A stretch of DNA of 62,211 nt, filler included, from Choristocarpus tenellus KU-1152 (Eukaryota > Protista > Phaeophyceae): the NCBI GenBank assembly GCA_964200185.2. It is 8 parts of 8 records of this genome, joined end to end, with 100 filler letters (N's around TTAATTAATTAA, not from the genome) between each part and the next. Parts side by side here need not be neighbours in the genome. Positions count along the whole stretch, not along the records: positions 1 to 9,715 come from CAXNAD020003458.1; 7 more parts are not named here. One strand, 5' to 3'. Below the pieces are notes generated by a model. The model was given only the letters and a program-made list of their open reading frames with translations. It did not search any database and had not been told where the DNA came from. A program made the translations under genes and the position numbers. Shown in pieces: positions 1 through 62,211 of the stretch; position 1 is the first letter of the stretch, and each line of letters opens with the position of its first letter.

Positions 1-146
1 GCAATTGTATCTGACCGCGCGTCTTATACATACAGTGTGTGTCGGCGATCCCAAAAAGGAATCTGTCCCTGACAAGTCAACCCTTTCCAGCTTCCTTCTC
101 CCCACTCCTCTCTCCACAACCCCATTTTCCACTCAACCCTGAAATC

Positions 147-497
147 ATGGCCAAGACACCCTCCAAGAAGTCTGCCAAGGCCACCAAGAAGGCTGGCGAG
201 AAGAAGAACAAGAGCAAGCGTACAGAATCTTACAGCTCGTACATCTACAAGGTCCTGAAGCAGGTCCACCCCGATACTGGTATCTCTAAGAGGGCCATGT
301 CGATCATGAACTCATTCATTAACGACGTGTTCGAGCGTGTGGCGAGCGAGTCTGGTCGCCTAACTCGTTACAACAAGAAGGCTACCCTTTCGTCTCGTGA
401 GGTGCAGACGGCTGTGCGCCTGATGCTCCCTGGTGAGCTCGCCAAGCACGCTGTATCTGAGGGTACGAAGGCTGTCACCAAGTTCACCTCGTCCTAA
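147..497 (+). CDS. H2B: Histone H2B, intronless, 116 aa
   Basis: ATG at 147 gives MAKTPSKK...[41 protein letters not shown]...[33 protein letters not shown], the canonical H2B sequence. The ORF-track start at 39 is a GTG upstream of the real start. Confidence 0.99.
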
Positions 498-558
498 GTT
501 GGACTATCTTGAGGTGTTAACTTCCACATGATGGAACCTGCACTCAACCCGCACAAAC

Positions 559-577
559 TGGTGTTTAGTCAACACCA
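559..577 (+). promoter_or_regulatory. Putative histone mRNA 3' stem-loop
   Basis: AAAC-TGGTGTT-TAGTC-AACACCA-CCAA: a perfect 7-bp stem with A/C-rich flanks about 60 nt after the H2B stop codon. Confidence 0.65.
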
Positions 578-859
578 CCAACCTCTCGAGGAAGTGCTGG
601 TAAAGTGATACCTGCCTGTTAAGTCATTTGTTGTATAGCGTGGTGTAGGTCCATTTGAAATCCATGTTGGAAGAGTCATATGAAGGAAGATGGCGAACTG
701 TTTTATCATGGAAGAAGGGGCAAGCGACCTTCCGTGCAATATAGTGTGTGCAGTAGTTTTATACTTAAAGGACTAGTTATGACACGATAATCAAAATTTA
801 CAACTCGGTAATAGCGTACATGACCCCATAATATCTTCTCAAAACCGTTTCGTATCATT

Positions 860-1000
860 TCAGGTCTCTGTGGTAGTCTCTTTTTTGTAAGTACCTGCAT
901 CCAACAATCCCTTCAACTCCTTAGACACGGCACCTTCCCATACTGACCTGTGTTGAGACTTAAAAGCTTCGTGATAAAACTGTGGGGCTGGCCCCAACTT
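860..1000 (-). mobile_element. Ty1/Copia reverse transcriptase N-terminal remnant
   Basis: PQFYHEAFKSQHRSVWEGAVSKELKGLLDAGTY matches the PxxYxEA...W..A...E...L....T motif that opens Copia RT. Confidence 0.65.
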
Positions 1001-1791
1001 AGAAACAAGACGGTCATGAGGTGGGTGGGTGCACGTCAACACAGACTTGAAGGTAGACTGTACAGCCTGAGGATAGGCAATAGACTTCCTGCCTACACTG
1101 ATAGTAAGGGATAAGACATTACCATCACCAAGACTCCTTTCAACTCTTACGTACATATCGCAGGAGAATAGCATATGTATCTCTACCCATGCTTTAATTG
1201 GCACGAATATCTTGAGAATAATAGATGAATTGGAGTATTCAGTTGACATGTATGGCAGATAATAGTCTTATATGCATGGTATATACATCTCATGATATTC
1301 AGAATTCACTTTTGAGGACAACACATGTCCCTCCGATGCATCTCGAGACAATTATACATGAAAGCTTGAAATAACTTTTACGTTATGTAATATTAACAGC
1401 CTGTTAAATACCCATCTCACTGGTCGACAGACCATAAACACATTGCATGCACTGCCTTCGAGTCTCATCACCAGCCTGCAGATTGGAGCTACATATCCCA
1501 TTAAGGTAAGCTGCTAGGAGGGTTTTGTAAGATGGAGGTTCGACCTTGTCTCACCGTCCTGGGGAGAATACTCAGCACATCCACATGGAGCCTTAGATAT
1601 CTCCTTGATACGACCTGTATTTCTCCATGGTTTTGTTGACTCCTTGAGACATCCTGGATTTATTCGTGATTTGTTGACTCGTTGGGACGTCCTGGACTCA
1701 TCTCATCTCATCCTCCATCAGAAATATATGGGATTCAAACTACGGGAATCTGCCATCCATATCTCTTCAGGTCTACATCATGACAAATTTA

Positions 1792-2210
1792 CTTCCTCTG
1801 CTTATAATTAAATTTATTACTTTTGCAGTCCCAAAGAAGCAAGTTTTTTTTCACATAATCATAATTTATGAGTATATTGTGCAAACACTAAAAAGGTCGC
1901 CCACTCAAATCTCAGCAAAATGGGACAGCCTATACCTATCTATGATCCTGCCCCGAGAGCCCTCCAAACTCCATTCCAGTACAGTATTTATCACCACATC
2001 CACAGGGGCATACAGGGGGAGCTTGCCCGCCTTCTCAGTTTTTTTCTTGCTAAGATGGTGAATTTTGAAGGCATTATCACCCTTGGACTCCAGCATTTCA
2101 CCGTAGACTGCGAAGAGGCTCTAACCAACGCACTCTAGTGTATCCTGGGGGTACATATCCAATCCCTCCATTGTGGCCTCCACCTCCTCCACTGTGTTGG
2201 TCACCCACAC
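1792..2210 (-). mobile_element. Truncated DD39D-like mariner (one TIR plus 3' end of transposase); same family as 47137-48511
   Basis: TA|CTTCCTCTG terminus at 1792. Clear nucleotide similarity to 47137-47545. Peptides VEEVEATMEGLDMYPQDTLE and KGDNAFKIHHLSKKKTEKAGKLP. Confidence 0.8.
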
Positions 2211-2365
2211 AAGTCTTCCTCCATAGTACCTAAGGGCTACTTCGTATATCTTTCCCAAGACAAGCAAAGTAATACCCCAGCTAATGAGTCGCATACGATG
2301 GTAGCCTTGACAGACTCCCATTTGCATTACCTTGCGGCGATGCAGGACTTTGAGTCTCCGCCACT

Positions 2366-2623
2366 GAGTGAAAGCATCTTAGAGGGTACGAGTTTTCCCC
2401 TGTTTGTCCATTTGGGGCTTGGCTGCCCACGGTTTCTAATGACATTTTACCTACCCCAAAATGTTTCAGAATACGTAAAACGTTTATGTTATGAAAAGGT
2501 GTGTCCAGAACAAGGATTTTGACATCTCCTAACAAACACGATAGCCAAAGTTACATCAGAATTGCAAAATTGGATCTTGACCCCCAAATAGACGCGGCTC
2601 TACCGTCTCAGATACTTTGACTC
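2366..2623. mobile_element. MITE family A copy 1 (258 bp), inserted into the Gypsy element
   Basis: TIRs GAGTGAAAGCATCTTAGAGGGTAC and TACCGTCTCAGATACTTTGACTC; flanks CACT/TACT; similar along its length to 8997-9255 and 32106-32364. Confidence 0.85.
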
Positions 2624-5600
2624 TACTATTTGCAAGCAGCCCGACCGATTCTGAAGCACCGGAGTTGCCCTGAAGGTGCGTCCTGGAGTCTTCAGCTCCA
2701 GGGAACTTAGCCACTGTAGCCATAGGAAGCATGACCCCCACACCCACCTCGACATATCCACTATGTCAACTGCCCAACGGACTAGTCAAGTATAGCTATC
2801 TGCACTACTGTGGCACCCTCGCAAAGTCGGCTCGAGAATGCCTGTACAGATACTCCTTGACACATGCACAGGAGGTCGGAACTACATTTCGTCTGCTTTT
2901 TGGCGCAGTACTACTCTCTGGGGAGGTAGCACCGGCCTACCGCACCTTAACCAAACTGGTAAAGGTACGTTGCACGCGGCGGCAAATCCGAAAGGATGCA
3001 GTATTCCACCTATGCAGGGGTACTAGGGTCCTGCATACTGCCAATATTGTTTCCCCCAGAGGATAGAGTCCGCAATGTGAAATTTAGAGTAGTGGAAGGC
3101 CTACCTTACGGGATGGTTCTAGGAGCAGCATTCTGTAGGCAGCACAAGAGCATACTGTCATTTAGAGAGGGGGAAGGCTTTCGACCAGCTCCAAACTCGC
3201 CATGGACACCTTTTGTTCGAGATGTGACACCGAGATCTCGTGATAACGATGTACCCCTGTCAGTCCTAGGAGAGTGGCAAGCATCAATGACACCACAACC
3301 CGACCATCCAAGTATCACAGACTGCATCTTAATAACCTCAGATCAGCTGGATGTAGAGAACCCCCCCCTGACGCACTCCCTAGATTCCCAAGATGCACTA
3401 GTGCTCCAACTGGTGAACATATGCAACCAGAGAACGAACATACAAGTATTCTTATGTAGACCCAGAAGCAGGCACCTTAGATGCGGATCCAGAGGCACGT
3501 ATCGCAACAATAGATCTTACCCAGGACAAGGATCCTCTGACCCCATCACTGGGGAGTCCAGGTCTAGTACCCCTTCCGGTAGAGGTAGCGTGGGAGGACG
3601 ATGGGACTCTGCAATGGGAATTGCGTTTGTCAGAAGTACAACATGTAGAAGGGTTTGTCAGCAAAGTCTGCAAAGGATTCGTTAAGGTGGTGATTGAGCC
3701 CTTATCAGAGTATAACCTGGAATTAGGAAATGCTGTCGGAGTTGCCAGAGGTGTACAATGGTGGAACTCAGGAACCCCCATTTATTGCAAGCTAGTAAAT
3801 ACGTGCAGTAAGCCCGGCAGTGTCCAGGCAGGGCTGCCAGTTGCAAAGGCGATTGCTCTGAATACTCAGGATACAGAGAGGGTGGTTGCACTCTTTCAGT
3901 CACTAACCAAACCCCCCAAAGATCCTCAAAGAGCACAGGTCCTGCTTGCCACAGCTAGTTCTCAGAATAGGCATCCCCCAGAAGCAGACGAGACTGGTGA
4001 CTGCCCGGTAGCAGAGGAAGAAGAAACCCCTTCAGATGAAGCCAAGGGGGTCCGGCATCAATCGGTGGGCCTTAGCGATGTCAATATGGGACAGCTGACA
4101 CCGGGGCAGAAGGAACACAGTTGGTGGAATTTTTCTAGGAATTTCGATATTTAGGAGTATTCCCTGAGGATCCCAAACGAGTTCCCCTATGCTCTAGAGG
4201 AGTACTACACATGCCACTATTAGACGAGAATTGTACACCCTACGCAGCGAAACAAGTACCCTTCTCTCCTGAAGAAACACAGATGATTCAGGCCGAGGTT
4301 AAGCAGGTGCAGGAACGTGGTATCATTAGACCCTCCACCTCAGCGTGGGCAGCAGCAGTGATAGCAGTATGTAAGAAAGATGGGACCCTGAGGTTGTGCA
4401 CAGACTATAGGATGCTTAATGATCTCTCGCGTAGTGATAGTAGAGGTCTCAGGAACATCGCCAGCATCTTTGATAAGCTTAAGGGTTCTAGCTATTTTAC
4501 TGCCATAGACCTAGCGTTGGGATTCTTTCAACTAGAAATCGCAGAGGTAGACAAACATAAGACAGCCTTCCGTGACGCTCACGGACAACTTTGGGAATAT
4601 AACAGGTGTTGCTTTGGGTTGAAATTCTTACCTGCAGTATTCTCTAGTTACATGAGAGAGGCCTTAGGAGATCTCAAAGGAAACGGTGTAGAAAACTGAC
4701 TAGACGATCTTTTTGCTATAGTTCATCATTTGATGAGCACATGACCAAACTTCGCCTCCTTCTGACCAGACTCAAGCAATACGGCCTGCCTGTAAAATTT
4801 CCCAAATCCTTGTGGTGCATGCCCTCACAAGAATTTGTAGGAATGAAGGTAGGCAGAGATGGCTTGAGCCCTGCACCATCAAAAATGATAGCAGTAGCAA
4901 ACCTTGATCCCCCATCTACAGTTGAGCAGCTAAGAAGTTTCCTAGGCATGACAGGAAACATGTAACAGTTTGTTCCGAACTATGGCCAAGTAGCTGCACC
5001 ACTGACTGACATCCTCCGGAATAGAGGGTATGCTTCCAAAAGAGAAAGGAAGTAGAGTATCCCTTGGGGATCAGAGGAGCAGAAGGCCTTTGAAGAACTT
5101 AAGGTGCGTCTGGTTTCTCCGCCAATCCTAGTCTTTCCTGACTGGGATAAGCCGTTCCTCCTCCATACAGATGCGAGTGAGGAAGGGGCTGGAACAACGC
5201 TAAACCCAGGTACAGGATGATGACCAATAACATGTCATAGCATATGCCAGCCATAGATGGTCTAAAACAGGCAGTAGGAGAGCACCCACTGAAAGAGAAT
5301 GCATGGCTATCTTGTGGGCTGTAGAACACTTCGACTCCTATATTTGGGGTAGAAAATACACCCTAGTCACTGACTACTCAGCACTGACTTGGCTCTTCAA
5401 GAGTCGTGAACTTAGCCCCAAGCTCCTCAGGTGAGCCCTCCGCCTTATGGAGCACGATATGGAACTGAAGTGGCGAGCAGGTTCGAAGCACCAACTAGCG
5501 GATGGACTGTCACGACTCTCCTCACCAACACCGTCAGGTTTGGATATATAGGCGTTGGAGGTTGGCTACCACTCAGTAGTTCCCACGATCAAAGTCTACC

Positions 5601-7314
5601 AGTGTCTATGCCCCCTCCCTCTCATTGGATGGCCCCATAAACGATGCCTAGTGTAGACCCGACACACTCCCCACAGCAACCCCTTCCCCCGCTTAACGGC
5701 CACTAACACTTTTGGTTGGCAATCTTTAGACACTACCCTCGAAGATAGGGTAGAAATAAAAGGAAAAACAAGAGAAGAGAAGCCACCATGCAAAAAAAGG
5801 CGCAAAGGTACACCAAGGCCCACGAACAAGAAGGGTAGTGACAGAATAGTCCGAATAAGTGAGATGGTTCAACACCACCCCACTCTCAAGAGAGCAATTC
5901 AATGGCTACTCTCTCAGACGTGCCAGAGATAGTGGAGAGGCAGAAGAAGACCCCTTCCTGGACAGCATACGGGGTGTACTTGAAGGCCAAGAACACCGGA
6001 GGTCGTCACTCAAATGGGGAAAAGGGAGTATAGATGTGGAGTCATATCCCCTAGATGATAAGGAGTTACTCTGGTACACCCCTGGAGAGTATGCACCTAG
6101 GCTAGCAGTTCCTCGTTCACTAGCGTCAGACATGATAGCACTAGTACACCTGCAGACTAGTCACCAGGGAGTTGGACGCAGAGTAGCCCTAACCCGTCGA
6201 TACTTCATTTGGCCCTCACTCCACAAAGACACGCAGGGTTATGTTTTATCCTGTGGCTGTCGCAGACGGAAGAGGACTAGGAGCGCACAAGTGGCAATGC
6301 TGCCAGCCAAGTTCCTGGAACCATGGGATGTACTTGAGACGGATCTACAATATGTGGGACACATCTCAGCAAAAGGCAACAAGTATCTATTAATTGTGAT
6401 TGATAGAGCTTCGAGATTCCCTTTTGCATTTCCAATGGCGTCAAAGGAAGCAACTGGAGTAGCAACAAACGTGTTGGAATTATGTCTTACATTTGGGATC
6501 CCTTTGTCAATTCGTAGTGATGCAGGAGGGGAGTTCACAGGAGACATAATGAATCATCTTTGTCGTTGGCTGAAGGTCCCTATCAATTATGGACCAACTG
6601 GCAACTCGAGAGGACAAGGGGGAGTGGAAAAGATGGGAGGTCTGCTTTAGAAGTCCCGTCGGAACTATTTGTGATGAGGCCAGATAGATAGTATGAGTAT
6701 GTATCTCCGGCATGTTGGGCACAACGCACTACTCCAGACCCATCTGACCCCCTCAACCCCACCCCCTTCCGAGCCTTTTTTGGCCGTGATCCCCACTCTC
6801 AGCTAGACGCCGTCATACCCAAGTTGAATGGGGACATAGAGGTTGGAGGATTGGATTCCTTTATTGAGCAACGCAGACAGAACTTCAGGGAGGTACGAGA
6901 AGTCCTGGAGAGACGGATGTCTACAAGACATAAATACAGAGAGAGAGAGTCAATGCTTTGATTGCTAGGTCTTCCCCAGGACTCGGATCCAAACCAGGTG
7001 ACCTAGTTCTAATGAAAGAAGCAGACAGCTCTATCCATGGGGAAAACCTAGGTGAGACAAGAGTAGGCAGAAAGCTAGTCCACAAAAGATGGACAGGACC
7101 ATGGACTGTAAAGGACATTTCTCATCAGAGTAGCAGCATGACAGTCGAACTGCTGGGTAGGCAAACATGCACTCGTAATGTTCATGCTTCTTATGTGAAA
7201 CCCTTCCACGTAAGGCCCATCCATCTGAGACATAGCTTCCAAGAAGAATCCACCCAACTAGTGTGGGAATCGGACCTGGGTCTATCAGAGCAATCCGTGG
7301 TAGCAACCCCGATG

Positions 7315-7773
7315 TACACTCTTACTGATAGGAAAGCAGTATTGTCGCCATCCAATGTATGGCACTGGGAGTACCGGGGGAAGTATCAGAATGGAGAGTT
7401 GTCAGACTGGGTAACCGAGAAAGAGGCTATTGATAGCTTCACCCCACTACAGTAAGATGTCTTCCATGCCCTCTGGGACCTCCATAATCCAGACACAAGC
7501 CCACGTCCTACTGACACCTCTCGCCAAGGGAAACCCTTATCTAGAGAGGGTACATTATGCCTCTTCCCCACAGGTACCACTGTCAAGAAGTCATGGAAAG
7601 ACGAGAAGGAAAGGGATAAGTGGTACACAGGTACAGGTTTTGACTTCAAGTCACCTTACTGGAGGGTACGGTTAAATGATGGGGATTGGGAGGAATTGAA
7701 CAAACGTGAAATGAGTCCTTCTCCCAAAAATGATCCAACAGGTAACTATACACCCAGAAGGCAAAGTACGTGA
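7315..7773 (+). other. Integrase C-terminal extension: chromo-like segment plus Tudor-like module (one premature TAA at 7453-7455)
   Basis: Single frame: YTLTDRK...WEYRGKYQNGELSDWVTEKE...LQ*DVFHALWDL...LFPTGTTVKKSWKDEKERDKWYTGTGFDFKSPYWRVRLNDGDWEELNKREM...RQST*. Confidence 0.6.
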
Positions 7774-8394
7774 TGACTAACCGGTTCATGTATGAACACA
7801 GGAATCAAACATTGACAGTCCTAGTCCCCAAAGAACGTAAGACAGGAGAAGTCAGAAACATGAAGTAACCCTTATCAGCCCAGGCAGTAGTTTTTATGTT
7901 TGTCTTTTCTTTCCTCTTTTTACCTTATTTATTTATTCTTTTTTTCTCTTTTTGTCAGCCCTGGTGTCCCGGTACATCCTTACTTACTTTGCTGTACATT
8001 GCTTAAGTTCTCCCTCCTCTATCCCTTGCCTCCTTTCTTTTATTATTCTTCTTTTTTTTTGCCGACGTTGATGTTATTGCCTGTTTTATGCACTAGCAGC
8101 CATCAGTATGCTTCGTGCTGAGGGGGCATGAGACAGGCAATAATCAGATGATCCTTGGCACTCTAGGGAAGCTGTACTTTAGAGAGAGTGAATATATCCT
8201 AAGATTAGGCCAGATGCAGACAGATGTTTCCCAAGTTAAGGATAGATGTTGTGGACCTAGTAGGAGTACGGTACCTTCTTACTCTTCCATTTTTGCTTGC
8301 CACAGGATGATCTGAGGTGATTGATGATATATATTGTCTTCACCGGTGACAATCGCCGGTGGTAAGCGTGAAACATGTATTGCTAGTTCACGCT

Positions 8395-8515
8395 GGGGGG
8401 ATGTTACAGGCGAATCGTGGGAGCATTTTTTCTCATGTTCTAACAAAGTGCGAGCATTTGCTACACGCGAATAGCGCGAGCATTGTTCGTCGTGTTCTAA
8501 CAAGTGCGAACACTA
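8395..8515 (+). repeat. Polypurine tract and probable start of the 3' LTR, containing a ~57-bp imperfect tandem duplication
   Basis: GGGGGGA|TGTTACAGGCGAAT at 8402, second unit TGCTACACGCGAATAGC at 8459. The same start recurs at 12225. LTR end not determined. Confidence 0.55.
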
Positions 8516-8996
8516 TACGATATTAGTAACACATAGGTAGTGTTACAGAATAAATGCCTATTTCATAGTAGATACAGAGTAAGATTCGGAATGCATACGT
8601 AACATTACAGAAGAAAATGTCAAAGTTCTTAAGAAGTTGCAGAATAGAGGTTTTGATTGGAGCACGTATAGAGCAGTTGCATACAAGACCAAAGAAATTG
8701 GGTGGATGATGAAAATAATAAGAGGGCTATTTGTCAAAACAATTTACCCACCTTGTCAGTTTTTTTTATCTTGAACTTAAAATTGAGTCGAGCTTTGAGC
8801 TAAGCACTGAGTGGAGTATCGAGAGAAAAGGCTATCTGACACCCAACAAACTGTTATAAAGGACAACGTCCCCATAGCGTCGTTTTCAGGTCGTTGGGTT
8901 TGAGTTGTACATCCTGTGGAGGTGAGTTGAGGGGCACGATGTAACAGAGGGAGCTAGTGTAGGTTTCAAGGGGTCTATTAGTAGAGGCTCAGTGCA

Positions 8997-9255
8997 GAGC
9001 CAAAGTATCTTAGAGGGTACAGTCGCGTCCATTTGGGGGCCAAAGTCCAATGTTGCAATTTTGATGTAATTTTGGCTATTGTGTGTGTTCGGAAGTGCCA
9101 ATATCGATGTTCTGGACACACCTTCTAATAACATACCCATTTTACACATTCCGAAACATTTTGGAGTAGGAAAATGTCATTAAAAAACCGATGGGAAGAC
9201 AAGATACAAATGGACAAACAGGGCAAAAATCGTACCCTCTAAGATACTTTCACTC
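8997..9255. mobile_element. MITE family A copy 2 (259 bp, opposite orientation to copy 1)
   Basis: GAGCCAAAGTATCTTAGAGGGTAC...GTACCCTCTAAGATACTTTCACTC with a perfect TGCA/TGCA 4-bp flanking duplication. Confidence 0.9.
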
Positions 9256-9715
9256 TGCAGCCGAGGCAGGAGGTGGAACCATGAACTAGATGGAACACCT
9301 ACTCAAAGGGGGAGATCGAGATTGGGCGAGGAGAGTATTTTCCGATTCAAAGGCATAGTGTAAATGAATGAAGGTGGAGTGCTTTGGATGATTGTGGGCT
9401 GTTGTGGAAGAATGGGAAATAGGTTTGACTGCTAACCTACTATCGTACCATTGTGTTGCATTACTTCATCAATGCAAAAAGAAGTTTGAAATACTCCGGA
9501 GTATGAAGGTGGCATTAATGAATGCCTTATGAGGATATCACTAGCAACAAATTTCATTTTATGGTCCTTGACTACAAATGCACTCATTGTGTAACCTAAC
9601 GTTGGCAACTCCATTGGAGGCTCCACAGGGATTTAAAGGGGTTTGACATAAAGCTTCAAATACACATCTGTCTTACCTGCAACAATTCCTGCACCATTGA
9701 CTAATTACGCAGTCG

Positions 9716-9815
9716 NNNNNNNNNNNNNNNNNNNNNNNNNNNNNNNNNNNNNNNNNNNNTTAATTAATTAANNNNNNNNNNNNNNNNNNNNNNNNNNNNN
9801 NNNNNNNNNNNNNNN
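9716..9815. other. Artificial assembly spacer
   Basis: N44-TTAATTAATTAA-N44 (stops in all six frames). Confidence 0.98.
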
Positions 9816-10107
9816 TTTGAGACCAACTGTCACCCCGGACGTAAGCCCCCCCCCCCCATCCCCAGATACTTTGGGTCAAAGGTGATAATTCCCCCACTTG
9901 TTGCGCACAAATTAAGAATTTCCACTGCATAGAGGCATATACTCTTCAAAAATCGAGCCCATCACTCTTTACTCTTTGAATCCTATAATGTCCGTCAGAT
10001 TAGATACTGAATCACGATTGGATAAGAGAGTCGTATGTCTGGTTGGCGGGAATATTTATTTTGACCTCAAACTCATCAGGTCAAAAGTCTTTTGGTGCTC
10101 TTTGGTT

Positions 10108-11802
10108 CTCTCTCTGTCCCATAAGTCTGCACCGTTAAGTTGTAGCTCTTCAGGATGACCTCCAATTACAAAACAGACCTTTGTCTTGGATCTTGGGATA
10201 TTTTACATTAAGAATACTGTGTCTTGCCTTTATTCGACACCGTCAACCCAATAATCCAGGGCCACCGAGGAGGCCGCTCGGTCTACTTCAACTGATCTAT
10301 CCAAACCGCCCTCCCACTGCCTTTGTTTTGGGTCCCAGTGTGCTCTACCTCGAAATCATTCCCCCCCAGCGCACTTAACACCTTATTGTACCTCTTAAAC
10401 AGACTCTGCCACACCCTCTCGAGCGTGTATGTGTCGTAACAGTGGAACATGCTTGAAACCCCCTCTACAAGTTCATCAACGGTGCTGTAAAGCTCTGCCC
10501 AAACCCTGCTCTTCAGAGATGCAAAACCCCCCAAATCATTGATGTTGAGATCCGCTGATTGCACTGGCTTCATCATGAGCATAATGTTCCATCCCTCCTC
10601 CATCCCTGCTGCGTTCAGCTTCTGCACCGTGCCCTTGCCTGTATGTGTGGTCATGCTGTCCTGCTGTATGGAGCCCCCGCCTGATTCCAGTCACGGTATT
10701 TTTCCTTGATCGCTGCTCAGTGCACCACTCGGCGTTGACGGTGACGTCGACCTCATACTCCTTGACCTTCTTGTGCCACGCTGTAGTCCCATCCGTTACG
10801 CCTCTTTCGAGACGCAAACCTGCCAGATCCTGATCTTGCCGTCGAAATAATGGTAAGGAGGATCCGGGCGCAAAACGGTGGAGATGAACATCACATTGGA
10901 AATGTAACTCTTTTGCTTTGCCTTCGTCGAGCCCACCTTTTCCTCCCTCGGGAACATTTGCACCATCTCTTATTTGGATGAGGTAGAACCACACCTCGTT
11001 GATATGAATTGTGCTGTCCTGTACTCCAGAGGAATAGGTTTTGAGGTTGCAGGAGGCCTGGTTAAGGATGAAGTCCACTCTCGTTGTAAGAAAATGAAAG
11101 GCTAGGGATAACATGCTGCTTAACCCTCATTACCCCCGTAGCTTCAAGCCAGCAATGAAGCTTTGAGCTACTGGTTGTGAGGCCTGCTTTGGCGAGCTTG
11201 GTGTAAAGTTGGTGGATAGTCAGCTACTGATTACTGGCGTTGATTTCCTGGATCTTCGCTTGTTTCGTTGGCATAAAGTCCAATGGCCGTCCAGATCGTG
11301 CTTGTGATTTCAGGGAGGCGATATTTCCCCTGCTTAACTCTTCTATGACGCGCGCCCACACCCGTCTAGGGTGTCTCGCTCCTGCTTCAAACTCTTTATC
11401 CAATTTAGACCCCACACCTCTTGGAAGCCTCTCATGACCAGGGGAAGAGCCAATGCATAACGCAGAGCAAGTGTGGTCCGACCTTTTCGGTCAGCTCGCA
11501 GTTCTTTCCCCGAGATGGTGGGTTTCGTGCTGAGGACGACGGGCTGTGGGGGCTCGCCATGGGGGTTGTGAGAGTGTTGTGTGGCTCCACGCTGCATCAG
11601 GAACAAAAAAAATATATATATGCTCCATTCTGTTTTCCATTGTTTCGGAACCATTTCAGATCTACTTCAGAACAGTATTCTTTGACATTTATTTTTTAAT
11701 GTAAATATGCCCAGGGATCTAACGCAAAGGTTCGTTTTGTATAATCAGAAGTCATTTCGAGGAGGTAGAACTTAACAATCCAGACATATGGGATAAAGGG
11801 AG
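10108..11802 (-). mobile_element. Full-length but decayed DD39D-like (plant/oomycete-type) mariner
   Basis: ~115-bp imperfect TIRs (CTCTCTCTGTCCCATAAGTCTG... and ...CAGACATATGGGATAAAGGGAG). Transposase motifs HINEVWFYL, FDGKIRIW, QQDS..TH, PVQSADLNINDLG..ASLKS, GGNDF. Frameshifted. Confidence 0.9.
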
Positions 11803-12224
11803 AATTATAATGTGGTAGAGGATATGAGTCTATGTCCCCCTCGCGAAAATAGACACCTGACGTCCTGACGGCGGATGTAGGTTGGAGTGTGCTTTCATTC
11901 AACACACTTACAGTAGTACGATCTATTTAGCCGTGAAGAACTTTCAGAGGCGTTATATGGTTAGCAATTAGCAACTCTGGTTCAATTAGACTAGTATCCA
12001 ACCCCCAAAAAAGTGACAGAAGAAACAGACCTTCACTCTTTTTTCTTCACACAGACTTCAACTCTCCTATTTATGGGTTCTCAACCAAGAAAATAATACA
12101 CAGTTACACAGTCACCCTCTTTTTTGTATAGTAGTCTAAAACCTCAAGGCTCCTATTAGAGTCTCTCCCTCTCCTTTCAAGCCCAGTCAAAGCTGTTAGC
12201 ATTCCAGAGCCTATCATCTACATC

Positions 12225-12270
12225 TGTTACAGGCGAATAGCACGAGTATTTCTTCCCGCGCTTTAGCTGG
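12225..12270 (+). repeat. LTR-like fragment related to 8402
   Basis: TGTTACAGGCGAATAGCACGAGTATTT resembles TGTTACAGGCGAATCGTGGGAGCATTT. Extent unknown. Confidence 0.4.
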
Positions 12271-12652
12271 CGCGAGCAGTCTACGTGCGTGGGAAACCCC
12301 AAAAGGGGGAAATCCGATTTGCTAAAAAGTTGAAGAATAAAATCTTTAACTCGGGAAAGTCGCAAGGGTTTCCAGATGGAAAGGTCGCAAGGTTTCTCAT
12401 ATATATTTCAATATCTGTAAACCAAAGAAACCACAACGAGAAATGATGATAAGAGACCCTAAAAACGTCTCCAAACAGCTCAGTTCTTCTGACCTAGAGA
12501 CCCCACCTATAGCACTCTCTCTTGCTGATATCGAAAAACATACATATTTCTTATGCTGATTGATTCATTTGAGAGCACCCTTGTTCTGCTGAGCTGACGT
12601 TCGTTAATCTGTGAATTGGAGCTACCCATCCTGTGGAGGTAAGTTTCTGGAG

Positions 12653-12752
12653 NNNNNNNNNNNNNNNNNNNNNNNNNNNNNNNNNNNNNNNNNNNNTTAA
12701 TTAATTAANNNNNNNNNNNNNNNNNNNNNNNNNNNNNNNNNNNNNNNNNNNN
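12653..12752. other. Artificial assembly spacer
   Basis: N44-TTAATTAATTAA-N44. Confidence 0.98.
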
Positions 12753-12829
12753 CCCCTCACAAACCACCCCCCCCCCCAAGATACTTTGACCCAAAAGACC
12801 AATAATATCCACAATGCCCATACATCAAG

Positions 12830-13180
12830 GTTAATCCACAATATTCCATACACCAACACTGAGCATAGTCCTACTTTGAGGTGCAGGACTAGGAAGAGAT
12901 ATTAATTTCAAAGCGATTCCCCGACAAACACCTTCGGATGAGGCTATTCTAATGACCACTTGCAATGCTGGATTGCCATAGTAGTATCGCTGGCAGTCTT
13001 TACAATAGATTAGATCTCTTGATGCAACCCACCACACTTGTGCTGTTGACCTAGTTGAAGTGAACATTCCTAGGATATTGTGTTCTCCAAGCGTTCAGTT
13101 AGAACTAGCCCTCTTACCATACCTTCTTGGTTAAAGTGCCTTGAGACAGAGGATCAGGCCCACAAGGTTGAAGTGAAGAT
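12830..13180 (-). mobile_element. Highly decayed Gypsy integrase zinc-binding remnant
   Basis: WWVASRDLIYCKDCQR...GIALKLISLP resembles WW....D...Y.K.C..CQR...W..I..D.I..LP. Confidence 0.45.
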
Positions 13181-14572
13181 GGCTTCAAGAGCTAATAGTT
13201 CGATTGTTGTCCACCAAATAGGATTACTATTTTTCAGCGGAACGAAACAATTCTCAAGAACCCTTGAAGCTTGATGTCGAGTTGACGATATTGTTTCTTA
13301 GGGATAAAGATCATGATGGTATGCTGCTCTGCAGACTTCCGATTTCTTTATCCTTATTAAATGTTGGGAATTTCCTCAATTAGCCAGCATGCTGTATCCC
13401 CCAAAGGGCCCACTTCCAAGCACTGGTCAGGACCTTTCTCTGGCGTTCAATCCTTTCTTGTGTGCTGGCACCAGTCAGTTCACCACTTGTCAACTTTTCA
13501 CCCTTCTCTGCATGTTCCATTTGAATTTGTGACGTCTCTCTTATCTAGGGGTACAATTACTTTCGTTTCTTCACCATACTGTGAGTGAGACAACAACGAA
13601 AAGTTTTTGTCGTTGTTGACCAAGATACTTATTCGGGCACTATATTTTGGTGTGGGATAACATTAAAGGGAACTATCAACCTCTTAACAGCATGTTATCC
13701 ATAGATGTGAACAAGCAACACATTCATTCATGGTTATTATCTTTTGAATAGAACGCCTTCCAAGTACAACTATAGTGTTGGGGAGAAATTTCAGCAAGTA
13801 TGACATACCAGGAAGGGACAGGACCTCCACTCCTGGTCGTCTCACCAACAACCTTGTAAAAATATGTTATCCACCTTGAAGTCTAAGGACCTGCTGTGTC
13901 ATTTTCCATTAGGATGAGCAATCAAAGACACAAGAAGGCAGTCTGGACCAAGTGGAAACCAATCTTTCCATTCTTGGGAGTAGAATCGTATAAATACTAC
14001 TATTAATAAAATATTTGAATACAAAACAGTAAAATATTGTACAGTTCTCCTATCCAAATCCAAATACACAACTGGCTGCACATATGTGGGAGTTCACCGG
14101 GACTAAGTTGGAGACACCTCACCTTCTCTCAAGAAGGTGTTGCCCTTGAGATGATATACAACGCACAATCTCACTGATTACAAACTTACGCAAGCACTAA
14201 GCATGAAATAAGAACTATATATGTGACCTACTTCGAGGTTGCTTCCCACCAAACACTCCAGAGCTGTTGCATACCCTGGCATACTTGCTTGGGAAGGGAA
14301 GATCGTACAATGGTGGTTTTCAATGGGAGTTTGTTTTGCACACACCCTGTCACCCTCATCATCCACAACAATATTCACACACACAAAATTTGACAAAACA
14401 AACACAAAAACTGACACGCAACCACAAAAACAATACATTTTTCTCAACAAACAGGAGGCGGACGTCCACAGTACATCATTGCACAAAAAAGCACAATACT
14501 ACAACAACAAGATAACAGGTTGTTGATGCCTGCAAAAGGCAAAGTAGTTCTTTCTACAGGTGCAAATGAAGA

Positions 14573-17500
14573 TCAAGTTACGACTGGTTGGTCCTCTGCC
14601 TCCCCACTGATGCTCTCCAACAGCCTGAGCCTCAGGCTCATGATCTCTTCCTGCTCCAGAACATGCAATCCTTCCTCCACTGAGCCCGTGGACAATTCCT
14701 ATCCATTGTTGTAACAACAAAGAAGGCAAAAGCCCAGAAGGGTGGGTGAGTGGGTGGGAGGGGGAAAGTGTGAAAGGGGGAGAGGAGAGGAGGAGATGAA
14801 GCGGTTAGATCACATCGAACAAGTTATATGCATTTGTACGCCTTACCTAGAAGGAAGGTACAACGAGAGTGTGTCAAAAAACATATGATCTTGTGAAAAT
14901 TGCAAAATCAATAATCTCTTCCTTGTATGAAACCTGGTAAGGTGGTGATAACATCCTGAGAAGGGCACATAAGAAGTTGTGCCCCCCCAGCCACCCCACC
15001 CCTCCTAGTAAAGCACACATCTGGCTATTGCCTTCAATGGAGGGTATATGATAACAGGAAAAATGTCAAGAGGCACACTTTCCCTCTAGTTTAAGGACAG
15101 CTAGGTAGCATCCGCCATCAGCATTGCCAGAATGTCGCTCTCATTAGGCATGCGCTTCCTAGAGCTGTCCACATGAACTGCCAAAAAATGAAACAGCAAA
15201 TTGTGCCTTAATGAGTACACACTCAATATTGCCTGAGCATGTCCCATTCAAAGATACCCTTGCAATCCCAATGCATTCCTTGAAACCTCGCCCTGTCTTC
15301 CCCTTCCCCCTCCTAAAAACTATTCGGTGTGCCCTTTTGTATTAGCATGTAGATGATTTCTTATTTATCAATTTTACATTGATGATATGATGTCCCATTG
15401 AGAAGCTGATCTACCTCATCCTTGCTCCAAACAGTCTGCAGTGAGGTTAAAGGAGCCGGCCTCATGGTCATAGCAAGGTTGCCACTTTAGGGCATGTCAA
15501 TGCAAGTAAAGCAAGAGTGAGCCAAATCTAGCCCAAGCCCCATCTTCCAACTTCATGCCATGAATCTCTAGAAATATCTTAGTTTACAGACGCCTCACAG
15601 ATACACTGTACAGAACAGTGCTGAGCACCAACACAACCCTCTGAAGATAGTGCCACTTCCATCCTAATACTCCCACCTTGGGCATGCAATAGATACATCT
15701 ACAAAACAGTGCTCAAGCGTTAGATTGCAAATTCATACTTTGGCACAAAGTAGTACAACGATCTAACAATGTCCCAGCACCCTCACTTCCAGGACCCTAG
15801 GTCCATACTCTACCCTTTGAATATTCCTGTTCCTTGCTGGATCCATCTTACCTCAATGACATGAAGCATCAGCACACCACAGTCACTATTGTTGAACTGC
15901 TTTGGTGCGTTTAGTGGAGGCTGAGACACCAGTGTGAGTGCCTCCAGTTCCTCCTCCTCACCCCTGTTGCTGAGTTCGCTCAGGAGGTACTCCTGGATCG
16001 CCTGGACAAACAACCCCAGACACAAATGCACACATGTGGGGTGGGAGCACCATCAATTCCAAGAGTAGGGTGATGTTGAGAGTGACTATGGTGCATACCC
16101 CGAGATGAGTGGGGGAGGGGCAGTTGGGATAGCACACACAATAGCACAGATGTAAGGGTATTAGAGGACTCAAAGGGGGAAGGAGAGGTGTGCATGTGCA
16201 GGGGAAGATGGGAGCAGGGGACAACAGGTATGCTATTATAGGGATGAACCAAAGGAGTAGAATTGGGAAGTAAGGAATCCAAATGATGACTGGCAGTCAA
16301 ACCTTAGGAAAAGAACCTGTCCTCTGAAGAACCAGTGCTCTAACTAGCACAATATTTACAAAAACGATTCCGTAAAAGTTATTCCTTCCTCTCCCCCTAA
16401 CTCACTATGATATCCCATTCCCCCTAGTCCTCTCAATTACTACCTTTTCTCTCCTTGCCACACTGGGCACCTCCAACTATTCTAACCCTAACCCTGATTT
16501 TTCTCATCATAACATCCAATGTATCAACAGACTGTTCTCCATTTGAAAGCGACTGGCACAACAAAAAGGATATCAAAAATGCAAAGAAAAGATTAAAAAA
16601 TTCCTTCACAATAAAGGGTACTAAAATAATAATATTGGAAAAATATTCAAGAGTTGAGAGTATTTCAAATGCACATGGCAATTGGTAGATCCAATCAGCT
16701 CACCATTTTCATGGTTCTTATTGAGTGATGTGGGTATACTGCCTTGAAGCAATGACCATATGATGCACTAGAGATATTGAACAAAACCAAATACAAGAAC
16801 ATATAGGGTTAGATTCCCATTGCGATCAGAAAGTGACCAAGAGTGACTGAAGTGGTCCTGTGTTCCTTAACAGAATCCCCCACCCCCAGTACCTACACAC
16901 CCATGAAAACCCTATTGCGTAAAATTCTGCTACTCTCAATATCTACCATCACCCTCCTTCCTCAGGGCCTTGAATACTGAAAGGAGAAAAATGTAACAAA
17001 TAATCAATGTACAAATGAGCAGAGAGCACCCAGCAACTCACTTGCTGATCCTTCCCAGCCTAAGAAAAAACTTACTGAAGTACTCTTGAGTACAAAGTAA
17101 ACATCATCACTGTCTTGTTGGAAGTATCATGTATTACTACAAAAGTCAGCATCATGGCATCATAAATACATAAAACAAAAAAAATCAAGATAAGGACTAC
17201 AGAGTACGAAAGCAAAATTTAGACCAATGAAAATAGTATATATACTCTGTAGTATGAAGTATACCAGATTGAGATAATCGGACGGGAATTGGAACCTCGC
17301 CTACTCGACCACTCCTACCACTATAATATCAGCATGACCTGGACACAAAAGTATGGAAACATCAACCACACCAAGATTATTTCGCCCAACAGCTCACATA
17401 TTCCACACTATCTCCGCAAAGCAGTAAATCGACCCCCCCACCCCACCCCACCCACCCCCCCTTTCCACCCCCCCATCTTCCCGCACCTCAACATAGTCAA

Positions 17501-19204
17501 TCCCATTCCTTCCTTGCGAATCAAAGAAGGATACTGACGGGTGATGCTCTCCTCCTTCCCTTTTTCCCACCAGATCCACTACCACAAGCACCCAGTGGAT
17601 ATTTCCTTCATTTATAGGGATGAAAACCTTTTCCAGCTCAAACAATGTCTTCCTACCAGTAGGGAGACGAGACGGTTTGGTCCAGCCCTTCACTCGCTGG
17701 TAGTCTACTACAAAATGACCTTCCTGTGGTAGTGTAACGTGCATGTGTGCACAGGTTTCATGGCAGACAGGGGGACAGGGGACAGGCGCTGACTGGTGGC
17801 ATTGCAAGCATATACAAGGCCATGCAGATGGGCACAGCATTGGGAAGAGAGTAGTGGATTGGACGATCACATCTCATTGGGTAAAACAGAAAAAAAAACG
17901 AATAAACCAACTGTGTTTCCTCATGTGGTTTGTGAACAGAGACAAAAGCTGGTCGGATAGTACACGGTAGGGTATTTGCCCCTTACACACATCCTGATTC
18001 CACCAACACATTAACTCTCTCCCACTCTCAACCAAAAAAGGCCATAAAAAAATAGCATGAAATCTAACGAGACGTGTTCCTCACGGCAAATCTTCAAAAT
18101 ACACATTTCAAAGTAACAAAACAGGTATGCACCTCAATTAACCTTCCTCTTCCCCTTGAATAAAATATAGATTGATAGTATAATCCAGACACACTCTCAA
18201 AAGGGTCTGCACCTCATCATGGGCAGGGCACAGGAAGCCAAAAAATGATGTATCTAGGTAGATGTGGTAGGGGTGTTGCTCCTGGAGCTGCTTCATGCGA
18301 ATATCAATGATCTGCAACCAGAACAGCCATCAGGGTGATCGTGTGGGCATGTATCCGGGAGTGAGCATGTGAAACAGTCTGGGTGCATTTTACGCAGAAC
18401 ACGCATGCCTGCACCATAGCTGAGTTCCCAAAGAGGAACAGAAGTCAACACTCACGATACCTTCTAAGAAGCAGTGACAATGCAATGATCAAAAGGTCTG
18501 AACAATATCTTGAGCAGTCATCTGTCATAATAATTTGGACAACATCAAACACACAAACAAGATTTGCGCCACTTACCGGTCACATGATGTGCACTGTGAG
18601 GGTGCACATCATGCGACTGCTTTCAGCGTGTGGCAACAGCGGCTATAGCTTATTGTGCATGCACCATGACAAGTTTTTGTGGCCCTGATATGGGCAATAT
18701 ACAGCGTTCAAAAGAACAACTTGTTCCTAGGTGACAACGCATCACCATCAGACAAGAACCCAGCTAAAAGTCCAACAAATCGCATCCAACTCCAAAAGGT
18801 ATTCTCAATCAATCACTTGCAAAAAACAAAAAATGCTGTAGAGATAGATGTCAGCATGATGCATACATTGTCAGTTGAGAGTGCTTGGGAATGAGTACAA
18901 GACAGACCTGTGAAGTGAGCCAGCCTGAGCTCTCCACAATACGATCAAAATGTGATTGACACAGTCTAATCCCCTTTATCACACGGATTGTAGGTTCACT
19001 CTCATCGTCCCCATGCTCCTCCCTTAGCTCTCCACTGCTGAATTTGTCCGTCTTGTTGTGTAACTGAACGTCCGGTGCCAACAACCCCCCCCCCCACTCC
19101 CCCTTGCCCGAGTCAATGGGCCTGAATCTATACCAAGACCACGAACACAATGCAGCAAAGTTTGACGCGACTCTTTCACTTGAGAATAGGGCACAACCCC
19201 ACAA
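14573..19204 (-). CDS. Ulp1/SENP-family (peptidase C48) SUMO/Ubl protease, 3' exons; 5' end unresolved
   Basis: In-phase GT-AG exons: ?-18908 (SGWLTSQ), 18311-18213 (IIDI...LDTSFFGFL), 17723-17487 (VKGWTK...VFIPINEGNIHWVLVVVD...FFDSQ), 16001-15852 (PKQFNNSDCGVLML), 14698-14573 (EQEEIMSLRLRLLESI...*). His-Asp-Cys triad and oxyanion Gln intact. Confidence 0.9.
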
Positions 19205-19780
19205 CGTGGTTCCCAGTTGTCATCAGTGGCACCATTGCCATCACTAGTGCCTCTCACCTCATTACCACGACTACCGCCCTTTATTCCCAGTTTGCATCCC
19301 CAGTGGTCATCCTCTCTCCCCCCATGACCATGGAGCCAACCACTCCCTCTTGCTGACAACCCCTGGTCTCGTGCAGGTGGCATGTGTGATCTACTTTTGT
19401 CCTTACTTCCCTTACCCCATCTGAACCTATCCAAAATTTTCCCAACGATTCCCCAAGACCCCCCAATACTGCCACCTCCTACTCTATCACCGCAATTATG
19501 CTCCTGGGTATCTAGCAACGAATGCTGCGTTATCTCCACACCAGGTGCTTCTGATGATCCAATGTACCGAGGTTTTATATGAAGGGGGGAAGGCGTGGCA
19601 TTGCAACGGGCAGCACAGGTCTCCTTGCTGTGCTGGGTGGATGGGGACAGGCACAACTCATCATCCTCCACATCCAGGACTTCTGGCGACAGTGGAAGGG
19701 GTAGAGGGTGGGGGGCTGGAGGACTCCGCCTCAGTTTCTGTTCTTCTGAAGCAGAGAGAGGGACGCACGGGCTCTTGTGG

Positions 19781-19880
19781 NNNNNNNNNNNNNNNNNNNN
19801 NNNNNNNNNNNNNNNNNNNNNNNNTTAATTAATTAANNNNNNNNNNNNNNNNNNNNNNNNNNNNNNNNNNNNNNNNNNNN
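19781..19880. other. Artificial assembly spacer
   Basis: N44-TTAATTAATTAA-N44. Confidence 0.98.
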
Positions 19881-20437
19881 CTACACACACACACGAGTAG
19901 GAAAAAAAAAATGTATACAACTCAGTCGTTCCACAAAAAAAAAAGCAACCGAGTTCTCAATACACTCTACTTAGATCAACAGTACTTCCAACGCCTTCTC
20001 AATGGGATGGGAATCTTGTCTGCAGGAAGGCACCATGTACCCCTATCCCTAACCCCAACCATGTACCCCAAACTTTGTACCACTGACTCCCCCTTAGTGA
20101 TGATGATGAACTACTCTATAATAGTGGGTGGCCAGCCTGATGATTTCCCGTCAGAGACTCACCCACATCAACATCATCGAACCTAGATCTCCATGATTGA
20201 TGTGAGGCGTCTTGGGTGTTCCAACCCGTGAAATATTTTCAAATCACCACCTCAAGCATTTACTAGGTTCCAAGTGGTAAAGAACAGTAGGATTTTTCAT
20301 TATTGAAGTATAACAATTATTTGCAATAATAGTTCAAAGTAGTAGTTTTGACAACCAAGAAATTGACTTCGTTCACCTTTGGTGTAGACAAGGACACCAA
20401 CCCTTCCAGCGTCCCCACCAGACCCAGCAGAAGAAGG

Positions 20438-22420
20438 ATGTCTATCGCAATGGAAAGAGATTCATCGAAACTCCTCCCCCTCAAGTACTCACGTGGTGAG
20501 CTCTCGATCATGGACCAACTACAACTCCCCCATACATGTCACTATGAGGATGTTCAAGGTGCTGATGATGCCTTTGCTGTCATCCGCAATATGAAGGTGT
20601 GGCAACGGTAGGGGTTCATATGCTCCTTGCCGATGGTACTGTCAAAAGGAACAACTTCGTGCATGTGTTACATTGTGACGAGATGGGGGACCAACTGTTT
20701 GCATATCTATGGGATGGGCAATTCCACACTCGTACGTAAATCCTTGAGACACTATGGACTCCTGGATTGTTTGGTGTTTGCCACCTTATACCCAATGTCA
20801 GGGCCGGAGGGTACCCATCGTAAAATGCATTTATTTTCGAAGATTTCAAGACCAGCAATAATATCTTCATAGTAATTGTCGTTGTTGTTTGTTAATCTAA
20901 GACGAAGGCACAAGCATGTGTTTTGCGGTAGACAGTGTAAGGCCACTGCCTGTAGCTCATCGTGTTAATAGCAAGATTTTCACTGCGCAATCGATGCTGA
21001 GGAAGCAATGGAGATTTTTGTATGGTTTGCGTGAAACATCGTAGAGTGATGCGCCCAGGCCATGGCATCTTGGTGGTACCCGTAACTACTTTTGTCGTTT
21101 TGTTCATGTTCAACTTGAAAACCACTGGAAGGATGGCAACATTTGCATGCTTCCGTGGGTCACAGGTAGTTTCTGAATGAACTTCAGCGGCAATTCCCTT
21201 CTTAATGTCCGCTAGAATGTATGCTTAATTCCTACTACGATTGAAGTAGATACAACAGAATTTTTATCGATGGTCATGCAGGGTTTCTCTTGCTGGCACG
21301 GCAGACCAACCTCAGGGATATGGCACTGAAACGACGCAACCATTGCAATACACAGAATGACAATTCAGCCAGAGTGTCATTCATGCTGAAAGTAGCAAAA
21401 TGAATCTTGGAGCGAGAGGCATTTCGTTCCGACAACGATGAATGACACTCCCCACTCTCACACACCTGCATCCCGTATCGCTTCTGTTGCTTGCAATGAC
21501 CAGCCTATTTCTTTCCCAAGATCATGCCCCGCTAAGTAATTGGCTACATTTTGTTGCAGATAGTTTTGTCACTTTTCCCGAAACAAGAACTGTGGGTTGG
21601 TCCCCGCATATGACACAAGAACGAAGACTTCGAATCCTCTCGTTGACCTTAACGTATGTCCTCCCCTCTCGCTGTAAAAGGTGAGGGGAGCACCACTAAT
21701 AGCCATTGTCGCAGCGCTGAGCCTAGCAGTGGAATTATCGACGAGCCCTCCCAAGGAGAGTTGTGCTATCAGTACTGAGGCACTTATCTGCACAAGGTCA
21801 GCGGGATAGAGTTTTGCAGAAGGGTCTATAACATGTCTGTGTCGTCTCCCTCATTGTCTGAGATGCCATAAGAAGACCCTCTCTTCCTTTTCCGCAGAGA
21901 ACCAGGAAGCAAGAAAGGTGGAGGAGTGCTTCGTAATAATGCTTTGCTGTCTGTCCTCTTCTTGAAATTCTTTCCATTCACTGTGAAGAAGATTATGGAG
22001 AATTGGTGGCACAAGTCCTTTTTTGCACCCTTGTCCATCCTTGCTCTCCTGCCTTGTCCTCTGTACTCCTTTACTTTGTGTCCATGCAGTTTCTCTTTCT
22101 GCAGCTTTGCCACACTTCTCTCGTTGTATCGGCGTGCTACTGACCACCGCTTCCCCCCCGTAAGACATAATTTGGTGTTGAGCTACTTCAACAAAGGAGT
22201 GAATGATTATGGTACAACGGAGTAGTACCTCTTTCGCCTCCCCTTTCCTCCCTCATCTGCAAACGCCTCCGCCACCAGGGTCAAACATCCTCTTCACCAA
22301 GTTGAAGACTGACTTGAGGTCTAACCCTATAGATTGCACTATTAGCAGACTAGCGAGTACCTTGACGTGTCAATTGTGTGTTTGGAGAGGGGCAATATCC
22401 ACAGCTGTAATAAATATGAA
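20438..22420 (+). pseudogene. MRI1: Methylthioribose-1-phosphate isomerase, 5' exons; probably pseudogenised
   Basis: Exon 20438-20596 (LKYSRGELSIMDQLQLPH...AFAVIRNMK) splices to 21681-21796 (VRGAPLIAIVAALSLAVEL). The expected LxYLxTSRPTAVN exon at 22333 reads LHY*QTS, then about 40 extra nt, then ccACAGCTGTA (PTAV). Confidence 0.8.
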
Positions 22421-22537
22421 TAATATTTCACGTTTCATTTCCCTTTCTCCCTTACCCTAAATGGATGCGGGATTGGATGATGACTGCTCTTTGGGTGGGG
22501 GGGGGGGGGGGGAAACCCTGTTTTTTTGGAGCCCGGG

Positions 22538-22637
22538 NNNNNNNNNNNNNNNNNNNNNNNNNNNNNNNNNNNNNNNNNNNNTTAATTAATTAANNNNNNN
22601 NNNNNNNNNNNNNNNNNNNNNNNNNNNNNNNNNNNNN
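22538..22637. other. Artificial assembly spacer
   Basis: N44-TTAATTAATTAA-N44. Confidence 0.98.
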
Positions 22638-22690
22638 AAATGGACACCCTGGTGTAGACCCCCCCCCCTCTCCCAGATACTTTGGGTCCA
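22638..22690. mobile_element. Partial MITE family B terminus at a contig edge
   Basis: TGGACACCCTGGTGTAGACCCCCCC...CCCAGATACTTTGGG is the reverse complement of the left end of 26110-26293. Similar termini lie at 9816-9878 and 12753-12792. Confidence 0.8.
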
Positions 22691-22899
22691 GTCGAAAAAC
22701 GCAGTAAAAAAGTTGCCATGAGTCGTTTGAAGATAGGAAAGGAGAGCCGTGTAAGGCTGTGGTCAATTGCCTAGTTCTGCACATTCGAGCATATACTGTG
22801 GACTCGCGGATGCCTCATATATATGAAGCTCTTTTGAGAGGGGATACATAGGTGAAGATCAACTCATTGATTTGTGTGAACAAGCCTCCCCAACTCTCC

Positions 22900-23740
22900 T
22901 CTCTAACGTCCTAACCAAATTGGAGTTCAGAGTATGGCATTTTCATTTCGCAAAGAATTTAGAAACCAAGTTCGCCCACAAGCAATTTCGGAGAATAATC
23001 TTATGGGGAACGAAATGGTGAACTGTGGAATGAAAGCAGAACGGATCTTTGGTGACCTCATAGAGGAATTATCCAATCGAAGCGACCAATAAGCATTTGA
23101 CCCAGTCCATCCAAATGCTACAAAATCCACACCTAACAAGGATAAGACACACACTGCTTTTGTGCCAGCCCGTCCAAATGCTGCAAATTCTACACCGGAC
23201 AAGGTTAAGACACACACTGCTTTGGGTACTATGACAAATGTGCGTGCTATATTTGCTAGCTTGTTACACCCTTCTATCGTCTTAGCTGAAACCCCAATCA
23301 TCAGGCAGGAACTGGGAGTATCTCACCAGAACAGGACGTCCATGCAAGAAGAGGTAACAACCAAATCTCGCTGCCACACCAAGAGGTGGCCAACAGTGTA
23401 CGGTGTACTGGCATCCCTCACACCGATGCTTCAACCTGTTTTCGCCCAGAACTCCTCGCCCGCTGTCTGTGTTACCTTAAACAAGCAACCTGTCTCCGTT
23501 CCTGGGTAAAACGGGACCTCATATTTTCCAAGAAGCACTGCATCAAAACCCATTCGACCACTTGCATCCGTTCCCCAGCTTGTGATTCGATCCCACTTGC
23601 TTTAGCCACGGACAGGGCGAGCGAAAGAGGTCGACACCATTCGGGCAAAGACTTACCTCCAATGGCTGCCTCCCAGGACGAAGTCAATACATGGCTGAAG
23701 GTGTTGAAACCTGAATCGAATGCATTGTACATGTAAGCAA
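22900..23740 (+). mobile_element. Possible decayed retroelement (Copia-like gag/RNase H) remnant
   Basis: Degenerate zinc knuckle GQQCTVYWHPSHRC (~23385-23430) and weak resemblance to a Copia RNase H end near 23660-23730. Confidence 0.3.
23102..23223 (+). repeat. 63-bp imperfect tandem duplication (in-frame, 21 codons)
   Basis: CCAGTCCATCCAAATGCTACAAAATCC...AAGACACACACTGCTTT repeated as CCAGCCCGTCCAAATGCTGCAAATTC...AAGACACACACTGCTTT. Confidence 0.85.
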
Positions 23741-24549
23741 AATGCGTAGACTACTAGCAATGAGGAATCATGGTATTGCAAAGCACCGATGAGCGATATG
23801 CATAATGGATAGGTTTGATTGTGCTGCAAAGCACTGATGTATGTATTCTGTTGTAACTGAGGTCATTGATCTCTCAGTCAAGAATGATGCGATGTGAATT
23901 CAGTATTCTTGGTTGCTCAACCCAGAATGATGTGATGTGAATTCAGTGTTCTTTCATATGATACTCAACGAAAGAAGTCTATGCGCTGTGGAGAGGCTTG
24001 TTACCTTGACTGGCAAGGGTTCCGCGGATGGTTTTAACTCTGACTATATTCATCCATGTGTGTGTGTGTTTTGTACACAATTTGCAGAGTGAGTTTGGTG
24101 CATTTTGAGGGATCAATGGCAGTCACGAAGAAATAATAATCAACCATCAACATACAACTGTCACCTGTTGATAAGAAAAAAGAGTGAAAGAAAAACACTT
24201 AAGAGAACAAGAGAACAAAATTGAACCAATATGTGATGCAACTCAAGTGACGTATACTATACTATACTATACTATACTCTTCGTGTGGAACGCAGAGCGA
24301 CTGTTCTGTACTACGGCGTTCTGATAATAACTGATGTGGTGATGATGAACTAGTGAAAGTAACGTCCAGAATGTAACAGACCAATCAACAGTCAGTGTCG
24401 ACTGGTAGAACTGTATAATATCAAGGAACAAACAGATGAGTAGCCTATGTTTCAACAGAAGGCACACCGAGTTTGCTTTCATCATGCCTATGGTCAAGAC
24501 TGCTTCAGTTCCATAGGCGGCGAGTGCAGGTACACACACGACTACTCAG

Positions 24550-24875
24550 TGGTTCCCAAGGGACACTTCTCATAACTTTCGAGAACCCACCAAGAATTTT
24601 CAGGTGCTCAATCCACTGAAGAGTCGAGTACGATCGTAGCCTTAACAGATGCACATATCCAGTAACTACCAGCGATGCAAGACTCGGAAATCCCTCCACT
24701 ATTCGCGAGAAGCCCAACCGATTCGGATGCTTCAGAGGCGTCTTGAAGCTACACCCTGGAGTCTGAAGCTCCAGGGATCCCTGTCATTCTAACTATAGAC
24801 AGCAAGACTCCCATTCCCATCTCGACAATATTCGCCATGACACCTACAATCGTACTAGTCAAGTATGCATATGTG
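24550..24875 (+). mobile_element. Fragment of the same Gypsy family as 2215-2800, lacking the MITE insertion
   Basis: Colinear matches: GAGTCG..TACGAT.GTAGCCTT.ACAGA, GCGATGCA.GACT, CCGATTC, CCTGGAGTCT..AGCTCCAGGGA, ACTAGTCAAGTAT. Confidence 0.8.
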
Positions 24876-26109
24876 TTAAAACATAGGCTACTCATTCGAT
24901 TTGTTTTGATACGATACAGTATCGTAAGTTCATACTGAATGCTGCTGAATGTTTATCGTGCCTTTTGGAACATATACAATCCTAACACATGACCACGCCC
25001 AACTAATGTTCCCGCCCAAGAAAGACTCTTGGCACGAAAGGGTATGATACGTCTCTTCCCTATAGATACCCGTGTCAAAATATCGTAGAAGGATGGAAAA
25101 GGAAGAGAAAGTGTAGTGCACAGGACCGGTTTTTCACTTCAAGTCAACGTTCTGAAGAGTACGGTTAAGGGATGGAGATTAGGAGAAATTCAACAGGAGA
25201 GAAATGAGTGGCTTCTCCAGAAGACCTCCCAGCAGGTAACAATTGTATGCCGAAAGACAGGGTGAGTGAGGGTTAGCCGGTGCATGCCAGAACAAGAGAA
25301 TTGGCATCGATAGTCACGGAAAGGAACGCAGGATAGCAGAAGTTGTAACCCAAAAGCTGCCCACATCAGAGCATACAGTAATATATATGGATTGCATAGT
25401 CTGTAGTCTATTGAAAAAAAATCAATACATCTATTTTTTTTCTATTTAGTAACTGATTTTTGTGATCTTATCTTTTCTATTATTTATTTATTTTCAAGTA
25501 TATATACAGTGGGTGTACCTATAGGGTATTCCATCCGTGTCAGTTTTGCTACCTGTCTGTCAATGATTATAGTGCCTGAAAAATGCAAAGAGGTGAGGGG
25601 AAAGGCTTGTGAGTTGCATACATTCGGACATGATCGTGGATGAATTGTTTGGAGTTAGATTGCTGTTGTTATTGGGGTATACATTATGTCGCTTATTGTT
25701 AATGCCATGTCACACACACACACATCCCGGAATATGTTATATGGGAGAGGGTTAGGTGTATAGTGTGTCCGTACAGGATCGAAGGGGTGCTGCATGCCAT
25801 GGACCACACTTAGACAGGACACGGGATAATCATTGCATTGTAATGTTTCTTGAATTGTGACAATGATGGCAACTACTGTAACACACACACACACAAAATC
25901 TGAAATCCTATGTCTAAATTATATCATCTAAAAAGAGTAAGAAAATCTCAGAAATGTACAAGATGTTACTGAAGCTTTCTAGAATCCGTGAAGTGGACAA
26001 TATACTGCCATATCTATGCAAGTGTTTCAGTGGTTCTTGGAGCAACCTGTACTTAAAATCATCTTAATTCCATGGGAATAGCAAGGCATCATCTTTGCAT
26101 CCGAGAGCA

Positions 26110-26293
26110 GGCCCAAAGTATCTGGGAGGAGGGGGGGAGTCTACACCAGGGTGTCCATTCCGGGTCATATCCAGGAAAAGTGCACTTACATTATCCACCC
26201 GACATATGCAACCAAATAACCCAAAAATCGCGACATGAAAAAATTGGCCCCAACTGGACAGCCGCCACCCCCCCCCCACAGATACTTTGAGCC
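26110..26293. mobile_element. MITE family B complete copy (184 bp)
   Basis: GGCCCAAAGTATCTGGGAGG...CCCCACAGATACTTTGAGCC with flanks AGCA/GGCA. Further copies at about 35685-35870 and 40195-40356. Confidence 0.85.
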
Positions 26294-28443
26294 GGCACAA
26301 ACTTCCCTCTAGACCATCCTGAAAGGGGAGGGGGTGCTTCCAAAGGCGGAAGAATTTTTCGTTCCCTTCAATCTGCAACAACTTGGCAATGAAGACGTGT
26401 TCAATGTCCCCTTGAAAGCTATCAATCACTAGTGTAGATATCCTCAATAAGAATATGTGTGCACACCATCCAAACGAACTGGAGAAACTATTACTTGTTT
26501 GCAATAATTTACCATTCATAGAGTGGCCCGAATACTTCATTATGCCAGCGGCGTTCATATATTGGCGCTGGTGTGTGTGTGATGACCTCGTTGGAAGTGC
26601 AAGACATTCTCATGTGTTTGGTGCCGCAGTGTGGAGAGGGTCGGAGGCTATATATCTCTATATTTGAAGACAATGTGTTCCATTGCGAAGAGGATATCCG
26701 TCCAGGTATTGGCCACTTCTTGATCTTCTATGGTTCACCCATATTTCTATTGATGAATTACAAGGATTTGAGAGCTCTGATTTCTCTATTGATAAATTTC
26801 GACAGAATTCAGAAATTCCCTACACCAATTTGGACAAAATGCCGAAATTTGTAAATATTTGTTAGCATCCTTAAAATGCGACCCTGAGTACCTCTCGCAT
26901 ACGTTGCCTCTGTCCTCAATCTGAAGGTAGAGGAGCAGGTTTTGGGATCATTGGACTTTGAGGGGGGACTGGCTCTCATAAATACTAGAACATACTTGTC
27001 TGACGTTATGCAAAACAAATAACAGAGTCGATCAACAATCAAAACAGTCGGAATCCTCTTGCAAATCATCATGGTGTACTGTCAACGTCTGTACATACAC
27101 GCTCCACACACATGTAATAATGTACTTCAAAAACAGGTATGGCGATGGCGCAAAATATGAAATCATTAGCGGTGAAATGACCTCTACAACAACAAGACGT
27201 AGGAACAAGTAGGGGATGAAAACGCACCTCAGTGCGAAATGGTCTGCACGAACAGGCAATCAAAGACCTCATTCTGTGTGTAGTGCGACTGTACAATATA
27301 TGTAGAAGATCACCCAAAGAGAATGCACATCAAAATCTCCAAAGAATATGGGTACGGAAGGCCACCTTTCCACACCAACCACTCTCACATGTCATGGTGA
27401 GGGGTTTTGAGTACATAAGCTCTACAGTGACACTACTTGTTTACGTTCGGCAGAATATCTCCATCAACCAAGATAAATACCACAAAAGGGGAAGGAGATT
27501 TATGTATGTGTGCATACATATATGCACCTGGTAGAGTAACATACAAGCCTTGGGTTCAGATAAGAAGAGTCTCTGTCCATTTTCCAATATGAAACCTTTC
27601 CCACTTGGTTCAGTTGCCTTCACAGTATCACAATGTTAACAGTGTATGTATTGTTCGTACTTCGATTTTGTACAATAAAAGGGTTTTTGCATAAGTTGCC
27701 ACCTACTTCTCTACTTTTGCGCCAACCAACCACCACTCGTGTTTGAGCCGTTCTTTGCATCCTCACCCCTGCTGTGTACCCAACTGAGTTCGAACAGCCC
27801 AATGTCCATAGTGAGCACTGGTCTTTTACAGGAGGGATTCAAACACACCCAGTGCAGTACGTAAAACAATTTGTGTTTTCTATCAACAGAAGAGGACAGG
27901 ACCCTCCCCCCCTATACAAGACCATCGCGTCTTACATCGATGAAAAGATCAACAAAGGTCAGCTGGAGAGAGGGATTTGGAATATTCACATAAACAATAC
28001 TACTCCTTTCCAGGTCCATTGTAGACTTCGAAGTACACGGACAAGTACACCAAGCATTTGCTATTGGTGTCAATCGTCAACCATCACCACAACCTAACCT
28101 GTTCCTCACCCTTAGTCTACCTATCTTCAAGTTGGATACACAACAATTGATTCCCTTGGCATGGAATCTATCCAAACGAATGGGCCATGAGCAAACACAT
28201 GGACTGTTTATCCTTCAATCAATCCCTATCACGATATCTGCCTAATATGATCACTGCGCCTCACCAGTATGTGACACAAACATATACAAAGGTAAACTCT
28301 CTCTTTATCACGCGTCTGTTTCAGCAGGAATATTTTTCTCTTCTCCACCTAACCCATCAGTGGGGTTATGGACAAGCAAAAAATTACCACACAAATCTGA
28401 AAATTCCATAACCCTAACCAAGCACCGAAAGGGAAGAAGAATG

Positions 28444-31400
28444 TCATTTCTTCAGGAGGTAGCTGTAGTTGATGGCCAGCAGTCGAACAAACTCATCAAA
28501 GGAGAGCACATTGTTCCGATCAACATCCGCCTGCAACCAAAAAGGGGTGCAGCAAAGGCAGAATGGACAAGTGGAGTCAGGATCAAATAAGTTTGGTCGT
28601 ATCCAACAAAAATATTTCTGAGCATCAAATTGGGAAGTAATCACATGCGGATTGCCACTGGAGTAGTGTGATGCCTATCCACTCTCACCATTTTACAGAG
28701 TATCTGCCAACAAAACCATGGCAAACGGTCTACCAACCAGGGACTTGCTTACTTCCCTCGTTTCTTGTCTCTCAAGACCAGGTCTTCGAGTCTAGACTTG
28801 GTGCCATGATCTACGCCTTGCAGTAATAGTAACTGTAACCCTGACCCTAAGTACACACATGACCAAGTAAGACAGGTGGCTAGTGAGAAAAGGTCCTGAC
28901 CCACACAAAATCAACAGCACATCATTCTTTAGTCACATGGAGTGATGGTATCACTAATATCGGTACAAATAGAACAGGGGAAGACCAATACACACTTACG
29001 TCTCCTCACTCCACTCACAAACTACTCACAGAAGTGTAAGTCACAGACAGAACCAGTCTAGTTGGCATGAAGTATTGTCGGCTCCTCACCACTTGACTAT
29101 TGCTACCACTGAGTATACCACTGCTCTGAAAAAGTTAAATTCCAACAGATATTTCACCTAATATTTAAATTACAAGTTGCAACTATTTCATGGTTTTCCA
29201 CTTGGTGAAAAAGTTAACACTTTCTCAATGATCAAACGGTCCTCAGGGACATTGATGACATCTCGCACCTGGCACATAATAACTCGGATCTCCTCATCAG
29301 AAGTAAATTTGCCAAAGGTTCGCAAACCAAGTTGGAGCTCCCTACAATAGAAGTTGCCACACGCACAAGTTGATATGGCAGTGCAGGGCCAGGGTAGGGG
29401 ATCAGCCCTTGAAGGTCAAGCACACGTGGGCTCCAACAGATTATCACCCAACATATATTCAGTTATTCAACTTCTGGTGCCCAGTTGTAGGATTGAGCAG
29501 TCTAGCTCTCAGCAGCTGAGTTGTACAGGAGTCTACATCAAGACCTTGGTCTTTGAGGGAGGTCAGCAAAGATGGAAGGGCGAAGTGAAATGTACCCTCC
29601 ATTGAAGAAGAGATAACATGCAAGGGTCTGCGCAGGAGGACTTCATAGTGAAACAGAGCACAACCTCCTCAAATGGACCTTAATTATGTTTAAGTGCCTA
29701 CACACGTGTAAGACATGCTTGCTCCAAACAGAAAACAAAAGGCTAGTAGAAGAGACACTAAATTACAACTAGGTCCTAAAGGGAGTAACAGCTGCAGCAC
29801 TAGAGCTCTAAGCTCAACTCCAACGCCCTTCAATTCCTCAGCAACACATCAGGTACACACTGCTTTTCCATAAAATGATACAAAACAGTGGGGTGAATAA
29901 ATGAACAAAAACAACACAAAAGAAGAATTGAGAGTGTGTTCCAAACACCCTTGAATAAAGTGAAAGTCTTTGTTACCACTAGGATAGTGAAGGGCCACTC
30001 ACTTCTGATCAATGGCATTGTTACCATCCAGGTCGAGTTGCTTGAAGACAGAGAATGCCATGTCAACAAAGTTTGTTGACAGACCAAAGTCACCAACAAC
30101 ACGCCTCACACGTTGGACCACCTGCAACACCAATCCACAGAAAAAAAACAGTAGATAACTTGAAATGCAATAAATTTAATGAAACCATAACATTATATCA
30201 AAGAAAAGGACTCCAATGTACATATTTGAACCTGGATAGTGCAATATTTTTCCTGGTTAATACGTGCCTGCTCCCCAAAAATAAGCATGACTGAGGAGGT
30301 TGGGGTTAGGGTTATGATTAGGCTCCACTCACACCACTGACTGAAATCTGATCCATTCCATTGCTGAAAAATGATCTACCATAAAATTCAATATTAACAA
30401 ATGTGGTGGCTGGGCAGATACATGGCACACAGTTACAGAATATTCATTGTTTGCAGTTGGTCGCCTTCACTCAGAGAACTCAAAAGGGTGACCAAGGACC
30501 TCCTCACCCATAACCATAAAATCCCTAACCCTAACATGGAAGGCGGTACAATCAGGAAGATAGCTTTATTACTCCACACACATTCCTGTAGGACTAGGAG
30601 GTTAACAATGAAAACTATTGAGGGGGGTCAGGGTTAGAGCTTCGGACAAATATATCATGGAAAGTATTGTATTATTGCCTGCTAGCTCTCATGAGGGTAG
30701 GGTGCTCTCAAAAAAAGATATTATAGTAACCCATATCTCCCTCACCCTGACTACAAATCGCTAGAGAACAAAATAGATATTTTTATGTTGAATGTTATCA
30801 CTCTATAGTGTAGTATTGATATCAGATAATTGGAAGGTGCATGTATGCAAGTAGACGGAGGGTATGCATGACAGTCCACACCTACCAGGAATGCCTTCAC
30901 ATGTACTTGCAAACCCCCATACACGCTTACACCTCTGTGTACACACACTATAAAAAACTGACAATAAACACATATCTCTTAGGTCATTGCCCTCAAGCAT
31001 TGCACTGACTGGTTTTGTGCTGCCTAGCCCCACCCTAACCCTAATCTTCCCAGGTAGCAGACTCGGATATTCAATATAACATCAACACTTTGCAGGAAGT
31101 ACAAAGGGCCATTCGTGTTTAAAAGGGTAATCATTTCTTCTTCTCAAAAAGGATTGGGCTAGTGATGACATCAACCTTCTTTTCCACACATAAATTGCAA
31201 AAGAAAAACTTTCTCTTGTACAGACAAAAAGATATATTCTTCTTTCTTTAGCACATATTCTTCCATCTTGTATTAGGTATATTTGTTAACAAAACAGAAC
31301 AGTAAAAAAGAAAGTGATAACAAGGGCGTATTTTCACCTCCTTTTCCTCTATCTGTGGTCCGGTCATGGCCACCTCAATCCCAGCAGTCGCCCTGTTGTG

Positions 31401-31472
31401 GACCTCGAGAAAGGTAAGAAGGTCGTAGACAACATGTGCAACTGTAGGTACTGCCAGATTACCCCCTGAGAG
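28444..31472 (-). CDS. 3' part of a CPBP/CAAX-protease (Abi/Rce1-like) membrane protein with a C-terminal EF-hand pair
   Basis: Phase-consistent GT-AG exons: 31472-31338 (LSGGNLAVPTVAHVVYDLLTF...), 30121-30003 (AFSVFKQLDLDGNNAIDQK), 29341-29269 (ELQLGLRTFGKFTSDEEIRVIMCQ), 28530-28444 (ADVDRNNVLSFDEFVRLL...*). EF-hands are clear; the CPBP call rests on one motif. Confidence 0.75.
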
Positions 31473-31742
31473 CTGCATTGAGTTTAATAGTGATGAACAA
31501 GAAAATGGTCAAACAGATTTGTATTTTTTATCCAATAGGGGATTGTAGGACATGTTCAGGATGAGCAATGGCTCAATTGCACTATTTCACCCTATCAATC
31601 AAGGGTTGCCAGCTTTCAGTATCGGCAGAGACAACACTGCTATCTGCATTATAGTGTCCCCCTCCCCCCCCCCCCCCCCCCCCCCCGCCCCACAACCCAA
31701 TTTTTACGATTTTTTTGTTATTTTTTTTTTTTTAAAAAAAAA

Positions 31743-31842
31743 NNNNNNNNNNNNNNNNNNNNNNNNNNNNNNNNNNNNNNNNNNNNTTAATTAATTAANN
31801 NNNNNNNNNNNNNNNNNNNNNNNNNNNNNNNNNNNNNNNNNN
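31743..31842. other. Artificial assembly spacer
   Basis: N44-TTAATTAATTAA-N44. Confidence 0.98.
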
Positions 31843-32105
31843 ATGGGCAACCGTTGGGGAAGCACCTTCCTGAGGCAAGTGCTGTGAACTCAAGGATGAG
31901 ACATATCCTACACTCCCTTCACCATCTCGGGTAGTGTCTCTGGACAGACTCATGTCAACCTGACCTCCCTCCCAATCACCAGGGAAAGGATCGACAGACA
32001 GATCCTTGACAATCTGATCTACACTCTCTTCACCAAGGGCAGGATCATTGGTCGAACCGTCTCCTTTGTTGCCAATGGATGCCCTCTCACCTAGTACAAG
32101 CCTGT

Positions 32106-32364
32106 GAGTGAACGTATCTTTGAGGGTACGAGGTTTCCCCTATTTTTCCATTTGGGGCTTGTCTTCCCTCGGGTTTTTAATGACATTTTCCTACTCCGAA
32201 ATGTTTCCAAGTAGGTAAAATTTATACATCATGAAAAGGTGCGTCCGGAACAAGGATATATTGACACCTCCTAACATCACGATAGCCAAAACTACATCAA
32301 AATTGCAACATTGGATTTTGGTCCCCAAACGGATGCGGCTCTACCCTCTAAGATACATTGACTT
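32106..32364. mobile_element. MITE family A copy 3 (259 bp)
   Basis: GAGTGAACGTATCTTTGAGGGTAC...TACCCTCTAAGATACATTGACTT, colinear with 2366-2623. No TSD visible. Confidence 0.85.
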
Positions 32365-32513
32365 GGGGCTTGATGCAGACCCTCGTTCTGAGGACAGGTT
32401 TTCCAATCCTGAAGCAGGTGACTCACCATTAGATGTACAGTCTCTTTGTTCATCTCGCTTCTCCACTTCATCCATCTCTTATTACTCTTCCTGTAGCGAT
32501 GGAAGCGAGGACA

Positions 32514-32660
32514 GAGTCGAAGTATCTTAGAGGGTAGGGCCGCGTCCATTTGGGGGCTAAACATTTTGAGGTGGAAAAATGTCATTAAAAAATCCACGGA
32601 AAGCCAAGCACCGAATGAACAGACGTGACAAAACCCGTACCCTCTAAAATACTTCCACTC
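32514..32660. mobile_element. MITE family A short variant (147 bp)
   Basis: GAGTCGAAGTATCTTAGAGGGTAG...GTACCCTCTAAAATACTTCCACTC; lacks about 110 internal bp. Confidence 0.8.
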
Positions 32661-32790
32661 AGGTCGACAAAAACCCGCCCCGGTTTTCTCATCGCCCGTG
32701 AAGACGTACTGGACGGGATCCCCTTCCGTATGTCTTTACTCATTGAGCAGCGAGCACACAATAGCACCGCGCTTAATGGAAACAATTCCT
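32661..32790 (-). mobile_element. Copia pre-integrase/integrase fragment
   Basis: CARCSMSKDIRKGIPSSTSSRAMRKPGRVFVDL matches the CxxC...K.....P......RA.......V..D start of Copia integrase. Confidence 0.7.
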
Positions 32791-32828
32791 TTCTATCCGT
32801 TCTTATACAAGAACAAATATGGATTAAC

Positions 32829-35019
32829 TCTTGAAGTATCCCACACTGGACCCGCGGCTTTGGTGCTTTAATGAAGGACAAAGAATAGCTTGACGTAGAT
32901 GAGCAAAATTAATATTACAAGGGGCCTCATGGTCTCAATTCCTCTGACTGACTACGTGGGCAAGACTATAGCCTAGACTACCATTATTTCTATAGTATGG
33001 GGTTTGCAATCGTCCACACTAATTTACTATGAATCACTTATTTACCTGTCTCAAGTATAGGAAGAGTATCTTGAACATGATATAAAAACCATTCAACAAT
33101 ATGAGTCAGTACATAAAATATATCTGTCACTGGCTCTCCATCCTACTATTTAATTCACCGTTGGTGTCTACGTGTATCAGCAGCACTATCTACGAACACT
33201 CTCCCTTGCTGCGCAGACACTATACACCTTGAGATTCTACTTCTCTCAAACTTGGAGAAAAAACAAACTTCTTTTAACTCTCTCAAAAACATTGCAATAA
33301 ATATACCCCAACATCAATGTTGACATTGGGTCTGTGTAGGTACAAAAAATCAGTCATCAATTCTAAACGTCTGTCCTGCTGCAGTCTCCCGTGGAAACAT
33401 TATGGGGCCCTTTCTCCTGCAAGTCCTTAGCGATGCCACGTTGTGTCTCCAACAATCCATGAAATGGCAGGGTCCTTAGCAATGCATACAGCATCTCCTA
33501 CAATCAACGAAACCTCCCTAGTACATTACTACTACAAATCTTCGGAACAAAGTAATATTGTGGAGATGTCACATCCTACCTATCCTATCACAATCTCTAT
33601 GAACACGTCCTGGGGGTGTTTCTACTGTGGGTCCTTAGCCATACCAAAATGCGTCTCCCACGATCCTGGAAATATCCCTAGCGTCACGCCTAAAGTGAAT
33701 ATTTGGAAAAGAGTAGTACTAAAAAATTGACATATCACTGAAATACCATACACTCAAAAATGAGGAAAAGCTCTCCATGACTTTAATAGCTCTTCTATCT
33801 AAAGTCAGTCTGCATACAACATCACAGCTCTCACTTGACTACTGTGGGTATGCACGAAAATACACAACTAATGGGGGCAAACTCTAATAAAATAATTTGA
33901 AAGAACACAAGGGAAGATAGTAACAAAGGGGTAATGTTCTCAGTCACCGAAATAAGAGCTCCTGATGAAGCCTTCCAATCTTTCCAGTCTCGAACTGATA
34001 TCTTCCACCTTTCGAGATTCGGTTGGGGGAGGAGTTGTGGTCGATACCATATGCGATCCCTCCTTAGCCCCCCTTCCAGAAGGTTTTCTTGTCCTTTCCC
34101 TGGCTCGAACAGTCAGGGGATATTCGCCCACCTCGTGACTTAACCCTGTGCATCTCATGCATCTTCTACCTTGGTCATCATCTCCCCCCAGTTTTGTAGC
34201 CCGATCGAGGTTGAGGCAGCTGTGCTCTGTGTGACCATCTTTGCCAAACATAAAACAGACTACACAGCCCTTTCCTCGACCCTTTCTACCAGCAGTCCAC
34301 CTTCCCGCACTCACAACCAGAGCATGGCAGTTCCCTTCGCCACTTGAGAAATTTGAAAAATTCCTTGCTGGAAGTCTTTACCTCGACTCCACGTCCACCG
34401 CCTAGACTGATCCCCTACAGTTGATGTCGGAGCCATAAAGACCGAGGTCACAGTCATAGACTCTAAGGGTAGCTTGGGTTCTCACTGAAAAAGAGAGGAA
34501 GTCCTCTCCCTACTTCCAAGCGAACGTGGGGAGGTTGGCGACCCTGATGGGTTTGCCAGCAGATGTCTTGTATAGAATAACAATGCTCACTACCAGTCTT
34601 GTCGCTTCACACAACATCCCAAGAATAATCGGTCTGCTACGTAGCGTGTTGAAGTATCCCACACTGGACCCGTGGCTTTGGTGCTTTAATGAAGGACAAA
34701 GAACAGCTTGATGTAGATGAGCAAAGTTAATATTACAAGGTGCCTTATGGTCTCAATTCCTCTGACTGACTACGTGGGCAAGACTATAGCCTAGACTGCC
34801 ATTATTGTTTCTATAGTGTGGGGTTTGCAATCGTCCACACTAATTTACTATGAATCACTTATTTACTTGTCTTAAGTATAGGAAGTGTATCTTGAACATG
34901 ATATTAAAACCATTCAACAATATGAGTCAGTACATAAAATATATCTGTCACTGGCTCCCCATCCTATTATTTAATTCACCAGTGGTGTCTACGTGTATCA
35001 GCAGCACTATCTACGATCA
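32829..35019 (-). mobile_element. Short non-autonomous LTR retroelement (2.2 kb) with two ~370-bp LTRs and a gag zinc-knuckle remnant
   Basis: Highly similar direct repeats at 32829-33198 and 34647-35019 with T(G/C)TTG...CA ends. TSD TTAAC/TGAAC. Minus-strand PPT (CTCTCCCTT on + at 33199). Degenerate CCHC motifs CFMFGKDGHTEHSC and CMRCTGLSHEVGEY. No pol. Confidence 0.88.
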
Positions 35020-35548
35020 TGAACCAACTAATAATTCTTGTATTCTGACTCTGCATGTATACTACTAGTGATATCCGTTACAGTTGGAGGAGTCTGGTCA
35101 AACAGCCAATTCGATACTAGAGGGCATGAAAGACCAGCCGCTCGAGGAATCCTTGCACCAGTCAGACAATAAAAGCTCGGGTGACAAGGCTGACGATGAG
35201 TTTATAGGAAGGGGCAGCGCATCGGGGGCCGCGAGGAAAGGAGCAGCCTCTTTCTTCAGTATTATCGATTCCTCCACCGCCTCACTACTCTCAAGTAGCT
35301 GACGACTTTGCAAGCTTAGAAACAACCGCCGAAGAGTGTAGCAGGAACAATGTTTCTTGGCTCAGCGAAATCAGGGCAAGGCCAATCAAACAAGCGGACA
35401 TTCGCGATTTCTATTAGCGAATAAGTTGTTTACCCAGTGCGGGCAGGGGGGGTGCATGATCGCCCAGCTGCATTTGATCTGCGGTGGCATTATTGATACT
35501 GTAGTGTACAATAAATATCCTTGTAGAGAGTGCAATTGAGTACGTAGG

Positions 35549-35648
35549 NNNNNNNNNNNNNNNNNNNNNNNNNNNNNNNNNNNNNNNNNNNNTTAATTAA
35601 TTAANNNNNNNNNNNNNNNNNNNNNNNNNNNNNNNNNNNNNNNNNNNN
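35549..35648. other. Artificial assembly spacer
   Basis: N44-TTAATTAATTAA-N44. Confidence 0.98.
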
Positions 35649-35684
35649 ATTTAGTATTTCTTTCCGGCGACTGCCTTGGTGGCC

Positions 35685-35870
35685 GTCCCAGCAAGTCTTC
35701 GGGCGGGGGGGGGGGGGGGGGGGGGGGGGTTTACACCAGGGTGTCCATTTGGGTTATAACCAGGAAAAGTCCACTTACATTGTCCATCTGACATACGCAA
35801 CCAAATCACCCAAAAATAAAAAACATTGACCCCAAATGGACAACCGCCTCCCCCCCAGATACTTTGAGCC
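35685..35870. mobile_element. MITE family B copy
   Basis: Poly-G-TTTACACCAGGGTGTCCATT...CCCCCCAGATACTTTGAGCC, colinear with 26110-26293. Confidence 0.85.
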
Positions 35871-36236
35871 AGTTATTGATGCTGTGGTGGAACCCATCAC
35901 CAAGACAGGCATGGATCTGCAAAAAGATGAACTACATCTCCACTGGCAACATAGTATACCCAGCCATTCCCTTACAGTTTGGACAGAGGATGGAGGACAT
36001 TTGGTCAAAATTGCTATCTTACCAAAGGAAAGGTCAAGCTGCCTCCAAAACTATTGTAGGCAATGTCTCCCCGTTGCACATACCCACAATCTCTCAGGTA
36101 CAAGCACTAGTGCAGCTGCAGCCACAGCCTGACTCTGCAGAACTTATAAATAAGTTAGGGGTGATGTAAAGGTGTTTACAAAGAAGGTATTTTTACACAA
36201 CTGACTACATCTGAGCAGGAAGAGCTACCAGACAGT

Positions 36237-38950
36237 GTGGTTAATTTCAGCCCAGTTTTTTTGTGTGCCAGAAGATTAGGTTGCTACACCGCAACTTCTG
36301 CTAAATTCCATCTACAACTAGGTACAAAGTCAGTTAGTAGACCCCCGTATTGCATGACCTCCAAAATATGCGAAACTATCCGCCAATATGCAAACAAAAC
36401 GGAAAAACAGGGTATTATTGTCAAACCCGCTTCCAGTCCATGGGTTTTCATCTGTTACCATAGTTGCAAAAACTGATAGTTCTCGTCATTTTTCTTGTGT
36501 GGATTTTAGAGGAATCCTCACCAAGAATTTCATATGGAATTCATGACCTTTATCATCCATGGAAGTGTGTTTGTCCACAATGGGGGGCTTGAAATATTTA
36601 TCGCATGTAGATATCCAATAAACCTAATGGCAATTACTGATATTTGAGGAATATGAACAAAAAAAATGCCTTCTTCACGCCAGACCAGAAATATGAGTTT
36701 CAGAGGTTACGGTACAAAAAGGAACTGTGGATCTTCCAACGTTTCATGTCCGAAATATTGTTTACAACTGGTTCTAGTGCTGGGTTATTGGTATAATCAA
36801 GACAATATTTTTTTGATCTCTCAAAATTAACGTAAGGTCACACCTAAGGCTTGATGTAACTCAACACAAATCCATTATTTGGGACAAGATGTCAGCCCAA
36901 AAGAAATAACCACATCACAAGCCCATATTCTAACAGTTTTAGAAATGCACCCCCCTCAAGTAGTGAAAGGCCCGCAATCAATCTTAGGTTCAATAGATTT
37001 TGTGAGGAAGTACATCCCTCATCTGGCAACTGTTACAGGACCGTTGGTCGGACTAATTCACCATGTACAGAACAAACCTAAAAATGTAAAAGAACGATTT
37101 TTATACCTCAGTAAAATCTCCCACAAAAAACTGCTTTTGAAAAATGAAAACGAACACTAACAGTAGCTTCAGCCCTCCACTCTCATGAAGTTTTAGAGGA
37201 ATTTATGATATATGTTGATGACAGTAATTTTGGGACAGGAGCATTTTTGACCCATAAATATGACCATGAAAGCGATATGATTGTGTATCTCGGTGCCTTG
37301 CAGTAATTTTGGCAATCCAATGTTGGAGACGATATGTATGGGGTAAACATTCACAGATATTAGTGACCAATCAGCCTTACAGTGGTTGCATACAGCGCAA
37401 GGCACAATCTATTGACTAGGTGAGCTCTAGTAGTGCAAATTTCTTACCACCATGCATAATCCTGGCAGACTACAATACATTCCAGACATATTGTCACGAC
37501 CTCAACCAGACAACTTCTGTAAGCCAGCTGCTTCAACTCTTTTATGTCGAAATATTGGATCGAAGACCAATATCATTGCAACTTCCCAAACAAGATTTCC
37601 CCTGCCTCCAAATTGTCTGTGGACTGTTTGGGTGAAACCATCAGAGTGGCAAATGATTCGAAGCTCTATGTTGGTGCTGTCAAAGGCTTCCTTGTAGTCG
37701 ATCCAGAGGTACTACCTAGAGCTTGACATGATCAATATGAGCCATATTTTCAGGTGCTTGGCAGACCTTGAGAACGCCAATTACCTGATTAAGAAACGGA
37801 GAAAGCCATGTCTTATTTTATCATGTACAAGAGAAATAGTAAACTTTTACTGTACCGCCTTTACCAACCTGGTGACCGGCAGAAAATTGAGAAATCTGTG
37901 ATCAACTAGTTGCCTCAACCCAAGCCCAGGCTCTCATTCAACATGCCCTACACGAACATAAGTTTGCTGGTCATTTCTAGTTCAAGCACATATTTGACCA
38001 TGTATGAGGCAGATTTTGGTGGCCAACCTGACATTAAGATGTTGGGAATTGGTATGAAACTTGCCAGTCATGTCAGGGACAGAAGACTTCCCATACTCCT
38101 GCTTCAACACCTACAGGGTGTATGCCTACTACACGCCTGTTTCAATGGCTCACCACTGACCCTGTTAAATCTAAGACCACATCAGATGGTGCAATATGTG
38201 CTATTCGCAGTATAGACCATCTTACAAGATTTTGCAACCTTCAATAGCATTGCTAGTAAAGAAGAAAAAACCATGGCCAAAGCTCTGTTTTTTTTCCTTT
38301 CCAGTTTTGGGCCACCTGAAACACTCTACATTGACCAAGCAAAATAATTTGACATTAAATTACTGGCAGAGTTATGGAAAGTGTACAGGCATCACAACAT
38401 CAAGACTACGGTATATCAATCGCAGGGTAATAGCATATGTGAATGAACTAATTCCATTATACATGGTATACTGGCCACATGTTGAAATATGGACAAATTT
38501 GACTGAGCCTCCTTGTTATCCTCTATACAGCTAGCACATGATAAGCCTATAATACCACTGTTCAAGAAACACATTTTTTTTTTCTCATGTTTAGTAGACA
38601 CCGAATTTGATCAATTTATCATCTTTTGGTGGTTCCTAAGGCCACCCCTATAACTGAACAAGGAGGTAATACAAGAACAGTGAAAATTTTACTGCTAGCA
38701 TACTATCTTGACCGACAAAATCATGGTGAACTATCACCATTGAGAAATTAATCAGTCAAGATCATGGTGAACTACCACCATTGAGAAATTAATCGTGTTG
38801 CTATGAACCACAAACTCCCAATCCATAACCTTCACAGCCATATCATCAGCTGATTCACCGAACTCCAAACTACTATCTACATGGAGAGGATCTTACGAAG
38901 TAAAGGCACCCCTATCACCTACTGCATATCGTGTAAAACACTTTGAAGAC
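36237..38950 (+). mobile_element. Old, heavily decayed Ty3/Gypsy pol (RT, RNase H, integrase)
   Basis: SRPPY...QGIIVKPASSPW; LGQDVSPKEI...SILGSIDFVRKYIPHLATVTGPL; HNPGRLQYIPDILSRP; FGPPETL. Dense stops and frameshifts. Confidence 0.8.
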
Positions 38951-40194
38951 TGAAACTCTACAGAGGTGTAGCCACTGAACCTGATATCGACCCCCAAACT
39001 ATACCTTTCTTAGGATGGGTATTACCCTAACCAGGTCTTGATCAGGGATCAAGTTCATAGCCAGCTGTTGGAAGAAAGATCACCCACAATTATATGTACT
39101 GATTTCGCTTCCAAGGATTTTTACCATCCAGTGATATTTGGCACAAGCCAGCTGAAATTCCTGAATGTGCAGAGAAAATTGCAGCCTAACAGGAGAAGAA
39201 TGATATGGAAACTCCTAATAGAAGAGTCACTATTAATGCAAAGGTTCAAAAAAGGAAGACCCCTATACCCCTAAAACAGTCAAAGAAATGGATTTACTGC
39301 AAGTCGGATGTTGACCAAAAAAGTAACTCGGCCTCCTCTAACTATGAAAATCCTCCTTGTAGACCGGACTTGGCGATGAATTGCTTGATACTAGTGGGTT
39401 GCCAGCCTGAAGATTTGCCATCAGAGTCTACAGATAGAGAAGGTGTGTCAAATGTTATTCCAAGACAGTTGAAACGACACCAAAATTCTTGAGACCGCAT
39501 CAGTGTCCAGGTGTTGGAAATATAAACCTCATCTATGTAGATTCACACAAAAGATTGGCCCTATATATCTATATACAGAACAGGTTGGTTCTACCTTTCA
39601 AAAGCAAGCATACAGTTTAAAACATTTCACAATATTTATCACTAGACACGCACACGACATAAATTTTTGAGACATCTTTTTCTCTGGTTTAAAGGCACCT
39701 TGGCAATACGTTAGACCAAGTGACAATCAGAGACGAAGAGTTTTCCAATCGTTTCTTGACACTGTCCCTGCAACAACTTCCAGTGGATGACCTGAAGAAA
39801 CCAAATATGTGGTGATATTGAGTTCCATCCCCTAAAATTCTAGGGGCACGTAGTAGACAGTCATGTCCATGTCATTTTTCTCACTATACTTTCCAACTGT
39901 TACACAAATCTTTCTGCATGAAATGGAGTGGTGGAAACTAGGGCTGATCACCACCAGTGGTCCACCTGTTGCACTGAGTTGTTTAAACAACCAGAAGAAT
40001 TGCTCATTCTTTTCTCCGAAATTCCTATCCGATGTGATGTGCTATTTAGTCAACTTTGTGTTTGTGTGAGATGGAATCCACATTGGGGAGGGGGAAGACA
40101 GGGATGGGTCAAATTTGGGATCTCTGACATACTGTGTGCAGTCATATGCATTACACACACCATCCTTTGTCATTGTGGCTGTGACTCAAATTAT

Positions 40195-40356
40195 ATTGGG
40201 GAGGGGGGTCTACTACAGGGTGTCCATTCGGGCCCTGACCAGGAGAAGTAAACTAACATTATCCATCCAATGCATGCAACCAAATCAACCAAAAATCTCG
40301 ACATGGAAAAATAGGCCCCGAGTGGACAGCCACCATCACCCCCAGATACTCTGAGC
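40195..40356. mobile_element. MITE family B copy (left end decayed)
   Basis: GGGGAGGGGGGTCTACTACAGGGTGTCCATT...CCCCCAGATACTCTGAGC. Confidence 0.8.
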
Positions 40357-41474
40357 GTGTTCAAGGGAACAATTAAAGGCCCAGATATACAAGAACCGGA
40401 TCTGAATGAACAGCAAAGAAGACAGTTCAGACCAAAGAGTCATTCTGTTCGGAGCGATCTTTTTGCAGCTGTGGTTGTCATCACCCAAAGGTCCTTGCCA
40501 TATTGTTCTGGTCTGGAGGATTCCATTCTGTTCTGTATCACTCAACCTGAGATGCCAGGGGTTTTTGTCTGAGCCCCCTTGCATATTTTTCTCTTTTTAC
40601 TGTAGTGACATCTCAAGCGAACATCAAATGATGTAGAGACCAGACCGGGCTCTCTATGAACAGCAACGAAGACAGATCAGATCGAAGATTCGTTGTATTC
40701 TGACTGACCATTACAGCAGTTGCTGAACTCATCTCCAGATTCCTCTGGGATCTTGTTCTCATGCCCTGAGTTGTCTGAGCAAACAGCAAGTTTCTCTCCC
40801 AAAGGGCCTTGCTTCTGAGTGACATGAATTGGTAATCAACCATGTTTGAATTTGTGTCGGATTGAACCCACACTGCAGGGGAGGTGATGTTAGAGACAGG
40901 TTCCATTCAGGATTTCCTCAACCTTCATGTGACAGACTGTGTGCAGACATATGTGTTGTATGTACAGACTTCTGCCATTGTGGCAAGTCAAGGCAATGTT
41001 GTGTGGGTCAAACACACGACTGGGTCGCAGTGATCCCAACAGGGATGGTGGATTCAAACCAGCAAAGTTGGGGATTGTATTCTGATCTAAACAGTTGCTG
41101 CCAATCACAGTGGGGATTTAGGAACATGTTGCTCTCAGAGTATAAGCCCTTGCTCACCATGTCTTCGCCCCATCTCTCACTTCTTTCCTGAACCTCATCT
41201 TTAGTGACTCTCATCATCCCCCATCACACAGAACTTGACCACTTGACGTTTCTACTTATTCTTTAGTTTACTGCCAGGGTTTTCCTCTATTTCTAGGACA
41301 TACATATGTATCATGCACTTAAGCAAAGAATGCTTCAATGTAATCTGATAGATTACGAAGGGTTTATTAGTAAGGACCCACACCTAATTCTGAGGCAGGT
41401 ACATACTCCAAGTGGACAACAATACATCACTCACAACTGAAATGTGACTTAGAATTTACATCGTAAAGGCTCAC

Positions 41475-44400
41475 CGGTGCAGTTGCTGTTTTGGCATTAA
41501 CTCATTTTCCTTTGTCAATCCTCTCCCTATCCCTAGCTCCACCAATGCCTCCTTGACCATGGATGAACAATCTTCACCCACCTCTGCAGCCTCCAATGAC
41601 CCTGCCACAATAGATCATGCAGGAAATAGGGTATTGCACAAAATAAATAATGCAAAACAGTACGATGGTGATTCCAATGGAGAGATCACATGTAACAGAC
41701 TTTCCGAGCTTGGGGAAATGGTACAAAATCAATATTATCACCTATCAATAAATTACTAACGTTGCATTAAAAACCAAATAGGGTGCACTTACCCTGCAGT
41801 CTACTACTCCTCAAGCTTGTCATTACTATTTGGATATTCTTGGCACCAATCCTTATGCTTGTCAGAAGTTCTTGCAAAAGTTTGGCTAGCTCGGGTTTTA
41901 GGCATATTTGCCCGCAATTGCTTCAAAATTGCGTGAAATTGGTATTGCTACCACAAAAAAAACATTGGCTGGAAGATGACATGTTGACCCCCTGTGGAAC
42001 CACCGATAGAATAAGAAGAACACACAAAAGCATCAGCAGTCACTCCTTTTCTCATCCCAATCACATCATCCTACCCTGGCTGTTGAAGGCCATGTTCACA
42101 AGTGGACCTGGGTGTCATAACCCACGCATAGTCACACACATACACAAAACAAAACATGCCAGAGTACAAACAACTGTAGTAGATCACACAGTGTGAGCAG
42201 AGTACCAGCTCAATTCTAATGGGAAAGATAACAAGAAACCACTTTAGCCCTGGTCGATTTTCTTCACAGTGTCAGCATTAAACCCTGCCACTAAAGGTAA
42301 TCCTTGTCCTAGAATTCCTTGAAGCGACTTACTTTCTCCCTGTTTCTCAGCTACATCATAGTGCACATCATATCAAATCAAAGGCACTCCTTGCCCACCG
42401 CTCGCATTGAATGGAATAGACAACCCCACTGAAAGGAATAACGTAGTGGAATAAATCAATGTTACACCACAGAGACAAAAACAGGTATTTCTCTTCTTTC
42501 ATTAATAAGAACTGAGGGGGACTTCTAGGAGACTTGGTACAAAATAAACATACACAAAAAGCAAGAGAAGATTGAACCTACTTGTGATAGTGTATATTGG
42601 GCCAGTTGGATGAATTGATCCTGCAACATCGACTACCACCCCACCTGAGCTATGGTTCTTGACATACAATAAATTACAGTTACTAATACAGACTCAACCT
42701 TGAAGTACACAGCACTGGACCTAGTGGTCGGAGCATGGTCAAGGTGACAGACTTAAAGTGAGGCGATGGTACAAGATGCTGGGGATTAGGATTAGGGTTA
42801 GGGTCTACCTTGGAGTAGGGCAGTGCAGGCAGAGGAAATAACCTTGTCAGCCCTGGCAAGGGATATGTGTGTGGGGGCAAGGACCAACGCTGCCTGTCTG
42901 CGGAAGGATAACACTTCAACAAGTACGCCTGCCCAGCGAACCTGTGAGACAAGAAAAGGAAACAACATAGCGCACACTGAACATGAGAAGAATGAAGATG
43001 TTTAACAAAAATAGGGATGCACGACGCTTACAAACTCTGAAACTTTGGAAACAACTGCTCAGTGCTGCTGTGGAAACACAAAACAAAACAAACCCAATAC
43101 TAACTCAAGAACACACAATACCTGTTCCTCCCAAAGTATCAAAACCATGCACCACCTCAAAATGCCCTTGAACACTTTTTTGCAGATATAATACGCAACA
43201 CTTGGGATTGGGGATGTACAAGAGGGTGCAGGGTGAGTGTGGCCTGGTAGCTCAATGTATTACGAATAACACATGACACCTCATTCTCCAAAGCCAAGCT
43301 GATCACACTCTCCACTGCCTCCAGCCTCTCCTCTAGGATTTCCACTGCTTCAGCTCCTGAGGGGAGACATACATAGATGGATATGTATATTGTTGATTTA
43401 TGTAAGGAGTGACATATTGACACTTTCAAATGTATGTTATGTAAATGTAGGGACAAAAACCTGGAAGCCGTGAGGGATGTTTACAAGAAGCAAGGAACAG
43501 CTGTTACACAAAACAAGAATAGAAAAAGGGCATGGTATCTCCATGAATAAAATCTACAACAATAATCCTCTCCCTGTATTCCAGGTTGAGCCTACCCTTC
43601 CTGACAATGTTATGATTATTGGTGGTACTACTACCACCTAAGAACTCCTCATTACTTCCAAACAATGATCGGTTTACAAGAGAAGGGAATGGAAAAATAA
43701 ATGAGAACCCAGTATCGATTGCCACATCACAATAGACAGTCTTTAGTAGGCAGAAGTCCCACACATTCCCTCCCCCCAAATACTAACCCAAAATATGGAG
43801 TACTCGATAGTTAAGAGTCCCACTATATGTTTCTAAATACTACTCCAGAGTATTTCAAAACAGGCATGTCTTCTAGCTCCGATTATATATTTTGAAAGCA
43901 ATGGAGTTCAAAATTAACAAAAGAAACAAAATGGAAACCAGTGCGGTACTACTATTGGAGACAACAGAAAGATACGACATGGAAAGAGTTATCATTCATA
44001 TTTCACCTGCTGCTGCCAGGTCATCGTCTTCACCCTCTTCTCCCTCCATCCTTTCACCTCTCTCATCTCTAGTATCTCCACGTTCCCCTTCAACCTCCCT
44101 CCCCCCAGCAGCTCTCCTCATTGTCACAATTGCCTGTTCTCCTTCTCCCTCCTCCACTACCCTTAACCCTGTACCCAAGGAAGTGGAGCTGTCACCAACA
44201 TCAACAACAGCGCCTTCCTCTAAGTTGATATCGGTGAACTTGAACGCAGAAAGGAGTTGAGCATCTTGCCCTTGACTATTGAAGCAGAGAGGGCACTGAC
44301 AGCGGAAGCCAAACTGATTGCTGAGCCGTTGGAGACGGTTCGAGCGGGAGAGCTCACGGGGCTCTAGATAGCAGATCCTGGAAAGAAAAAATGAGTGTGT

Positions 44401-47400
44401 GTGTGTGTGTGTGATACCATTAAATATTCCTGTCCCTGTAGATTAATTCTTCATTACTTTGTTGCTTACAGAAATGATATTGCTCAGGTCAGAATCCTTA
44501 CAATCAACTAGTTCAAGCCGTTATGTTGTGTGCTCATATTTTGCCCAGCATTGTTGTACAACTGCGTCTAAGTATAATTCACTTTGTTTCTTTCCTTCTT
44601 GGCAATATATATATATATTGCATAGTGTTGTGTCAAGAAAAATAATTTATGAGCATTTTATTGATCTTGATAGAATCGAAATGTGCGAAGAGTCACAATG
44701 TGGCTGTGTGGAATCACTGAGAGTCACCAGAAAGTCTAAAGCAAATGATGTATTATGTACACACAACATAAATAAAATGATTATTCTTAGATTTAACAAA
44801 TTTATACATTTCACAACTCTACAATTGGGGATTTCAGTGACTGATCAGTTAGACTTAATAAAAAAGTAGTTTGGAAATATGTATTTTTATGGTGTCTCTA
44901 TTAAATAGAGTGGGGGTCGACCGGGACAGGTTCTGGGATCTCCTTTCCATTGTTCAGACCTTCCATGCACAAACACATTTGTTGCATGTACTGAACGTTT
45001 GCAGTGATGGGATGCGTGTCAGATGCACAACCAGAACACGACGACGCAGGCATGATGTGTGCAGTCAACAGCCAGGACTCGAGGAATGCACTGCACTCAG
45101 TATCTCTCAACACCCCTTGTTCACTCCACCTTGAGTCACCTTGCTAGTGGTTGCCATGGTCCCCCATTCAGACAGAGCACGGCCCTTCACAGTGTTACCC
45201 ATGACGGCCTGTTTTTAGGGTGCACCAACCAAAGTTGTAGGGAGAGGCTGCCAACATTACCGAGGCGGAAACTTCAGGTCTCCCACATGATAAAAACAAA
45301 TGGATAAAGATTTATGACCCACTGATGTTTGGGAAAATTTAGAGTATTGATTCTATAAATCATACACCTCCATCAGATTTGAATTGCATACGGGTAGGCA
45401 CCTTGGTTGCTCAATCGATTCAGGAAGGTTGATAGAAAGAGAAGGAAAATTCTCCCTACGACCTGAAATATACCCAACCTGAGATCCACAACCAAGAAAA
45501 AATCAAAGATGACAAGCATGGGGAAAAACGTCTCGACAACAACATTTCTGGTACAGAAGTGACTGAGTTGCCATGGAACACACAACAATGATAAGGATAT
45601 GTAAGGATTGAAAAACTTGACTTAAGCAACAACCGGAAAATGTGACAACTGTTGCATTTGCCACCAAACACTCCTCCACCCTCTCATAGGCAAGTGAGGA
45701 TAAGTTTCAAGAAACGATATGTTACCGTTGGCACACATCTGGCAGACCTATTTCCATGATTTCATTTGCCTCCAACTACAGCTTAGTATTTGTGAAAGAA
45801 TGCAATCTATGGTGCACAGTGTGTTAAGTCGTTTACCCAAATGTTTTCCAAACCAACTGGGATTTGTTACTATCCCTTGTATCACTTCCACATTACAGTG
45901 CATATAATAATACTATTCAAGAGATGTCTTTTCTCCTCATGTTTGGTCAATCTCATGGTTCAATTGATTATATTTTGGGTATCCCAGAGCCATACTTTAG
46001 AAGTGTACAGTGCACAAATAGAGGGAAATTGTAACCTGTGCTTGGCACAAAATAGGTGAAATAACAAGAAATGGAGTCACCTCCCTCGCCAAAGCACTTT
46101 CACCAAAGTCAGAGGATTATGTGTGACTCAACAGACCACACACACACACTTGCTGATGCTCTGAACAGTAACCTCCTCTCGTTAGAGATGGCCATACAAA
46201 GCAAAGGCACAATTCCCAAGGTCGACTATTGCACAAAGAGCTTGCAGAGCACCAGAAAAAAACTTTCATGTGGCACCAGTAAAACCCCAATGAGTTGAAG
46301 TAGTCAATGAACAAGGATTGATCTTCATGCCCCAACCCACTTTTTCCCCCAAGACAAGCGTGAAAAAGAAGGGTCTGTGCACATGATTGCTTGTGGTCGG
46401 TCTCACAAATAACAGTACGAATAAAAAATTGTAGAGGGTTAGGGCAAAGGCAGGGAGCAATATTTGGTCATAAAGATGGCATTATCGTTCATGCTAATAA
46501 TTCGGTTATGACCAAAGAGAGTGTTCCCTCCTCAATATACACTCGTGCAATCATCTAAACCACTATGGAGCTCCTTTGTATCCACTAAAACCCTGAACAA
46601 TCACATGCCAGAAACTTCACTGTCACTGTACCATTAGTGAATGTACTTGCTAGTGTACAGCTAAAGTACCATACTGTACCATCAGTAAGCACTACTGGTG
46701 TTTAGTCAATGTAATGGCAGTAAACTGTTGGGGTACTGTTAGTGTACCACTAATAATAGCGTACTCTCAGTATTCCATTTCTATGCAGTAAATATACTGT
46801 TTGTGTAGCATTGGGATGTTGTTGAGATGTTATGGTACTACTAGGGTACAGATAGTGTACTGCCAGAGTGCTTTTAGAGATTGGTCCTTGACCTATTAGT
46901 AGTGAGTGTTGAGATACTGTTGTAATCTTAGTCTACCTCACAACATTTTAGTACGCTGCTAGTGTATGGATAAGGTTACTCTTTGTGTTCCCACATTGTT
47001 TCGTTAGTGAAATGTGGGTCTATTGACATTGTGCAGTTACGTGTACTGTGAACTGTACGGTGGGAGTATTCTTGCTGTACTGTTAAGGTACTCCTGGGGA
47101 ATTGCATACAGCTAGTTTACAACTAATTCCTACGTACACCCTCTGTTTGGAATTAGAAGTAACAAAATTTTGCAGCCCCGATGAAGAAGCAAGATTTTTC
47201 TCACATGCTCATATTTTACGGATTTATTGTGCAGACCCCAACAGGTTACCCACCAAAATAGGGCAGTCTACACCTATCTATGATTCCACCCTCAAAGCCC
47301 TCCAAAACTCCATTCCGCCATGGTATTTGCTGCATACACTGGGGCATTTGGGGGGAGTTTGCCCACCTTCTCAACCCTTTCCTTGTTAAGATTGGGTATT

Positions 47401-50400
47401 TTGAAGACGCTGTCACCCTTGGACACAAGAACTTCACTGTAGACGGCAAAGAGGCTCTGCCAGACACGCTCAAATTTCTCCCGGGGGTACATATTGAACG
47501 CCTCCATTTTGGCCTCCACCAGCTCCTCTGTGTTGCTCACCCCAACTTCTTCCTTCAGTTGATGGATCGAATGGAAGAATCCCAGGACATTGATGTTGAG
47601 GTCGGGCGAGTTGACTGGCTGGGTCTCTATGACAATATCATCCCTTGCCACTTCCTTGATTGCGTCCATGATTCCCCCCTTTATGTGCAACTTTGCATCG
47701 TCATGCTGCACAACCTAGCCTAGGCATGCGGGCCTTGATTGCCAGGATGACATCCTCGACCATGAGCTTCTTATACCTCCCCCTGTCCACCATGGCTGGC
47801 ACAACCACCTTGGTGCCCTTGGGGCAGTGTTTGCTGAAGTGCTGAGCAACCTTGGTATCCATGATTGGCCTGATCCCGATTTTCCCATCGAACCACACCC
47901 CATTCTAGGGCAGGCCACAGCTGCAAGGAACATTGACTTTGTAATGTAACTCTTGTTCTATGCCAGTGGGGGTTTGGGGGGGTCCTTGGTGGGGTGCAGG
48001 TACACACACCTTGCACATCTTCGAGGATGTAACTCCACTTCTTGTCCACATGCACCCATAATATAGATCGTCTACTAATACTCCACTTGTCCCCTTCCTG
48101 TGTGTGTGGCTGATGATGAAACCCACCTTGTTGACTTTGGGTTAGGGTTTCTGCTGGTCTGAGAGGACCAGCTTGATGTACCGCTTGACCTTCTGCACCT
48201 TGCACTTGCACAGATCCCACAATGAGGCAAGGGAGACCCCAGCTTTGGCTGCCCAGTTGCAGTCCTGGGCATCCCAGTAAACACCCACTTTCACAGTTTC
48301 GCGATTTTTTTGAAACCTGTCAAATGCGACTTGGCCAACTTTGTACTGACGAGATCCTCCACAGCCATGACAGCCCACCATCTCAAACTTTACACTCCTC
48401 ACAATCTATACGAGAACTGAGCATCGTCCAGGGGGGTTATCATGTGGGTCGTTCCCAGGCAAAAATAGAGCTTGCGAAATGAATGTTACATTAAATTCTG
48501 AACGGAGGAAGTGGTGTGCTGCTAAGGCATCAATAGCTCCTTGCCGATCATTAGTGCAGCGTTGGGTTATCTTTAGTTTCCTTTCAGTACTCTGTTAGGG
48601 CAACAGTCGTTTACATTATCTAAGCATCTGATACAGGTTTGTAGTGCATATGTAGCATACTGACCTTACGCTTTTAGTAAAGTGGTTGTGAAAGTCTTGG
48701 TGGTATACAGTGTTGTGTTCTGCTAGCGTATCTTCAATGTCCTGGTGAGGCACTTCTGGGGTAATGTTAATATACGGATAGAGTGCTTCAAATTACATAA
48801 CCATTTGTGTACTATTGATATATTTAGAGGTGTTGACTGTACACACAGTCCAAAGCCAACTGGTGAATATCACTCTACATTAACCCTAGCCCCAACCTCC
48901 AATGTGCACATTCAGAAAGTACATAGACAAATGATGTGCAACTTCTACTTCCTATGACTAGGAAATGTTCTACATCTGCATTGAGGAAATATTTCCAGAT
49001 TAGATGAAAGGGGGGAAGAAATTCCTCAGTAATAGTATTATCAGAAATGAGATTGTGGGTGCTCCAAACAGAGGTGAATACATGCCTTGTGTTGATCAAA
49101 TGGTGTACGTAGTATTTGCAGATGCAACCGTTGCTCAATAGGGATTTAGCATAGGTCATCCTGTATGTAGTATTTCATCAGTATGGAACGAACTATTGAT
49201 GGGAACAGGGTGTTCTAAGTGCAACAATTCAACACAAATCCAATGATTTCTGATTTACAAATATCAATAACCATATCCTTTTTATCACGCCACTACTAGA
49301 GGGCACAAAACATCAATTAATCAACAATTTAATGTTGTATGACATAACAAATCTGATATGTTCGAAACTTAACTATGGTACTAGCATTTAACACAACATA
49401 CTTCCATTGTTCCATAAGTCTGGGCTGTCAAGGACTCTTTTGAATAACTTTTTCGAATGTGAGATTCAGAAATAACAAATAATATCGTTCGAAAGCCAAC
49501 AACTTCAGCTTGCACATAAATATCTCCAAGATATTTTTTCATTTTGAAATAGTTGAGAACCTGCCCTCTGAACACAAAAGTTTTTTTGTTTTCGGAAATG
49601 GCAGATTTAGCAAAAACAGCAAAACTGGCCATAAATGTCTGGAAATGATGGTTAATCGGCCATCAAGTCTCAATGAGGCTTCCCATGAAGACCCGGTCAG
49701 TGACGTTGGATTCCTTGGCGTTTTTGCATTAAATGAATTAATCGTCATTCTCATTCTCTCCTTCAATCCACCAAATTGTGGCTGCATTGTACGCATCTCT
49801 GTCAATGGGGATAAAGTGATCCAGAACGCAACTAACCGTGACTTCATCGGAGGTCTAGCTGAGACGTTACCACTGATTAACCATCCTTTCCAGCCATTTT
49901 TGACTGGTTTTGCTAAATCTGCCATTTCCGAAAAAAAAATGTTTGTGTTCAGAGGGCGGTTTCTCAACTACTTCAAATGAAAAAATATTTTGAAGATATT
50001 TATGTGCAAGCTGAAGTTGTTGGCTTTCGAACGATATTATTTGTTATTTCTGAATCTCACATTCGAAACAGCTTTTCACAAAAAAAATGTAACGATACAG
50101 ACTTATGGGACAGAGGGAGTATGTGAATGGAATGGATACAGAATATACTTCAGAGGGGCAAAATTAATCGAAAGTAAGATTCAGCCACATTAAAGTTTGA
50201 TGATCTAGAGCAGACACAAAAGGAATTTCTATGTTGAGTAATGAATCATCCTGCTGATCTTCTCTTCCCACTGTGCTCTGATCTTAACCCCAACCCAAAC
50301 CCACGTTATTTCCTCTCCTGCCCGAATGAGTTGTGTAGCCCTGAGCTCACTGAGATCCCCTCTTCCATCTACAACGGGCATACTGTCACCTTCGTTGTTT

Positions 50401-53400
50401 TTTGCTCGCCACTTGATAGCATTGGGTCTGCAGGGTAGTGTTGAGTACCAAGTGGTTGATGTTGGGCTAGGGATAGGGTTAGGGCTAGAAAAAAGAGTAA
50501 TATCAAGATCAATGCAAGATAAAACGCCCAATATTTGGTATGTAATCAGGCCTATAGAGTTACATGGGTCAGGTGTTCTAAAATCAATGAAAACAAGCAT
50601 AACTTAGGGTTGGGGCCATGGGAGGAAAAAAGAGTGAACCGTACACACATACACTTGAGGTGTGCAGAGTGGAGGCAATGTATATATGGGACTGATGTCT
50701 TATTGAGCTCAAGTTCCAACACTGTAAGCGCCATCAAAGTGAAAAACATACCAACATCAACGTGGCACAAAATCATCATAAAATGTTTTTGCTGCATTAC
50801 GTAGAGTAAAAGCAGGTGATGGTAGTACTATCGGCCTTGGTTTTAGAGTAAGAAACTTTCCATAGAGGACAAAAACGCTTCCCTAACCCTAATGCCTATA
50901 GAGTTTGGGAAGGGGAGGTCACTTGACCATTCTGTCGTATCTGTGCTCTGTGAATGCGCAATATGCAGGGAAATGTGATGTATTGAGGGGATAGTCCAGA
51001 AGTTTCTGTGGCAAGCCTACACCACTGGGTCCGAATTGCAATTGAACATGGTGAAAATCCTGTCAACTGTGAATGGCGATCACTACAGTAAGAGAAAAAC
51101 AAAAAACCAGCGGATTGTCCTATGACTTGAGATGCAACATGCTGACCCTTAAGTCAAAACAAGCGATGAGAACAGTGGCACTAATCAAGAATGAGTTTTT
51201 CTTGACCTCTAAAACAAGCATCAACACTCTACACCCTACAATATGCTCTGTAGCTTAGATTGGAACTAACATTCAAGGTTCTACCAACTGCTACGTAAGA
51301 CGGGCATGAAAAAACACACATGGCTATGATTGGTCATGCTCCAAATTAGCAGTTGGTCAAGGGGAAGAATCCATCTGTTGAGATTGATGATCAAAGTTCC
51401 AATTACTGAATATTATACCAACTTGTAAGAGTGTAGCATATACCTGCAGCTATGATTTGTCATGGCCATGTGGAGGTAGACACCACTGGAGAAGCCATTG
51501 CTCCGAAAGACACAGAGTAGCCTCAGCATGGAGGTGATGTCTAGCCTCAGCTCTGCTGCGACTTCAGGAGGAAGACTGTCCAACATGTCCTTGGCTACAC
51601 CTGCATATCTGAAAAATACGGAAATATCAAGAGGGTTTCAAATTCCAAGAACTATATTGATACACAAATATAGCAAAGTTAAGTCAAGAAAATGTACATA
51701 ATTCTATGTTGCCACAACATACAACACAATGAAAAAAAAAGAGTACGCACACTGCAAGTGCATGAAACACAAATCTAGTAAAGTAAAGTGTCATGACTGA
51801 ACCCTCACACACAGACATGCAAATGGTCGACAACTTTAACCTCAGTCAAAACACAGTATTGACATGGTATTTCTCATAAATACATACTTTGAAGTATGTA
51901 CATCTGTCTAGGCATCAACAAGCCATGAGTACTCCAGCAAATTAATTCTACATAGCATACATGATATGCATCCCTACATAGTTCACACATAATTCTAAAC
52001 TGTACTTGTTCATCCATCCATGCACAAGTGTAATTCAAGAGTACACCTTTAGGTCATCCAGGCGCTATCTTCACCTGCTAATAACTCACCTGTCAATCAG
52101 GTCTTTCCTCTCTGGTAAGGGCAGGTCATCCAAAGATTGTGGGTGCATAATGGCCAGCTCACGCACTGCTTCTAAAAGGCGGTCCGAAGGCAGTCGAAGC
52201 ATCCATCGGAGGCACAATTCGTCCGGAGGCATCTACTTGGGTAGAAAAAAAGCAGCACACACTGCAGTAAGGCGCGTTGGACTGATAAATGCATGTACGG
52301 AGCGCCCTGCCTGTATCCAACTGCATATGATACTCTGTGTGTGTCTGCATGGGGTTCTGGGCACATTGCACGCAAGCAGTGGTAAAATCCTGTTGGCTAA
52401 ACACCACACTATTATGTTACCAACATCATTTCATTTCTAGCTAAGGCACAACAGGGGGCACACAGTGAATGCCCCTTTTGCTACTTCAGTAAAACGTCCA
52501 CCCCCCTATCGCGCCATTCATCAGGCTGCAAATAGCCCATAGCAAGCAAGTCAAAATGCACTCACTATCATAAGTGCACAGATTGTGCACTGTCCGTGGG
52601 AAGTCCAAAAAAGAACTCCAACAGCAGGGCATGCAGTAAATAACCCTTAATCAAGCTAAAAGGGGAATCAGAGGGTGAGACTGCAGCATAGGGACCTCTC
52701 TCTAAATGATAATAGATCTCTCTCTAAGAGGTGCAATACAGCCTCACAGCTAACAAATTGCAAGGATGCAAGGTCCTACAGTCTCACAGGTTGACACTTC
52801 ATCAATTAGCTGTGGTTGACCTTAGATATGTTTTCATTAAAAAAATTCTATGATTGCCTCAGCGCCGTACAATCTGCAGCTACAAAGGTAGCATACTTGT
52901 ATTCAACTTTGACTCACTCCTCCTGCGGCACCACAATCCTCTGGGTCAGGCATGGGCAGGAACTGATGTTCCGCTATGAGGAGTGTGCCAGGGTTGATAT
53001 CAGTCTCCGCCACAAAGCCCCGGCCACCCCCCCTATGCGGCATATTGGCCTCAAATCTGATGCAAGGAGCCTTTGAGATGGAAAGGGCACATGACAGGCA
53101 AAATGTTTTCAGTAAATCTGATGGTCAAGATTCATGGCGTTGAGCAGAGAGAGTAAGCATTGTAGCTGACACCATCTCCAGTTGAAATAGGTGCGGTTTC
53201 TAGCCCAGAACTTGACAATTCAAGTAGAAAACTAACGCTATAGCGTTAGTTTGGGGCAGAATTGGGCGTGGGGGCTATCGACTTGTCATTCTGCTGTGTG
53301 CGTGATGCATTCCAAGAAATCTCGCGCCATGAATGAATGACGGTTGGTGAGGGGGAAGTTAGGTTAGGTGAACATTACAGCTGTGTTTAACATACTTGCA

Positions 53401-54377
53401 TGGTGCAATGATTGGGACTTGATCGCTACACTGCAAGAAGAAATGGGAACGTAGATTTTCACTGGTGGGGGCTGAGGGACAGTGGAGAAAAGGACTACTC
53501 CAGTGCCACACAATAATGAAAGGAAAGTACTACAGACTGCCCATTAGCATTGCGGCATTGATGCCGGAAAAAGGTCCCGTCCTTCCGCGTCGCATCATGT
53601 GGGAACATGGGAACATCGCGCTGCAGAATTAATCCTGGAGGCAACAGATGCTCTAAGCACACAAGACCTACAGTGTCACTACCATTCCCACTCTTGCATA
53701 TCAAATCCACACATGCAGGTTCATTTTCCTTCCATGAAAACCGAAGACATCCCTTTTAGGTGCATATGTCTCGTGTGCTTTAGGGTATGAACTAGAACTA
53801 GCACTAGTGGTAGACACCAATCGGAAAGGGGTGTTCGAGGACAATACTATTGGGCTTTGATTCTTATCTCGACCTGTCTTTCCAACGCTACAATGACGGG
53901 ACGGTGGGGCATTTCCTAAACAGGTAAATCGTTGACCAATGGGCAATAGCTTAAATTTATTAGAATCATTACCCCTCTCGCAAAGGTAAACTTGGCGGGG
54001 ACACTCCACCATCAACCAATTGGATATCGCTGAAAACTTGGACAACATTCTGCACAACATCTCAGAGTCAATGCACTACTAACTAGTATTCTTTGCTTGG
54101 CGGGTGTGAGAGAACTCGATCATAGGAGACTTCGCGATTCGAAGGAGGGGTAGACATCTACCTGGAAGTGAGGGGGGCTACCGAAAGGGGCCACCACTGG
54201 CATCTTCAAACTTCCCTTGAAAACTTCCCGTGCCTCTGGAAAGACTGGAAGTAAAACCTCCCACATCGATTTGGATGCGGCATCAGCAGGGACTGCGTGG
54301 GATACAGCAGGGACTGCATGGGGAGGAGTCCATTCCCCGTCGCTATCTGAGCCAAAAAGGTCCCATGCTTCATCCAT
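41475..54377 (-). CDS. SMYD-like SET-domain lysine methyltransferase, multi-exon; 3' end unresolved
   Basis: Phase-consistent exons: 54377-54162, 53070-52918 (GRGFVAETDINPGTLLIAE), 52232-52090, 51608-51444 (NGFSSGVYLHMAMTNHSC), 50427-50305 (PNA...LRATQLIRAGEEIT), 44377-44007 (ICYL...QFGFRCQCPLC post-SET), 43356-43280, 42941-42843; tentatively also 41889-41793 and 41601-41475. Confidence 0.9.
47137..48511 (-). mobile_element. Decayed DD39D-like mariner inside an intron of the SET gene
   Basis: TA|CACCCTCTGTTTGGAATT...AATTCTGAACGGAGGAAG termini. Motifs VHVDKKWSY, MFLAAVACPR, WFDGKIGI, QHDDAKLH, QPVNSPDLNINVLGFFHSI. Frameshifted. Confidence 0.92.
49401..50119. mobile_element. Stowaway-like foldback MITE (719 bp; ~250-bp inverted arms; TA TSD)
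   Basis: TA|CTTCCATTGTTCCATAAGTCTG...CAGACTTATGGGACAGAGGGAG|TA. Arms 49401-49660 and about 49872-50119 are reverse complements. Confidence 0.92.
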
Positions 54378-55306
54378 GACGAAGGACGCAATGAAGAGCT
54401 TAATCTAAGCTTCTCGAGTAAACTTGCACACGATAGCCTTGCAATTGTTGCAATTGGTGCTAAGGATAAATATGTATGCCAGGTATTTGCACCTGGTGAC
54501 CAGTTGGCGTCCAGCTAGACAACAGACTATTGCCCCAGTACAACTCTTAACAAAGAACCTCTATCTGCGATAGGTCAAGTATTGAGTAGAAAAAGTACTA
54601 TAATAGTCGTAGGACTTACACACATGTGACCGTTCCGTGGCGCTACAGAGCCATAACGATTAGGACTCTTTGTCCATTTCGTTGCATCAAGTCACACAAC
54701 TTGGAAATTTGGAAAATTTAAACGTTGATGTGTTTACCAGGCCACCAGACCACTCTTTTGTCCTCTGCATTTACGGTGAGCCCATATTCGAATTAGACTG
54801 GGAAACTCTCACTCCGAAAAAACGCTTGTCGAGGGGCTGGTCCTGATTAGGTTCAATGTGATTGCGCTATGACGTTTTTTAGAGATCATTTGTACATCAA
54901 AGTTGCACAAGTTCATCAAGCATCAACATAATGTCCACCAACTTTGTGACATGACTGTCCTGCATTTAAACGAATCTCACATACTACGAGAAAATAGATC
55001 GGAAGGACATTAACTAGCCTGAGCTGCGATCGCAATCGTGCAATTGATGGTGTGTCGAGACTCTCTCGATATCGTTCTTGTCTCTGTCTCACCCCGCGAT
55101 CCTAGCTTGGAGTTTGATCTAATCTCATTAATCTCTTGACAAAAATCCTCCAGAAGAGTATTTTTGGCGAACCATTACACGATTGAAGCGCAGACCTTCA
55201 TCAGAGGAGGTGTATGGTGAATGCCACCTCGAGAGTTAGGTACCAAGGGTTAGGGTTTTTCTATTGAGTGTCATTATTGTTTGAGGGACAAGGATCAAGG
55301 TCAGCC

Positions 55307-55411
55307 ATGTTCTTGGAACGCTACCTGTCGCGTGTATTGCTGGAGAGGTTTGGGCGATACGTCAAAGGGCTGGATGCGGAGAATCTCAATCTGTCTGCAT
55401 GGAAGGGGGAG
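55307..55411 (+). CDS. First exon of a chorein-N (VPS13/ATG2-like) lipid-transfer protein
   Basis: MFLERYLSRVLLERFGRYVKGLDAENLNLSAWKGE followed by the donor GTGAGA: the classic chorein-N start (L...LG.YV..LD...L.LS.W.G.). Confidence 0.85.
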
Positions 55412-56648
55412 GTGAGACAAAGCGGGCTCGGTATCGGTGTTGTAGGTGTTCCCTTGATATTGCAGGCATTTTCAACATTAATGTTGTGATTACGCATTCA
55501 GTTCGTGCTTAGATGACCCCGAGTGCAATCCATTTACAGAGTAGTGATCATGGGCACAAATTGCATGAATGCACACAACATTTGTGATCGATTGGCGCAA
55601 GGAAGTGTGTTGATGCACCTCCTTGGACGCATCACATACTGTGTGGTTTTCTTGTGGGAGAGTCATTTGCCAATTGTGTCTGCTTGTAAAGTCGAATGAG
55701 GTCATTCCTACAGGAGAAATGGTAGTCCTAGTAGAATATGTAGGTAAACGTTATTTGCTGTATCAGTATTGGTAGTATTTTTGTTGGGATCAATATAAAT
55801 GATAGTGACCTCAGGATTATGATCAATATTATGTATCACAGCATGAGTACAGTAATATTTTGTTGCAGTATCCATGTCAATTAATTTTGACTTGTGGTTA
55901 TCAATATGGAAAATACTTTCTTAATTCATTACGAATAGTGTGTATTGTAGTATCAGCATCAATAGCTTCAGTATTGATAGAATACACTGATGTATTGACA
56001 TCCTAAGAAAGTATAATTTTCAGAATATAAAACAAAAAATCTATTGTAGACGGTGGAACATATGAGTCCATCTTCTACCTAAGCATGTATGCATCAAACC
56101 AAATCAACCTTTGCTTCTATCTATGCATATCTATGCGTTGACTTGTGCAGTGAGCTTGGGAGCGTCAGTGCATGATCATCTAAAGTACACATATTCTCTT
56201 TCATACGCACTACCAGCTTTATAGAACAAGTTGGCAAGAAGTACCAATATTTTGAGTTGGGGTTAGGGTTAGGTTTAGTGTTTGGGTTGTGAATTACGAC
56301 CTTTGTAATGTGATTTCAAACTTGGAAATTTGCTTTGGCACCAATGGTGTGGTCCATTGCAGGAGGATGTACTTTTTACTGTGTTGTAATCAAAAGCAAA
56401 TATAAGTACACATTTAAATCAGAGCGAAAACTTTGATGTACTTGGTTTTGATTGAAAAGTGGAGACCGCATGCATTTACACAAGAAATAACCAGTTGAGC
56501 AGTGCCCCGAAATTTTTAATTCATTTTTTCCTGAGTCAATTGAATTGCAGCAATTCCATAATGATTTGAAGCACAAACTTGTTGGCATTAGCTGAAAACC
56601 TCTTCCTTCTTTTCAAATTCTGCATATTGCCCCCCCCCCCCCCCCCCC

Positions 56649-56748
56649 NNNNNNNNNNNNNNNNNNNNNNNNNNNNNNNNNNNNNNNNNNNNTTAATTAA
56701 TTAANNNNNNNNNNNNNNNNNNNNNNNNNNNNNNNNNNNNNNNNNNNN
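56649..56748. other. Artificial assembly spacer
   Basis: N44-TTAATTAATTAA-N44. Confidence 0.98.
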
Positions 56749-56829
56749 TGGTGTTTGGTTTGGGGGGGAGGGGTTTTTTTTTTTGCAGGGTGGGTCTCCG
56801 CCTCGTGGTTCCTTGGGGGGGGGGGGGGG

Positions 56830-59800
56830 GGGTGATGAGACGAGGGAGGAGGAAGGGGAGGATGCGGAAGAGGAAGAGTGGGATTGGGAGAAGGAATTGG
56901 TGTTTGTGAGTCCAAAGATGGTGAAAAGTCTGTTGGGAGGGGTCAAGACTGGGGTCGATGAAGGAGGTGCGGAGGGTCAGGAAGAGAAGGGGAGGGAGGG
57001 GAGGGAGAGATCCTCAATGGGGAATCCGTTTGTGCTACTGACTGACCCATATGCCCTGAAGCATCTCATTATGAACCATCAGGTGAGCTTGTAGGTGGGA
57101 TGGAGGGAATAGGCGATGCAGTTTTAGTAATGTGTTATGCAGGTGATGCGAACTTGACTATTGGATCAATCGAAGACTGTAGGAGTATTGTTCATAAGGA
57201 ACCATTCGATGCTGGATTCATATATTTCCCTATGAAAAATGGACACTGCTTCATAGAGCGCTTTAAGAACGCATGTGTTCAACAGTACTGAACACACACC
57301 CCTTTCAAGCAAAACCCTTGGTTAGGGGGGGAAGAAGGGGAGATTAAATATTGCGTTGATTATGTAAGAATTTTGTGGGTGTTCTTCATGCACCTGGCCA
57401 ACCCGCTCATCCTGCGTATGGCATGCTGTGTCCCGTGCACCTACAAATAAATAGATAAAACTATTGCACGATTACAACATCTAGAGCGTTTTGTTTGCAA
57501 TTAGATGCCACCTTCACATCCCCAATTCAAATGCAGTTTGATATTTCTGAAACGCCCATGCGATGCATACACTAGCAACTCCAAATTTCGTCTTCTGCTC
57601 AGGAAGTATGTCGCCGGTGGGCTTTGTGGACCTAAGGTGTGTGTGTAGAAAATGTACACGGATTTGAACTCCACAAAGTACTTGATACCGTGCTGAACGG
57701 GCGTGTTGAAATCTCCTCCCCATTGACATGTGCAATGTGTTAGGTACTGTGTCTCTACTACAGCTGGAGCATCTATATATATATATATATATTTGCTAAG
57801 TGGGTGCATCTGTTTTTTGCTGTTTGTGTGTATGGTCGGACAGGAATTGATCCATCAGTCACCAACTCCCCTCTTCATGATTGTTTACAGTTTTGTGCTC
57901 GGTATATTTGGATGGCAGAACTGTTGATGAATGCAGACACTGTCCAGGATGTTACGTTTAGCTTTTGCATGAAAAAGGTATTTGCATGGTTTCATCTGTT
58001 TGTCTGACCTATGGTCTCTTCCCATTAACTGCTGTGCCTGCCTACCTATGGTACCCTTATTATCCAGGTGTGGGGGCTGGGGGATCGGAGGCTCATGATC
58101 GAGATTCTGCGTTTGCTCCATAGGCTTGTGAGCCCTCATAATGCCAAGGTAACAAGCGGTCAGATGGTGTACATGAGGCTGAACTAGGTTTCGTTAGTGC
58201 TCTTATTGGTGCTCGGAGTATTTGTATTGGTACTTACTTGTACTGGTACTTACTTGTACTCTGATCGATATTTCAAAAAGTGGTTAGATGCCTTGTTTGC
58301 CCTTCAGCTGCAATTTCAGTACAAGTCACTGCAAAAATTGGACGAAGGAAGTGGTCCTCATCACGTTCTATCTTCTCATCGAGGGAGATTGCTCGTCCTG
58401 AAACTGTCCTGAAACTGTCCTGAAACTGTCCTGAAACTGTCCTGAAACTGTCCTGAAACTGTCCTGAAACTGAGACCAAGATGGTCTTTATACATTCCCT
58501 GGTTGCAAGTTTGCGGGTTGTTTACCACCTGGTACCTAAAATGAGGGGTATAGTGTGCACGATACGGTGGGATGAAGGCAAGCATTGTGATATTGATGTA
58601 GAGATGGTGCTTGCTGATGCTCTTTGCCATTGTGGCCTACTAGTAAACCTTTGTGATCCCTGTCCATGTTGTTAAATAACCTCTCCCGGAGTATCATGGT
58701 GTCACCACCTCGTACTTTTTCGCCTGCCTACCCCTTGTGAGTTAAAGTGCTGCTCTACATAGGATACCTACAGACACTATATTACTGTACTCAATGTTGA
58801 AGTATGTACTCCTTCCCCATGCGTGCTTTCCCACCCTGCGCCGGATGTTCCCCCTGATTGGCCTGTCAAAAATGTCTTGGACCTCATTGGGTGGGGGGTG
58901 GGGGGGGGGGGGGTGGGGGTGGGGGGTATACCTGACCTTATCTGCCGCAACAACAGTCGCACTGTCGCTTCAACGGTCGAATCCTCCACAGGATTGGAGT
59001 GTTCCGCTGGGGGTTGCACCTTGTGCTAGAGGCGGCGGAACCCACTCTCCCTGTCATCTGCAACATTACTGATTGTGGTGACGATGCCAGGGGCGTAGCT
59101 GTGGCAGGCTTTGGTGGTGAAACTCGGCCGGCGGCAGATGTTGCTGCAGCCGGCCTTGACCGTCGAGATGACTTTATGGTAGCATGTGTGCTACTGATGC
59201 AGCGGGTGCTGGCGTGTTGTGCCATACAACGAGACTTTGACCGGGTCGTGGGTGCTACTCTGAGCACTCTGGCTGATGGTGGATCCCGTGAGGAAAGGGC
59301 GAAGGGGCGGGGGGGCAACCATGGATATGGGAAGGGCCGTTTGGAGGATGGGGCGGACACGTTATCGGAGGAGGTGGGTGGGGTAGAGGAGGGAAGGGGA
59401 GAGGAGGAAGGAGATACGAAGGGGGAGGGGGCAGAAGCTATTCTTTCGAAGCACTCGTTGCTAGGTGGTGAGGGCTCAGCTGGGGCATGCTTGCTGTCAG
59501 GACAGGCTATGGTACGGCTGTATCTGGTCCGGATGCTGCTTGAGGTGGTGACCCTCCCAGGTGTTGGACCAAGGGGAGCGATGGCTGCAGAGGGGGTTTA
59601 TGTTGCTGGCATTGGTTCCCCTTGCCATAGAAGGCCTGTAGATACAGTGGCTGTTGCAGGAGGAAGCCTGGGAGTGGCTGGGGGCAGCCTGGACCACCGT
59701 GGTGGTGCTGAGCTACACGTTTGTGTTGGTGGATGCCCTCCTGTGCTAGACATCCGGGCAGATGGAATTGAGGGTGTGCCCAGTCCGATGTATGTGGGTA

Positions 59801-62211
59801 GGGAGAAGGTGTTCTGGAATGTGTGTACGAAGGCTCTACGTCCCGATTGGTTCATTTCACTGTTGGAGACTTGTGGTGAAGAGGTGAGGGCCACCTTTTT
59901 TCTTGTATGTACCAAGACATTGTCCTTGCTCTTTCCCCCCTCCCACGTGCGGTTTCACTTTCTTCGCCCTCTTCAGCCGTTGCTATTTCCCCTGTTTTCG
60001 ACAACTCGCTGATGAAGGTCCGCTGACATTGCATTTTTGAGACGTTTAACTTGACCCCTACAATTGCACCGTGTAGTAGATCTCTAGCTAATTGCGCTGG
60101 AACTGGTCCAAAATTGATCGGCCAATGTGAAGCAAATCATGCTCCCCCTCTTCCCCCTCTTCCCCCTCTTCTTCCTTTCGACTTCCTCCCACCAAATATA
60201 TGCCCGCTTGTGTCAAAATGCCGTTGTAAGGCTGGCCTTGCTTGGACGTTTCGCCTCTTGGCTGCCCTCTTCCAAGCATCAGAGGACTTTGTTGACGCCT
60301 TTGAGAAGGCGGATGGTTTCCGGACTGTGGCAACATCCCTGCCTCGTTTCTCAACATCTCTACCAGTCCTACTCCCAGCGTTGGCACTAGCTCTTGGGGT
60401 CCCCATCAGAGAGCTGCCGCCCACTGCGGAGGGTATGGGACCCAAGGACATCCTCTCGATGTTCAGGAGGAATGCAGGAATCGCCCGAGGGCCAAGTGGT
60501 GGAAGTGGAAGTGGGGGTGGGCAGTCAGGAGAAGACATTCCTCCTCACCCCTTTGTTCGCCTTTGTGTAGCGGAGGTCTTGATACCATCTCTTCGTTCCA
60601 ATGGCATTGTGATTGCTGATGCTGCAGCTGGGGAGGGTCCTGGGGCAGGGGCGGGGTTGAGGACAAGGGGAACAGAAGTCGTTTGTGATGTGTTGGAGGT
60701 GGAGCGGGCGAGGAGGGTCAATGAGGTGGTGCTAGGGGCACTGTGGGAGGCACAGAACTTTGACCCGAGCTTTGCTCGTGCCTGCCGCTCTCCAGATGTG
60801 GTTGAGGCCCTTGTGGATGCGCTTGGGGCCAGCTGGGATGAGCAGCAGGAATGGGGAGGGGGCTGGGGGCAAGGCAACAATGACTGGGGGAGCAAAAGGG
60901 ACCGTGGCAGTAGCCTATTAATAGAAGGGAGTGATGAGGATGAGGAAATGGAGGTGGAGGTTGCTGGTAGCTGGCCTGGCCATGTGCATACCTCTGGTGG
61001 TGAGAAAGGGAAGGAACACATGTCCATGTGCTTTGTCCTAGAAGGACACTTTGATACCTTGGTGTTGGGCACAGTATGAGATTGCTTTTCTTGGCATTTG
61101 ATTATGGAATGTTCCGCTCTGTTGAAGCTGTGCAATTTTTCTGTTGAACACACCGTAGTTAATGTCTGTTTGTTCGCTTCTGGGCTATCCCACTCACCTC
61201 GAACAGTTGTTGTCTTTGCTCACACCTCGCTGTACAAAAATGGTTGCTATTTGCACCACTGTACCCTATTACATCATGCGCTTTGTAGCTTTTGGCATTG
61301 CACTAGCTCTAGGTCCCTACCAAATTGTGACCAGCCTCCATCAAATCTCACAGTGACTGAGTGCTCCCTCTGTCCCTGCATTCTTGTACCTGTGGTTTTC
61401 CTCCTTCTCCCACGGTGCTCCCATGGTGCTAATGTGTATTGTTGTAGACACAGGCCATCCACTGGGCAACAGTCCTGAGCCAGAATCGACTCCAACAGTG
61501 GCAAAGCTGTTGAGATCCGTCCTAGCAAACACTGTGGAGGAGGGAGGGAGTGCAGTGTACTACATCCTTCTCCGACTGTTCAACACGGGTGTAGCTGTCA
61601 CTGCCCCGGAGTCATCGCCGTCGAGGAGCTCTTCCACCCAGGCCTATAGGAGTGGTGTTGATAGTGACGACAATGGTTTTCATAGCCCACCCTTGGTACG
61701 AGGAGTTGCGCCTAAATCAGCACTGCCCTCTGGTGGGGTCTTCCAGTCAATGATGCTGTCCCACCTTGGAGCTGTGTGTCGAAGTCTTCTGGTTTCGGCC
61801 CCTTCGTTAACAAAGTCGCTGATGCAGGGGAGCAGGGGGGGGGCCCTCTGGCCTCTATCGTCAGTGCGCTTGCGAGGAACCCTTGGTGTTCTTGAGGCGG
61901 TGGCATCTGTGGCGGCAGCTGTGGCAGAAGTGTCAGCACAAGGGCTGTTGCCTGGAACAGATACAGGAAACCTGGCACTGAAGGTACTGTTGGAAGTGTT
62001 GGAGCGGGTGTCTGCTCTTGTTCCACCAGGAGAGGGATCAGGACCAGGTGGGGCAGGGGGCAGTCGATGGACGGTGCTCTGTGCTTGTCACGTTGTGGCA
62101 GTGGTTGCATTGCGTCGCTCGTCGCAGGCCTGTGGGGGTGGGACTGGGGGTGGTGTGGGGTACCTCAGCAGGGGTGGGGCAGAGCCGTGGTCTAGCCCCC
62201 CAGAGGCATTT
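56830..62211 (+). CDS. Internal exons of a large helical-repeat protein, probably WDFY3/BEACH family (partial at both ends)
   Basis: Phase-consistent exons: ?-57082 (LKHLIMNHQ), 58068-58148 (VWGLGDRRLMIEILRLL...NAK), 58957-59883 (SHCRFNGRILHRIG...PDWFISLL), 60231-60999 (RLLAALFQ...FEKADGFRTVATSLPRF), 61448 to the window end, open. Coding is well supported; the family call is by resemblance only. Confidence 0.65.
58395..58471 (+). repeat. Perfect intronic minisatellite (GTCCTGAAACT)x7
   Basis: Seven identical 11-bp units read directly from the sequence. Confidence 0.97.

Follow-up and report, generated by a model that had tools for sequence, protein, structure and literature searches.

A decayed Ty3/Gypsy copy in Choristocarpus tenellus and the predicted chromo-fold and Tudor tail of its family's integrase

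Downstream of the integrase core of a Gypsy-type element in Choristocarpus tenellus KU-1152, translation yields two open segments in the same frame with a stop codon between them, and the locus raises the question of whether these are halves of a single integrase tail, which kinds of domain they form and what such a tail might do. The window, by which we mean the whole stretch of 62,211 nucleotides that was analysed, is open in frame 1 from 6934 to 7452, with a chromo-like segment at its end; an in-frame TAA stands at 7453-7455, and frame 1 is open again over 7456-7770, with a Tudor-like segment inside. The reading that we favour, with a probability of about 0.8, is that the element is a copy, dead and truncated at its 5' end, of an abundant Ty3/Gypsy family of the Gypsy-10_Ec32/Gypsy-1_tMin lineage, and that the family carries a selected, in-frame tail running from the GPY/F module through a chromo fold and a linker to a Tudor domain, which would serve as a chromatin tether.

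All features of the element lie on the plus strand. In tblastn searches with ORFs of a near-complete element (L045), Pol of the window copy occupies 2763-7713, and its reading frame changes at least eight times over this length. The aspartic protease region (2763-3214) is decayed and passes from frame 3 to frame 2, with 42-52% identity to the RT-containing ORF of L045, and the reverse transcriptase and RNase H (3525-5470) are split over three frames, with 41-65% identity to L045 Pol and a Pfam RVT_1 match (E 7.1e-9) in 4211-4696. The integrase zinc (H2C2) domain and rve catalytic core (5949-6943) contain a frameshift near 6620-6650 and were recognized both by tblastn with the L045 integrase and by Pfam in 5859-6647 (Integrase_H2C2 E 1.3e-8, rve E 6.4e-11). 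The order of protease, RT, RNase H and integrase in the tblastn map, together with these Pfam matches, is that of a Ty3/Gypsy LTR retrotransposon. A GPY/F-type integrase C-terminal module follows at 6994-7209 (G-D-L-V ... W-T-G-P-W ... K-P-F-H), evident as a motif in the translation and conserved in the alignment, with no Pfam match. On the 3' side of Pol, a non-coding internal region (7777-8401), common to the sister copies, ends in a G-rich polypurine tract at about 8390-8401, and is followed by a 3' LTR of 545 bp (8402-8946) with the termini TGTTACA...TGTAACA; the LTR boundaries are common to about 30 scored genome matches, and the ends were compared in 20 copies. Three solo LTRs of the family are flanked by 4-bp target duplications (GAGT, GACC and GTAT). 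In other copies of the family a primer-binding site starting with TGG directly follows the 5' LTR; a search of the window found neither of these, and the window copy is thus 5'-truncated and inactive. With its many frameshifts and no 5' LTR, it is a dead copy.

Since the window copy is decayed, the two-part peptide might be an accident of reading through a stop, the downstream part being non-coding or a separate gene, and the stop between the parts and the many frameshifts elsewhere in the copy are what such an explanation would lead one to expect. It is refuted, however, by the other copies and the relatives. The tail was searched for with natural sequences throughout, namely the two pieces of the window taken separately and naturally open sister copies. 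In the window's own assembly (164 Mb, 27,310 contigs), at least 150 places, out of 356 candidates, matched the 105-residue downstream piece. Thirty sister copies were fetched; in most of them the position of the window's TAA is occupied by Leu, and both halves belong to one ORF. The 421 open codons of one of these copies (L008) begin in the second half of the rve core and run up to the end of the Tudor domain. A word-indexed search with the tail of that copy as query retrieved 18 proteins that are 41-54% identical to it, and the tail is covered to 93-99% in 17 of them and to 71% in the truncated remaining one (P0018). Several of the 18 contain Integrase_H2C2 and rve, with the tail in frame after both domains, and two (P0003 and P0016) carry a precomputed annotation of PF21743. 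The continuity of the frame in most sister copies and in all distant relatives, dN/dS values well below 1 in the tail and the existence of 872 related protein clusters leave the accidental explanation with a negligible probability, and the fusion of integrase and tail is ancestral, in frame and conserved.

Pairwise Nei-Gojobori estimates among open-frame copies of the window's genome gave dN/dS ratios of 0.11-0.14 for the chromo module, about 0.2 for the helix and linker and 0.33 for the Tudor domain; as only open-frame, mutually non-independent copies were compared, these values are biased somewhat downward. They argue for purifying selection on both modules as the family spread. The initial annotation had proposed that the frame continues through the one TAA (at 7453) into a Tudor-like segment, and had named the recovery of intact copies with an in-frame fusion and dN/dS<1 as ways of checking this; the translation, the sister copies and relatives that carry the tail in one continuous frame, and the ratios of 0.11-0.33 across the tail all bear the proposal out. 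Of the peptide that it delimited (7315-7773), the two modules stand, whereas the final approximately 15 residues do not. Most sister ORFs stop about six codons past the Tudor domain, and a copy-specific frame difference near 7714-7733 lets the window copy continue to 7770; these last residues are therefore not ancestral. Comparison of the window translation with the sister copies accordingly places a copy-specific read-on beyond the family's usual stop at 7714-7776, with TGA TGA at its end.

The family to which the tail belongs is broad. A profile search of 1.84 billion cluster representatives (clusters at 50% identity) returned 872 proteins at E<=1e-3, of which 386 reach E<=1e-10; fragments make up most of the 872, and the long ones (1,017-1,169 residues) have the tail at the C-terminus. 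A divergent subgroup, about 30% identical, has kept both modules, and its Tudor core is like that of the published Tribonema element. One of the 18 relatives comes from a metagenome contig of 9.7 kb on which three ORFs are arranged: a long upstream one, one for RT/RNase H and one for the integrase and tail. The long upstream ORF, which has no Pfam match, possibly encodes Gag. Searches of the ESM Atlas yielded fold matches at TM <0.5 and feature matches with scores of 0.77-0.82, the latter being leads only. One Atlas cluster of 127 proteins (576 aa) has rve in 94% and the PF21743 Tudor in 14% of its members, with the taxa given as Preplasmiviricota (polinton or virophage-like); at a TM of 0.33 in the fold search it is a lead only, and if it is real, integrase-Tudor fusions exist beyond Gypsy elements too.

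The first module of the tail is preceded by a conserved lead-in at 7210-7308 (R-P..L-R-H..D-E-F..W..D-L-G-L in the alignments), for which AF2 predicts low-confidence helices (pLDDT 45-78). The module itself (7309-7488), interrupted in the window by the TAA, is predicted to have a chromodomain fold of three strands and a long C-terminal helix, an assignment that draws on AF2, VIA-align and Foldseek and is accompanied by conservation and by the dN/dS ratios given above. When AF2 was applied to the natural tail of L008 with an 18-sequence alignment, it gave a model (mean pLDDT 77) of two folded modules with a linker of low confidence between them, and the relative placement of the modules was not confidently predicted (whole-tail pTM 0.48). 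Foldseek matches of this two-domain model were weak and of high rmsd, the best over the whole tail being SETDB1 and Spindlin1 (E 6e-3 to 5e-2), and the chromo module was therefore folded alone. The resulting model, built from 47 sequences, reached a pLDDT of 80 and a pTM of 0.71, with strands at residues 34-44 and 50-58, a short third strand and a helix at 78-91, in agreement with the chromodomain arrangement of a three-stranded antiparallel sheet on which a C-terminal helix packs. In a VIA-align comparison with 48,161 PDB representatives without a Foldseek prefilter, the best 34 rows were nearly all chromo or chromoshadow domains (Z 5.6-3.5; 51-66 residues aligned of 53-69 in the targets), headed by Oxpecker (Z 5.6, 59 of 61 residues), Chd1 CD2 (5.4), SUV39H1 (5.3), Chp1 (5.1) and HP1 (5.0), which were followed by Rhino, CHD4, cpSRP43, CBX4/7 and Polycomb. 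These Z scores are modest, as expected for domains of 55 residues, and the argument lies in the uniformity of the match list; for both modules every structural Z was below 8, a range that VIA-align calls common for small domains. Foldseek likewise placed the Chd1 chromodomains as the best matches of the chromo module (probability 0.89, E 0.3).

At the sequence level the chromo assignment of the first module is not supported. Pfam Chromo matched none of the 47 family members at E<=0.01, the upstream (integrase C-terminal/chromo-like) piece of the window copy had no Pfam match, and nothing significant emerged from PDB sequence searches with profiles built for the tail as a whole and for each of its two modules. 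The closest PDB sequence match of the chromo module was CDYL2 (E 0.27), and in this sub-threshold HMM alignment the first cage Tyr faces a variable non-aromatic position, the Trp faces Y/F (72% aromatic) and a gap stands opposite the third Tyr; judged from this alignment, the module seems to be without two of the three canonical methyl-lysine cage aromatics. Residue W61 is invariant in the 47 tails, and the helix motif L-D-x-F-H-A is at least 90% conserved in them; the window's TAA falls inside the most conserved motif of the family, S-F-T-P-L-Q-L-D-V-F-H-A-L-W. On the predicted structure, the first module is thus chromo-like by fold, not by sequence. The initial annotation had described it as a chromo-like segment and had pointed to the chromodomains of chromoviral integrases. 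The chromodomain fold is upheld by AF2, VIA-align and Foldseek, whereas the label of a chromoviral reader would exceed the data, given the lack of a Pfam Chromo match and the single aromatic among three cage positions in a non-significant alignment.

A variable Pro/Arg-rich linker (7489-7563; AF2 pLDDT <60) follows, with a short conserved helix at its end (R-E-x-A-L; model residues 120-126), and leads to the second module at 7564-7713, a putative Tudor domain of the PTM/DIR17 type with an SH3-like barrel. This assignment is based on Pfam, AF2 and VIA-align and on homology to the Tudor domain of Gypsy-10_Ec32, and the dN/dS ratio is in keeping with it. PF21743 (PTM/DIR17 Tudor) matched the 7456-7770 piece over profile positions 1-44 of 48 (E 5.2e-4); the scores of 20.2 bits for the window and 25.8-26.5 bits for L008 (E 5.5e-6) are under the Pfam gathering score of 27.2 bits. 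Over half of the family members (26 of 47) matched at E<=0.01, with a best E of 2.7e-7, and the Tudor assignment is supported at the sequence level. In the L008 tail model the module has a pLDDT of 88-92, and the predicted strands (132-138, 144-155, 158-163 and 168-171) and helix form an SH3-like barrel. VIA-align related it to the Tudors of SETDB1, RDM15 (with H3K4me1), PHF19, SMN, LBR, 53BP1 and Pcl at Z 4.5-5.1 over 49-57 aligned residues; KOW, PWWP and designed barrels scored equal to or slightly above these, up to Z 6.2. Positions Y158, W159, R160, the aromatic 163, D165, W168 and E169 are at least 90% conserved in the 47 tails, and aromatics occur at four positions (F/Y, Y/F, W and one variable) beside a conserved acidic D-G-D-W-E-E turn. 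The suggestion of a Tudor-like domain is thereby supported by the profile match, the predicted barrel and the similarity to Tudor structures including LBR; when the tail is examined with AlphaFold and Foldseek, as had been suggested, chromo and Tudor-type folds are both predicted.

Retroelement integrases normally end in an SH3-like module, and small barrels are hard to distinguish by fold, so the Tudor-like barrel might be the integrase's ordinary C-terminal domain under a wrong label. The ordinary GPY/F module is already present upstream, however, at 6994-7209, and the barrel lies about 120 residues beyond it, on the far side of a distinct chromo-fold domain and the linker, and matches PF21743 by sequence; mislabelling is accordingly a most improbable explanation.

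A fusion of this kind has been described before. The curated Ectocarpus mobilome includes a Gypsy lineage whose C-terminus carries a Tudor domain, namely Gypsy-10_Ec32 (PMC12477816; Genome Biol 2025;26:320), which to its authors' knowledge is the first transposable element with a Tudor domain; its homolog in Tribonema minus is Gypsy-1_tMin, both being assigned to 'lineage I' (PMC12477816). The initial annotation knew of no description of such an integrase, and this publication, with its Tudor tail, removes the claim to novelty for the Tudor part; our literature search found no other paper on such an element. Gypsy-10_Ec32 is 11,528 bp long, with 636-bp LTRs, 4-bp duplications, 87 annotated copies in Ec32 and many deletion derivatives, and its Tudor domain was aligned to cd20401 (PMC12477816). 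By eye, the published Pol end shows W-x-W-E-Y-R-G-R-Y, the L-Q-L-D-V-F-H-A-L-W helix, the P-R-P linker and, as the core of the Tudor, P-Y-W-[KR]-V-R-Y-x-D-G-D-W-E-E-L in the same order as the window family. The two also agree in having target duplications of 4 bp and numerous deletion derivatives. They differ in LTR length (545 bp in the window family against 636 bp) and in abundance, the window family being much the commoner: of its 356 candidates, at least 150 were scored as tail matches, as compared with the 87 copies annotated in Ec32. Amino-acid identity to the best matches of the window genome is approximately 50-55%, as estimated by proxy from the match most like Gypsy-10_Ec32 (P0006), which aligns with the window family across the whole integrase and tail. 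By this sequence comparison the window element is a probable member of the Gypsy-10_Ec32 lineage, and with an identity of only about 50-55% it represents a distinct family within it.

Chromodomains were assigned to three other Ectocarpus Gypsy lineages, and lineage I was given a Tudor domain only (PMC12477816); the predicted chromo-fold module thus exceeds the published annotation. The same study describes the chromodomain-bearing Ectocarpus Gypsy lineages as unrelated to chromoviruses and states nothing of the kind for the Tudor lineage (PMC12477816). What goes beyond that publication is only the upstream chromo-fold module and the breadth of the family (872 clusters at 50% identity). The increment, consisting of a second reader-type fold, selection and breadth, is modest and directly testable.

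Comparison with other known systems places the tail among small chromatin-reader folds with features of its own. Like chromoviruses (Tf1, MAGGY and others), Chronos and Ectocarpus lineages II-IV, the window family has a small royal-family reader fold after GPY/F at the integrase C-terminus, presumably a chromatin tether; unlike chromoviruses and chromodomain Gypsy lineages, it is without a Pfam Chromo match, its canonical cage appears to be incomplete and a Tudor domain follows as a second module. With the PF21743/CDD cd20401 family it shares a profile match over 44-45 of 48 positions and the SH3-like barrel, whereas the cd20401 consensus, as given in a figure of PMC12477816, has A in place of the W that marks its own D-G-D-W-E-E-L turn. 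Furthermore, that family occurs in DDT/PHD chromatin proteins and the present module in a transposon integrase, the tested copies lying just below the gathering score. Two royal-family barrels in tandem are also found in the SETDB1 triple Tudor, Spindlin1, the BAHCC1 TTD and the CHD1 tandem chromodomains, but the window tail mixes chromo and Tudor modules, and its flexible linker comes with no predicted fixed interdomain geometry.

Integrase tails are the best understood route by which retrotransposons choose their landing sites. To our knowledge, the algae that host Tudor-bearing integrases have repressive chromatin without the customary methylation of H3K9/H3K27. On the model of chromoviral integrases, whose tails read histone marks (Gao et al. 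2008, as cited in PMC12477816), the tail would tether the integration complex to a chromatin feature and thereby bias the landing sites of new copies. The Tudor barrel may be the likelier reader of methyl-lysine or methyl-arginine, in view of the conserved aromatics beside the D-G-D-W-E-E turn, and the chromo-fold module may act as a docking or second-contact module through its highly conserved C-terminal helix. A Tudor-bearing integrase is a rare natural case outside the chromodomain paradigm, and the Gypsy-10-type tail is a tandem of two reader-type folds, with a conserved chromo fold upstream of the Tudor. Domain boundaries and natural sequences are defined well enough for the tail to be expressed for histone-peptide binding tests.

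SH3-like barrels also bind nucleic acids and proteins. The tail may consequently be real and selected and yet not read histone marks, both modules binding instead DNA or RNA, or a protein of the host or the element (for example in integrase multimerisation or through a host tethering factor), comparable to the SH3-like C-terminal domains of retroviral integrases and the chromodomains of cpSRP43 and Chd1 CD2. Consistent with this are the scores of KOW, PWWP-ssDNA, CarD and other nucleic-acid-binding barrels, which equal those of Tudors, and the presence among the top chromo-fold matches of Chd1 CD2, cpSRP43 and chromoshadow domains, none of which relies on the canonical cage. In the CDYL2 alignment, moreover, one of three canonical cage positions is aromatic, and the most conserved motif of the tail is a helix rather than a cage loop. 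On the other hand, the Tudor module is related in sequence to PF21743, a family of histone-reader type, three positions of its barrel, next to conserved acidic residues, are aromatic in about 90% or more of the sequences, and comparable chromoviral tails read histone marks, to judge from the citation of Gao et al. (2008) in PMC12477816. We regard a tail of this non-reading kind as unlikely, though with a chance large enough to be taken seriously. A more specific proposal is that the tail is a bipartite reader, in which the chromo fold with its non-canonical pocket and the Tudor domain would jointly recognize a combination of chromatin features (such as H3K79 or H4K20 methylation) of ochrophyte algae without H3K9/H3K27 methylation and so steer integration, the pair of modules being old and common to the divergent Tribonema-like subgroup; this is speculative and we consider it rather improbable in so detailed a form. 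The initial annotation had suggested that the Tudor module may target a lineage-specific histone mark, for which H3K79me2 or H4K20me3 would be the candidates. H3K79me2 has been associated with the bodies of transposable elements, consistent with a silencing mark (PMC12477816), and this association by itself cannot separate targeting from silencing after insertion.

The genome also contains shortened derivatives of the family. Six copies (L011, L018, L020, L021, L025 and L027) represent a deletion derivative with one shared junction, at which a pre-integrase segment (approximately window 5660-5790) runs straight into the conserved helix motif; integrase and chromo strands are gone, and the Tudor is still in frame. 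The shared junction suggests amplification of this derivative in trans. Another group, non-autonomous, older and heavily decayed (L031-L033, L039, L040, L043 and L044), has protease-like sequence with an LLDTGA motif upstream of a degenerate tail at 40-50% identity and is without RT, RNase H and integrase. The possibility that the tail module belongs to an independent host gene was considered and rejected, as the 40-50% identical genome matches are decayed non-autonomous derivatives with this LLDTGA protease-like sequence upstream.

Some features of the non-coding parts of the family are also recorded here. The 5' end of the LTR (8402-8515 in the window, and also the upstream flanks of L048, L049, L054-L060 and L064) is built from units of about 57 bp repeated in tandem, every one of which starts with TG[TC]TACA, and the number of units differs between copies, so that LTR length differs as well. 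The non-coding sequence that separates the stop of Pol from the polypurine tract (7777-8389) is unusually long, at about 610-630 bp, and common to the sister copies; in the window copy it is pyrimidine-rich at 7890-8060.

In the neighbourhood of the element, an intact core histone H2B gene (147-497, plus strand, within ORF 39-497; Pfam Histone E 6.5e-21) with an H2B-typical C-terminus is found upstream of the retrotransposon remnant, at a distance of about 2 kb, and the boundary of host DNA thus falls between 500 and about 2760. In addition, a MITE-like repeat, about 260 bp in length and bounded by terminal inverted repeats of 28 bp, is present in two copies that are 84% identical, one just past the 3' LTR (8993-9259, plus strand) and the other, inverted, just upstream of the protease region (2366-2624). 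The same repeat adjoins other copies of the family (L050 and L052).
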